Below are positions 1-64,000 of a DNA stretch of 64,000 nucleotides, in pieces (position 1 is the stretch's first letter; every line of letters starts with the position of its first letter). The stretch comes from Octopus vulgaris (lineage: Eukaryota): contig OX597825.1 in assembly GCA_951406725.2 (NCBI GenBank), positions 65,100,001 through 65,164,000 on the forward strand, read 5' to 3'. Under the pieces are notes generated by a model that worked only from the letters and a program-made list of their open reading frames with translations, had not been told where the DNA came from and ran no database searches. A program made the position numbers and the translations under genes.

Positions 1-334
1 AACATACTTTTGTAACTAGAAGTGCTATAATCACAGTCCACATTAACTAGATTAAGATAAAACACAAATTTCTTAAACTTTACTCAACTAGCTAACGCAC
101 GACTAACACTCGTGAAAAAAATCATCCATAATTTTCGCTTTCATTTCTGACTGTACTTTTACAAGCTTCGGTGCCTTAAATTTTAGTCTTGAAGTTTTAA
201 TTTCCCTCAATGCAAACATCATTGATCCGATTTACGACGCATTTTATCGGACTATGCCTCATATCGTACTACGCTACATAAGATATTGAAAAGATTTGTA
301 TATATATAGTAAGTCATATACATTCATATATACT

Positions 335-745
335 CTTACTCTTTACTCTTTTACTTGTTTCAGTCATTTGACTGCGGCCATGCTGGAGCACCGCCTTTAG
401 TCGAACAAATCGACCACGGGACTTATTCTTTGTAAGCCCAGTACTTATTCTATCGGTCTCTTTTGCCGAACCGCTAAGTGACGAGGACGTAAACACACCA
501 GCATCGGTTGTCAAGCAATGCTAGGGTGACAAACACAGACATACAAACACACACACATACATAGATATATATACATATATACGACAGGCTTCTTTCAGTT
601 TCCGTCTACCAAATCCACTCACAAGGCTTTGGTCGGCCCGAGGCTATAGTAGAAGACACTTGCCCAAGGTGCCACGCAGTGGGACTGAACCCGGAACCAT
701 GTGGTTGTTTAGCAAGCTACTTACCACATAGCCACTCCTCCGCCT
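335..745 (-). mobile_element. tRNA-derived CORE-like SINE, family A (octopus OR-type), near full length
   Basis: Minus strand reads AGGCGGAGGAGTGGCTATGTGGTAAG (A box)...GGTTCCGGGTTCAGTCCC (B box), then CORE-like GTGGCACCTTGGGCAAGTGTCTT, an internal microsatellite and a 3' tail ending GAAACAAGTAAAAGAGTAAAGAG. Many copies in this window. Confidence 0.85.
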
Positions 746-826
746 ATATGTATGTATATATATGTATATATGTATATGTGCCTATCCAAATGTACATACA
801 AACACACACATATGTATGTATGTAGG

Positions 827-864
<38 letters not shown>

Positions 865-865
865 T

Positions 866-1224
866 AGTCGCAGGAGTGGCTGTGTGGTAAGTGGCGTGCT
901 TACCAATCTTCGGCAAGCGTCTTCTACCCTAACCTCTGGCCGACCAAAGCCTTGTGTGTGGATTTGGTACACGGAAACTGAAAGAAGCCCGCCGTATACA
1001 TATATATATATATATATGAGAGGGGGGTCTGTCTGTTACCGGACCATCGCTTGACAACAGATGTCGGCGTGTTTGTGTCCCCATAACTTAGCATTTCCGA
1101 AAGAGAGACCGACAGAATAAGTACTAGGCTTACAAATAATAAGTCCTAGGGTCGATTTGCTCGACTAAAAGTCAATATTCCCGCATGGCCGCAGTCAAAT
1201 GACTGACAAACGAAAGAGTAAAAT
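866..1224 (+). mobile_element. SINE family A, with a deletion in the head
   Basis: GCAGGAGTGGCTGTGTGGTAAG head, GGATTTGGTACACGGAAACTGAAAGAAGCCC and 3' CATGGCCGCAGTCAAATGACTG match the 335-745 copy in the opposite orientation. Confidence 0.8.
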
Positions 1225-1692
1225 TGAATATATATACATATATGTATATATATATGTATATGTATATATGAATATAGATAGACAGATACGTTAATACATA
1301 CATATATAATTACACGGTATGCAAGTGTATATTGAGCAAATCACCAACTAAAGTATAAGGTCATCAAAGGAGAGAGATGAACTAAAAATAACTTTAGATT
1401 ATGAAATATCAAAGTAGCAAACACGTGAGAGAGAGAGAGAGAGAGAGTATGTGTGCGTGTGTGTGTGTGTATACATACGCCCACACATACACCCTCATGC
1501 ATAGGCGAGCTGTACTTATACATAACAGTTTCTCTATTGCTATGCGCCATATCTTTTGTATTTTCTTATAATAAATTCAGCTCGTCCGTATGATGTCGAT
1601 TCTGTTTGTGTTTGTTAACGCCCACTAACTTATACAGAACAAGAGATGATTATCAGAATCATACATGCATATGTATATTCATATGGATATAA

Positions 1693-1694
<2 letters not shown>

Positions 1695-1762
<68 letters not shown>

Positions 1763-1795
1763 AGATAGATAGATGTTTGTAGATAGATAGATCGG

Positions 1796-1839
<44 letters not shown>

Positions 1840-1870
1840 CAGACAGATAAAAAGATAGATAGATATATTA
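1695..1870. repeat. Compound (TA)n/(GATA)n microsatellite
   Basis: Directly visible. Confidence 0.95.
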
Positions 1871-2656
1871 TATATGCGAGCCTTTGTACTTGCTTATACG
1901 TAGATCAATGTGTGCATAAGTGTGATTATATATATATAGATGTATATGCATATAAATGTATGAATACAAATGTGCTTATATGTATGTAAACGCCACACAC
2001 ACACATATGTATGTAAACACATACATATATACACACTCTCACACATGACACACACACACATAAATTTACCTAAACATATGCATTATAGCGATTTTATATG
2101 TATTCTATATTTCCTTTGTAACGTAAGCTTTGTCATCACTAACTACACCGGCGCCACTATACAACCACAACCAACACCACCAAAAATCTACTAAGACACA
2201 TACAACCCTCTGAAGCGACAGCTTACCCAGTTCTTCATCTGTCAATTCTCAACAGCCCCACAGCCTAATAAACTTCAACACCTTCAACTAACAGCCGCAA
2301 ACCTCCTCTGACTAGTAGCTTTCAACCCTATCTCCGTATGATTTCATAATTTGAGAAGGTATATTTAGTAGGAGTCCATGTAGGTAAAGCTGTTTCACTG
2401 CTGAGAGAAGAGGTTCTCCATCCTATGTAACCGACATCTTGTCATGGTCTTTACTGAGAGTTTATTAACAAAAACATAAACACAATCTCGAATCCAGCTT
2501 CTCTATCGCAGCTCATAGGGCTAAATAAACATCTAACTATATTAACACAACGATTTTGGGATGCATGAGTGTTTATGTGTGACTATGAAGGAAGTACGTT
2601 TCCTTGTGTGTTTGTATCCGCTTATTGGTGAGTGAGTCTATAATCGTGTACATTTC

Positions 2657-2674
2657 TGTGTGTGTATGTGTGTG

Positions 2675-2734
<60 letters not shown>

Positions 2735-2758
2735 TGTGTGAGAGAGAGAGAGAGAGAC
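2657..2758. repeat. (TG)n/(GA)n microsatellite
   Basis: Directly visible. Confidence 0.95.
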
Positions 2759-3415
2759 GTTGAATGAATGAAAGTTTGTGTATTTTTGTTTGGTCTTCAT
2801 TTCGTGTATATTCCCAGGGTGCGGTTTATGAATATATGAAAGTCGATATGTATGTGTGTATGTCAGTTTATGTGTGTGTGTGTGTTTGTGAGTGCCTGTG
2901 CATGTTTGTGAATGAATGTGTGTGGGCTAGTGTGTTTGTGTGTGCGTGTGTGTGTGTGTCAGTTTCAAAGAGAAAGGGAGATGGAAAGAGAGAGAAAGAA
3001 AGAAAGTGCATTTCAATCTCTACAGATATACAGCCTGGTTAACGGTTATATCATTCTTGAAAGCCTGTATCTGTGTAGGCAAATATCCATGTGCGTGTGT
3101 GGTTGCGTGTATGAATCAGCGTGTAAATTGTGTGTAAATGTGTGTGTGTTTGTGAGTAAATGTGTGTATTTGTTTTTGCCTGTGTACGTGCGCCTTTGTG
3201 TGGGTGTTGGCTTTTGTGTTTGAGTACATACAAGAACATCTGACCTCGAATACCTCGAATTATGTGTGTACCATGTGTACGCGCCTAACTGTGCACGTAT
3301 GTGTGTGATTGTTTATATTTTACCAGTACATGAGCTACTGGCATGTACCTCTGCACAATCACAACGCAGACACACACATATACATATATGTTTGTATGTG
3401 TGTGCGTACGTATAT

Positions 3416-3492
<77 letters not shown>

Positions 3493-4239
3493 ATGTATGT
3501 ATGTATATATACATGTAGATATATATTTATGTATGTGTATATATATATATGTATATATGTATGTATATAAGGTTTGTTCGTGCGCGAATGTTCAGAGTGA
3601 GTTCGTGTTCAACTGATGCTTAAGCCTCCAGGTCGACCGTGATAAAGGAGACAGTAATCAGAATCTCTGCAAAGATGGAATCGCTGTCGTCTTTTTACTG
3701 ATATAGCGTATCTGAAATATTAGCAGATTACTTTATATACTGTCTGTATACACTTCAGAATAGCGGATTCGATTATATTTCGGTTGTGACACGAATACGC
3801 AAAATTACTAAGCTGTAACTACGGTGAAATGCATATCTGTCGCCCGCATAACAACCTCTTGGACCATTTCGTTTCGCCTAGCTTTGAAGGACATTGTATT
3901 TCCTAACACTGGATGTATTTAAATGGATCGTTCCCAGGCGAAACCACAATTTATAGTGCGGTAAGAATGTTGTATTCATAGAATTCTTATTATAGTGTTA
4001 ATTTTGTTGTATAATTCGCTATATATAAGCTATATATCCCAAAATCGTGAATCATGTTACGTAATAACAGGCTAATCAGATATGAAATAATAACAATTCA
4101 TAGTAAATAACTCTGAAAAGGGCTTTTGTGCGTTTCCAGAGAATAGTGTTGGTATATTCCTGAATAGGTCATTAAGCGAAATAAGTTTAAATACTATGAA
4201 ACAAGCATACTCAATTTCATTTTTACCAAATAATTTAGG

Positions 4240-4452
4240 AAAACGAATGAATTATCTCCCTTAGTTATATATAAGTATCCCTTCCAGGGGCCCTAGTGTC
4301 GATTTTTTTTTCAACAATATGAGTATGCCACGAAGTTTCCAGACATGAGTTCTACTCACGTGTCAAGTTTCATCAAATCGATAAAACGATATAGGAGTTA
4401 GATAACAACTCCACAAACACAGCCACAGACAGAATTTCCCACATATGTACTA
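4240..4452 (-). mobile_element. Old non-autonomous Helitron-like remnant (5' part)
   Basis: GTGTCAAGTTTCATCAAATCG...ACAGACAG resembles GTCAAGTTTCATCAGAATCGG...ACAGACA in the Helitron copies at 20.2 and 26.6 kb. Termini are not clear. Confidence 0.35.
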
Positions 4453-5438
4453 TATGTTTGTGTGTGTATGTGTCTCTCTCTCTGTGTGTATGTATGTATG
4501 TATGTGTAGCTGTGTTATATTTGTATTTATACATTCATGTATGTATGTAGGTACGGATATATATATATTTATTTATCTATTTGTATATGTGTGTGTATAC
4601 ATATATGTTTATGTATAGAGATGCATTAGCTTGGATAACGTTTCCATGAATGAGTGCATTCAAAATGGTATGCTTTTAAAACCAGATTCGCCACCCGTCT
4701 GTCTAAGTCATTAACTCCACTACGATTGGTGCAGTGGTGTAATTCCCTGCATCAGTCAACAGATGACAAAACAGTTTTTGTCGGGGCTGCGTATCGTATG
4801 ATTCAGAGCTTTGCAAAGGAACACATACTGTGCCCTAACACCCACAGGGAATAACCAATTGCCATGATTTAAACGTTGCTGGTGTACATACACTCGTCCG
4901 TGTGAATGAGCGGCGCGCCTCTGTGTGTGTCTATGTGTGCGCGATTGCTTTGCGAATGCTTTTATTTGAGCCTGGGAAAAGAGTCTAGATCTAATTGTTC
5001 ACATCCACACAGACAGAAAAATGCGCACACGCAGGAACGCACAGGCAAGCACGCACCGTACACACACGTTGGGCTGAGCTGGTTAAGTTGTTCGAGTGTC
5101 AGAATACATTGTAGTATCTGTTCTAGTGATCGACGCTTTGGGTTCAATTCCAATTGAGTTCAACTTTGCCTTTCATCATTTCGCGGTTGATATATAAAGT
5201 ACCAATGTGATATTTCAGCTCGATTATTCTAACTTCTATTTCACTCTTCATTCTCCCTATCTCTCTTACTTTCTCTTTATCCTGCTTTCGCTTTCTCTCA
5301 TCCGGTAGAAAGCAGGTTGCCTGTTGCAAATTTTAAAATGCACTGATATGCTTTATATCATAGAAGGGCTTCTTACGAATCCACGCTCATTTGAGGTCCC
5401 AAAGAAAAGCACACTTGCAACACATAAACATATAATGT

Positions 5439-5760
5439 AGGCACGTGGCTTAATGGTTAGTGTATTCAGCTTACGATCGTAAGGTCGTGATTTCGATTCC
5501 CAGGCGCGCGTTGCATTCTTACGTAAGACCCTTTATTTGATATTACTCCAGTCCATTCAATTGGCAAAAATTAGTTGTATCTGTGATTCGAACGGCCAGT
5601 TTTGTCCCATTCTGTATCACGCTGCATCTCTGTAACTACTACGTTAATGGTACACGTGTCGGTGGAGTACTCAGCCACTATTGCTATAGTTATTTCTCGA
5701 GCAGTCTATTTCGTAGATCGGATGAACTGGAACACTCATCGTGGTAATCGATGGAGTGCC
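5439..5760 (+). mobile_element. tRNA-derived SINE family C (CORE/V-like middle, shared 3' domain)
   Basis: TGGCTTAATGGTTAG A box, GATTTCGATTCCC B box; 3' domain GTGGAGTACTCAGCCAC...GGAGTGCC shared with 62477-62872 and 17240-17352. Confidence 0.7.
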
Positions 5761-7218
5761 ATTTTATATGCATATAAACCTTATAGTATTTTGACAAAAA
5801 TGTTACGACGATCCAGGAATTATATTAATGCCATAATTGATTTTTGCATTATGTCCGTTCTGCAGAAATTTTATCGATAATAACTAACTGAATATTTAGC
5901 GTCATTGCTGATGGAATTCCATGAAAAATATTACTTGCAAGAATAACTTGTATTCTGTCGAAGTACTTGTAGTTCATTGGTACTGTAATGAACGCTCTGA
6001 TAACCAGCTGACTTAATTACTAAAGCAGATTAGCGAAAGTCTTCATCTGCCCTGGCCTGGCTTTATAAAACTGTGTTACAGAAACAAATAGATGGGAAAT
6101 AATGTGGCGTACTTTACAATCCTCTTATAAGCACGCCAGACTTTATTTCTAGTTGTAAGGGAGATATATCCTTCCCTTATACGGATATCGAGGAAACTGG
6201 ATCTGCAATCTGAGGTTTGTGAGGAAATTTAAAACTGGTTATCTTTGTAAATACAAATGCAGCTGTGATTCTAACAGGAAGGTCCAACATTATAATAAAC
6301 GAGAGATAGTATGTATTCCGCGATGTGTGCAAAATCATTGCTTCTAAAATGACTTGCGCAGAGGGTAACGTTCTACTCTTTTGTTGCGCATTAAATGGTC
6401 TTACTCTATATTTCTCCATATTTTTCAATGTATCTGTTCCTTTACACCCGCCATATTTTATGATTTTTCTTTAGATGATATCTGCATCTAGACATCTGAG
6501 AAATGTTTACCTACCAACAGTGAATCTCTCTTTGTGCTGCGTGACAAATTTTGTCAGAAAGGAAGAGGAAAGGAAGAATCGACATCAAAACTTCAAGGGC
6601 TCATTGTTCATAGACTTCGCTAGAATGGAATGCACGGGAGACTTCGGCGAATATTGAACCTAGAACGCTAAGCGCCGGAACAGCTACTGTAAACTAATTA
6701 CCCGGCAGTCGAATCCTCAAACTCTGCCGATCGACCAAACACATACATACACACGCACATACACAACACACATATACACACACACGCGCGCAAACACTTC
6801 TAAGGGGAAATGTAGATAATATATTTGTGTGTTCTCAATGATATATAGCTGTTTATCGTTAAAGGATTTAATTGTAAAGGATGCGATACGAAATGCAAAT
6901 CATTAATATTAATCATACAGCATAAGTTTTCTTGTTGTTTTATCATAATAATGGATGTGATCATTAATAAATTATTTGTCAGAGAAATGTCGCTCTAATA
7001 TTCAACATCTTATACTCTAATACATCACAGTGCAATTTGTCATTCGGTAGTGTATATATGACCTCATTTTTTTCCTTTATTGTAGACAACCTGATTCGCC
7101 TCGACATTATTTATAGATATCAGTTACTAAAGTTTGTACAAGGCCTAAAATATGTGAGGAAGATTCAGCTGATTAAATCTGCCTCAGTATTTAACTGTTA
7201 CATATATATTTTTTATTG

Positions 7219-7466
7219 GTGGCGATGCGTGGCTTAGTGGTTAGGGTGTCATCACCATGATCGTAAGATTGTGGTTTCGATTCCTGGACCGGGCAACACG
7301 TTGTGTTCTTGAGCAAAACACTTCGTTTCACGTTGTTTCAGTTCACCCAGCTGGCAAAAATGAGTATCGGCATGATGGACTGTCGTTCCGTCGAGCTGGG
7401 GAATACATACGTCATAGAAACCGGGAAACCGGGCCCATGAGCATGGTTAGACTTTAAAAGGGCGCA
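7219..7466 (+). mobile_element. SINE family C variant
   Basis: GTGGCTTAGTGGTTAGGG...GGTTTCGATTCCTGG, TTGTGTTCTTGAGCAAAACACTT, CCAGCTGGCAAAAATGAGTA. Confidence 0.75.
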
Positions 7467-7552
7467 TTTATATATATATTTTTTATTGACCCAGGAAGAA
7501 TGAAAGGTAAATTAGGAATCCGTGATTGTGGCTAGAAATTCAACATTAAAGT

Positions 7553-7790
7553 GAAGGAAATGTGTGTGGCTCAGCAGTTAGTGTATGGCATTCGTGATCA
7601 TAAGGTCACTGTCTCGATTCCAGGAATGGTCGATGCATTGTGTTCTTGAGCAAAGCAGTTCATTGCACGTTGCTGCAGTCTCCAGAGTTTGCAAAAATGA
7701 GCAATGCTGCAACGAGTAGTCGTCACATCCGTGATTGAATATATGACAACGAAGAATGCGTGGAAACCAGCCTTAAGAACCTATTAATTG
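7553..7790 (+). mobile_element. Degenerate SINE family C
   Basis: Diverged match to 7219-7466 (TGTGTTCTTGAGCAAAGCA, GCAAAAATGAGC). Confidence 0.6.
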
Positions 7791-8295
7791 GAAAGGACCT
7801 TTGAATTTTCTTTTTCTTTGATAGCCAAAGTATAGCTTTCTAGCTGGTTAAGATACTTTCATTACAACCAAGCGGTTCCGGCTCCAGTGATATGTGTCTC
7901 GTCCCATTGACTTAAATACAAGGATCACTGTTTCTGAACGAGATGGGAATTCAAAAACAAAACATCCACAGCTTATAGGAAATATAAATTTGACTGGCAC
8001 ACTTAAGGAAATAACTGACAGCCTACAGCTAGGCTGGTAGAAATCATGAATAAGCTCCCTATTCCATCGCACATCGAGCAGACTTCTGATGAAATGTATT
8101 TCAGTCACGTGTTTTAGCGTGAGCAGAGAAGCTATGACGAGGTTATCTAAGGATTCTTTCATTTGCTAAGGTGTGATTTGATGGAGATTTTGTTGCTATT
8201 TCTTGCAGGTTGAGCGTCCACAGTTTTCCGCCTAGTTTGGTCCTGCGGTTTACATTACTATAAAATGGCCTCTATAGACTGCATTCTTTACACGC

Positions 8296-8449
8296 TTTCG
8301 TGTAAATATCCCAGAAGACTTCACATTTTAGCGTAAATGTCTCGATAGACCGATTATTTTAGTGCAAATATCCCGATAGATCTCGCCTTTTTTGCGTAAA
8401 TAACTCGATACACCGCCCTCTTTAGTGTAAATGACCCGGTACATAGCGC
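8296..8449. repeat. Degenerate ~31-bp minisatellite, about 5 units
   Basis: Units begin TTTCGTGTAAAT, TTTAGCGTAAAT, TTTAGTGCAAAT, TTTTGCGTAAAT, TTTAGTGTAAAT at ~31-32-nt spacing. Confidence 0.75.
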
Positions 8450-8807
8450 AATATTGTAGTACTATTTTCTTTTATTATTTCCTAGATGATAAAACTCTAA
8501 ACTAGGCAGTTATTATTTTTCTTAATATGTGTAATGAAGAAATAATTAATCTTTGTTTTAATTCGTATATTTTACTCTTTGACTTACTAAAATCGTCTAA
8601 TAATGATAAAAGATAAATGATATCGTTAATGATAATGGAAGTCAATTTTGCATTGATTTTAGAAATAAACGCAAGAGAAAGATGTACATTAGAGCAGCAC
8701 TGGGCTTTTAAATGAATAAATAAATTGTTCATCCTCATTACTTCTCTATCTTCTGTTGTGTTTCATGGAACATCAACATACAGCTCTTCTATTTTATCTT
8801 TTCTATC

Positions 8808-8969
8808 AGGCGTAGGAGTGGCTGTGTGGTGCGTAGCTTGCTTACGAACCACATGGTTCCGGGTTCAGTCCCACTGCGTGGCACCTTGGCAAGTGTCTTC
8901 TACTATATCCTCGGGCCGACCAAAGCCTTGTGAGTGGATTTGGTAGACGGAAACTGAAAGAAGCCCGTC

Positions 8970-8972
<3 letters not shown>
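8808..8972 (+). mobile_element. SINE family A, 5' half, running into (TA)n(TATG)n
   Basis: AGGCGTAGGAGTGGCTGTGTGG...GGTTCCGGGTTCAGTCCCACTGCGTGGCACCTTGGCAAGTG...GAAAGAAGCCCGTCG. Confidence 0.85.
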
Positions 8973-9046
<74 letters not shown>

Positions 9047-10144
9047 TGTATGTATGTATGTATGTATGTATGTATGTATGTATGTATGTATGTATGTATA
9101 TATATGTATATATGTATATATATATATATTTAAATTGTATTTGTTAGGGAATAAAAATTCCGGCATAACAGGGGTTCAAATTATTCTCAATGAAGAAATA
9201 TATATTTTCATTTAGAGATAGTGGGCCCCTTCATCCCACCATATAAAAAAGAATTTTTATTTTAAATACCTACCATTTTATAACTTGGCTACACGTGTTT
9301 CATGAGAATGTTGCCATGAGATGACGGGATGAATAACAGTGAGTAATTAAAGGGCGGAATAATACGGAATGATACGAAATAAAAAAAAAGTAATGTTCCT
9401 ATGATGCATTTTTGTAGTTTCGTGGACCATGTTTACTATTTAGATAATACGTTAATTAAATAATAGTTTAAAAGTAGCAGGAAGAAGGGGTGTGAGTACT
9501 TCGCTGAAACTTTGCAATGTCAAGCCATAATTAAGACGTTGTAGGATAATGGAGCCATCGGTGAATTGTATATTTTTCTTTTACCTTACCATCAAGTTAA
9601 TTTTATTTTATTTTATTTTATTTTGTAAATTTTTAAAAGTTATCATTCGTATCAGACCAGAGAAAAGAAACATGTCTGCTAGCTCACCCAATTTGTCTAT
9701 CTGAGTATTTTCCATTCAGACCTGAAATAGCCTCTGTACCCTCTGGAGATATGTCACAACATTGATATATCTAAACAGCTAAACTGAAATAAACGCAAGG
9801 GTAATGACTGATATTTCGTGAGAATTATTATCATGTCAGAAATCAAAGATTCTCTGTTCGCCGTCTCCTTCGGGAACTGTCATGAATCTGAGGCGTTAGA
9901 ATTCGCGCTATTCCTAACACCAGACATTCTCTGAAAGCGAATGTCCATCACTTAGCTCTTGGTTTTACAAATATGATAGCTTATCATTCTCAAATATTTC
10001 AAATAGCTACATTACAGACAGATTTAGATGAAATGTAATCGAAAGTTTTAAGGAATTCCCTATAAAGAATATGAAATAGTATTAACTTAATGCTAGCCAC
10101 CCTGACAGCTGTATGGTTCGATCTTAGTATAAAAGAAATTGTTA

Positions 10145-10386
10145 CCTTCCGAGTCATGCTAACTCATCAGGGTCGGCTTCCCAGTTACTATGGTATATAA
10201 ATTCTCAACCTGAACGGGATGCCTACACGTTGCTGGATTACTCATTTTTGCCACCTGAATGGCCTGGAGCATCGAGAAATGAAATGTTTTGCTCAAGAAC
10301 ACAATGCGTCGCCCGATCCAGGAATCGAAACCACAAACTTATGATCACAAGTTTAATACCCTAACCACTAAGCCAAGCGCTTCCAC
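10145..10386 (-). mobile_element. SINE family C
   Basis: Reverse complement of the 7219-7466 type (CCAGGAATCGAAACCAC, CCCTAACCACTAAGCCA). Confidence 0.7.
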
Positions 10387-11108
10387 AGATTTAAGCATAC
10401 GCAAACACTGCTGTTATAGAAAAAACATAGGTTAACGCTACACACAGCCACAAAATCTTAATCACGAATAGCTATAATGAGGTGCTTTAAAGTACCTAAT
10501 TATAGCCAGTGTCGGGTTAACATTTCATGTCTTGTGTCTAATTAAACAATTCACTATCAGGAATTAATTTCCCTGAGAATCAAATTTACATGGAGAGTTT
10601 TCCACCTTACGGAAGATCGTGCAAGCGAAAGGTAATCGGGTTTCACCCATCATTTGCATTGGACCTTTTCACAATTATAGTCAAAATTTATCGAACTCTA
10701 GCGAAATAGTACGTAATGCAACTTTTCAACGCACAGGATGATAATATAAGCTATACTTGCCTGGACATCGTCATTCCACAGATCACGCACTAAAATTGAA
10801 AATCTATAACCACCTAACACCAGCTTCAAAATTCTGACTTTCAAATTCTATCTACCTGTGTACTCAAAAGAGTCTATCATAATATTATTGTATATCGAGC
10901 TTTCATAAGAACACAGAGAACTTCGAAAAGAATTTCGTGAGTCTCACGTACATATTATTACAGGACTTTGAATTTCGACATTTAGAATCATGTCACAAGT
11001 TCGTTGTATGTCTGACTACTTTATACTGCATGAAGGAGTTATTTAGCTTGCACCGTTTTATCCTCAAACCATTTATAACCTAGCAACTCCTTTTCTGTCG
11101 AAATCTGT

Positions 11109-11180
<72 letters not shown>

Positions 11181-11348
11181 TTGTAGACTAACGTTTTCCT
11201 CTCTGGTTTTGTCAAGTGGAATGTGATGTAGTGCAATCATACACATAATACACATATATGAATGCATGTGTAAAATATATGCATGCTGGCATGCATTAGT
11301 TCATATATACACACAGACACTAGTAATGCATGCAATCAAGTATACATT

Positions 11349-11434
<86 letters not shown>

Positions 11435-11731
11435 AATATATATATATATGTCTCTGTGTGTGTTTAATTGTGTATGCACAAACATATGAATAAATTTAGA
11501 CACAACTGCTGGAGTATACATACATGTATGTATATCTATATATATATATGTATGCATATACTTATATACATTTACGAATATGTATATATATATATATATG
11601 TATCAAAACACACAAATATATGTACATGTGAGTGTGTGTGCGTACAAATACACTGTATTACATGCTTGAATACTCACATTTACATATAAATATTTATATA
11701 AGTTTACATTTCTTTACACAGCCACCCACAC

Positions 11732-11776
<45 letters not shown>

Positions 11777-11800
11777 ATATATATTATGCATATATATATG

Positions 11801-11877
<77 letters not shown>

Positions 11878-12339
11878 GCGCGCACGCGCATACGTTTGTT
11901 ATTAGTATTGTTATGAAGTTTCTAAAGGAAATAAATAACAAAAGACTCTAATAAAGTGACGCTGTTTCTCTTACACTAGAAATGACTGACTGAGTTCTAG
12001 AATGTTCGTGAACAATATTATGAGACAGATTGAGTTCATTAGGATGTAGCCTACGGCTTGTCTGTTACTGATAATACAAAAAATATCAGCAGACATATGA
12101 GGTGCGTTTGTGAAGATGTGTATGTGTTGGTGTGTGCATGCATGTGTGTTTCTGTGTGTACGTGTGTGTGTGAGTGAGTGCTTGCGCGCGTTTTTGTTGT
12201 GAAAGAAAGAATGAGTTTTATAGGCAGACAGGCAGACAGATTGGTGGGTACAGAGCTAGAGAGATAGAGACAGACAGAAACATTCAGAGATGGATAGGTA
12301 GTTATAGTGATGGATTGTTGATTGATAAAGATGCATACA

Positions 12340-12692
<353 letters not shown>

Positions 12693-14774
12693 ATTATGCC
12701 TCTGGTTATCAAATTTGGTATAGAAACCTAACAAAGATATTCTTAAGCGTCCTTGAAAGAGCCAGAAACCCCACTGGTTCATGTTATAGAAAGCTTTTCG
12801 GCTTTTCATACGGTCTTTCACTCATGGACATATCAAGTATATTGAAGTAAAGCTACTGGAATACATATGTTTTCTAAAGCTTGGAGCATTTTTGCCAGCC
12901 ATGTCTTTATTAATCTACATCCTGCCGTCTTCAAGAAAAGGAATAGAATCGTGACGACTGAAGAACTTTTTTCATATATCTACGTTTCCCTGGCCGACAT
13001 TCGACGAAATAACAGCTACGACACCAACAATCCGTTGTTCCAAATTTTTCTTCGCAATGCTGATGACATTGTAATTTTCACTCAAAACTTTAAGTACGTG
13101 ATGTAAAATACATAAACACGTTACTTGCAGGTTTATGTGGTTATTCGGTCTGTTTGGTATAGTAGGCAGCTCATATCAAACCAGATCTTACTTTCTATAA
13201 TAAAATGTTATTTATGAGAAACATATACTTTATGAGAAACATATGAAAGCTTCCTTCGTTTTACGATGGGTCTTAAATTGTGTAATCAATCGAACTGCCG
13301 ATCTGTTAAATATGCAGATAAGTTGCTCAGTATGTTTGAAACACATTTAGAGTTCACCTAATTTCCATGCAGCGTCGGATACACACCATACGTGATAAAA
13401 TTAAATCCAGGACCGTCTTAGTGGCAATGAGGGCTCTGGCTCGTATAGTATATCATTATTGGTAGGAAGTCACTGTATAGATTGATAAGAATTGGGACCT
13501 TAAGTTCGTGCAGCCAACGGACAACTATCCAGTATGCTCTGGTCGTAAAACAGTTTCGATTGGACATTTGTTTCATTGTCTTCAAAGCACTTTCCACTCA
13601 TCTTAAGTCGATCCCAAGAAGTGATCGTAAAAGCATCCTTGCTTTACATATCATATAATATTATCTAATTCAAGAGTTCTGAATCCAACATTCTAAACAC
13701 ATTAACCACATCGTTATGTCTACCTGTATCTGAAGTGAAGTTGATTATATATTTAATCATAGATCTACCAATAACAAAAATAGCTTCAAAATAACACAAT
13801 TTAGTAACACTTCCAGCCATAGTTGGTTTGGTAAGATGGTTGGAGAGATAGCTGAGTAAAAAAACAGTTAACGTTCCAGCTCTCATATCACGGAGTTCAT
13901 ACCTAAACGACGAAGATTTTACTGTTTGTGTCTATGTGGTAGATATACTTTGCTAGAATAGATTCATTTTATCATTAATTCCTTTCTACTCCCTCAGCAA
14001 TTCTCACTCTCTCTCCTTCTCTTTCCCTCGTACATACCCACATTCACTCTGGAATAAACTGGGTTTTTAGTTTTAGTTAGGGATAAGATCAGCGCACCAG
14101 GTAAATCTAAAATAAAATCGAGGCCCAGCACCTTCATAACATAAAACAACACCCTTATACCATAGTCAGTTGTTTAGAGTGAAGAAACCAAGGGTGAAAC
14201 TTGAGTAGAATACCTGTGAAGCATTTATTAAGTATTTGGATCACATATTCAGCAAAAAACGAAACTCTCTGATGAAATCAAGAATTTACACCGGTGTTGT
14301 TACATATTTATTATAATTTCCTTTTATAAAAGGTATTAAGGAAAACACAACTCTTAAATGACAAACTCACATACAGTACGTATAACGACTGTAATGTCTG
14401 TCTAGCAATTACATTAAAGCTTAAATTCTCGGAGAAATTAATGGAACGATTCCAGGTGTAATCTTACAAAAATTGGCTAGAAATCAATACTTAATTCGTG
14501 GAATATTGATAGATATTTTTGGACGTCACTGCATTCAGACTTTACATTTTGTAGTTATGTATGTATTTATGTATGCATGCATGCATATATGTATGTATGT
14601 GTGTATGCCCATATAAGTATCTATATATGTGCATACATATATATATACACACACACATATATATATCATATATCTTATATTTATATAAAATATTATATAA
14701 TATAATATATTATATGGTATTCTAGCAAGCTCATGGCCTTAGGCTCAAGCGTGTAATTATGATAATATGGTATA

Positions 14775-14831
<57 letters not shown>

Positions 14832-15577
14832 CATTATTATCATTATTATTATTAAGCTTGAAAACGGAGACATTTAAAGGATAAAAAATAATTTATTAGT
14901 ACCTACAATTGTATCATTTCGAATCCAATTTAAACTACAAAACATATATAAATATATGATATTCCACTTCAAAACACCTTCGTTGGAAAATCATCTGGAC
15001 GTGAATAAGGACAATAGAAGAATTACTAAGTATATATAAGCATGTTCATTATGTGTGCATGTACATGTGTGTGTGCACGCATGTGTTAGAATTATTACTT
15101 TAATTTGTATTACAATAATAATAATAATATTAATAATATTCATGAGTGATGTGTTACAGTATATAAGAGTAAAAATGCATAATGAATAAAATAAAAGTGA
15201 AATAAAATTTATGCTCGTGATTGTATACGTGTGTGCATATGTGTGTGCCTACGTATATGTATATATATATATATATATATATGCATATTTATATATGTAT
15301 GTGTATACGGGCAACATGTATGGAAGTCAATATTTTATACACCAATAGGTGTATATGTTCCTTTCTGAGATACTTATTAGGGTATACAAATTAAAGGATA
15401 AATGAGTAAAAATAAAGAATAAACATAAAACTACAGAATAAAAATAAAATAAATCGTAAAATATAAACGAAATAATTAAAATTGATTGCATGAAAGCGAC
15501 GTAAATTGAAATAAATTATGTTCATGTGAGTATACGTGTATGTATATATATATATATATATATGTATGTGAGTATGT

Positions 15578-15625
<48 letters not shown>

Positions 15626-18201
15626 GAGTATGTATACATATATATATGCATATATATACATATACATATATTTATGCACATATATTATGTATCCATGAGT
15701 ATTCAAAAGAACTGTATATATGCATATATATGTACGTATGTATGTATATATGTATGTGCGTGTATGTATGTGTGCATGTATGTGTGTATGTACGTACGTA
15801 TGTATCTAGATAAAGTTTCAAAATTTTAGCATCTAATCGTAGATATAAACACCCGCGGTGTATCTAAGGTTTTTTCTTCGGCAACGAAATGGTGGAATGC
15901 GTTACACGTGTTTTGTTTTGGCACGCAGTCGCAAAATTCTTGTTAATGGGTATTAAAAGTAAAGGAAATTTGAGTCGTACTACTTTTATTTCAAAACTAA
16001 TGAAATATTGCAAGACGGCATTAAAATAATCTTTCTTCGCGATATCAATCATTTGTGGCCCACTTATTTAATTGATAAATGCAGACGAGTCTCTCGTATA
16101 TTGTGTATCATATTCTGCTTCTCAAAGCTATATTAGCCATTACTCAGTGTACCTTTTAACTCTTTCACTTAGGTCTTATGAAATATACTGTCTTTTCTGC
16201 CTGTGGTTGTAGATCAAATACTATAGATACATTTACACGCTTACATATATATATATACATACACATGTTTATATACATACGTAAGCCATCACTGAAAATC
16301 TAAATGTTTGTGAATCTTTCCAGGTTTATTATTTAAGCACATATGCGCATGTCTAGACATGTGATTATATGGATTAGAGTAAAGACTTAAAACAAAACGT
16401 ACACATTTTCATATGCCCTGACCTCAAATACTGCACATAATACACATAAAATAACCTATTTGTATTGTTGAAATTCCAATGCAGGAGCCTCGGATTTAGG
16501 TTAAAACCTGGCTCTTTCTTTAATGGTAAGAATTATTGAAATTATACTAAATAATAACATGCATACACACATGTGTATTTACATACAGTAAGAAATGCGG
16601 TTAACATTAGCTCTGAAGTGATTTTTCTAGGGAAAACAAAAACTTCATCCTATATACTGATCAATGGTTTTATTTGAGATAGGCAAAATAAGCACTGCAC
16701 CAACTCAGTATGATGCTACTAGATGCTGAGAAGTTTTCAAACAATCCAACACGCACTTTATGTGTATGTGTGCGTGTGCGTTAGTGTCTGTATCTGTGTG
16801 AATTCAGGAAAGATTCGAAATCCAACAGACAACGAAAAAGTTAGCATATCTGGAACACACTCTTGTGCCCATGGACACTCCACGGACTTGCTCATAAATC
16901 TGTCACGTGAAGAGATACAACAGAGATTGAGAGCAATTATGGCTGAAAGGTGGAATATAGATGAACTATGAAAGAGAATGCTGTGAAGTGCGAAGAAGAG
17001 CCTAAGGTGAGGCCACCCTCGTCGTAAAGGAAAATAATATATATGGGGATATAAATAGAGAAAAAAAGAGACCGGATAAAAGGGAAACATTTATAGACGG
17101 GGATAATATGGTTGGTATAGTGGATGTTGCAGTATTTGGAGTCAATGCATGTGCGGATTTGTAGGTTTTGTTTTATGTATGTCAAAGGGACTAGTCTTAT
17201 CAGATTCTAAGTCATTCTGAGCCCCTTTTAAGACAATGTTAAAGGTACGTGTGAACGTAGAGTACACAGCCAATTGCACGTTAATTGCCTAAGAGGACCG
17301 TTCGTTTGATCCAATCAACTGGAACACTCATTGTTGTAACCGACGGAGAACCAATTGTAGTTTCTCACATTTTCGAATATTGAACTAAATTTCTATAGAT
17401 GCAGTTCTCATTTGGTTAAGACACTGGGGAGTGATTTGTAAAACATCTGGTTGATATTTTATGCAGGCCTTGCCACGTACTGGAGAAACACTGTAAGTGC
17501 ATCATTCGCAAGACGCAGAGAGAACAATATATAGATGCTTAAGGTGTGGGCAGCTAAGAAGGCCTAGAAACAGAGCTGACATTATAAGTAGGGCAATGCG
17601 GTCAGGAGAGGACGCTTATAAGTGCATAACTTCTGCAAGAAAACTCTGCTGTAGTAAGAATTCAGAAATAGAGCTGCAAGCACGAATGTCTAGCTGTTCT
17701 AACATCTGCTTTATGTTAATTTCATTCTTTTATACTCACATATATATTTGATTAAATTATTGCACATATTTAATAGGGAGAGGAAATGCTCAGAATTATT
17801 CTTCACACATACTTCTACAACTGTAATTTCTCTGTCTCTCAGTATATTTTTCGGTCTCTGTCTTTCTTCCTCTGTTCCATTTCTTTGTTTCCACGTTTCT
17901 ATATTTTTCCTTGCGAATTTCTCCCACATATAGACACTTCCGCCCCCCTGGTTATACACAAAATATGTATACATATATGTATATGTATACATATATATAT
18001 TCGTATGTATGTATGCATATATATATATATGTTTATATATATATAATATATACAAACATAAAGTATGTTAATACGTACATGTATATATATGTAGTGCTTG
18101 TATATTTATATATATATATATATGTGTGCATATATATGCATGAATATAAATATATACATATAGATATATATATATACATGTATATATATTGATAGATAGA
18201 G

Positions 18202-18271
<70 letters not shown>

Positions 18272-18533
18272 AACACAGAGGCAGAATCGCACATACATAG
18301 TGATACACATGCCTTGCATGTAAATACACTTTTCGATACATTCACCGCCATCGTGTTATTTTTGCGTTGTGAGGAAAAAATGAGATATTTATACGCAACG
18401 GTAACGAAGGTATACAGGAATAACCCCTTTCCAGTGATGCGTAACATGATGTTTAAAATCTCAACCTCGATGTAAACATTCAGTGTTCTATAACAGCACC
18501 GATGTAGAACTAATTGTAATATTTGCTCTGGTA

Positions 18534-18880
<347 letters not shown>

Positions 18881-18903
18881 TAATAATAATAATAATAATA
18901 ATA

Positions 18904-19000
<97 letters not shown>

Positions 19001-19176
19001 TTCTACATGGAACAAATAGGATCTGAAATAAAGGTGGAGCACTTAGAGAAAGCAGCACTGTTTGGAATCGCTCGAATACTCCGGAAGGTGCTCGAAAAAT
19101 AAGCGCCATTGAACACTGGTATGGAACAGCTGACACCGTAGTACATCTCCAGAGTACTATTAGTACAAAAGCACAA
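19001..19176 (+). mobile_element. 3' end of an R4/Dong-like (RLE-type) non-LTR retrotransposon
   Basis: 19001-19102 translates FYMEQIGSEIKVEHLEKAALFGIARILRKVLEK*, resembling the QKxxLLGTARILRKVL C-terminus of R4/Dong ORFs. A short 3' UTR follows, then (TAA)n, the Dong-type target. Confidence 0.7.
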
Positions 19177-19187
19177 ATAATAATAAC

Positions 19188-19228
<41 letters not shown>

Positions 19229-19999
19229 TGAGAAGAAGAAGGTGTAGAAGAAAAAAAAATTTTGTCATTCCCTACAACTGTTTCAAACGAGTATTTTTTA
19301 TGAATAGTGTTTTTACATCATGTGAAAGAAACCGTTTTCAGCGGGTGAGCATTCACAAATTAAACACTTTCAAAAAAACCTTCCAAGAATCAGCATTATA
19401 TGCCATTTGATTTTTTTCATCACTTGATGAAAAAAGGGCCTTTTCTTTTCGCATGTGATAATACTATTAAACAATAAAAAAAAAATCTCAGTTGAAACAG
19501 CTGTAGTGGATTAACCAAATTTCATCTGCTGTTACTTATACGTGTGGTGTGGCTGTCTCTATGTGTAAGTATTTGTAAACAGATACGTAGTTTTACGTAC
19601 ATCTGTATGTAGGCATGGATGGATGGAAGAACATACGTATGTATGTATGTATCTAATTATAAACTATTATATATTATAAATCTTATATATAGATTTCTCG
19701 TTACGATTTCATGAAAAATATAATTTACTGAGTAATGGCTATTGGATAGATCTTGCAAGTGTTCTCACACCAGTAAATTTCTACGTAAACCTCAGTCCTA
19801 GCTGTTATTTCCAACATTTTAGTAATTAAAAGATGCAATATTGTTTTTATTTTTTTTGTTGTTTTGCTGAATTTATACTTTCTTTTCTTTGCATGGAATA
19901 TGTTTCTCTATTATAACAATGCACTTCAAACATACGTGCACACACACACACACACAACGATATATATATATATAACAGCATATGCATGCGTACGTGCAT

Positions 20000-20054
<55 letters not shown>

Positions 20055-20114
20055 TAGATATACACAGATACATACAAATATATATATATATGTATATGAA
20101 TATATGTATATATG

Positions 20115-20145
<31 letters not shown>

Positions 20146-20152
20146 GTATATA

Positions 20153-20524
20153 CTAGCAGTATCGCCCGGCGTTGCTCGGGTTTGTAAGGAAAATAACTAT
20201 AAAGCAGTTTTAGAGAGTTATAGCCAAAAAATAGAAAAAAAATGATGGTAAATTTGTTTTTTAGTTAAAAAGGTCGAGTTGCGTCCCCTAGACAGTCTGT
20301 GGTTTGTGTTTCTGATTCTCGACCCCATGTCGAATTTATCGATTTTTTTCAGAACTGGGGGAACTTTTCAAAATTTTCGCTGCGTTAGTTTTGAATTATG
20401 ACATTGGGCTATGTGTGTGTCAAGTTTCATCAGAATCGGTTGAAAGCCGTGGTCAGGGTGAGGGTACAACCTAACAGACACACAGAAACACACACAGACA
20501 AACTGCCGTTTATATATAGAGAGA
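20153..20524 (-). mobile_element. Non-autonomous Helitron
   Basis: Minus strand starts A|TCTCTCTATATATAAA and ends with hairpin CCCGAGCAACGCCGGG then GCTAG|T: 5'-TC, 3'-CTAG, A^T site, no TSD. Second copy at 26578. Confidence 0.8.
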
Positions 20525-20559
20525 TATGTAAATATGTGAGCGTATGTGTACGTATAATG

Positions 20560-20648
<89 letters not shown>

Positions 20649-20827
20649 GTACACATACATGTGTGCATACATATGTGCACTTAAAGATATATAGAATTCT
20701 TCATATATTATTCATAACGATCATTCACATAGAGTGTGAAATTTTACTAAAACCCTTTTTTAAAGCGCCATAACTCTATTCAGCTATGTAATTAGGTTTT
20801 TTTGTTCAAAAGTACGCTACATCTAAT

Positions 20828-21035
20828 ATCGATTTCAAATTGCGGCCAGCAATTTTGATGAAGCGGAAAATGTATTACATCGATCCCAGTGCTCAACAGG
20901 TACTTATTTTATCGACCCCGAAAGTATGAAAACCAAAGTCGACTTAGTCAGAATTTGAACTCAGATCGTAAAGGTGAACGAAATACCGCTAACCATTTTG
21001 CTCAACGTGCTAACGAGTCTACCATCTTGCCGCTC
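20828..21035 (-). mobile_element. SINE family B, degenerate
   Basis: GGTACTTATTTTATCGACCCCGAAAG...AAAGTCGAC...AATTTGAACTCAG. Confidence 0.7.
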
Positions 21036-21165
21036 CAAAATTATAACTAATGGCAAGTTATCAGATGCCATTCGTTGAGTTTTCTTTTTTTTTCTTTTTT
21101 GTGTGGGTAAGGGTTACCAAAAATTCTGCCTTCTGTATTTGAGTAGATCGCCAAAGTTATTTTAG

Positions 21166-23432
21166 GTGTGAACTCTATGGAAAAAATTAAGTTGGGGGTT
21201 GAAACTAAAAATACTAGCGATATAACTAATTGTAATGACACTGGCATAACTAAAATTTGATGGCAATATACAAATGAGAAGGTCCTTGAAATATTTGTAA
21301 TTTTGTAATACCTCATAATTTAGGAGACGAAAGCGAAACCATTTTGATATTAAATGAAATTCCAGCTAAGTCACAGAGCGTGAAGTCATTAATTTTGAGC
21401 TAGATTAGCAGAGGGAATCTTCTAGCTTAAACAAAGCAATTAGAGCGTGTTATAGCTACAAAAATTAATGATATTCGTAGTTTAATCTGTTTTGCTGCAG
21501 TAAGTGGTGGTGAAAGGTTGAGTTTAGACATGCAGAGAAAATACGGTAAAAAGAGGTCTAGTGTTAAAAGCGGATGCAATGTGAAGTAAAGATAGGAGAG
21601 ACTTCGACTAGTTTGAAAGCTAGAACAAAGGTAACTTACGAGATGAACATAATCTTTTAATTTGAAATAAAGTATAACGTGAATGATTTATTTTAGTGAT
21701 AGAACTCATCAAGGAAAGTGTGGAAAATCAACCAAATAAAATGTATTGAAGTCTGTCGTCCAAGAACACGAAACGCACAAAACGGAACAATTACATAACC
21801 AGAGGCGCCGAGCCGATGCTTTAAAAATTCTTACAAAACATTATTCTCGACTGGCACTTTATTTGATCGACCTCCAAAGGATGATGGGCAAAGTTGGCTT
21901 TGAGGCGATTTGAACTTGGAGTGCAGTGAATCGGAATAGATATCACACAGTTTTAACATGAATCGAAATGATTCTGTGTAATCTTTCGTGAAACATTAAA
22001 AATTAGTATTACAGAAATATGATTTCAAACCTAGAAATTTCTGTTTACAAATGAGACAAATGGCTGATAGAAATTTTGACGCGACAAAATCTATATGGTT
22101 GAATAGATTACGCGTATTCACAACAGACTCTTCATTGTGTCCTTGGATAAAAAATCTCTTGATATTGTTTATATTTGTGAACAATTATCACAATTCTACA
22201 ACCATAGGAAGAAGAAGAATTCAATTGTAGACTGGCATCTGATTGTATATATATTTCAAGTAAATAGAAGACAAGTAGCGATTTTGTTAGTTGATATTGT
22301 TTAAAATATGTGTCAAACCTTATTCCAAACACTTCCAGCTGTTAACTCACCATATTTTGCTTTTTAGATAAAGTGTAACAAAGTCTGCATTATTGAACAC
22401 ATCATTCGCATTTATTAAAGTGGTTAGATATGATATGTAAGGGATTTTACTGTTATATCTGAAAGAGAATTCACCATTGTCTTTTACTATTCTGTGTTTC
22501 TTCTCAGTGGGAGGAATTTGGTATAAACTAAGTAATAACTAGTATTGAAATTATACGCAAAAAATAACAATATTTTACAAATGATCAAACTGAAATGTTA
22601 TAGTCGTAAAATACTTCCGACTGTGCAAACCCTATAATCAAATTTCTTCTCACCACAATGTCACTGACGGTAAGTGGCGTTTGTAGCCACTTAAGGATAC
22701 AAAAAAACTTATTTAATAAACTTGTCTTTATTTCGTCGTAATAGACGTTATTATGCATCAACATTAGGTTGCATTTCTGTGACCTTCCGATTGATACATT
22801 TTCAAAGCATTTTTTAAAATATCAGATATTATAAACCTTAAATGCTTTTCCTTTCTTCTGTTTTCTACTCTTTGTTTATTTATTAATGTATCTCTATTTT
22901 TCCTTTTCCTTTTCTTTTGACCTCTTTATGTTCTGTGATGCAATTAACTCTATCCATGTCACTTTTACACATATTCATGTTGTGTTAGTAAGGTTTAGTT
23001 ATTCTAAAGATACGTACAACACCGAAACTCTCAAATTTGTCCTTTTTTTAAAAAACAATGGCATGCAATACAAGAGAAATATACCTATTATATCTATCAA
23101 ATCGAGTGTTTGCATACAAGCCTTTTCCATTGCCTTACGACCCATGGTTATTTTTCTGATGACATGGACACTAATTCAAAGGGAACCTATTTCTTTAGGT
23201 CACTCTATCCACCCATGTTTGAAGGATTTTAAGGATACACTTCAATGGCTGACCTCTGTATAGAACCTATTATCCTCGATAAACAATAAATAGTGTGAGC
23301 TCTGTGTTATTGAGTCAGTGTGTAATCGTTATTTGGCTGTTGGTTTTTGCCAAAATTAATGACTGTAACTTATCAGAGTACGTTGTCAATGGTTACACTA
23401 ATACAATGGAAGGGTGGAGGTATATGAAATAG
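21166..23432 (+). pseudogene. Possible decayed multi-exon gene with C-type-lectin-like and PAN/apple-like segments
   Basis: Exon-like blocks with AG acceptors: 21166-21296, ~22015-22310, 22508-22669 (162 nt, TTCTCAG|...GACG|GTAAGT) and 23199-23432 (ends INDCNLSEYVVNGYTNTMEGWRYMK*). Several stops and frameshifts; domain call is by eye only. Confidence 0.22.
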
Positions 23433-23859
23433 GAATAAGAAAACATAATGTCAGTTGGGTCACATACATCAGACATTTCTACAAAGCAACAGATATGAAG
23501 CTGTGCAGAATGAAAGAAAATCAATTAACTTTAAAAGTAAAAAAGTAAAAATGAAAAATAAAGCAAAATTCGATAAGAGACTTTCCCAACAACAATATTC
23601 AATTCTGTCTATTTTGAAAGAAGATACATTGTCTTTTATGTAAAACACAAACGCGTGCGCACACACACATATCTACAAACATATATTTATACCTGCATGT
23701 ATATATATAGATATATATATATATATGTATGTATGTTTGTAAGTATGTATGTATACAAAGAAGAGAGAGAAACAAAGAGTTGTATATGTATAGAATTATA
23801 TTGCTTAGAGAGATTAGACGGATTAGATACATACATATATACATACATACATAGATTGG

Positions 23860-23950
<91 letters not shown>
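23860..23950. repeat. (GATA)n microsatellite
   Basis: Directly visible. Confidence 0.95.
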
Positions 23951-25910
23951 TGGGTTAGATAGGAATGTAGGTAGGTTGGTAAGTATGTAGTGAATTAGCT
24001 AGGTAGATTGACAGATATAGATATCGATGTGTATTATCTAGGTTGAGAGCGATTTGTATGAAAGATCCGGAAGAAAGAAAGCTTGTCAAACATATCTAGT
24101 TTTACTTAACGACCTGAATTATATATTTTCAACTTGAACAAAGTGGATGTGGAATTGCAATGTAGTGTAAGGTCATTTTATATAAGGTCATATAATTCAC
24201 GTTAAATGCTGGGAATGATGTGACTTGCAAATATAAAAGAGCTTCACAAAAATTAACAACCCGTGAATTCTACACCTTGAGCTGTATTTACATCATTTAG
24301 ATATCTTTCCATATAAACATATACTTAAGGGGACGGAGTTGTTCCTTTCATTTTTTTTTCTTTCTGATCGAACAGACCTCTAACCAAAGATGTTCTAATT
24401 GTATCTTCTTATCTTTCTACTAGTGTTCTAGGAATACATCTTCCATTCTGTCTTTCCCTCTTTCTGAAAGGTAAACGAGATTTAACGAAAGTCTGGCTGC
24501 TTGTCCTACCATTTTCGATCGATCTTCTAGAGGTGCCTCTCTCAGCTAAGTTGCAACGTATTGTTGCTCAAAGCTAACTCAAGCTAACTAATGACGACAA
24601 CGGATAAACCTGTTTATGAGGAATGTTTAACGTTGTGAAGTCCTTTCTCAATACAACAACCAAACGTTGCTCTTACTAATTCCAGCAATCTTTGAAATTA
24701 ACACCACCTATTTACTGATCAGCTATTTGAGGGCAATAGTTGACTCCGATGAAAAACAAAATAGGTTGGTGGCATGACCAGGTGAGCTGAGAACCCTTTT
24801 ATAACCATGTTATATAACAAGTTCAATTTTGTACAAGGTTAACAGCGACGCGTAACAAAATGTACATGCAGACTCCCAGAAGGGTGTGGGCATGCGCAGA
24901 GGCTTTCTGTTTTTTTTATAACATTTCATTTTGAATTAACATTTAACCTGTCTAACATGTCATCCTGTCAGAAATGAAAATCTTTCTCAACGTTTTATAT
25001 TTTTTCTTTTTTTTTTAAGTAGGGAAAATTTCATAAAAAATAAAATAAGTATAAAGAGACTCCTAAATAGAAAAAAAATCCATTGATATATAATATTTCA
25101 TCTTTGCTTTCTCTTTGAAAAGTCTACTCCTCACTCGCCACTACAGAATCGATCAATTGTAATGAATCGCTGCTGACAGCACTTACCGTTTACCAATAGC
25201 GTCTATTGCATTCGAATCTTTACAACTATCGATTTAAACTCTAATTCTAACAACATCCGAATTGTTTGTTTTTTTTTACATTTTCTTTTTGTTTTTTCTT
25301 TCTCATTTCTCATGAAGTTATTTAAATATTTTGTTAGAGTGTGTGATGAATTCCCTCGGAGCAATTCGTGGCATATACACATAGACGTACCTCCTACACA
25401 TCTATCTCTTCACCCGAATGTACTATGTGTACGTAAACGTAAATACTTAAATTATATAAATACAAAGTTATATACATATATATATATATATATATATACA
25501 GATAGATATATAGATAGATGCAGGCAAAAAATTGTTCTGAACCAATCAATCAATATACAAGCATATATACATATATATGTGTGTGTACAAATATTCATAG
25601 ATATAAGTTGTTTATAACGAATATGACAAAAGTGTTCAATATATGTTGCAAAGTATAATTAAATTTATTCGGATGATGCCGTTCGCCATTATTTCAAGTT
25701 TCAGGAATATATTCGATTCTTGTGACGGCCATTTCGATTTTTAGTTAAAACGTGTTCTTGCCCATAACAGTATACGTACCTCAATGCTTTACTGCTTGTT
25801 CAGTCACATGGGCTTGTAATTTGCTTCAACAAAACGATTAAAGCGTGTTATAAGTACAAACATTAACGTTATTCCTAATTTAATTAGCTTTGCTGCAGCT
25901 AGTGAAGGCG

Positions 25911-26360
25911 AAATATTGAATTTAGACATGCAGAGAAAATAAGCTACATAGAACTAGATGCTTTGTGCTAAAGTTGGATTCAATAAGGAGTAAAGATATG
26001 CCTAGGAAAGACTTCAGTTGTCTTGAAGTAAGGATTGGTAGTTTGTAACTAAAGCACTAGTGTCTTAAGGAGATCTTGAGCTAACTTTGCTCATCATTCT
26101 TTGGAGGTCGAATAAATAAAGTACCAGTCGAGAAAATATTGAATTTAGACATGCAGAGAAAATAAGCTACATAGAATTAGATGCTTGGTGCTAAAGTTGG
26201 ATTCAATAAGGATTAAAGATATGCCTAGGAAAGACTTCAGTTGTCTTGAAGTAAGGATTGGTAGTTTGTAACTAAAGCACTAGTGTCTTAAGGAGATCTT
26301 GAGCTAACTTTGCACATTATTCTTTGGAGTTCGAATAAATAAAGTACCAGTCGAGAAAAT
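25911..26360. repeat. Recent tandem duplication, 2 x 223 bp
   Basis: AAATATTGAATTTAGACATGCAG... starts at 25911 and 26134; copies differ by a few substitutions. Confidence 0.95.
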
Positions 26361-26577
26361 GTATTGTAAGACTGTTTAAAGCATCAGTTTGGCGCCTTTA
26401 GTAATGTAATTGTTCCCTTTAGTGCGTTTCATGTTCTTGGGCGGCAGACTTAAACACAACATTTTATTTGGTTGATTTTCACACTTCCTTGATGAGTCCT
26501 ATAACTAAAATAAATCATACATTTGTTGTACTTTATTTCAATTGTAAAAGCTTTGATTTTTAATTTATATAAGGTGA

Positions 26578-26966
26578 CTAGCAGTATCGCCCGGCGTTGC
26601 TCAGGTTTGTAAGGGAAATAACTATAAAGCATTTTTAGAGAGTTATAGCCAAAAAAATAGCAAAAATATGGAAAAAAATGATGGTAATTTTTTTTTTTTT
26701 GATAGTTAAAAAATGTGGAGTTGCGTCCCCTACACAGTTTGTGGTTTGTGTTCCTGATTCTCGACCCCATGTCGAATTTATCGATTTTTTTCAGAACTGG
26801 GGGAACTTTTAAAAATTTTCGCTGCGTTAGTTTTGAATTATGACATTGGGCTATGTGTGTGTCAAGTTTCATCAGAATCGGTTGAAAGCCGTGGTCAGGG
26901 TGAGGGTACAAGCAAACAGACACACAGAAACACGCACAGACAAACTGCCGTTTATATAGAGAGAGA
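26578..26966 (-). mobile_element. Non-autonomous Helitron, same family as 20153-20524
   Basis: Plus strand CTAGCAGTATCGCCCGGCGTTGCTCAGG...AAACTGCCGTTTATATAGAGAGAGA, highly similar to the first copy. Confidence 0.8.
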
Positions 26967-28633
26967 TTCTGTTATGAGAGACGTGGATTTATTAGTTAGA
27001 AAATTTTTTTTTGTTTAAATTACATATGATCTTACGTTTCGAACTGTTTACTGCTTATTGCTTGTATCATGGTTTACATTATATAAAAACTTGTTGGTAC
27101 GTTGAATATGTTTGAAGCCTTAATTTCTTTGTATCGAAGCATGACGGGATATTTCCTTCTCTTCCGTTCAAAATTCAAATAAATTTCAGCACTGCTAAGT
27201 TGTAGTGGTGGTAGTGGTAATTGAGATAGTATGAGATGTAGTAGCGTTACCAAGAGTTGTGGGTGACGCGTTATCTGCCGTCGCGTAACTCTTGGTCCCA
27301 ACAGACAACATCGAAAAGGCGTTGACCCGGAGGATGGCGATAGAGATTGCTTTTGTGCAGTGTCATCTCCGCCCCGATGGCTGTGATTAGAGATATGGTC
27401 AGGGGGTCCGAGAACCCTGGGGGTCTCCACTGCTGGAGGCTCGACCCATAAGCCTGTCAGAGAGTGACCGGTACCTTAATAGTTTGCTTTTCTAAGCCTG
27501 ACGAACAGCGATACCTGGGCTGGTAGCTGAACATAGCAAGTTCCTGCTGGAGAAGGTATCACAGCATGTGGAACCCCAGGTGAGATGTCCTACCGCCACG
27601 GAACGAGAAAAGTTTTATACCGCCAGGTTTTTTACCGTTCCCTCGGAACAGCCCCGCGGGCTGGACCTCGGAAGGGAAGCCTGTGGTATCTGTCTAGGCA
27701 ATGCTTTTTCGTTGAGGGCAACATGGCGTGGAAGGTGGTCAGAAGGAAGGTGGTCAGTACTGTAATGGTATGACAATCGGTGGAGGTCGAAAGAATCTAC
27801 AGTGGATCAACAGCGACATTTGTGAGGTTTACAGATCTAGAGATCTAATCAGATAGATTAAAAATCGTGTCTTTTAAAGTCGCGCATATTTAAACAATGC
27901 CACCACGGTCATTATATCGTTTTGAAATTTTCAGCAATACAACACTTTATGGTAGTGTTTACTTTACTTATCGTTTAAAAACCAAGTGCATTCACGTAGT
28001 AATGTTAGCAATAACAGCAGTAGTAGTTACTGGTGTTGCGATATATGTTACAAATAAATTTATATGTAGGATATGTGTAACGTATCTATGACACTGTTTA
28101 TCGTCTATAATTTCATTAGTGTGAAACTCTAATGTCCATATATGTTAAACTGTTTAACAAATAACATAAACACTAAAATAATAAAAAAGAAACAAATAAA
28201 AACAAATCATGTCACAACATATTCATTTCATAAAGTATTCTTGTAAACAGAACTGCCTTTTAATCCGTTCAGATACTGAAAACGCATAGTGATTCGTTAA
28301 AATGTGATATATTTTAGTCTGAAATTACTCTCTATAGAGCTAGATATTTAGTTGACATGTATGAGGAAGAAACATTCGGGATAATTAAACAAACCATTAT
28401 CGTAGAAATAAGATAGATGGCACGTCTGACTGGGAATATCGTCATATTTCATTAGAAGAAAATAATTATCTGATTTTTTTTTCCTTTTTTATACTAAGCT
28501 TGCTGGAAAATAAATAGATGTAGGTCAACAGAATTAATGCTGTTCGATATTGATATATGAATCTAGAATATGCAAATATAAATAGCATATTTATATGCTA
28601 TTGTTGTGAGATTACAATGTTAATTACAACAAC

Positions 28634-28636
<3 letters not shown>

Positions 28637-28691
<55 letters not shown>

Positions 28692-29232
28692 CGTTTATTT
28701 ATTGGCCACTAGGGCCGAATACAAAACAGGAAGGAACAATACAAAACAAGGGATGATTGAGGCTTAGCAAAAATTTCGTGTATACTATAAAAACAAGACC
28801 AACTCACAATAAGAATTCAACTATAAAATTCCCCAAAAGTGGGTCAGTTCCAATCAGAGACAGCCAAGGAACCCTACACATCCTGGTGACCCACAACAAC
28901 CAAGGCAACCTCAGCAAGCACTTCTCTTCTCAATTCCATCCGGATTACAAGCGTTTGTTCAGTTTCGGCCAATTCATAGAGGTCATCAGCTTTCAACAAA
29001 AATACGTTTCGAAGGGCAGCACTTCCCTTTCCACTCATACTTTCCTTTTTCAAGTTAAACATGAGAAAGTCGATCAGGGCTTGGCCGAACAGGATGTATT
29101 TGTCTTCAAGAGTGCCCAACCTCGCCCACCACTCTACCTTTTTCTCCACAGCCACCAGACTGAAGAGAACTGCCTTCCCTTCCAGGTCAAAAGCAGGTGG
29201 CGGGAAAATCCTTATGATGGACTCGGTTGATA
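28637..29232 (-). mobile_element. 5'-truncated Tx1/L1-clade LINE 3' end with (TTA)n tail
   Basis: Minus strand STESIIRIFPPPAFDLEGKAVLFSLVAVEKKVEWWARLGTLEDKYILFGQALIDFLMFNLK(fs)RKV*VEREVL resembles the Tx1/L1 ORF2 C-terminus. Then a 3' UTR, AATAAA and (TTA)n. Confidence 0.6.
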
Positions 29233-29568
29233 TACAAATACACGTCTAAAAATGTATTTTAATTGGTAATTAGGCAGTATGTTACATATCCCAGGGCCCC
29301 AATAATTGCAGTTATAAAATTGAACCTGTAATCTGGATAGAGTGCAAATTTCTCAATAGATCAGCGTAGGTATTCTCTTTTTCACTGATCTTCAAATTTA
29401 TATTACGTATGTATGTAAGAATTATATATATATATATATATATATATTAACAATTAAGGAACGGCCATAATAGGCCATTCACCCACTAGAAATAACAGCC
29501 AAAGCTTCTACCGCAAATAAAGATCAATTCCGTAAACAGGAGAAAATTAAAAAAACATTTACCCTGTA

Positions 29569-29675
29569 ATTTCTTGTACGGTATACCGTTTCATCTGCTG
29601 TTTAATGGTAAACTAACCTGATTAAATTAAATCAAGCCAATCTTCCATAAGCCCTCAGATTCTTCAGCAAGAAAT
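29569..29675 (-). ncRNA. Type I hammerhead ribozyme, copy 1
   Basis: Minus strand AUUUCUUG-CUGAAGA-AUCUG-(58-nt extension)-CAGAU-GAAAC-GGUAUACC-GUA^CAAGAAAU. Intact core, 8-bp stem I, 5-bp stem II, palindromic stem III. Predicted cut between 29577 and 29576. Confidence 0.9.
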
Positions 29676-30053
29676 AGCTCAAGTCGGAACAGATATTTAC
29701 ACGAGGCATACCCAATCCTGCCAAGGCAATATCTGACCTAAAATTTTCAAATCGTCGCACTCGCGCCAAATTTATCGGCAGCAAATAAATCGTCGATTCC
29801 ATTACGGAATTAACCAAAAAATTCATAATTAATCAATATAGGGTGGCAAGGAAAATTTTGTAGAATTTTTTTGCCACCAGCGGCCCAGTGGGAAAAAATT
29901 AAATAGTCATAGACCATTTTTAAGTTCAACATTAACAATTAAGGAACGGCCATAATAGGCCATTCACCCACTAGAAATAACAGCCAAAGCTTCTACCGCA
30001 AATAAAGATCAATTCCGTAAACAGGAGAAAATTAAAAAAACATTTACCCTGTA

Positions 30054-30160
30054 ATTTCTTGTACGGTATACCGTTTCATCTGCTGTTTAATGGTAAACTA
30101 ACCTGATTAAATTAAATCAAGCCAATCTTCCATAAGCCCTCAGATTCTTCAGCAAGAAAT
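30054..30160 (-). ncRNA. Type I hammerhead ribozyme, copy 2
   Basis: Identical to 29569-29675 shifted by 485 nt. Predicted cut between 30062 and 30061. Confidence 0.9.
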
Positions 30161-30332
30161 AGCTCAAGTCGGAACAGATATTTACACGAGGCATACCCAA
30201 TCCTGCCAAGGCAATATCTGACCTAAAATTTTCAAATCGTCGCACTCGCGCCAAATTTATCGGCAGCAAATAAATCGTCGATTCCATTACGGAATTAACC
30301 AAAAAATTCATATATTGATTAATTAAAAATAA

Positions 30333-30410
<78 letters not shown>

Positions 30411-30429
30411 TTATGTATGTATGTAAAGA

Positions 30430-30660
30430 AATGGGGGAGGCTCTTTCTATCTGTGTTTGTCCCCCACCTCAATTACCTCTTGACAACCGTTGCTGGTGTG
30501 TTTACATCCCTGTAACCTAGCACGTCGGCAAAAGAATACAGTAGAATAAATGTCAGTTTTAAGAAAAAAAATTGCTGGGGCCCATACATTCGACAAAAAA
30601 TTGCTCAAGGCGCTGCCCCAGTATGGCTCCAGTATAATGAGTGAAACGAGTAAAAGATAT
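30430..30660 (+). mobile_element. SINE family A, 3' half, degenerate
   Basis: TTGACAACCGTTGCTGGTGTGTTTACATCCCTGTAAC...GAAACGAGTAAAAGA. Confidence 0.65.
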
Positions 30661-31161
30661 AGATATCAAGTGGAAGACCGCTGAACGTATTTACTTCTTG
30701 TTCAAATGACCACAGACGAGATACACTCTGTCTTACTCTGCAAGAGATTTGCTTGTTTGTAGTATACTCAGCCACTTCTACATTAATTCTATCAAGCCAG
30801 ATGAAACTGCTTTAGAAATTTGGTGATCGGAATTCCAACCAAAATACATTATATAATCTGCAGAATATCTCTGATGCTATATTTTTTGCGTTTGTACGCA
30901 AAATCGTCGTGGCTATGTGGTAGGAAGTTTGGTTCACAATCACATAGTTCACAGGTTCATGCCTACGGCATGGCACCTACGCAATATATCTTATAACCTT
31001 GGGCTGATTAGACGGTTCTGGGTGGATTTGGTAGAGAGAAACTGATAGAAACCCATCAATTATATACATACATACCTAAAAAATAAATGCATACATACCC
31101 GCATGTGTGCGTCTTTTTTTTTGTCTTTCTTCCCACCACCGCTTGACCAGCAGTGTTGGTA

Positions 31162-31465
31162 TTCTTTTACTTGTTCCAGTCATTTGACTGCGGCCATGCT
31201 GAAGCAGCGCCTTTATTCGAACAAATCGACCCCAGGATTTATTCTTTGTAAGCCTCGTACTAATTATATCATTCTCTTTTGCCGAACCGCTACGTTACGT
31301 GTACGTAAACACACCAACATCGGTTACCAAGCGATGGTGGGGATACAAACAAAGACATAAATACACACACACTTGTATATGTAAGACGGGCTTCTTTCAG
31401 TTTCCGTCTACCAAATGCACTCAGAAGGCTTTGGTCGACCCGAGGCTATATTAGAAGACACTTGC
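31162..31465 (-). mobile_element. SINE family A, lacking head
   Basis: CAGTCATTTGACTGCGGCCATGCT...CTTCTTTCAGTTTCCGTCTACCAAAT, as in 335-745. Confidence 0.8.
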
Positions 31466-31546
31466 GGAAGATGCTACGCAAGATGTGTAATTACATATAT
31501 ATGTGTGTGTAAATGTGTAAATGAACACAACGGTTGGTTAGGTGTA

Positions 31547-31604
<58 letters not shown>

Positions 31605-31795
31605 TATATACATACATGCATACACACATACATGCATGCATACATACATAAACGTCAATGTGTTTATGTGTTTGCATAAACATGTGTGATGTATTTATCT
31701 TTGTAAGGAGAAGCAGTTACATCTACTTTAATTCGAATCCACCATTCTAAGATCTACTAACCTTAAGTACATATATATACATATATATATACACG

Positions 31796-31855
<60 letters not shown>

Positions 31856-33124
31856 TAATGTATCCGGTACTACTCTTTTCTTTTGTTTTAGCAACACATT
31901 GATTAGCTGTAAGTATCTCTGCTCAGCTATGAGGAAAATCGTTGCTTGTTCCTTTCTTGTTCCAGTTATATTATACTGTACAGTATAATTGATTAACCAT
32001 ACTAAGATCATATATACCGATTTGATTGAATTAGCCAATTAAACTTGAATTTGATACACTGATTTCATTAAGTAAATCAATTAATTAATCTTGGATTGGT
32101 TATATTTATTCAATCAAATGAAACAACACTGAACTCGATAAATAGATTTTGTCAAAGTTATCGATTAACCTCAAACCTGATTTCATTTAAGTAATCAACT
32201 AATTAATTGAGGAAATCTCACAATAGGTTTGGTCATGTAATCAACTTTACTTAACAAAATAACGACAGAGAGAGAGAGAGCGAGAGAGACAGAGATGGGT
32301 GTAAGTATTAGAAAGAGAGAAAGAGAAGAGAAAGTTCGGAACAGTGAGAATAAGTGGAGGGGTATGGAGAGGTAGCAAGAAAGTTAGAGAGAGAGGGAGA
32401 GAGAGAAAGAAAGAGAGATGAGTACCTCCACGTAGTTTTTCGATTCTGGTAAACGACAGCTAAGTACTGCATATCGATAGGAGTAGCTCACTTGGTTTCG
32501 TTTCTCAAGTATCTGCAAATATATATTAACAGATTCACAACTAAATCAAATTGATAGTCTATAATATACGATGCTGTCTATCTACATCAACGCCTCGCAA
32601 AGTGTGAGATATTTAACACAATTCCCAAAAGTATTGTGGGTGGATTTGGTAGACGGAAACTAAAGGAAACCCGCTGTGCGAGTAAATAAGGAAAGGTATT
32701 ACAGAATTATTTTCTTCTATATATGAATTTCAGAATAATCGCTTTCTTTACTATTTCATTCTGTTTATTTTTCACGATATTGTCTCCATTATGGTGTTGT
32801 TATGAGGTCAGACTATAGTAGTTTTTTGTATCACATAGGTAAATGAATACGTTTCCTTTCTTGTTCCGTTATCTGTCACACATATACATACCTATTTTAT
32901 AACAGGTTTCAATTCAACGTCTTAACAATGTATATGTAGATATATACGAAAATACAGATCATGTCTAATAACAATAGACCTCTTTGTCTCTCTCCCCTCT
33001 CTTACACATACACATTCTCACGCACGTGCACACTCATATATAGGTATATATGTACATGCAAATATATATATATATGTGTGTGTGTGTCTGTGTGTGTGTG
33101 TGTGTGAGTGCGTGTGTGTGTATG

Positions 33125-33565
33125 TAGAAGGATGAAAAGGAACACACGAGTTGATATGTATAAGAAAAATAGGACAAGGTAGAAAATGCTAAAATTATTT
33201 TATCGTGAAGAACATTTTAGTACCGGTTTCAGCCTTTACGACTTTTTCAACTTGGAGTCAAGCATGGAAAACGATTAAATTGTGGAAAAATTAAATGAAA
33301 TGTTTTTTAAAATATTTCCATAGTTTTCAGATGCAAGGAACATATTCCTTTTTCTCTCTGTCTCTGTCTCTCAGTTTTACTCATGTCCTATGCATTTGAA
33401 AACTATAGAAATATCTTTTTAAACATTTCATTTTTTCACAATTTAATTGTTTTTCATGCTTTACTCTAAGTTGAAAAAGTCGCAAAGACTGAAACCTGTA
33501 CTAAAATGTTCTTCACGATAAAATTATTTTAGCATTTTCTATCTTGTTTTATTTTCCTTATATAT
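33125..33565. mobile_element. Foldback element (inverted Penelope-type pLTRs) with variant minimal hammerhead in each arm
   Basis: Imperfect ~190-bp inverted arms 33155-33345 and ~33382-33565. Arms read UUGAAAA-AGUC-G(C/U)AAA-G(A/G)CU-GAAAC-C(G/U)-GUA at 33219-33252 (-) and 33469-33502 (+). Flanked by (TG)n/(TA)n. Confidence 0.7.
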
Positions 33566-34069
33566 GTGTGTGTGTGTGTGTGTGTTTATGTATGCATGTA
33601 TGCATATATGTAAATTGCGAAACCGATGAAATGACGCCATTGCTTTCTACATCACCAATATTCACCAGATTTTCAAAATTTACATAAGAGTGACTTTACC
33701 TGAAATACGTTCAGACGATATATATATACTTAAGAAATAGATTAAACACCCTCTGACCTTTTCTATAATTATTTGGTTTAGCTTTTCATAAACTTTTCAA
33801 CAGCTAGGATCAATAACGATCCTCAGGAACTACACTCAGAATGTGTCAGCTACACATTGGATTAAATAGACCTAGCATTATATTCTGCATGGAAAGATGT
33901 AAGGCGGTTCTGTGTTCATCGGGAATCGAATTCACATGATAATGGGATTTAAATATGTATGTGTGTATGAATACATATTATGTGTATATTAATGTATATT
34001 TTATTTTTATGTGTATATGTTTGGTTTTATACATTTATGTTTATGTCTATATATACATATGTATATGTG

Positions 34070-34136
<67 letters not shown>

Positions 34137-34324
34137 TGTGTGTATATATGTATGTTCTTATATGTGAGTGAATGATCGTTTGCGCCGATAACCTGGTTTA
34201 TTTCAATAACGCAGAGCGTTGGACAGATCTTGTTGTATTTAAACAGTTGCTTCCCTTTCTGGTCACTGCTAGTCATTTCTGTTTCCGTCATGCCAATTTT
34301 ATTTTTTAAATATCTTATTACTCT

Positions 34325-34472
34325 AAGGCGGCAAGCTGTAGAAACGTTAGCATGCCGTTGGAGGGGGAAATGCTCATCGGTATTTCGTCTGTCTTTACGT
34401 TCTGAGTTCAAAATCCGCCGAGATCAACTTTGCCTTTTATCCTTTCGAGGTCGATAAATTAAGTACCAGTTA
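34325..34472 (+). mobile_element. SINE family B, 3'-truncated
   Basis: AAGGCGGCAAGCTGTAGAAACGTTAG...GAGTTCAAAATCCGCCGAGATCAACTTTGCCTTTTATCCTTTCGAGGTCGATAAATTAAGTACCAG. Confidence 0.8.
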
Positions 34473-34686
34473 ATATATATTTCATTCAGGTTTCAAGGCA
34501 ACGCTTGATTCGAAACCAATTTGATAGACCTGATCTATTAGTAAATCATTTCTAAGTGTGAGACCCGAAGTAGATACAATTATATGTAGACGCTTGAAAA
34601 ATATGTGGTTAAAAAAGAGCAATTAGATAGATAAATTTGAGAACTTCGCACGTATGGTTTTCTACGCAATATTATTTATAGCTTTA

Positions 34687-35072
34687 AGGCGACGAGCTGG
34701 TAGAAACGTTAGCACGCCGGGCGAAATGATTAGCCGCTACGTTCTGAGTTCAAATTCCGCCGAGGTCAAATTTGCTTTTCTTCCTTTCGGCGACTATTAA
34801 ATAAGTACCAGTTACGCACTGGAGTCGATATAATCGACTTGATCTGTTTTTCTGTCTTTGTTTGTCCTCTCTGGGTTTAGCCCCTTGTGGGTAGTAAAGA
34901 AATAGGTATTACCTCTGCCGTTACGTTCTGAATTCAAAATCCGCCGAGATCAACTTTGCCTTTCATCATTTCGGGGTCGATAAATTAAGTACCAGTTGCT
35001 ACTGCGGTCGATCTAATCGACTGGCCCCCTCCCCCAAAATTTCGGTCCTTGTGTCTAGAGCAGGAAAGAATA
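34687..35072 (+). mobile_element. Dimeric SINE family B (full monomer plus headless monomer with a different tail)
   Basis: Two copies of TACGTTCTGAGTTCAAATTCCGCCGAG...AAGTACCAGTT, with tails GCCCCTTGTGGGTAGTAAAGAAATA and CCCCTCCCCCAAAATTTC...AAAGAA. Confidence 0.8.
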
Positions 35073-36476
35073 TCATTTCTAGCTTTATTAACTCCGACTT
35101 CCATCATAAAAATTGATTTATTTCATATCTCTCGAACTTTCTAAATTTTCATTACGTGAATAATAAATCAGTATTTTATAAGCAATGATTTATAGAATTA
35201 GGAAGAAAACTAAGAAATAAAATAGTCTCAATTCTCTGGGATTCCAACATCAAATATTTGAAATGTGTGGAAGAAGAATAAGACCAAAATCCAAATCCAT
35301 ACCTAACCTAGTGAATTATAGGTTTTCTTTGACTTACAATTGGAACTCGATAATGCATGAATATAATAAAAACGAAAGCATATTGAACGTTCTTCTGATA
35401 AAGCACATAATGATTTCTAAATGTTTGACATTATAGTAGGGTGTGGTAAGCGAAAAACAACGTATTCAACGAGAGAATCGAAGCAAGGCTAGCAAAATAG
35501 TTTAGAGTTTTAACATGAAAGGAATGGAATTTGTACTTGAACGTTTTACACGATTTGGTGAATCAGGCAATCTGAAATGAAATATTCATGTTAAGGAACC
35601 TGAAACCAAAGAAAATAAATAAGAAACGGGTTATAGCTTAGAATATTTGCAAGTCAAATAGTAAATAACTGAAGCGGACAAAACCTCGCATAAGCTGCTC
35701 CACTTACCTATTTGCTTCTCTTTGTTTTCTATTTCTATCATTTTGTCGGTCTTTCTTTCTTATTATTTCTCTCTCTCTCTCATTCGTTCTGTCGCTATCT
35801 GTTTCTCTCTCACTCTTGCTCCCCACCCGCTCTCACACTTTCACTTGCTCTGTGTTTGAGTGTGTACGTACGTAGGTATGTACATACGCACTTGTGTGTC
35901 TGAACACGGAAATATACATATATAAGTACACATATATATATATATGTGTGTGTATGTGCGTTTTTGTTTTCAAATGCCTTTACTATCTCTTTGTTTATAT
36001 TTTCCCGCGTCCTTCTTTCCACCTTTACCCACTCAGACATACTTTCACTCTTTCTCGGTGTGTTTCTGTCTCTCTCTCTCAGCCACAAACTCCCACTCTG
36101 TCTATCTATCTATCTATCTATCCATCGCTCCCTCTTGGTGTCTCTATCTCTGTTCCTTATGCCTCTTTTGTTATTTTTCTCATTGTTAATATGTAGTAAG
36201 ACACTAAAAGTAAGAGAAGCTGGCAAACATGCAGTTCAAATGATTACGCTATATTCAAATATTAACCGTTTCTTCCTGCCTTGTGTTATTATAATATTCT
36301 TTTTGTTTTGCTAAGGATTGAAGAAGCAAATGTTAAGCCCTTATAAATACAAGTACATGACCCCCGTCTTCCTTTCTTTCAAAGTTTGGTATGGCATTTT
36401 GCGTAAAATTCTCTTTCATAGCATCCGTGTATATATATACATACATACATACGTACATACATACATACATACATAT

Positions 36477-36511
<35 letters not shown>

Positions 36512-36514
36512 CAC

Positions 36515-36547
<33 letters not shown>

Positions 36548-36592
36548 CATATGTATATATATACATATATATATACATACATATATACATAA

Positions 36593-36639
<47 letters not shown>

Positions 36640-37289
36640 CTAATATTTCTCTTTCTCACTAAAAGGGACTCCAGCGTAAGGAATGTACTATATAGTTCGT
36701 CGCTTTACTTAAAATATCAAACGTTCACATCCATTTGGAGCTGTCAGTTTACTAAGATTCAATAGACTATCAGTTTCAGAATCGTACAAACAACAACGGC
36801 GACGATGCTGCTTCTGTTCCACGATGCTAGCAAGTAAATTGACTCCACGAGCTAGTCCATTTGTAAGAAGATATTGTCGCTAAAAACGTCGTTAATAAAA
36901 CGACAATTCTACTGTGTTAAAACCAAAGGAAGTCGGTAGTGATTTGAGAAAGCATTTTTAGCTGTTCAAATCATTTAATGTTTTAAATAACTACTTCAAT
37001 GAATAACTAATGTTTATTGCGCCTTATCGATTTTTCTTTCACTATAAACCAAAATTGATACAATTTATAGGATTTTATTTATTTATTATATTTGTTTGTT
37101 TTGTTATATTTCGTTTTTTTTTTTGTACATGATCACGTCGATATTTTGATTTCACAATTGAACGGTAGTGATCAATATATTTATTGCGATATTAAAATGT
37201 CAGCAAAATTATTTCTCTTTTGCATAGATATTTAGTTGTAGCTATATATATATATAGATAGAAAGATAGATAGATAGATAGACAGATAG

Positions 37290-37334
<45 letters not shown>

Positions 37335-38493
37335 ATCTTAGTTATTATTATTATTATTTGTCCATCATCATGAACATTTTTTTTATTTCCTGTAGAAATT
37401 AATCAATTCAAAAATGCATAAAAAATACATATATTATTGTAAATAGCTCTACTGAAACGCAAAACCGAGTATTGATTCAGTGCTTAGCTAGTTTTCAAAG
37501 ACTCGTTTAAACGATAGATCATTTGGTGTATAAGACACACATTTTTCTTTTTGTTAGTATTTTTCTTATATGTTTGTATCTTTTTAAACTAGATAGCTTC
37601 ATTAGATAATTTGGCTAAAAGGAAATAAAATTTATTAAAAATTAAAATTCTTTCATGCTAATATAAATTTATATATTGAATGAACTTCTGTTTTTTCGGT
37701 TTTTCTTTCTTCTTGTTTTCTTAATTTTAGGACTTAAATTCGAAGGATTATCAATAAATGTAGGAAATGAGAGAGTGGCATTTCCCACAGTAAAATAAAA
37801 CTTTAAATGAAAACGCTCCACCATTATACTGTGTTCACTAGTTTCGGCCTTTCAGTTTTAGATACAAGTAGATAGCGTTTGAGTACGCACTTACAGCAGT
37901 TAGCTACTCCAAGTAACTAGCAAGAATTATAGAAACGCTGCTTATATTAATAGAGTTGCTCGAGATTTTAGTTTTCTTTTCTATTCTTAAGTGTTTATAT
38001 CAAGAGCACGTGCGGTCGTGTCTTTACAGAGTAAATCTAAACCGAATAGATGTTTATATTTTTCTATTTTAGTAAGAAAAAAACATCTTTATTTTATTAT
38101 TGACTACGCAAACGTTTTTTCCATTGTTTTGTTTACACTGATCGAGTGCATTGTAGAGTAGTTCATTATCTGTTTGAAACTACTTTTAAGATATGGCATT
38201 CCCTGAAGTCTAGCTTGGAAACGATAAAGGTCTCTTCTCATCAATGGTATGCTAGCCACTTGCTCTCTCATTAAACACATTATTATAGATAACTTCTTAC
38301 TAACCTTCAGAACGGAGCAGAACATTGAATTCCACAAAGAACTTCATAGTACAACTATTTTCAGCTAATTATCCACTTCTATCTCTCCCTCTCTGTTGTT
38401 TTGAGTAACTTTTCGATCTCTCTCTCTCTCTCTCTCTTTTTCTGTCTATCTATATCTCCCACACTCTGTCTCTCTACCTATCTATCGCTCCCG

Positions 38494-38527
<34 letters not shown>

Positions 38528-39165
38528 GCTCTCTCTCTCTGTCGCGCTCTCTCTCTCCCCTTCTCTCTCATTTTACTTCCATCATAGCATAGCTCTCAGT
38601 AAACGTGGAAACGAAGATCAATTTTGCGAATCTTTAAAACTTGTGTAAACCAATCCATTGATGTTTTCTTTCTATAACCATCAGAATGTTTCGGGCGAAT
38701 ATGTTTAAAGCCTTATAAACATTTTTCTAAAAACTTTATATGTTGATTCGTTTACTTACTTATTTGTTTATCTATTACATTTTCGACCGAGTAGAGTCAT
38801 ATACCGCTCTTTGAAATCCGTATGACTTTTATGTGTATGCTACTGCACGGATTACAAGTAGAGATAAATTGATTTTTTTTCCTCTTTAATTAGAGGGTTA
38901 TACATGGGTTATCATAGAAAATTCTTCCAAAAGACTCTCCGTGAATAATGTCTATTATTAACATAGATAATACATCGAAGGTCACTGAACGTATTACGAT
39001 TGGTGAACAAAAGATTTAGAATTCACGTATGCATAAAAGAAAATGTATTTTCAAAGTCTTTGTGAGATCCTAGGCTTTCTCTGATCTGATTTTGTTTTCT
39101 TTTTTGTGGGACCAAAACAGCTACTTGCCCAACACACTGAGAGCCATTTATCTTTGATATATATG

Positions 39166-39232
<67 letters not shown>

Positions 39233-39256
39233 ATATATATGTATATATATGTATGT

Positions 39257-39293
<37 letters not shown>

Positions 39294-41521
39294 ACGTTTT
39301 AGTTGTAAGCTTTTATAATATTTTATGCCACGCTCCAGTAAACAAACATATTAAATGGAAATAAAATTACATTTAGATTCTTCTTCAGCAAAGTGTTTGG
39401 TATTTGCTCAGTGATTTCGAATAGATATGGCGTAAACTATTTTACTGTAAACAAGATTGTTTTACTTTAAATATGGAATTATTTATTGTCTGAAAGACGC
39501 TGAAATAAAATATATTAACAAAATATATTGCATCAATCATGTTTTCGAAGAAAACGTTACATTCTACATAGCTGTAGTACATTATTATAATATGAAACAT
39601 TACATTATATAGGACTGAACTTTGACCTATGGATTCTTTTTTTTTTTCTTTTTTTTAAAAAAAAGGTCACGTATTTCGTGACAGTTTATCCGGAGTTATC
39701 TGCCCGAATATTTAATGAAAGCTGGCGGTGACAGTAAAGAGAATAGGATGTTCTTCTGACAGCGAGAGGAGAGAATAATATCAGCAGGAATTACAGAACG
39801 TCTGATTTTGGCACTGACAACAGATTTCATCGCATAACTGCTAACAGACGGAAACGAAGCGTAATATTCCTGGAGAGAAGCTTGGGAAGAGAATATTTCA
39901 GCGTTACGAAATTAAAGGAAGTTCTGAGCTACCGGGGAAAGGATCTCTTTTAGAAATCTGAAACTATTTTGAAGGAAATAACAAACGAAGAAAGAGAGAG
40001 TATTATTTCATGGGAGCAGAAACGCATATTTTTATTCTTTTATTTTGTATTTTCTTATTTGATGTATTTTTTAGTATTAAAAAAAAACAGTAAAAAGGAA
40101 CATCAGCTCGAGTTATATTCACCAAGGAAATTATTCTATAAAGATTTATTTTCATTGCCTTTTATCTTCATTTATTTTTCTTTTTTAGTTTTAGCTATAC
40201 CAAAACAATGGTCTCTGTAACTTGTTTACATTTTATATATATTCTTTCTTTTCATGAAGTTAGTGAAATCATTGTGGCCTAAAGCTAAACGGGTGGATAG
40301 TTTGCGTATTAAAGAAACGGAATACGGCCCTAAACTCCAGATATGATGATAATATATCGCAAATTACATTTCTTGAATAGTTTGGCTTCCATTTCTAGTA
40401 TTTCGGTAAACTGAAACATCGGGGGAATTATGTACTTTATCCTGGATATGGGCATAGAAAATATGGGTAGGTGGTCGGTTAAGATTTTAACTCTTGTGCT
40501 AAGAGAATAGAGTAAAATCGAATCTACAATTAGATTTATCTTCAGAAATTGTTATGTAACATCAATTTAATTGCGCTGACAGAGTCCAGTTGGTTCCATC
40601 CCCTGTATATGTTTATATTGCTGATATATTTTCTTTCCATCGATCCTAAAAAATATACACGATGCAATAAGTTCTCAACAGTTATATGATATTCAGTTCA
40701 ATGCTTTATCGTTTCAGTCACTTCCACTTAACTATTCATATAACCTTAAGTTATTAGCCGTTGTGTATCGTTATTATGAATAGATCATTTATAAGGCATA
40801 GAATACGACAAAAGATATAGATTTTTATTTTTGTTGTGAAACAAATGTACTATTTCTTAGTGATAGAGATAAATGAGATAATGCAATTTTTGATAATGTT
40901 TTCCTCAAAGATATTCATTGCACACGTGAAATGAACTGCTTAGACTGAAAATCTCAAGTTTCTAATAGTCAGTAAATAACTTCTCGCCTGAAGTGGTCAC
41001 CGCCATGACATATAGCGGATTTCATTCAGCGTCAAGAAGCTTCAGACTTAAAGATAATAATGAATAGGGATTTATGACGTTCGTAGATTTGCTAAGAGCA
41101 TTAAGGATGGGTATGAAGTGCTTCCGTATTCAAATCGATAATATTTCGTAGAGTCAGTTCAGCAAATATTTACTGCCTCAAGTCTATAAATACTAGATAA
41201 TTCGCTAGAAAGCTCTGGTTTTGTCAAAGTAAAAGCCACCTTCTTTTGTACAGGTTTATAGCAGATCGAATCTGTGAGCGTTGCTAACTGATACTTATTT
41301 TATTGACCCAAGGAAGATGAAAGTCAAAGAGGGTCATGGCAGACTTTCACACGAAAAAGTGTCTAGCGGCTTTAGACGGAAATAAACACGGCTGGGATTT
41401 AAAATATCCACGTCTTCTGATTTCCGTGTTATATATACTTTACCAAATTTAGTGTGTGCCAGTGTGTATATGAATTCAATACATACACACATACATAGAC
41501 ACATACATATACATTTATATA

Positions 41522-41572
<51 letters not shown>

Positions 41573-41616
41573 GTATATATATCGTTGCCTATATGTATAT
41601 ATACACATACATATTT

Positions 41617-41665
<49 letters not shown>

Positions 41666-41861
41666 TATACACAGGTAGATAGACAGACAGGACAGAGACA
41701 GACAGACAAACTAACAAACAGATAGCTAGATAGATAGATAGGTAGCTAGATGTTACACATACATATACATTAAACACATAACACACATAAAATATATATC
41801 AGCATACGAACACATTAGCCAATGTATGCGTGTTTGTATATACGTGCATTTAATTATATAA

Positions 41862-41906
<45 letters not shown>

Positions 41907-43290
41907 CACATATATGCATTTATGTGTGCGTGTATTTATTTGCGTATGCATGTATATAGATACACGCATACCTAGTAGAACATGCTCATAAATTCCAATC
42001 TAAATTAACATATCCATTAGGAGCAATCTCTGTGAAAACTATCAATGGATACAGTAAAATGTATTAACGCCACAGATATTCCTAGACTCAGATATTCCTA
42101 AGCTAAACAAGAAAAAAAAACGGACCTTTCTAAGAAGACATAAAAAGACCCATGTTATTTGAAGTAACGCTCTGTCTCTTCAGCAGAATAAATAGGTCTC
42201 CATTTTGAATAGATTTCCACTAAAAGATGAAAACCTTTGAAATGCAATTTCTTTGCCTTTACATAACGCTGAGAAAATATTTTAAAAAAAATTTACCATG
42301 CTTACTTATATACGCCTATTAGCCAGTCAAAACTCCTAATCTATGGTCGCCGTAGTTAAACTACCAAGCTATAACCTTTATCCTCTATCTTTCCTAGTCA
42401 ACAGCTAACCTGAAATTTTCCAACTTCTTCCCTATATGTTTCTGAAACACACGTCGCAATCTTCCTATACTCTATTTACTGGGAATGATCATATTCTTGA
42501 AATGTTGTGTCTGGTGGTATTGATGTGAACGACCATGCCGATTTATTTTTCGACTTTTTCTTATTTTGAACATGTGGCAGAAGAATTTTGTGGGTCATAA
42601 TCTTCAATATAAAATAATCAATTCACACGCTGTCTTTTTCAAAATTATGGCCACCCATCGCTTATGTTTAGTAATAAATTTTTATATTATGTTTATTAGG
42701 AGTATGAGCATATTGAAGCAAACCAATGTTGGTTCATATTAAATTCTCTACCGTAAACGTTTTAAAATTTACACTGTTATCTCTATGATACAAAATCAGT
42801 GTCCATATCCTCTCACGATTTAGAATTTCGAACACGTAGTAATCACCGTCGCAATGATGTGGCTTCGTGTACAGATCCGCAATGCACCAGACAATTTGAG
42901 GAAGTCTTTGCAAATTAAGTATACTCCAACTGAAAATGACTTATGAATGAAATTAGTTGAAGGAAATCGTGTGGAAGTTCGTCGAATACTTCACCATCAT
43001 CATCAAGTCGGGCGACTTGACCAGATTAATACGTTATACTTATCTTTTGATATATTCCACCACTGTAAAAGATAGTCATAGTTTTCTATCTGAAGTAGTT
43101 GAACCTGGGCGTTGACAAATTATTGACTTTTCAGTGTCAGATTCACGACTGACAGAACTCATATCCACCATGCTGCATCCCGCGATTTGGATGTCATGCT
43201 AGTTCAGGTGAATAAAGGTTATTAGGCCTTGCCACATGGAATGGAGCTGTTAATAAATTTATTATCAGAATAGACCTGAGAGCATATATA

Positions 43291-43522
43291 TATTTCTTTA
43301 CTGCCCACAAGGGGCTAAACGTAGAGGGGGCAAACAAGGACAGACAAACGGATTAAGTCGATTACATCGACCCCAGTGCGTAACTGGTACTTAATTTATC
43401 GACCCCGAAAGGATGAAAGGCAAAGTCGACCTCGGCGGAATTTGAACTCAGAACGTAACAGCAGACGAAATACGGCTACGCATTTCGCCCGGCGTGCTAA
43501 CGTTTCTGCCAGCTCGCCGCCT
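43291..43522 (-). mobile_element. SINE family B, young full-length monomer
   Basis: Minus strand AGGCGGCGAGCTGGCAGAAACGTTAG...GAGTTCAAATTCCGCCGAGGTCGACTTTGCCTTTCATCCTTTCGGGGTCGATAAATTAAGTACCAG...GCAGTAAAGAAATA. Confidence 0.85.
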
Positions 43523-44040
43523 ATATATGTATATATGCGCACACACATATATGTGCGTGTGTAATTGAAAAAATTGGAATCAACAAGGTGTACGGTTGGG
43601 CATTTATGTTTTAACATTACAATTTTCTCCATACAACGTAGTCCTCCAGGCCTGCAGTTAGTTGCTTATGCAACCGCTTCCCTGTATTATGAGGTCTAGT
43701 TGTGTTTCCTCAGATGATATGTAAATATTGTCTCTGTAAATATTGTCTGCATAATCAATTCCCTCACGCCTGGAGAACTACGTTGCGTGTCAACAATTGT
43801 AGTGATTCAGACAAATATGTGCAACCGTACTACTTCTTGTTGAATCTAATTTTTTCAATTATCTATTCACATACGACAGATGTCCAAACGCAAGCCTAGA
43901 GTACGAATAATACTACTACTGGATAGCACAGGCTACATCTGAAGGTGAACGAGATTTATACTGTACTTACTACGTTCTTAACAGAATATACCATAACTAT
44001 ACATATATATATAAATATGCATGTATATATATATATATAT

Positions 44041-44230
44041 ATTGTTATATTTCGGAATGGTCAGTTTGCCAGTTTAGCCAATAAAAACACACGCACTTTA
44101 CTTCAGTGTTATTTATTTTTTACATTAATCTTTATTGGCTAAACTGGCAAAATGACCATTCCGAAATATAACAATATCTGTTTCAACACACGACTTCACA
44201 TAAAAAATCTTGCACAACAAATATTTAAAC

Positions 44231-44232
<2 letters not shown>
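44041..44232 (-). mobile_element. Miniature inverted-pLTR copy of the 58.9-kb Penelope-like family
   Basis: 45-bp arms 44041-44085 and 44131-44175 plus a 57-bp tail, matching 58888-59050 and 60490-60535; inserted in (TA)n. Confidence 0.85.
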
Positions 44233-44287
<55 letters not shown>

Positions 44288-46868
44288 TGTTTGGAGAATC
44301 TGAAGAATGTACTAGATTGGATGCAAGCGCTAATATATGATTTATAAAAACATGTGAGATATTAATAAAAATCTGTAAATATAAAACCATCCATAATACT
44401 GAGTACCTTATTTCTTCTAATATATATAGATATATATATATGTATGTATGCATGTATATGTATATGTAGTATTTATAACTGCTTTGAAGGTATAAACAAC
44501 TGCTTCAGCATCTTATATATTATTCTGGGTGTGTGTGTGTATGTGTGTGTGTGTGTATGTGTGTATGTGTCCGCGCTTGCCCTTCTACCGTTTGCCAAGC
44601 AGTGTTGGCTTCTTTAGTTTCACATAACTAAGCAGTTAGGCAAAACGAGATCGAAAGAATAAATAACAGATCCAAAACAACTGGGGTTGATCTGATGGGC
44701 TATTCCAGTTTGGCGGCTGTGTTACAGTAACAGTAAAGCCAGTATAATGAGACCTCTATGCGTGACCTTACGTTTAAACCGCGGTGTCATCTCTTTAACT
44801 TTTGATAATCATCTCAATACTTTGGCAAATGTTCCTTTTACTCTGGAACTGAAAAGGAGAGAGAGAGAGAAGATGCTGATTTCTATGGGGTTTATTTAAA
44901 TACATTTACAACACATACTGAAGAATTCAGTGTCTGTTTGCTTAGGTTTAGTGAGATAATTAGGTTTAAGGGATGCTATTCATTCCTTGAGCATAGAAAA
45001 TTCTTACTTTATCTCTCTATACAAGTTAATACATTGATGTATATATGCACGTTAACATATATATATAAATGTATGTATGTATAAACCTTATATATATATA
45101 TATATATTATATGTGTGTGTACATATACATATATCTACATCTGTTTTATATATAATATTATGTGTGTCAATGTCTGTTTTTGTCTCAGATTCTGTGCGCG
45201 TATATATAGAGATAGATAGATACATACATACATACATACATAGAAATATATATACACACACACACACACATATGTATATATATAGCATATGTGTAGTTAT
45301 TGCATATGCATATGTGTCTAGATGTTAGGACGAGGTGCGGGTGTTTATTTGCGTGGGTGTTTATCAGTTAATATGTAATTAAGAGAAAATACCTTCACCA
45401 AGTTTAAATTAAATGCAATGTTTGTCAATTCTGTGAAATATTAGATTTTATTAGAAAATTATTCCTTAACACAAGAATTAGCTTTTGAAGACTTGTAACT
45501 AATTTGGGGCCATAATACGTCGCTGAATGAATATAATCTAATGATTTTTTTTTTCAGAAACCAAATGAAATACAAAAAGGCACATGTTTAACATTTCTTT
45601 TTTCATTCTTAATGTTCTGATGCTTATAAAATCTGACATTTTTTCAATGTTTGGAATACATAAACATCAAATTTCCACGGATCAAATGAAGAACTAAGAG
45701 AATTAGCAAGAAATTGGATTACGTTACATAAAGAAAAAGATATTCTTTGATTTTTCATTTTCCTTTCTGTTTTTTTCTTTTTACTCCAACATGATCAATA
45801 GATTTCATAGTATATTTTTGCTTGTATGTGTGTGTGTGTATTATCACCATTACATGTGTGCATGTAAAAGTGTGTACGCGAATTTCATGTACATGAAAAG
45901 AAGCAGAGAACCCATAATACAGTCACTAAATTAAGCTGTTATTTAATACAGTTAACGTTGTGCATAATGAACTTTCTACGATGAAAAAGAAATTTAAAAT
46001 TCAACTTGAAATTTCATGACTAAACAATGTTTGATTGTTGTACATAGCAAAACTAAAGTCGATTCTAGGGGAATGATATACATAAATATTTAATATTAAC
46101 ATATTTACACACGTTCGTTGTCTTCTCATTTATTGCAGTAATGGGAGCAGACATTGCTGTGTTGTTGAGAAATTTGATTCGCAATTAATCGGTGGCGCGT
46201 TCGATCACAATTCGTGATATCTTGAGCGAATATCTTGTTAGATTCGGGTGAACTAATTCGTTTAGTAGACAGAAAATGCACAAATATACAAAATCTATCG
46301 TTTGCCCATACTTCGTAACGATTCCGTTTTTCAGGTAATTTTCACGGTTTTAACACGCAGACACATACTCGCACAAACATACATTCATATATATATGAGC
46401 CAGGCATGGCTCGAGAAGGAACAGACAATAAAAGTTTAGTATCATTGTTTTTTTTTTATTCCTGCAAGAAGCCACATACCCTATATTAGGTTTTACAAAG
46501 TCCATCTCACATATCAAATTGTATTTCCTATTAGCAATGAAACACATGTAATGGTGAATAAATAATACCGACAAAATCTCGAATTTCCTGTTTTGTTACA
46601 CATATATACAAATACACACATATACATATACACGCACACACACATATTTATATATATATATATATATATCGTTTAGAGACTCATACGTTTACTCTGGAAA
46701 AATAATACGACGACGCCAAATGAAATTAAAGAACAGATAACATTTTCTTCTATGAAAATTCTCCTGAAATATCCTCTTCTTATCACACATACACACCCAG
46801 ACTCGCATATATTTATAGCAGGCTTGCCCACTCTACCCCGCTCATCCGTAAGGTAGCAATGTATATAA

Positions 46869-46937
<69 letters not shown>

Positions 46938-47112
46938 CTGTCTTGTTGCTTAATGTTTATCATGCATGAATGAATCTGTGTTGGAGAAAAAGAATTATAA
47001 CAACATAAACAACGAAGATTATTTATAGAATAGAAATCAAGCTGAATCTACGGTGGCCGTTAACTGTTTGCGAAAGACAACGATGAAGAGAGCAATAATT
47101 CAAAAGCACCCA

Positions 47113-47163
<51 letters not shown>

Positions 47164-47424
47164 CGATATATATATGTCTATAGGTGTGTGTGTGTGTGTT
47201 TGTGAGCGTATGTAGTGGCATTCTAGATATTATATATATTAGAGTCAATAAGATAGTTAGAGGTTTGAAATCAAAACCTCTGATCTGCTAAATCAATAAA
47301 TTATTCACATCAACGCTATTCATATACTAAATATATACACGTGCACAAATTTATGGGGTGAGTACATACTTAGAGCATGTACAGACGTGAAATATAATGC
47401 GTTCCTTTTCATTTCTCCCCCAAC

Positions 47425-47499
<75 letters not shown>

Positions 47500-47526
47500 A
47501 AAATATTTATCTATATCACACATATG

Positions 47527-47831
<305 letters not shown>

Positions 47832-47839
47832 TATTAAGA

Positions 47840-47871
<32 letters not shown>

Positions 47872-47890
47872 CATATATATACATATATAT

Positions 47891-48281
47891 AGGCGCAGGA
47901 GTGGCTGTGTGGTAAGTAGTTTGTTTACCAGTCACATGGTTCCGGGTTTAGTCCCACTGCGTGGCATCTTGGGCAAGTGTCTTCTGCTATAGCCGACCAA
48001 TGCATTGTGAGTGGATTTGGTAGACGGAAACTGAAAGAAGCCTGTCGTATATATGTATATATATGTATGTGTGTATATGTTTGTGTGTCTGTGTTTGTCC
48101 ACCCACCATCGCTTGACAACCGATGCTGGTGTGTTTACGTCCCCGTCACTTAGCGGTTCGGCAAAAGAGACCGATAGAATAAGTACTGGGCTTACAAAGA
48201 ATAAGTCCCGGGGTCGATTTGCTCGACTAAAGGTGGTGCTCCAGCATAGCTGCAGTCAAATGACTGAAACAAGTAAAAGAT
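47891..48281 (+). mobile_element. SINE family A, near full length
   Basis: AGGCGCAGGAGTGGCTGTGTGGTAAG...GGTTCCGGGTTTAGTCCC...CAGTCAAATGACTGAAACAAGTAAAAGA. Confidence 0.88.
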
Positions 48282-48504
48282 TATATACAGAGGCATAAAG
48301 AAAATAGCACTAGCTGGTATGCGGTGGGAGACGATGGAACACAATTTCACACAAATACACGTAGATTCATATACGTGTATATATATGTGCGTGCGTGTAT
48401 GTGTGTATGTCTGTTTGCTTCTTCGTTTGTCTACGTGGTTCTCGATGAGTCTGTGTGTGTATGTGTGTATCTCCGTGTGTGCGTGTGTGAGTTCGTGCGC
48501 GCGC

Positions 48505-48661
48505 ACCAGTCTTTTTTCACTTCCTGACTACCAAATCCATTCAAAACCCTGTGGTCTGCTCGAGGCTACAGTAGAAGATACTTGCCCAAGTGCCGCATGG
48601 TGGGACTTTACCCAAGGCCGTGGGGTTGGGAAGTATCTTTTTCAACCACACAGCCACACCT
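48505..48661 (-). mobile_element. SINE family A, 5' half, degenerate
   Basis: CTACCAAATCCATTC...GAGGCTACAGTAGAAGATACTTGCCCAAG...ACCACACAGCCAC. Confidence 0.7.
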
Positions 48662-49565
48662 ATAATATGTATGAAAGAATGTCTGCGAGACCAAACATCT
48701 GTTTAAAAGCCTTGGATTAAAAGTATGCCTATATATCATTGTATAACTGGCTGAAAATAGCTGTCACATTTTCTTCAAATCTTAATCTGTCATCTTGAAA
48801 TAGGAAGTATACGTATAAGAATATCGTGCAGGATAAAGTTCACTAGTAAAAATTCATGGGATAATATATGTCTTGAAGGATGTCTAATTGGTGCAAAACG
48901 ACGAAAATAACAGCTGCAAGCATTTACACCACTATCCAATAAATTTTGTTGCTATATAGGCCGTTCTTTCCGCGACAGTCTAGTTTGTTATCTCGCATTA
49001 TGTACCCACGTTACATAATGTTATTCGTCCTATTTTGAGAATAGTAGGATGTGATAAGAAATAGATTTGACTCTTACTTCTAGCAAGAAGATTCGTTAGG
49101 CTAATATTGATGTGACTGATAGTGTAGAAAAATACTGAAATATTTTAAAATAAAGGAAGTTAAGAATTAATAAAATAAATCAAGACTGTTATTGCCGTTT
49201 TATCTAAACTACGTAACAGACGAGATTAGAAATATTCTATTTTAAAAATAATTTATTCGCGTGAAAAAAGAAATGGAAAGGAAATAAGGATGCTATAGTC
49301 AAATTTAGAGATGTGGTTGTTGAGTGTTTGTTTGAGCGGAGATGATGGTGTTGAGAGTGGTGTTCTTGCTTTTGTTTCTGATGAGAATTGTTTTAGAGAT
49401 AAGACACTTCTTCGGGTGTACGTATCTTTCCGACACTTCTCAAATTCCGATAAATTTTGCATGCCCAGACAAGAATTACGGTGGAATTGTTTAATATGCA
49501 GCATATATTTTTGAGAGCTAAGACACTATCTTAAACGTAGAGTCATGACAGTGGCACAGACCCTG

Positions 49566-49596
<31 letters not shown>

Positions 49597-49608
49597 ACGC
49601 AGAAAATT

Positions 49609-49645
<37 letters not shown>

Positions 49646-49651
<6 letters not shown>

Positions 49652-50040
49652 ATGTTCTGTGATAGAAAATTCAACAAAAAATGTATTCTATCTGGTGAGA
49701 GATGAATATCATTTATTTAAAGGACAAAATACATAATTGCTACTAATAGTTTCATATGTTGAGAAATACTCAAACATATTCATCGAGCACAAACCACATA
49801 CCATAACAAACTAAAAAAAATGAATAAGAGAAGAAACGCGAAAAACCTGAGAAGGCAGAATGTAGAAAACGCAGAGGCAAAAAACGGAAGCTGAAAAACA
49901 GAAAACACAAACACAAAAACTAATATGTAAAATGTAAAATGGTAGAAGAGTTGTCCTCCTCAGACCTGAAATAAAAGGCTGGGGAGATATCACCCAGTTA
50001 ATCAGGAATTGGCGGGAATTTCAAATTCTTGATAATATAT
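49646..50040 (-). mobile_element. Penelope-type pLTR relic with degenerate hammerhead (49738-49789)
   Basis: Abuts (TA)n. Minus strand UGC-UCGAUGA-AUAUGUUUGAG-UAUUU-CUCAACAUAU-GAAAC-UAUUA-GUA-GCA. The right boundary is uncertain. Confidence 0.5.
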
Positions 50041-50099
50041 TTATACATATGCTTGCAACCGCTGAAAATTTCTGATCTAAACTAAATCATCTGTAAATA

Positions 50100-50608
50100 T
50101 ATTATATGGAGAAATGCGAGCAGGGAAAGTCATATTCTTAAGATTATAACCCTGGAAAAGTTCAGAACAATTTATTTCACCTGTAAAAGTATAGGACAAG
50201 CTATTACTTCTAGCAAAGTAAAGAATACAAAACATTTTTAATTAAAATATTGCAGCAAAGAATGCCGGTTCTTGTAATTTATCACTCTTTACTGTTTTCA
50301 TCTTTTAAATTTATTGTACAAAACTGTTCTGCTAATTTGTAAGTTTGTCTAATTAGTCACTTTTTTCTGTATTTAAGGTAGTAAATTAGCCAAATTTTAC
50401 TTAAATAAGTATAGTGTTATTTGTAAACTATAATAAAATAAGTTTTAATATTCAAATTTTAATTATAGCTGCAATATTTTAAGTTAAACGTTTATTGTTC
50501 TTTACTAGAAGTAATAGCTTGTCCTATACTTTTACATCTGTCCTATACTTTTCCAGGTTTATAACCTTAAGAATATTACTTCTCATGCTCACATTTTTTT
50601 ATATGTAA
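50100..50608. mobile_element. MITE / non-autonomous TIR element with long imperfect TIRs
   Basis: Left TATTCTTAAGATTATAA...TGTAAAAGTATAGGACAAGCTATTACTTCTAG...TTAAAATATTGCAGC is mirrored at right by GCTGCAATATTTTAA...CTAGAAGTAATAGCTTGTCCTATACTTTTACA...TTATAACCTTAAGAATA. Confidence 0.75.
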
Positions 50609-51956
50609 TCCATGATTTTTCCAGACATTGCTGTTATGAGATAATTGATAATGTTTCAATTAATAATTTAATATTTTACCTTATGAAATGCTGAAAGATA
50701 ATATTTCAATTTGTCTATGTAAGAGATGATAATATTAAATTTTTTATATGTTTAATTTAAATATATGTTGTGAAGGAATTATTTGATATTACCCATCCAC
50801 ACCAAATTATGGCAGGGATCTTTACCATGTTGGATGCACCATGGCTCATCAAAAATTACAAACATCAAGACCCCAAAACCATCAGTTACCAGGCTCACCT
50901 GAAGTAACCTAATTTCGTAATATTAGGAGGTCACAGGAATTAATTCAACGAAAAAAAGCCTAAGAAAAGTATACTTTTAATTTGAAATTAAAAAATTTAT
51001 GTTAATTGAAGGTGAATATCTGCCTTACTGCCCACTTCAGGTCTGAAATATTTTGATGTAACCTTTTTTCCTACTGAACCAAATCTCAAACTATTTATTC
51101 CAAAGTGTAGCTGAGGAGGTGTCCGCTTTAAAACTGCTAACAGTTTGCAATTTAGTTGAGAACTGAATTAGTGGTAAAGCTTGGAAGCTGCTGCGATAGA
51201 CGAAATGGTGGCCTTAACAATATATTTAACCACTATAGTGAGTGAGTGAGTGTGTGTGTGTGTGTACAGATATCTAGACTCGGGGATCCGAGCATACTTT
51301 GAAACATGAATTCGAATGAGTAAATCATCAAGTGCAGAGAATCGAATACGTAGACAATATTCCAATCTAAGTATTTGTTGTTTAAATCCAAGTTAGTTGT
51401 GTAGAAGCAGACCTTTTTGCCGCATTAAATTATATTTTTTTCATCGAAAAACATTATAGAAACGTTAATCTGTTATATAATGTAACAGACATCGACTTAA
51501 AAAACAATCACAATAAGTTTACCAATATATTGCATATTGATATTTTCCGAAATCCTTTGTTTTCTAAATATTGTTATTCCAGATTATTTATACATGAAAA
51601 TACTTATTAAATTTTTTCTCAATATTTATACATTTTAGTTTAGTTGCGTTGAAATAAAACTTCAGAGCAGTTTATCATCAAAATAAAATTTCACTCGGTC
51701 TACCCAGCGGCGAATGAGAGGCAATCGCCGCAAGGGAATGAATATAAAAGAACTCATAACATTGACGATACCAAAATTGATGAACGTACATATATTTATC
51801 TAGAACTGCAATGATAGTTTCGCTATAATTTGGGTCAAAACTCATCTGTAAAAAATTAAAATATATAGATGTATATAGATGTGTGTGTGTGTGTGTGTGT
51901 TTGTGTGTATACAAAAAGAGAGAATGACAGAGATGGATGGTGGATGGATGGATACC

Positions 51957-52325
51957 TGCAGGGGTGGCTGTGTGGTTGAGAAGTTTGCTTCCCGACTAAC
52001 TTCATAAGTTCAGTCCTACTGCGTGACACCTTGGGTGAGTGCAGTCCACTATAATCGTTGTGGGTGGTTTTGGTAGAGGAAACTGAAAGAAGCCTTTCAT
52101 ATATGTGTGATTCTTTTGTGTGTATGTGTGTATTTGCACCCACAACTGCTTGAGATACAGTGTTGATCTGTTTATGTACACGTAACGTAGTGGTTCAGCA
52201 GAAAAAGGCAATAGAATGAGTACTAGGGTACTAGGCTTTAGAAAAATAAATACTGGGCTTCATTTGTTCGACTAAGACTTTCAAAACAACGTTCACTGAT
52301 GGCCGCAATCCAATAACTGTAGCTA
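51957..52325 (+). mobile_element. SINE family A, old
   Basis: GTGGCTGTGTGGTTGAGAAG...GTTCAGTCCTACTGCGTGACACCTTGGG...GAAACTGAAAGAAGCC. Confidence 0.7.
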
Positions 52326-52372
<47 letters not shown>

Positions 52373-53349
52373 GTATTATATATATATATATAATATGTAT
52401 TTTATACACATATATATATATACTCACGTATGTATGTATGTATGAATGCACGTATGTACTACATTGTTCTTATCTTTTGTTGATATTCGTTTGTTTTCGT
52501 ATTTCCATTCCCATATTTACCGAAGAACAAACTAACTGCTCAGTAAATACTCTATATTTACAGAGTTTCGTCTTCAGAACATTCAAAATGGTAAAAGGAA
52601 TGAAATAACACAACGTTTATATATGTCTCTGAATAGAATATACGGTGCTGGGGAGCAGACCTAACGGTTAGGTGCAGTGTTCTAACAAGAAACTATCAGC
52701 GTAGTATATGGAATATTCCTGTGATATTTGTTTAAATAATAAATAAACGAAGTCTAGGGTTGTTAGAATAATCTAAATAGATCAACAAATATTTAAAGGA
52801 GAAAATTAAAAATACTTGAATGTCCGTGTAAGTAGATAAGGGTTCTTGGAGAAATAATCTGCTAAAGTGTAAGTCAATTTTCTTGTCATAAGTCAAATAT
52901 GTGTGAATAGTAATGCTTAGTTGTATAGCTAAAACGAAATCTATTGAAATTTATTGTAGCTTAATGTTTGATCTATATTCTCAGGAAATAACTATGTAAG
53001 TTTACTTGAGTTCAACAACGAAGGAAAAAAATTGAGATGTAATTTAATAAATAACTTTTATTGTGCCAAGAAATTACTTTCTAAGATTATAAGGAAACAA
53101 AAATAGAGGAAAATATAGCGAGATATATATAACTGAATGGAACACTAATAGATATTGTGTAATGGCAACGCAAAAGATAAATTATACATACGCACGCACA
53201 AACAGCCGGACACAAGGAGGCACATATATATATGTATGAGTGTATGCATTATCTTTCTATCTATCTATTTATGTATGTATCTATCTATCTATATATCTAT
53301 CTATCTATCTATCTGTCTGTCTGTCTGTCTGTCTGTCTATTTATCTATC

Positions 53350-53407
<58 letters not shown>

Positions 53408-53457
53408 TATATTATACGGTGTCTAATGTGGATATTTCATAGGGAAAAATAGACATT

Positions 53458-53570
53458 TTGTTGATGTTGTTGCTGCTGCTGCTGGTGTTGTTGTTGTTGT
53501 TATTGTTGTTGTTGTTGTTGTTGTTACTGCTGCTGTTGTTGTTGCTGTTGTTGTTATTGTTATTGTTGAT
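53458..53570. repeat. (TTG)n/(CTG)n trinucleotide tract
   Basis: Directly visible. Confidence 0.9.
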
Positions 53571-53571
53571 A

Positions 53572-53745
53572 ATAGGGCCACAAGCTGGCAGGATCGTCAG
53601 CAAGCCGGATAAAGTGATTAGCACCATTTAATCCGTCTTTTACGCTCTGACTTCTCAATCCCCTTTCAGGGTCCGTGGAATAAGTACCAGCTGAAGACAG
53701 GAGCAGATGTAATCGAGTGGATTCATTCCACCAAATATCAGGCTT
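53572..53745 (+). mobile_element. SINE family B, old and internally deleted
   Basis: AAGCTGGCAGGATCGTCAGCAAGCCGG...GTCTTTACGCTCTGAC...ATAAGTACCAG. Confidence 0.55.
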
Positions 53746-54255
53746 TACCGAATTCGGTAATCTAAAACCTGAGGCCAGCGAGACTTTAAATCGCATAGAG
53801 CCGAAAGTCGAACAGTTTTAAATAATACACACGCGCACGCCTGCATAGCAACACACACATGCAAAAGCACACACACATATATGTAAAACACATACGAAGT
53901 CTCGAAGGTGGAACTTCTTATTCTTGCTGCTGCACTAGTCCTTCAATCGTCACAGAGAATACAGTTTGGGCCTTATATAGATCCAGCACACTAACAGACA
54001 CGTGCACACACACACACTCACACACATACACACTTACTCTCAAATGTAGATACGTACTATACGCATGTAATATATATTTGTACTCATGTATATATATATA
54101 TATATATATATAAAGAGAGAGAGGCAGACAGATTGACAGAGACAGACAGACAGACAGACAGACAGATAGGTAGATAAACACGGACAGATAGGTAGATAAA
54201 CACGGACAGATAGATAGATATATAGACAGAAAGATAGGTAGATAGATATATAGAC

Positions 54256-54288
<33 letters not shown>

Positions 54289-54289
54289 T

Positions 54290-54378
<89 letters not shown>

Positions 54379-54875
54379 CGTGTGTGTGTGGGTGTGTGTC
54401 TGTTTGTATCAGAAGACGTAATGTTCATTCTGCAGAGAAACACCAACATATACAATTGAACAATGCTTTCTGGTTGTCTAAATTTAATAACATGAATTCA
54501 GTGTTTGAAGTGAATATATTTCGTTGCTATATGAAACACGAAAGTAATTTTAATAGAACCAAGAGCATTCTTTCCTCTCTGTATCCAATTTTCAATATAT
54601 TCTACATCTCAAGAGCCTTATAGAAGGATTCAATACAATTAATATAGGCATCCGCGCACACTCGTGCATATGTTCAATTGTGCAAGCATATACACTCATA
54701 TGATGTATATATATACATGAATGTACGTATATATAATTCTATCCCTATCTATATATACATGCACAAACCACATATGTTTTTATGTATATGTGCATATAAA
54801 CACATAAATATATCTGTGTATATACATAAGTGTATGTATATAGGCACATAAATATATCTGTGTATATATATATAA

Positions 54876-54912
<37 letters not shown>

Positions 54913-55101
54913 TAAATATATACATATGTATATCGATACGCCTATATATCTATACATGTATATAAACATACATGCGTATATATAAATAAATGTGTATTTA
55001 CATATATGTGCATATATACATACATGTGTATATTTAAATATATATGTATATATTTGCGTAGTACGATATGCATATATATATACATATATATACATACATG
55101 C

Positions 55102-55144
<43 letters not shown>

Positions 55145-55596
55145 GATGGATGTAGGGATGGACGGATGAATGCAAATTTATGAGGACAAATATGTAAGTA
55201 TTTATATGTAAAGAAATACGTATTTCCACCGTTCTAACTACATTCAGAAAATTTCATTAAAAATATAAGATATCTAAAGGTAAAATAAAACACCTATAAT
55301 TTATAAATATAAATAATCTGACAAACGGGAATCTAGTTTTTCAGTGAAGCCTCGACTCTGCATCCATAATTTACGAGTATATATTTTAATCTTATTTTAT
55401 GTTTCATTGTAATTATTTTTCTGCAAGCTCTGAACGAAATCCCACTTCTGCCATTATATTAAAATTCAAGCATTAAATGATCTTTTATATAATTCTGTGC
55501 ATATTAAACCCAGGCATATCCGCATGTCTGTGTATGTGTATGTGTATTTCCATGTAGAATTGGGTGTGTAATTGTATATATGTATACACACAGACA

Positions 55597-55652
<56 letters not shown>

Positions 55653-56530
55653 CATAAGAATATATATGCATATATATATGTATTCACACATATATATGTA
55701 TACATGTATTCACGCACGCACCTACATTTGTGCATATATTCGTATATTTATATGTAAATAGGTATATATATGCATATGTATGCATACATATACATATAAA
55801 TACGTGTGCGTGTGCGTGTGCGTGTGTGTATACGTGTGGCTGCGTGTATAAATTCATATACGTTGTCCACACACAAACAATGTATACGAATAATGTTTAC
55901 GAATACATGTATATTTACGACATATATATGCATGTATATGCACGTGTATATATGAATGTAATTTTAATTATGTATGTATGCCAATATGTATATACGTATT
56001 TAAGCCGTACATGCACATACTTACAGATCCCCATATTCTGCCAACTCAAGTTGCTGGAAGGTAAATTCACAAGCTGGTTTCGAAAAAAAAACAAACATAT
56101 ATAACAGAAAAACTTATATGATAAAGAAATAACGAGTACTTAGTAACAAAGTGAGATTGAAATATAGTAACGAACCGAATAAAATATGCAAATAAATATG
56201 TATATGTACCTATGAATGTATGCATACATATATATATATATATATATATAAGGGCACACATATATGTATATATGTGTGTGTCTATGTGGATATATGTATA
56301 CATATGAGTGTTTATCTGTTACGTATATATGCAAACGTCATTTTAACGAATAAATATATGCATAAATGTATTCAATAAATAATAGAATCATGGGAATAAT
56401 GAATAAAAGTTCAGAGATATAGTGGAAAACTGGAAAATTTTAAAACAGGAATAAAATGGGAAATGCATTTATTTTCGTTGTTGTTTTTGTCGTTGTTGAT
56501 GATGATGAGGCTGATATACTAATTATAATA

Positions 56531-56733
56531 ATCTTTTCTACTAAAGGCAAAAGGCCTGAAATTTTGTGGGGGGGGGGAACTACTGGATTGCATCGATCCC
56601 TGTTGTTTCACTGGTACTAAATTTATCGACCCCCCCAAAAGGATGAAAGGCCAAAGTCGACCTCGGCAGAATTTCAACTTAGAACGTAAAGACGAAAGAA
56701 ATGTCGCTAAGCTTTCAGCCAGCTTGCCGCCTT
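56531..56733 (-). mobile_element. SINE family B
   Basis: CTGGTACTAAATTTATCGACCCC...GGATGAAAGGCCAAAGTCGACCTCGGCAGAATTT...CCAGCTTGCCGCCTT. Confidence 0.8.
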
Positions 56734-56747
56734 ATATAATAAGAATG

Positions 56748-56824
<77 letters not shown>

Positions 56825-56868
56825 GGTGGTAGTTGCTGTAGTAGTAGCAGCAGTAATAGTAGTAGCAT

Positions 56869-56916
<48 letters not shown>

Positions 56917-56995
56917 AAGTAGAAAAAATAATAATAATACTACTAATAATAACAATAATAATAATAATAATAATTATTATTATTATTATTATTAC

Positions 56996-57052
<57 letters not shown>
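56748..57052. repeat. Compound (TAG)n/(TAA)n/(TTA)n microsatellite
   Basis: Directly visible. Confidence 0.95.
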
Positions 57053-57556
57053 TGTAAATATAATAATGTGATAACACTAACTGATTGGAAGTTTTATCAT
57101 GTACGTTGATTTGTCTTGGTATAAAAGATGAACTACAGCAAATATTCTGCTCAATACCACAGATTTGCTTGTAAGTTCTTTGACCATAACAAGTTGAGCA
57201 TGTCCCCTCTCGGCTGACGATAAGTGCATTTCTGTTCACGAGCATTGGGGGACCATCATAACCATGTTTTGAGGGTTTGAATAATTCACGTCCGGAAACC
57301 TAGGTGTTTTGTTCAACATCCTTAACCAACGCTTATTCAGAGACCTTTTGTGCGGGATGCGTTACTCGACCATAAGAAAATTTAACTGGGCACCAACACC
57401 AAGGCCAAACACTGTTTATCTTGAAATGAGATCACTATTTCTCGCACTTATATTAGTGACGCATCTGCCTCGTGCAAACTTATCGTTGGTTTATATCGGA
57501 CTTCATATATATGTACTCCAGTGTCAATTTAATGAGCTTCGCTGCTTTCTCACTTA

Positions 57557-57650
57557 ATGATGATGATGATGAGGATGATGATGATGATGACGATGATGAT
57601 AATGAGGATGATGATGATGATGACGATGATGATGATGATGATGATGATAA
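57557..57650. repeat. (GAT)n microsatellite
   Basis: Directly visible. Confidence 0.95.
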
Positions 57651-57854
57651 GGAGAAGATGAAGAAAATAGAATAAATAAATTTATTCATATTTTATTTTA
57701 ATAACAACTTCCTGATAATGTTATTTTCTGAAAACATCAAGAAATTTGTTCTCCCACACAAATACGCACAAATGTTAATGACCTTTATACAGATGAATGA
57801 AATAATTGTATTTAAACTCAAGTCCTACAGTTCATCCTTTTATCTATCTATCTA

Positions 57855-57896
<42 letters not shown>

Positions 57897-57897
57897 C

Positions 57898-57984
<87 letters not shown>

Positions 57985-58112
57985 AATCTATTTATTTATC
58001 TACCTATATATCTGTCCATATATCTATTTATCTATATATCTGTCTGTCTATCTAGTTATTTCTCTCTCTCTCTCTCTCTATCGGTCTTTCTATCTATCTA
58101 TCTATCTATCTA

Positions 58113-58237
<125 letters not shown>

Positions 58238-58840
58238 GTATCTGTGTCGCTATCTAAAAATTTATTTCTCCCTCTTTACGTGTGAATATATATAAAGACA
58301 CCCGCTCACATACACACACATATGCATATTTACATATACATATGCATAAGCCCATATATTTAAAATGTCTACTCACATGTACATAAATATATATAATACT
58401 GAGTGTGTGTGTGTGAGGGAGAGTTATTTATGTATTTATTTATTTATTGATTAATTTATTGCCAATTTGCAGCTCGATGCTAGTTACCACAAAGCCTGTG
58501 AAAAATCTAAATAAATAAATGAAAAACAGAATGAACGTTTCTGATTTTAATGACTGGCTCTCTAGCAAACAGTTTGATTTATTGGCCTTGTAGATACCAA
58601 TGTTACTCTTACTGTTGCTGTAAGAGTGTACATATGTATATCCGTTTCTCTGTGTGAGAGAAAGACAGGGTAATAGAGAGATAGGGAGACAGTCCTTGTG
58701 AGTGTGTGTGTGTGTGTGTGTGTTTAAGTGTGATTGCGTTTCATATAAAATTAGTTTACATAAATATATCAGAAATCAAAGAGGCCTCTTTGTACACATT
58801 CACACGCACACACATATATGTGTGTGTGTATATATATATC

Positions 58841-58889
<49 letters not shown>

Positions 58890-59651
58890 GTTTAAATATT
58901 TGTTGTGCAAGATTTTTTATGTGAAGTCGTGTGTTGAAACAGATATTGTTATATTTCGGAATGGTCATATTGCCAGTTTAGCCAATAAAAACACACGCAC
59001 TATATATTTGGTGTTATTTTGCTTCAGTGATATTTATTTTTTACATTAATCTTAATCTTATTTCGGCCAAAGTTCTTTCGTCACACTCCTGTGACCGCAT
59101 CAGTGGTCCTTTGTTTTCTTCTCACTTACTTGTGTCTCTCCTTACTAACCGTCAGCCATTTTGTATTTCTATTGTATGTCTTCATTTGCGCATGCTTATA
59201 TCTCTATGTGCGTCTATGTTTATTTAGTGTGTGGGGGGGGATGCCTGTAATATTTGTATCTTCTGGTTATATACATTCTTGTAATTTGTATTTTGTTTTT
59301 GTTGTTGTTGCTTTTGTTCTAATTTTATTCATGTGTTTACATCCACCCATTATTATCATTACATATGCTTGTATGTATGTATAACAACAATATTAGTAAT
59401 AATAATAATAAATCTAATCGAGAAAAAAAAAAAAAAAAAAAAAAATATACATATACATATATATATATATACATACATATACATATACATATATATATAT
59501 ATATATACATATATACACACATATATACACATATACATATACATATATATACACATATACATATATATAGATATTCATTTCTATTTCTTTAATTACCTGT
59601 GTATTTATTATGTTTGCAGGATCCACTATTGTCATATGTTGTGGTGTGCGC

Positions 59652-59843
59652 TCATCGATTCTGTACCAACACGCCGAACAAGAACACGGGGGATCAATCA
59701 ATAACATAGAGATTAAGATATTGTCCACACATAGAACAGATGCAACAATTAGACAAATTACAGAAGCTACACATATAATAGAAAATAAACCTAGCCTGAA
59801 TAGAAAACTAGAATGGAGCAATAGCGCACACCACAACATATGA
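59652..59843 (+). pseudogene. C-terminal fragment of a Penelope GIY-YIG endonuclease
   Basis: [55 protein letters not shown] fits the S-x-L-x-x-H-x4-H...R-x-I-x-EA-x-x-I-x4-P-x-LN pattern of PLE endonuclease ends. Confidence 0.8.
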
Positions 59844-60368
59844 CAATAGTGGATCCTGCAAACATAATAAATACACAGGTAATTAAAGAAATAGAAATGA
59901 ATATCTATATATATGTATATGTGTATATATATGTATATGTATATGTGTATATATGTGTGTATATATGTATATATATATATATATATATGTATATGTATAT
60001 GTATGTATATATATATATATGTATATGTATATTCTTTTTTTTTTTTTTTTTTTTTTCTCGATTAGATTTATTATTATTATTACTAATATTGTTGTTATAC
60101 ATACATACAAGCATATGTAATGATAATAATGGGTGGATGTAAACACATGAATAAAATTAGAACAAAAGCAACAACAACAAAAACAAAATACAAATTACAA
60201 GAATGTATATAACCAGAAGATACAAATATTACAGGCATCCCCCCCACACACTAAATAAACATAGACGCACATAGAGATATAAGCATGCGCAAATGAAGAC
60301 ATACAATAGAAATACAAAATGGCTGACGGTTAGTAAGGAGAGACACAAGTAAGTGAGAAGAAAACAAA

Positions 60369-60413
60369 GGACCACTGATGCGGTCACAGGAGTGTGACGA
60401 AAGAACTTTGGCC
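60369..60413 (+). ncRNA. Variant minimal type I hammerhead-like motif (mirror copy at 59065-59109, minus)
   Basis: GGACCA-CUGAUG-CG-GUCAC-AGGAGU-GUGAC-GAAAG-AA-CUU-UGGCC. Stems I-III are present; the core deviates at A9. Confidence 0.55.
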
Positions 60414-60527
60414 GAAATAAGATTAAGATTAATGTAAAAAATAAATATCACTGAAGCAAAATAACACCAAATATATAGTGCGTGTGTTTTTATTGGCTAA
60501 ACTGGCAATATGACCATTCCGAAATAT

Positions 60528-60630
<103 letters not shown>

Positions 60631-60846
60631 ATATATATATATAAAGGCTTATTTTGATGACCGCGAAGAAACCTCTGAACGCCACCGCTTCCTGACAGTG
60701 GCCGAGAACTGAGCTATTTTAAAGTAACTATTGCACATTTCATTTGTATTGAGTACATCTGTAGATTTTTGCACTTATATATATATATATACATCTAAAT
60801 GCGTGTGCATCCCCTCACTCACACACACAATCACACAAACACAAAC

Positions 60847-60885
<39 letters not shown>

Positions 60886-61086
60886 CGGTATGGGCTCCGT
60901 GTGAGCAGTCATCTAAATTTTTTTTGTGAATCTTGATACTGACATAAGTTCCTTGCTTTTCCTAATGAGAAGGCGGCATAATGCACCCCTTATTCCTTCG
61001 AAATTAGGAATATGCAGCCTTCGAAACATATGTCGAAAATAAAATAGACGAATTTTGTTAATTTCGTCGTTCAACTCCATTCTTAC

Positions 61087-61135
<49 letters not shown>

Positions 61136-61204
61136 AATACCAACGACATGTAGGTGTATACGTACACAAACATATGTGTATGAGCGTGCATGTATATGTG
61201 TGTA

Positions 61205-61254
<50 letters not shown>

Positions 61255-62223
61255 TATTTGCATACCCGATCGCCATCATCAACATGCTTATAGACAGCTC
61301 ACAATTAGGAGACGATATTTTTTCATATGGAACACTGAGCTCCCGTTTTGCTTTTTCAAATATATGAGTAGTTCTGTATTTTTGCTTCTTTTGATTTTCA
61401 TTATTTGTTTATGTTCTATTATCATGAGAGCATGTGAAACTCTGTCCTTTCTGTATAATATTCTGAACAGCACTTCTACGTATTTAAGATAGTGCAAATC
61501 GCTGCCTGTCCGTATACGTTGTATTATACACTATCCCGCATGCCTGTTCGTCTCCAGACGATCTCTCACTATCTCTCTCCCTCTCTCTCTCCCTCCCTCT
61601 CTCTCTCTCTCTCTCTCTTTTCTGATGCCTTGCGAAGTCCGAGCTCTCATAGCCTGGCTTGCAGTATACTTCGTCACTATGACTGCGAGCATTGATGAGA
61701 GTAAGCCTACATAGGAAAGTGTATCCGTCAACAAGTTGCTGACCTTTATGAATGACGGATTTAGGTTGTGTCACGTGGCTCAAGTCAGGATTTAGCTGTC
61801 AAAGAACATCCATCATTCATACCTTCATTTTCATGCTTAAATTAGTAACTGTACCGATATATAATTCCACCACGCTCCGGATGTTTTTATGCAGAGTTAA
61901 AAACTGCAGAAGAGAGTGAGAGAGACATTTAATGTACTTTACAGACGAAAACACACACATGGAAGCATATATATATTATTATGTTTTAGTTGTTGGACTA
62001 TGGGTATGTTAAGATAGTGTCTAAATGGGTTTTGCAAAACAACATAACTCTAGTATATTTTTTAAAAGCCTGCTGCTTACCTTGTCAGTTTTTTACGTCG
62101 AAACTCTCGTTGACTTGGACGTACAGAAGCCAACACCTGTTATTAAAATCGGGGGAGCAAACAAGCACAAACAAACACACACAAACACACACAAACACAC
62201 ACGCAAACACATACACACATGCA

Positions 62224-62288
<65 letters not shown>

Positions 62289-62476
62289 AATTCAACAGTT
62301 TATGCTTTTCACTCGGTTTATCTCTAACTAATTCACTAGTAGGGCATTTGTTTTCCCGGGACGAGGCATATGAAGAAATTTACCCAAGTCGCCGCGTAGG
62401 GAGACTAAACCTGAAACCGCATTGTTGCAAAGCGATCTTCTTATCTACAAATAACCTGCTTCCTACAATGAAAGAA

Positions 62477-62872
62477 GTGCCAATCAGGGGGAAGCACTCC
62501 GTCGGTTACGACGATGAGGGTTCCGATTGATCTGAATCAACGGAACAGCCTGCTCGTGAAATTCACGTGTAAGTGGCTGAGGACTCCACAGACACGTGTA
62601 CCCTTAACGTAGTTCTTGGGGAGATTCAGCGTGACACAGTGTGTGACAAAGCCGGCCCTTTTGAAATACAGGTACAACAGAAACAGGAAGTAAGAGTGAG
62701 AGAAAGTTGTGGTGAAAGAGTACAGCAGGGATCACCACCATCCCCTGCCGGAGCCTCGTGGAGCTTTAGGTGTTTCGCTCAATAAACACTTACAACGCCC
62801 GGTCTGGGAATCGAAACCGCGATCCTATGACCGCGAGTCCGCTCCCTTACCACTGGGCCATTGCGCCTCCAC
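62477..62872 (-). mobile_element. tRNA-derived SINE sharing the family C 3' domain, well preserved
   Basis: Minus strand GGAGGCGCAATGGCCCAGTGGTAAGG (A box)...GGTTTCGATTCCCAG (B box); 3' GTGGAGTCCTCAGCCACTT...GTCGTAACCGACGGAGTGC. Confidence 0.8.
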
Positions 62873-63119
62873 AGTGCCAATCAATTACATGCAAGGATCA
62901 GTTACCATCATAACATCACGGTATACCTCCTAGGATTTGTCATTCTACGTTTTGAGTTAGAAACTAGCGAAGTGAACTGAGCCTTCATTTCTCCGAGAAG
63001 AAAGAATACCAGTAATTTATTGATGTCGATGGCATCAGTTACACCACATCACAAAGGTAAATTATAAGGTCTTGTCTCCATATAATACGCACTTATTTAT
63101 TACATATCTGTATCCATGA

Positions 63120-63260
63120 TATTTTACTTGTTTCAGTCATTGGGTTGTGGCCATGGTATGGAAACCCCAGGAAGGGTTTAATCGAATAATTTTTAAGCCT
63201 GGTACATTTTTATAGCTTTCTTATGATTGACTAGGCTATAAGGACGTAAACATTGCAACA
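63120..63260 (-). mobile_element. SINE family A, 3' fragment
   Basis: TTTTACTTGTTTCAGTCATT...GGCCATG...AGGACGTAAACA. Confidence 0.55.
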
Positions 63261-63554
63261 CAAACACAAACAGGAAGAGACACATACGTAGCTATATACG
63301 TACACACACATAGATATATATACACACACACAAACACACACACACATACACACACTCACACATATATATATATATATATATATATGTGCGTATGTAGAGA
63401 GAGAGCGGGAGAGAGAGAGAGATTGGAGGTTGTGAAAATATTATGGTCAGGTCATATAAATTTAATATTTATTGAGTATTAACTGAAACAGCTGTAAGGA
63501 ATGATGATTAATTTTTTTGTACATAATAAACAATTATTAACTTATCTCCATTTT

Positions 63555-63619
<65 letters not shown>

Positions 63620-63799
63620 TATATGTACGTAAGTATGTATCTATGTATGTATGCGTGAGTGTATGTGTGTGTGAATTTCAAACCTTCCTAGACCCGTGTC
63701 TCCGCAGCAAGAAACCACTAAAAGCTTGTATCATTATACTGTGTGCATTAAGTAATATTTTCTTTTATTGAATGTGCTACTTTATTTGGTGAACAAACC

Positions 63800-63854
<55 letters not shown>

Positions 63855-64000
63855 TATATGTGTATACAGAATAGGATGAATCTGTATATGTGACAGTTTT
63901 TGTATATAATGATAAGACATAACTTGACATGCGTTAATTAAAATTTTGAAATATATTCAGATTATATTCTTTACAGTAAAACAACTATAATGGTATTTTT

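Follow-up and report, generated by a model that had tools for sequence, protein, structure and literature searches.

How a 485-nt sequence came to stand nearly twice in a row within a (TA)n tract, and by what means it was put there, is the question raised by one locus in the 64,000-nt stretch of Octopus vulgaris DNA analysed in this work (the window). An earlier sequence-only reading saw in it two identical 382-bp repeats at a 485-nt period, and took them for a candidate retrozyme. Self-comparison of the window finds the match to be exact over these 382 bp (29446-29827 = 29931-30312, period 485), and the two predicted cuts do enclose a monomer of 485 nt, as was claimed (29577-30061, minus strand, 36% GC, or 0.363). 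We number the unit of 485 nt along the hammerhead strand (the minus strand of the window), position 1 being the first base past the predicted GUA cut. Numbered in this way, the repeat is a long arm of 867 nt or 1.79 units (29446-30312, RNA sense on the minus strand), with its 3′ end at a site P, 131 nt past the cut, and its 5′ end at unit position 235. The short inverted second arm of 13 nt that follows it (30313-30325, plus strand; unit positions 224-236, with an 11-nt exact inversion), and which ends at a second site D, had been overlooked. The layout of about 1.8 units is one arm of a two-armed insertion, in which the P arm measures 867 nt and the D arm 13 nt. The putative proximal reverse-transcription start site P lies at 29446-29453 (minus strand, unit position about 131) and an internal copy of the putative distal start site D at 29825-29841 (minus strand, unit position about 232-237); the part of the unit present only once in the window (29828-29930, minus strand) forms, with the P and D sites, a 106-nt ‘tail’ in the sense used for Penelope-type elements (PMC8557442, PMC11167929). 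Target sequence of (TA)n type flanks the whole on the left (29423-29445) and on the right (30329-30422), and the ends of the element are (TA)n-flanked tandem arms, not LTRs. That reverse transcriptase and endonuclease coding is absent, as first noted, is borne out by a longest stop-free frame of 66 codons within the unit, a frame treated as chance.

The hammerheads themselves, both of type I and on the minus strand, are as complete as they had been said to be. The upstream copy (30054-30160) has its core CUGAAGA at 30152 and its predicted cut at 30062/30061, the downstream copy (29569-29675) its core CUGAAGA at 29667 and its predicted cut at 29577/29576, and each has an 8-bp stem I (AUUUCUUG/CAAGAAAU), CUGAAGA, GAAAC, stem III and GUA. 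Helix II is an extended domain of 68 nt and stem III a palindrome of 12 nt. Alone, the 107-nt motif folds as a hammerhead at -33.8 kcal/mol, and the monomer 29577-30061 folded as a circle reaches -146 kcal/mol, against -106.7 +/- 4.7 for 30 shuffles. Folding of the whole unit (ViennaRNA), however, gives stem I a probability of only 0-5%, with a rival hairpin competing, so that cleavage in cis may be slow. The search with curated hammerhead models, proposed together with the first reading, recognised none: no hammerhead is found among the 34 Rfam matches at E<=10 for window positions 27000-33000, which the long helix II probably explains. In 15 distinct hammerhead copies, picked by hand from 28, standard pairs fill 99.4% of the paired cells, the core is invariant apart from N7 and N17, and four pairs, in stems I and II, are changed on both sides across subfamilies. 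The covariation score is reached by none of 500 shuffles and the count of four pairs by 24 of 500; since the copies are related, this is support and not proof.

The locus is one of many. In the genome searched (2.8 Gb, 227 contigs), the unit gives 266 matches from the best 40 of 1,334 candidates, many of them identical and tandem, on many contigs. A 25-nt word taken from the hammerhead of the youngest group has 209 exact genomic copies and its reversed control none, hence the word does not recur by chance. On one strand the junction of TA with site D is counted 590 times, which points to about 1,200 insertions, and all 20 stretches sampled at such junctions match the unit (the long matches at 86-96%, and one match covering just 37 nt). 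Unit length across the family is 485-493 nt, arms extend to 14.4 units, and arrays of up to 8 units identical to that of the window stand at more than 12 unlinked loci. Both the dispersed family that the first reading anticipated (about 1,200 insertions on many contigs) and the retrozyme identity it proposed are upheld, the latter by a hammerhead in every tandem unit, low GC, lack of coding and dispersal. The window copy is thus a member of a young, dispersed, non-coding family, a non-LTR retrozyme of known kind. The family may be present unnamed in Repbase, Dfam or the supplements of PMC13282606 and PMC8557442; no report of a cephalopod retrozyme was found in the literature searched, with subscription papers mostly outside it.

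The anatomy of insertion was read from 79 insertions mapped in 75 loci, of which 73 were scored (a duplicate, an edge-cut copy, an old copy at 70% and three compound or degenerate ones were left out; the short second arms of the window, L050, L064, L076 and L090 were entered by eye). Two arms pointing outwards, with the tail out, make up 56 of the 73, and as many consist of a partial tandem and an inverted 5′-truncated copy; this two-armed anatomy with a one-sided tail is a known signature of Penelope-like elements (PLEs), here with a tail of 106 nt. The remaining 17 have one arm (12 D, 5 P). What the two arms do not do is end alike: 53 of the 56 pair one P end (121-137) with one D end (228-243), three pair D with another position, and P with P or D with D never occurs. 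The 3′ ends of arms lie at 121-136 in 58 of 129 (exactly 131 in 33) and at 230-241 in 68 of 129 (exactly 237 in 43, with 17 insertions picked by D junction); selection of the older set (L085-L104) by the D junction skews these overall totals, though not the pairing, which holds in 36 of 39 two-armed insertions of the set not picked by an end. Permuted start points, which had been expected of other copies, are not what the mapped copies have, their 3′ ends being fixed at two sites. The outer ends lie within 22 nt of (TA)4 or longer in 145 of 152 cases. Where the arms meet, fold-backs within 20 nt are found at 12 of 56 junctions against 4.7 expected, and at nine of these 12 the arm lengths differ by 97-110 nt, as if both reverse transcriptions had started from one unit or RNA; in the fold-backs of the window and L051 the meeting point has the same unit position and the lengths differ by whole laps. 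Arms that end beside D, at unit positions 222-239, after whole laps are seen in L051, L061, L087, L096, L100 and the window.

The same rule is obeyed by an autonomous element of this genome. Octopus vulgaris holds 31 recently active Penelope-like families according to PMC13282606, and here the family of L135 (G000:C1:119513000-119522900; members L105-L150) has an intact 899-codon RT/GIY-YIG frame of Hydra-type Penelope in tandem units of 3,625 bp. It is very young, its endonuclease giving 150 scored matches at 98-100%. Its targets are (TA)n, its fixed ends lie 67 and about 225 nt past its own hammerhead cut, about 160 nt apart, with the hammerhead in the 5′ region, and of the two-armed copies that show both their ends, all 22 have unlike ones, some of these copies having been selected for two opposed matches and not for end type. 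Ends at the hammerhead site number 3 of 44, too few for a test of excess. Its hammerhead shares with that of the retrozyme the long helix II and the palindromic form of stem III. Read by eye, the frame has DKT, an RW motif and a C-terminal EN with CxxC and CxH and no CCHH, in line with the criteria for the Hydra clade in PMC8557442; a CxCX5C linker was not seen by eye in it, and Pfam gives no match for it. By these motifs, the hammerhead and the (TA)n target, L135 appears to fit the Hydra clade. Long-helix-II hammerheads are carried, by eye, by four to five further Hydra-type families; among the open-frame Hydra-type elements L152, L153, L154, L155, L157 and L159 the hammerheads have a long helix II and a 4-nt stem III loop region, and one has the core CCGAAGA. 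Even so, the 485-nt unit has no significant similarity to the full L135 unit or to 14-15 Hydra-type stretches upstream of the ORF (several of them 5′-truncated and without pLTR); the best match, which seems to have the wrong orientation, covers 27 nt at 85% (E 0.001), and the others are short and at motif level. A Hydra-type partner is therefore a proposal. Short likenesses between unit and Hydra-type element, UAAUGUU and CUAU-N6-UAAU, can be picked out by eye at the two start sites. Neptune-like Penelope fragments lie 0.4-2 kb from the insertions L063, L068, L069, L074 and L082, probably owing to shared (TA)n targeting. The Penelope-type mobilisation put forward earlier is supported by the end rule in the retrozyme, the (TA)n targets and the same rule in L135, and we regard the class of non-LTR retrozyme and this mode of mobilisation, taken jointly, as very likely correct.

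The best explanation as a whole, which we hold to be reasonably probable, is that a non-LTR retrozyme is moved in trans and primed at two sites on one RNA. Built on the observed anatomy, end rule, haplotype sharing, covariation and 5′ end excess, the scheme would run as follows. A Penelope-like RT/GIY-YIG protein, which most likely belongs to the Hydra clade, would act in trans on a non-autonomous retroelement. Arrays of this retroelement would give transcripts of hammerhead sense, and these would be cleaved at GUA, though probably not to completion. The protein, probably as a dimer, would cut both strands of a (TA)n tract, and one DNA end would prime at P (+131), the other at D (+237), on the same RNA, as the end rule suggests. 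Each reverse transcription would run for anything from a few bases to 14 units, precisely across the cut site, and the two cDNAs would be joined head to head. The strict rule of unlike ends predicts one start site per strand, and the sharing of haplotypes one RNA per insertion. Much of this has a parallel in the Poseidon element PAc of the anole (Frangieh et al. 2024, PMC11167929), where two RT start sites downstream of the hammerhead define the tail, as here, and where a protein predicted to be a dimer starts at these two internal sites and cuts and extends both strands in vitro, which matches the scheme; the inverted product and the circular template are not examined in the available text of that work. 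Against the scheme, the same study reports no difference in start site between strands, and a hammerhead dispensable in vitro with no reads ending at the cut. The domain of P and D, too, counts against it, as none of its 58 pairs changes on both sides (RNAalifold), and so do the low probability predicted for stem I in the full unit and the lack of real similarity between the unit and the Penelope stretches compared with it. A use of the two PLE start sites that differs by strand was not met with in the literature searched, most subscription papers lying outside.

What was read is a separate matter. A comparison of haplotypes covering 197 of the 209 exact copies of the young hammerhead finds that all laps of both arms are usually of one haplotype, private SNPs included. 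Among copies that agree at 96% or better, the variant sites with at least three passes comprise 54 that are fixed in all laps, 35 that are single and four intermediate ones; private SNPs are fixed over laps and arms in L053 (8/8), L045 (5/5), L049 (4/4 and 5/5) and L060 (3/3). The junction at the cut site is intact in 224 of 229 passes, subfamily variants aside. Such single-haplotype arrays of many laps favour repeated copying of one monomer. Exceptions are L059, mosaic for two SNPs (9/16 and 11/15), L068 with one deviant unit, and L048 with a 16-nt duplication repeated in two units, and each could go back to gene conversion, to a source of mixed origin or to an error of polishing. L059 (1037-9368) is also the longest array, with 14.4 units in one arm and its two mosaic SNPs in all four combinations, and a second, older insertion begins 290 bp further on. 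In L046, L048 and L035 the lengths of A- and U-tracts and short duplications vary between laps, which slippage of the RT or errors in long reads would lead one to expect.

The 5′ ends of arms tell a less simple story. Those at positions 1-40 past the cut number 32 of 128 against 11.6 expected (p 1e-7), with no excess in the 40 nt before the cut (9 of 128 against 10.6), and they are found both in the older set (11 of 39 against 3.8) and in the young one (21 of 89 against 8.0). Of arms longer than one unit, 19 of 68 end in these 40 nt, and the rate of stopping there is about 11-12% per approach, be it the first, the second or a later one, against about 4% background. AT content was considered as the cause and set aside, equally AT-rich bins of 20 nt elsewhere not being enriched; the exception is bin 221-240, with 10 ends against 5.4 expected, four very short D arms included. 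A constant stop rate is not predicted by a smoothly read, covalently closed circle, and counts against one. Linear cut ends agree with the excess, as does a circle that is nicked or causes stalling. Such a circle fits the haplotypes and the 5′ ends alike, and circles mixed with partly cut multimers would fit them too.

A serious rival to the circle is accordingly the same element with the same twin priming, in which what is copied is linear RNA, in the form of multimeric array transcripts that have been cut in part, and circles play no role in most insertions. The pile-up of 5′ ends past the cut, lacking before it and equal at each approach, is what such templates would give; the weak stem I would leave multimers uncut, and unprocessed RNA is the main substrate of the anole protein (PMC11167929). 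One arm, in L056, begins exactly at position 1. This insertion is found twice, as L056 and L057 (C30), the two being oppositely oriented and separated by 360 kb, next to a decayed Hydra-type ORF, with the arm beginning exactly at the hammerhead cut and a 29-nt fold-back. Copying of linear multimers can only shorten arrays, however, yet several haplotypes own long arms (to 14.4 units); private SNPs fixed in every lap require a step from monomer to multimer, and apart from T9A and C404T (subfamily) and T231C, no single-unit variant was met again at its position in another array. We judge that linear templates are rather unlikely to account for most insertions, and give slightly better than even chances to a circular monomer, whether closed or kept together despite a nick, as the template read lap after lap. 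Animal retrozymes yield both linear and circular monomers (PMC7229834). A fuller version of the preferred reading, tentative and to us doubtful, is that the family records in the genome how the Penelope mechanism acts on an RNA ring made by a ribozyme: a dimeric RT/endonuclease primes both strands of a (TA)n break at two fixed sites of one RNA, each DNA strand using its own site, and rolls on a monomer ring whose cut ends are held together by a nick or joined by a linkage that causes stalling, falling off at the junction about one lap in 10. If true, this would by itself account for the tail and inverted ends of Penelope insertions as well as for their tandem copies and for what the hammerhead does, and the same genome would hold an intact, young partner for it.

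Sequencing runs bear on the presence of the unit. Fourteen runs from four studies match the stretch, their status as RNA being guessed and none recorded as RNA being listed, and contigs were compared for four of the guessed-RNA runs, all of which contain the unit, as evidence of presence only and not of strand, ends, level or topology. Contigs of run X2 tile the unit with 0 differences at a depth of about 750-3800, the unique flank 29200-29246 having depth 0; the X2 contig over the cut has a depth of 752, against 2127 and 3791 beside it.

The remaining explanations fare worse. One of them, proposed for the Penelope of rotifers, is that one cDNA from one start site primes itself by fold-back, the second arm being a DNA copy of the first. 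Self-priming and palindromic junctions are argued for in PMC3846280, and the fold-backs at 12 of 56 junctions would agree, but the other 44 join positions more than 20 nt apart, and it is left unexplained why the copied arm should stop at the other site (53 of 56 here, and 22 of 22 in the autonomous family). Either arm, moreover, may be the longer, the P arm being so in only 24 of 53 P+D insertions, hence neither is copied from the other, and self-priming seems improbable. Still less credible is that short insertions grew later within the DNA, through slippage or unequal crossover, after the satellite model in 10.64898/2026.07.22.740005: homogeneous arrays are also expected if the growth was recent, and the mosaic L059 could be gene conversion, but private SNPs are common to both inverted arms, arrays of up to 8 units identical to the window unit stand at over a dozen unlinked loci, and array 5′ ends follow the ribozyme cut. 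That these are simply the pLTRs of an autonomous element, as the first reading would have had it if copies were always attached to an RT ORF, or else an assembly artefact, can practically be dismissed, for although 12 of 75 loci have a Penelope-like protein match somewhere, the nearest is 330 bp off and no array adjoins one, the outer ends lie in (TA)n, and contigs of independent runs span the unit junction without difference.

Among the known systems close to the element are the metazoan non-LTR retrozymes of Cervera and de la Pena 2020 (PMC7229834), which have the same type I hammerhead in each non-coding, low-GC tandem unit and a self-paired unit, and for which a circle is likewise proposed as RT template and PLEs as the likely partner. 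Their RNAs are of 170-400 nt and their repeats of 150-450 bp, whereas the octopus unit has 485-493 nt and a 68-nt helix II; the available text of that paper includes no cephalopod, and describes no fixed ends, inverted two-arm structure or haplotypes per insertion. The retrozymes of vertebrates (Li, Clavereau, Pollet 2026, 10.64898/2026.07.22.740005) are non-autonomous PLE derivatives too, traced there to pLTRs, with units of 51-972 bp, a range that includes 485. There the link to PLEs is by co-occurrence and pLTR homology, here by the anatomy of insertions, without homology to a partner; and whereas local DNA amplification is invoked there, the octopus data favour arrays born multi-unit. No mollusc is in its sample, as far as the accessible part goes. 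With the PLEs of the Hydra clade (Craig et al. 2021, PMC8557442) the octopus retrozyme shares (TA)n targets, hammerheads, partial tandems, the inverted 5′-truncated copy and a tail at one end only, a (TA)n microsatellite target being that of Hydra and Naiad. The tails of these elements are of 30-40 bp, against 106 nt in the retrozyme and about 160 nt in the L135 family, and they encode protein where the retrozyme is non-coding.

The element itself is of known kind, and its value is in the mechanism it exposes: it combines an unusual hammerhead with an unusually clean record of Penelope-type insertion. The tails and inverted ends of PLEs, the role of their hammerheads and the use of circles as RT templates are treated as open in PMC8557442, PMC11167929 and 10.64898/2026.07.22.740005. 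An element that is small, young and present in many copies, and whose multi-lap arrays are almost identical, makes these questions directly testable, and an intact young Hydra-type element obeying the same end rule adds to this.

The neighbourhood of the insertion holds other repeated DNA. Positions 30450-30540 of the window are a very high-copy short repeat (contig depth 28,000-88,000), probably a SINE fragment. At 25911-26360 a 223-bp unit stands in two tandem copies, 97% alike, and at 28874-29245, on the minus strand, there is a 123-codon frame with a putative likeness to the C-terminal end of a Tx1-type LINE.
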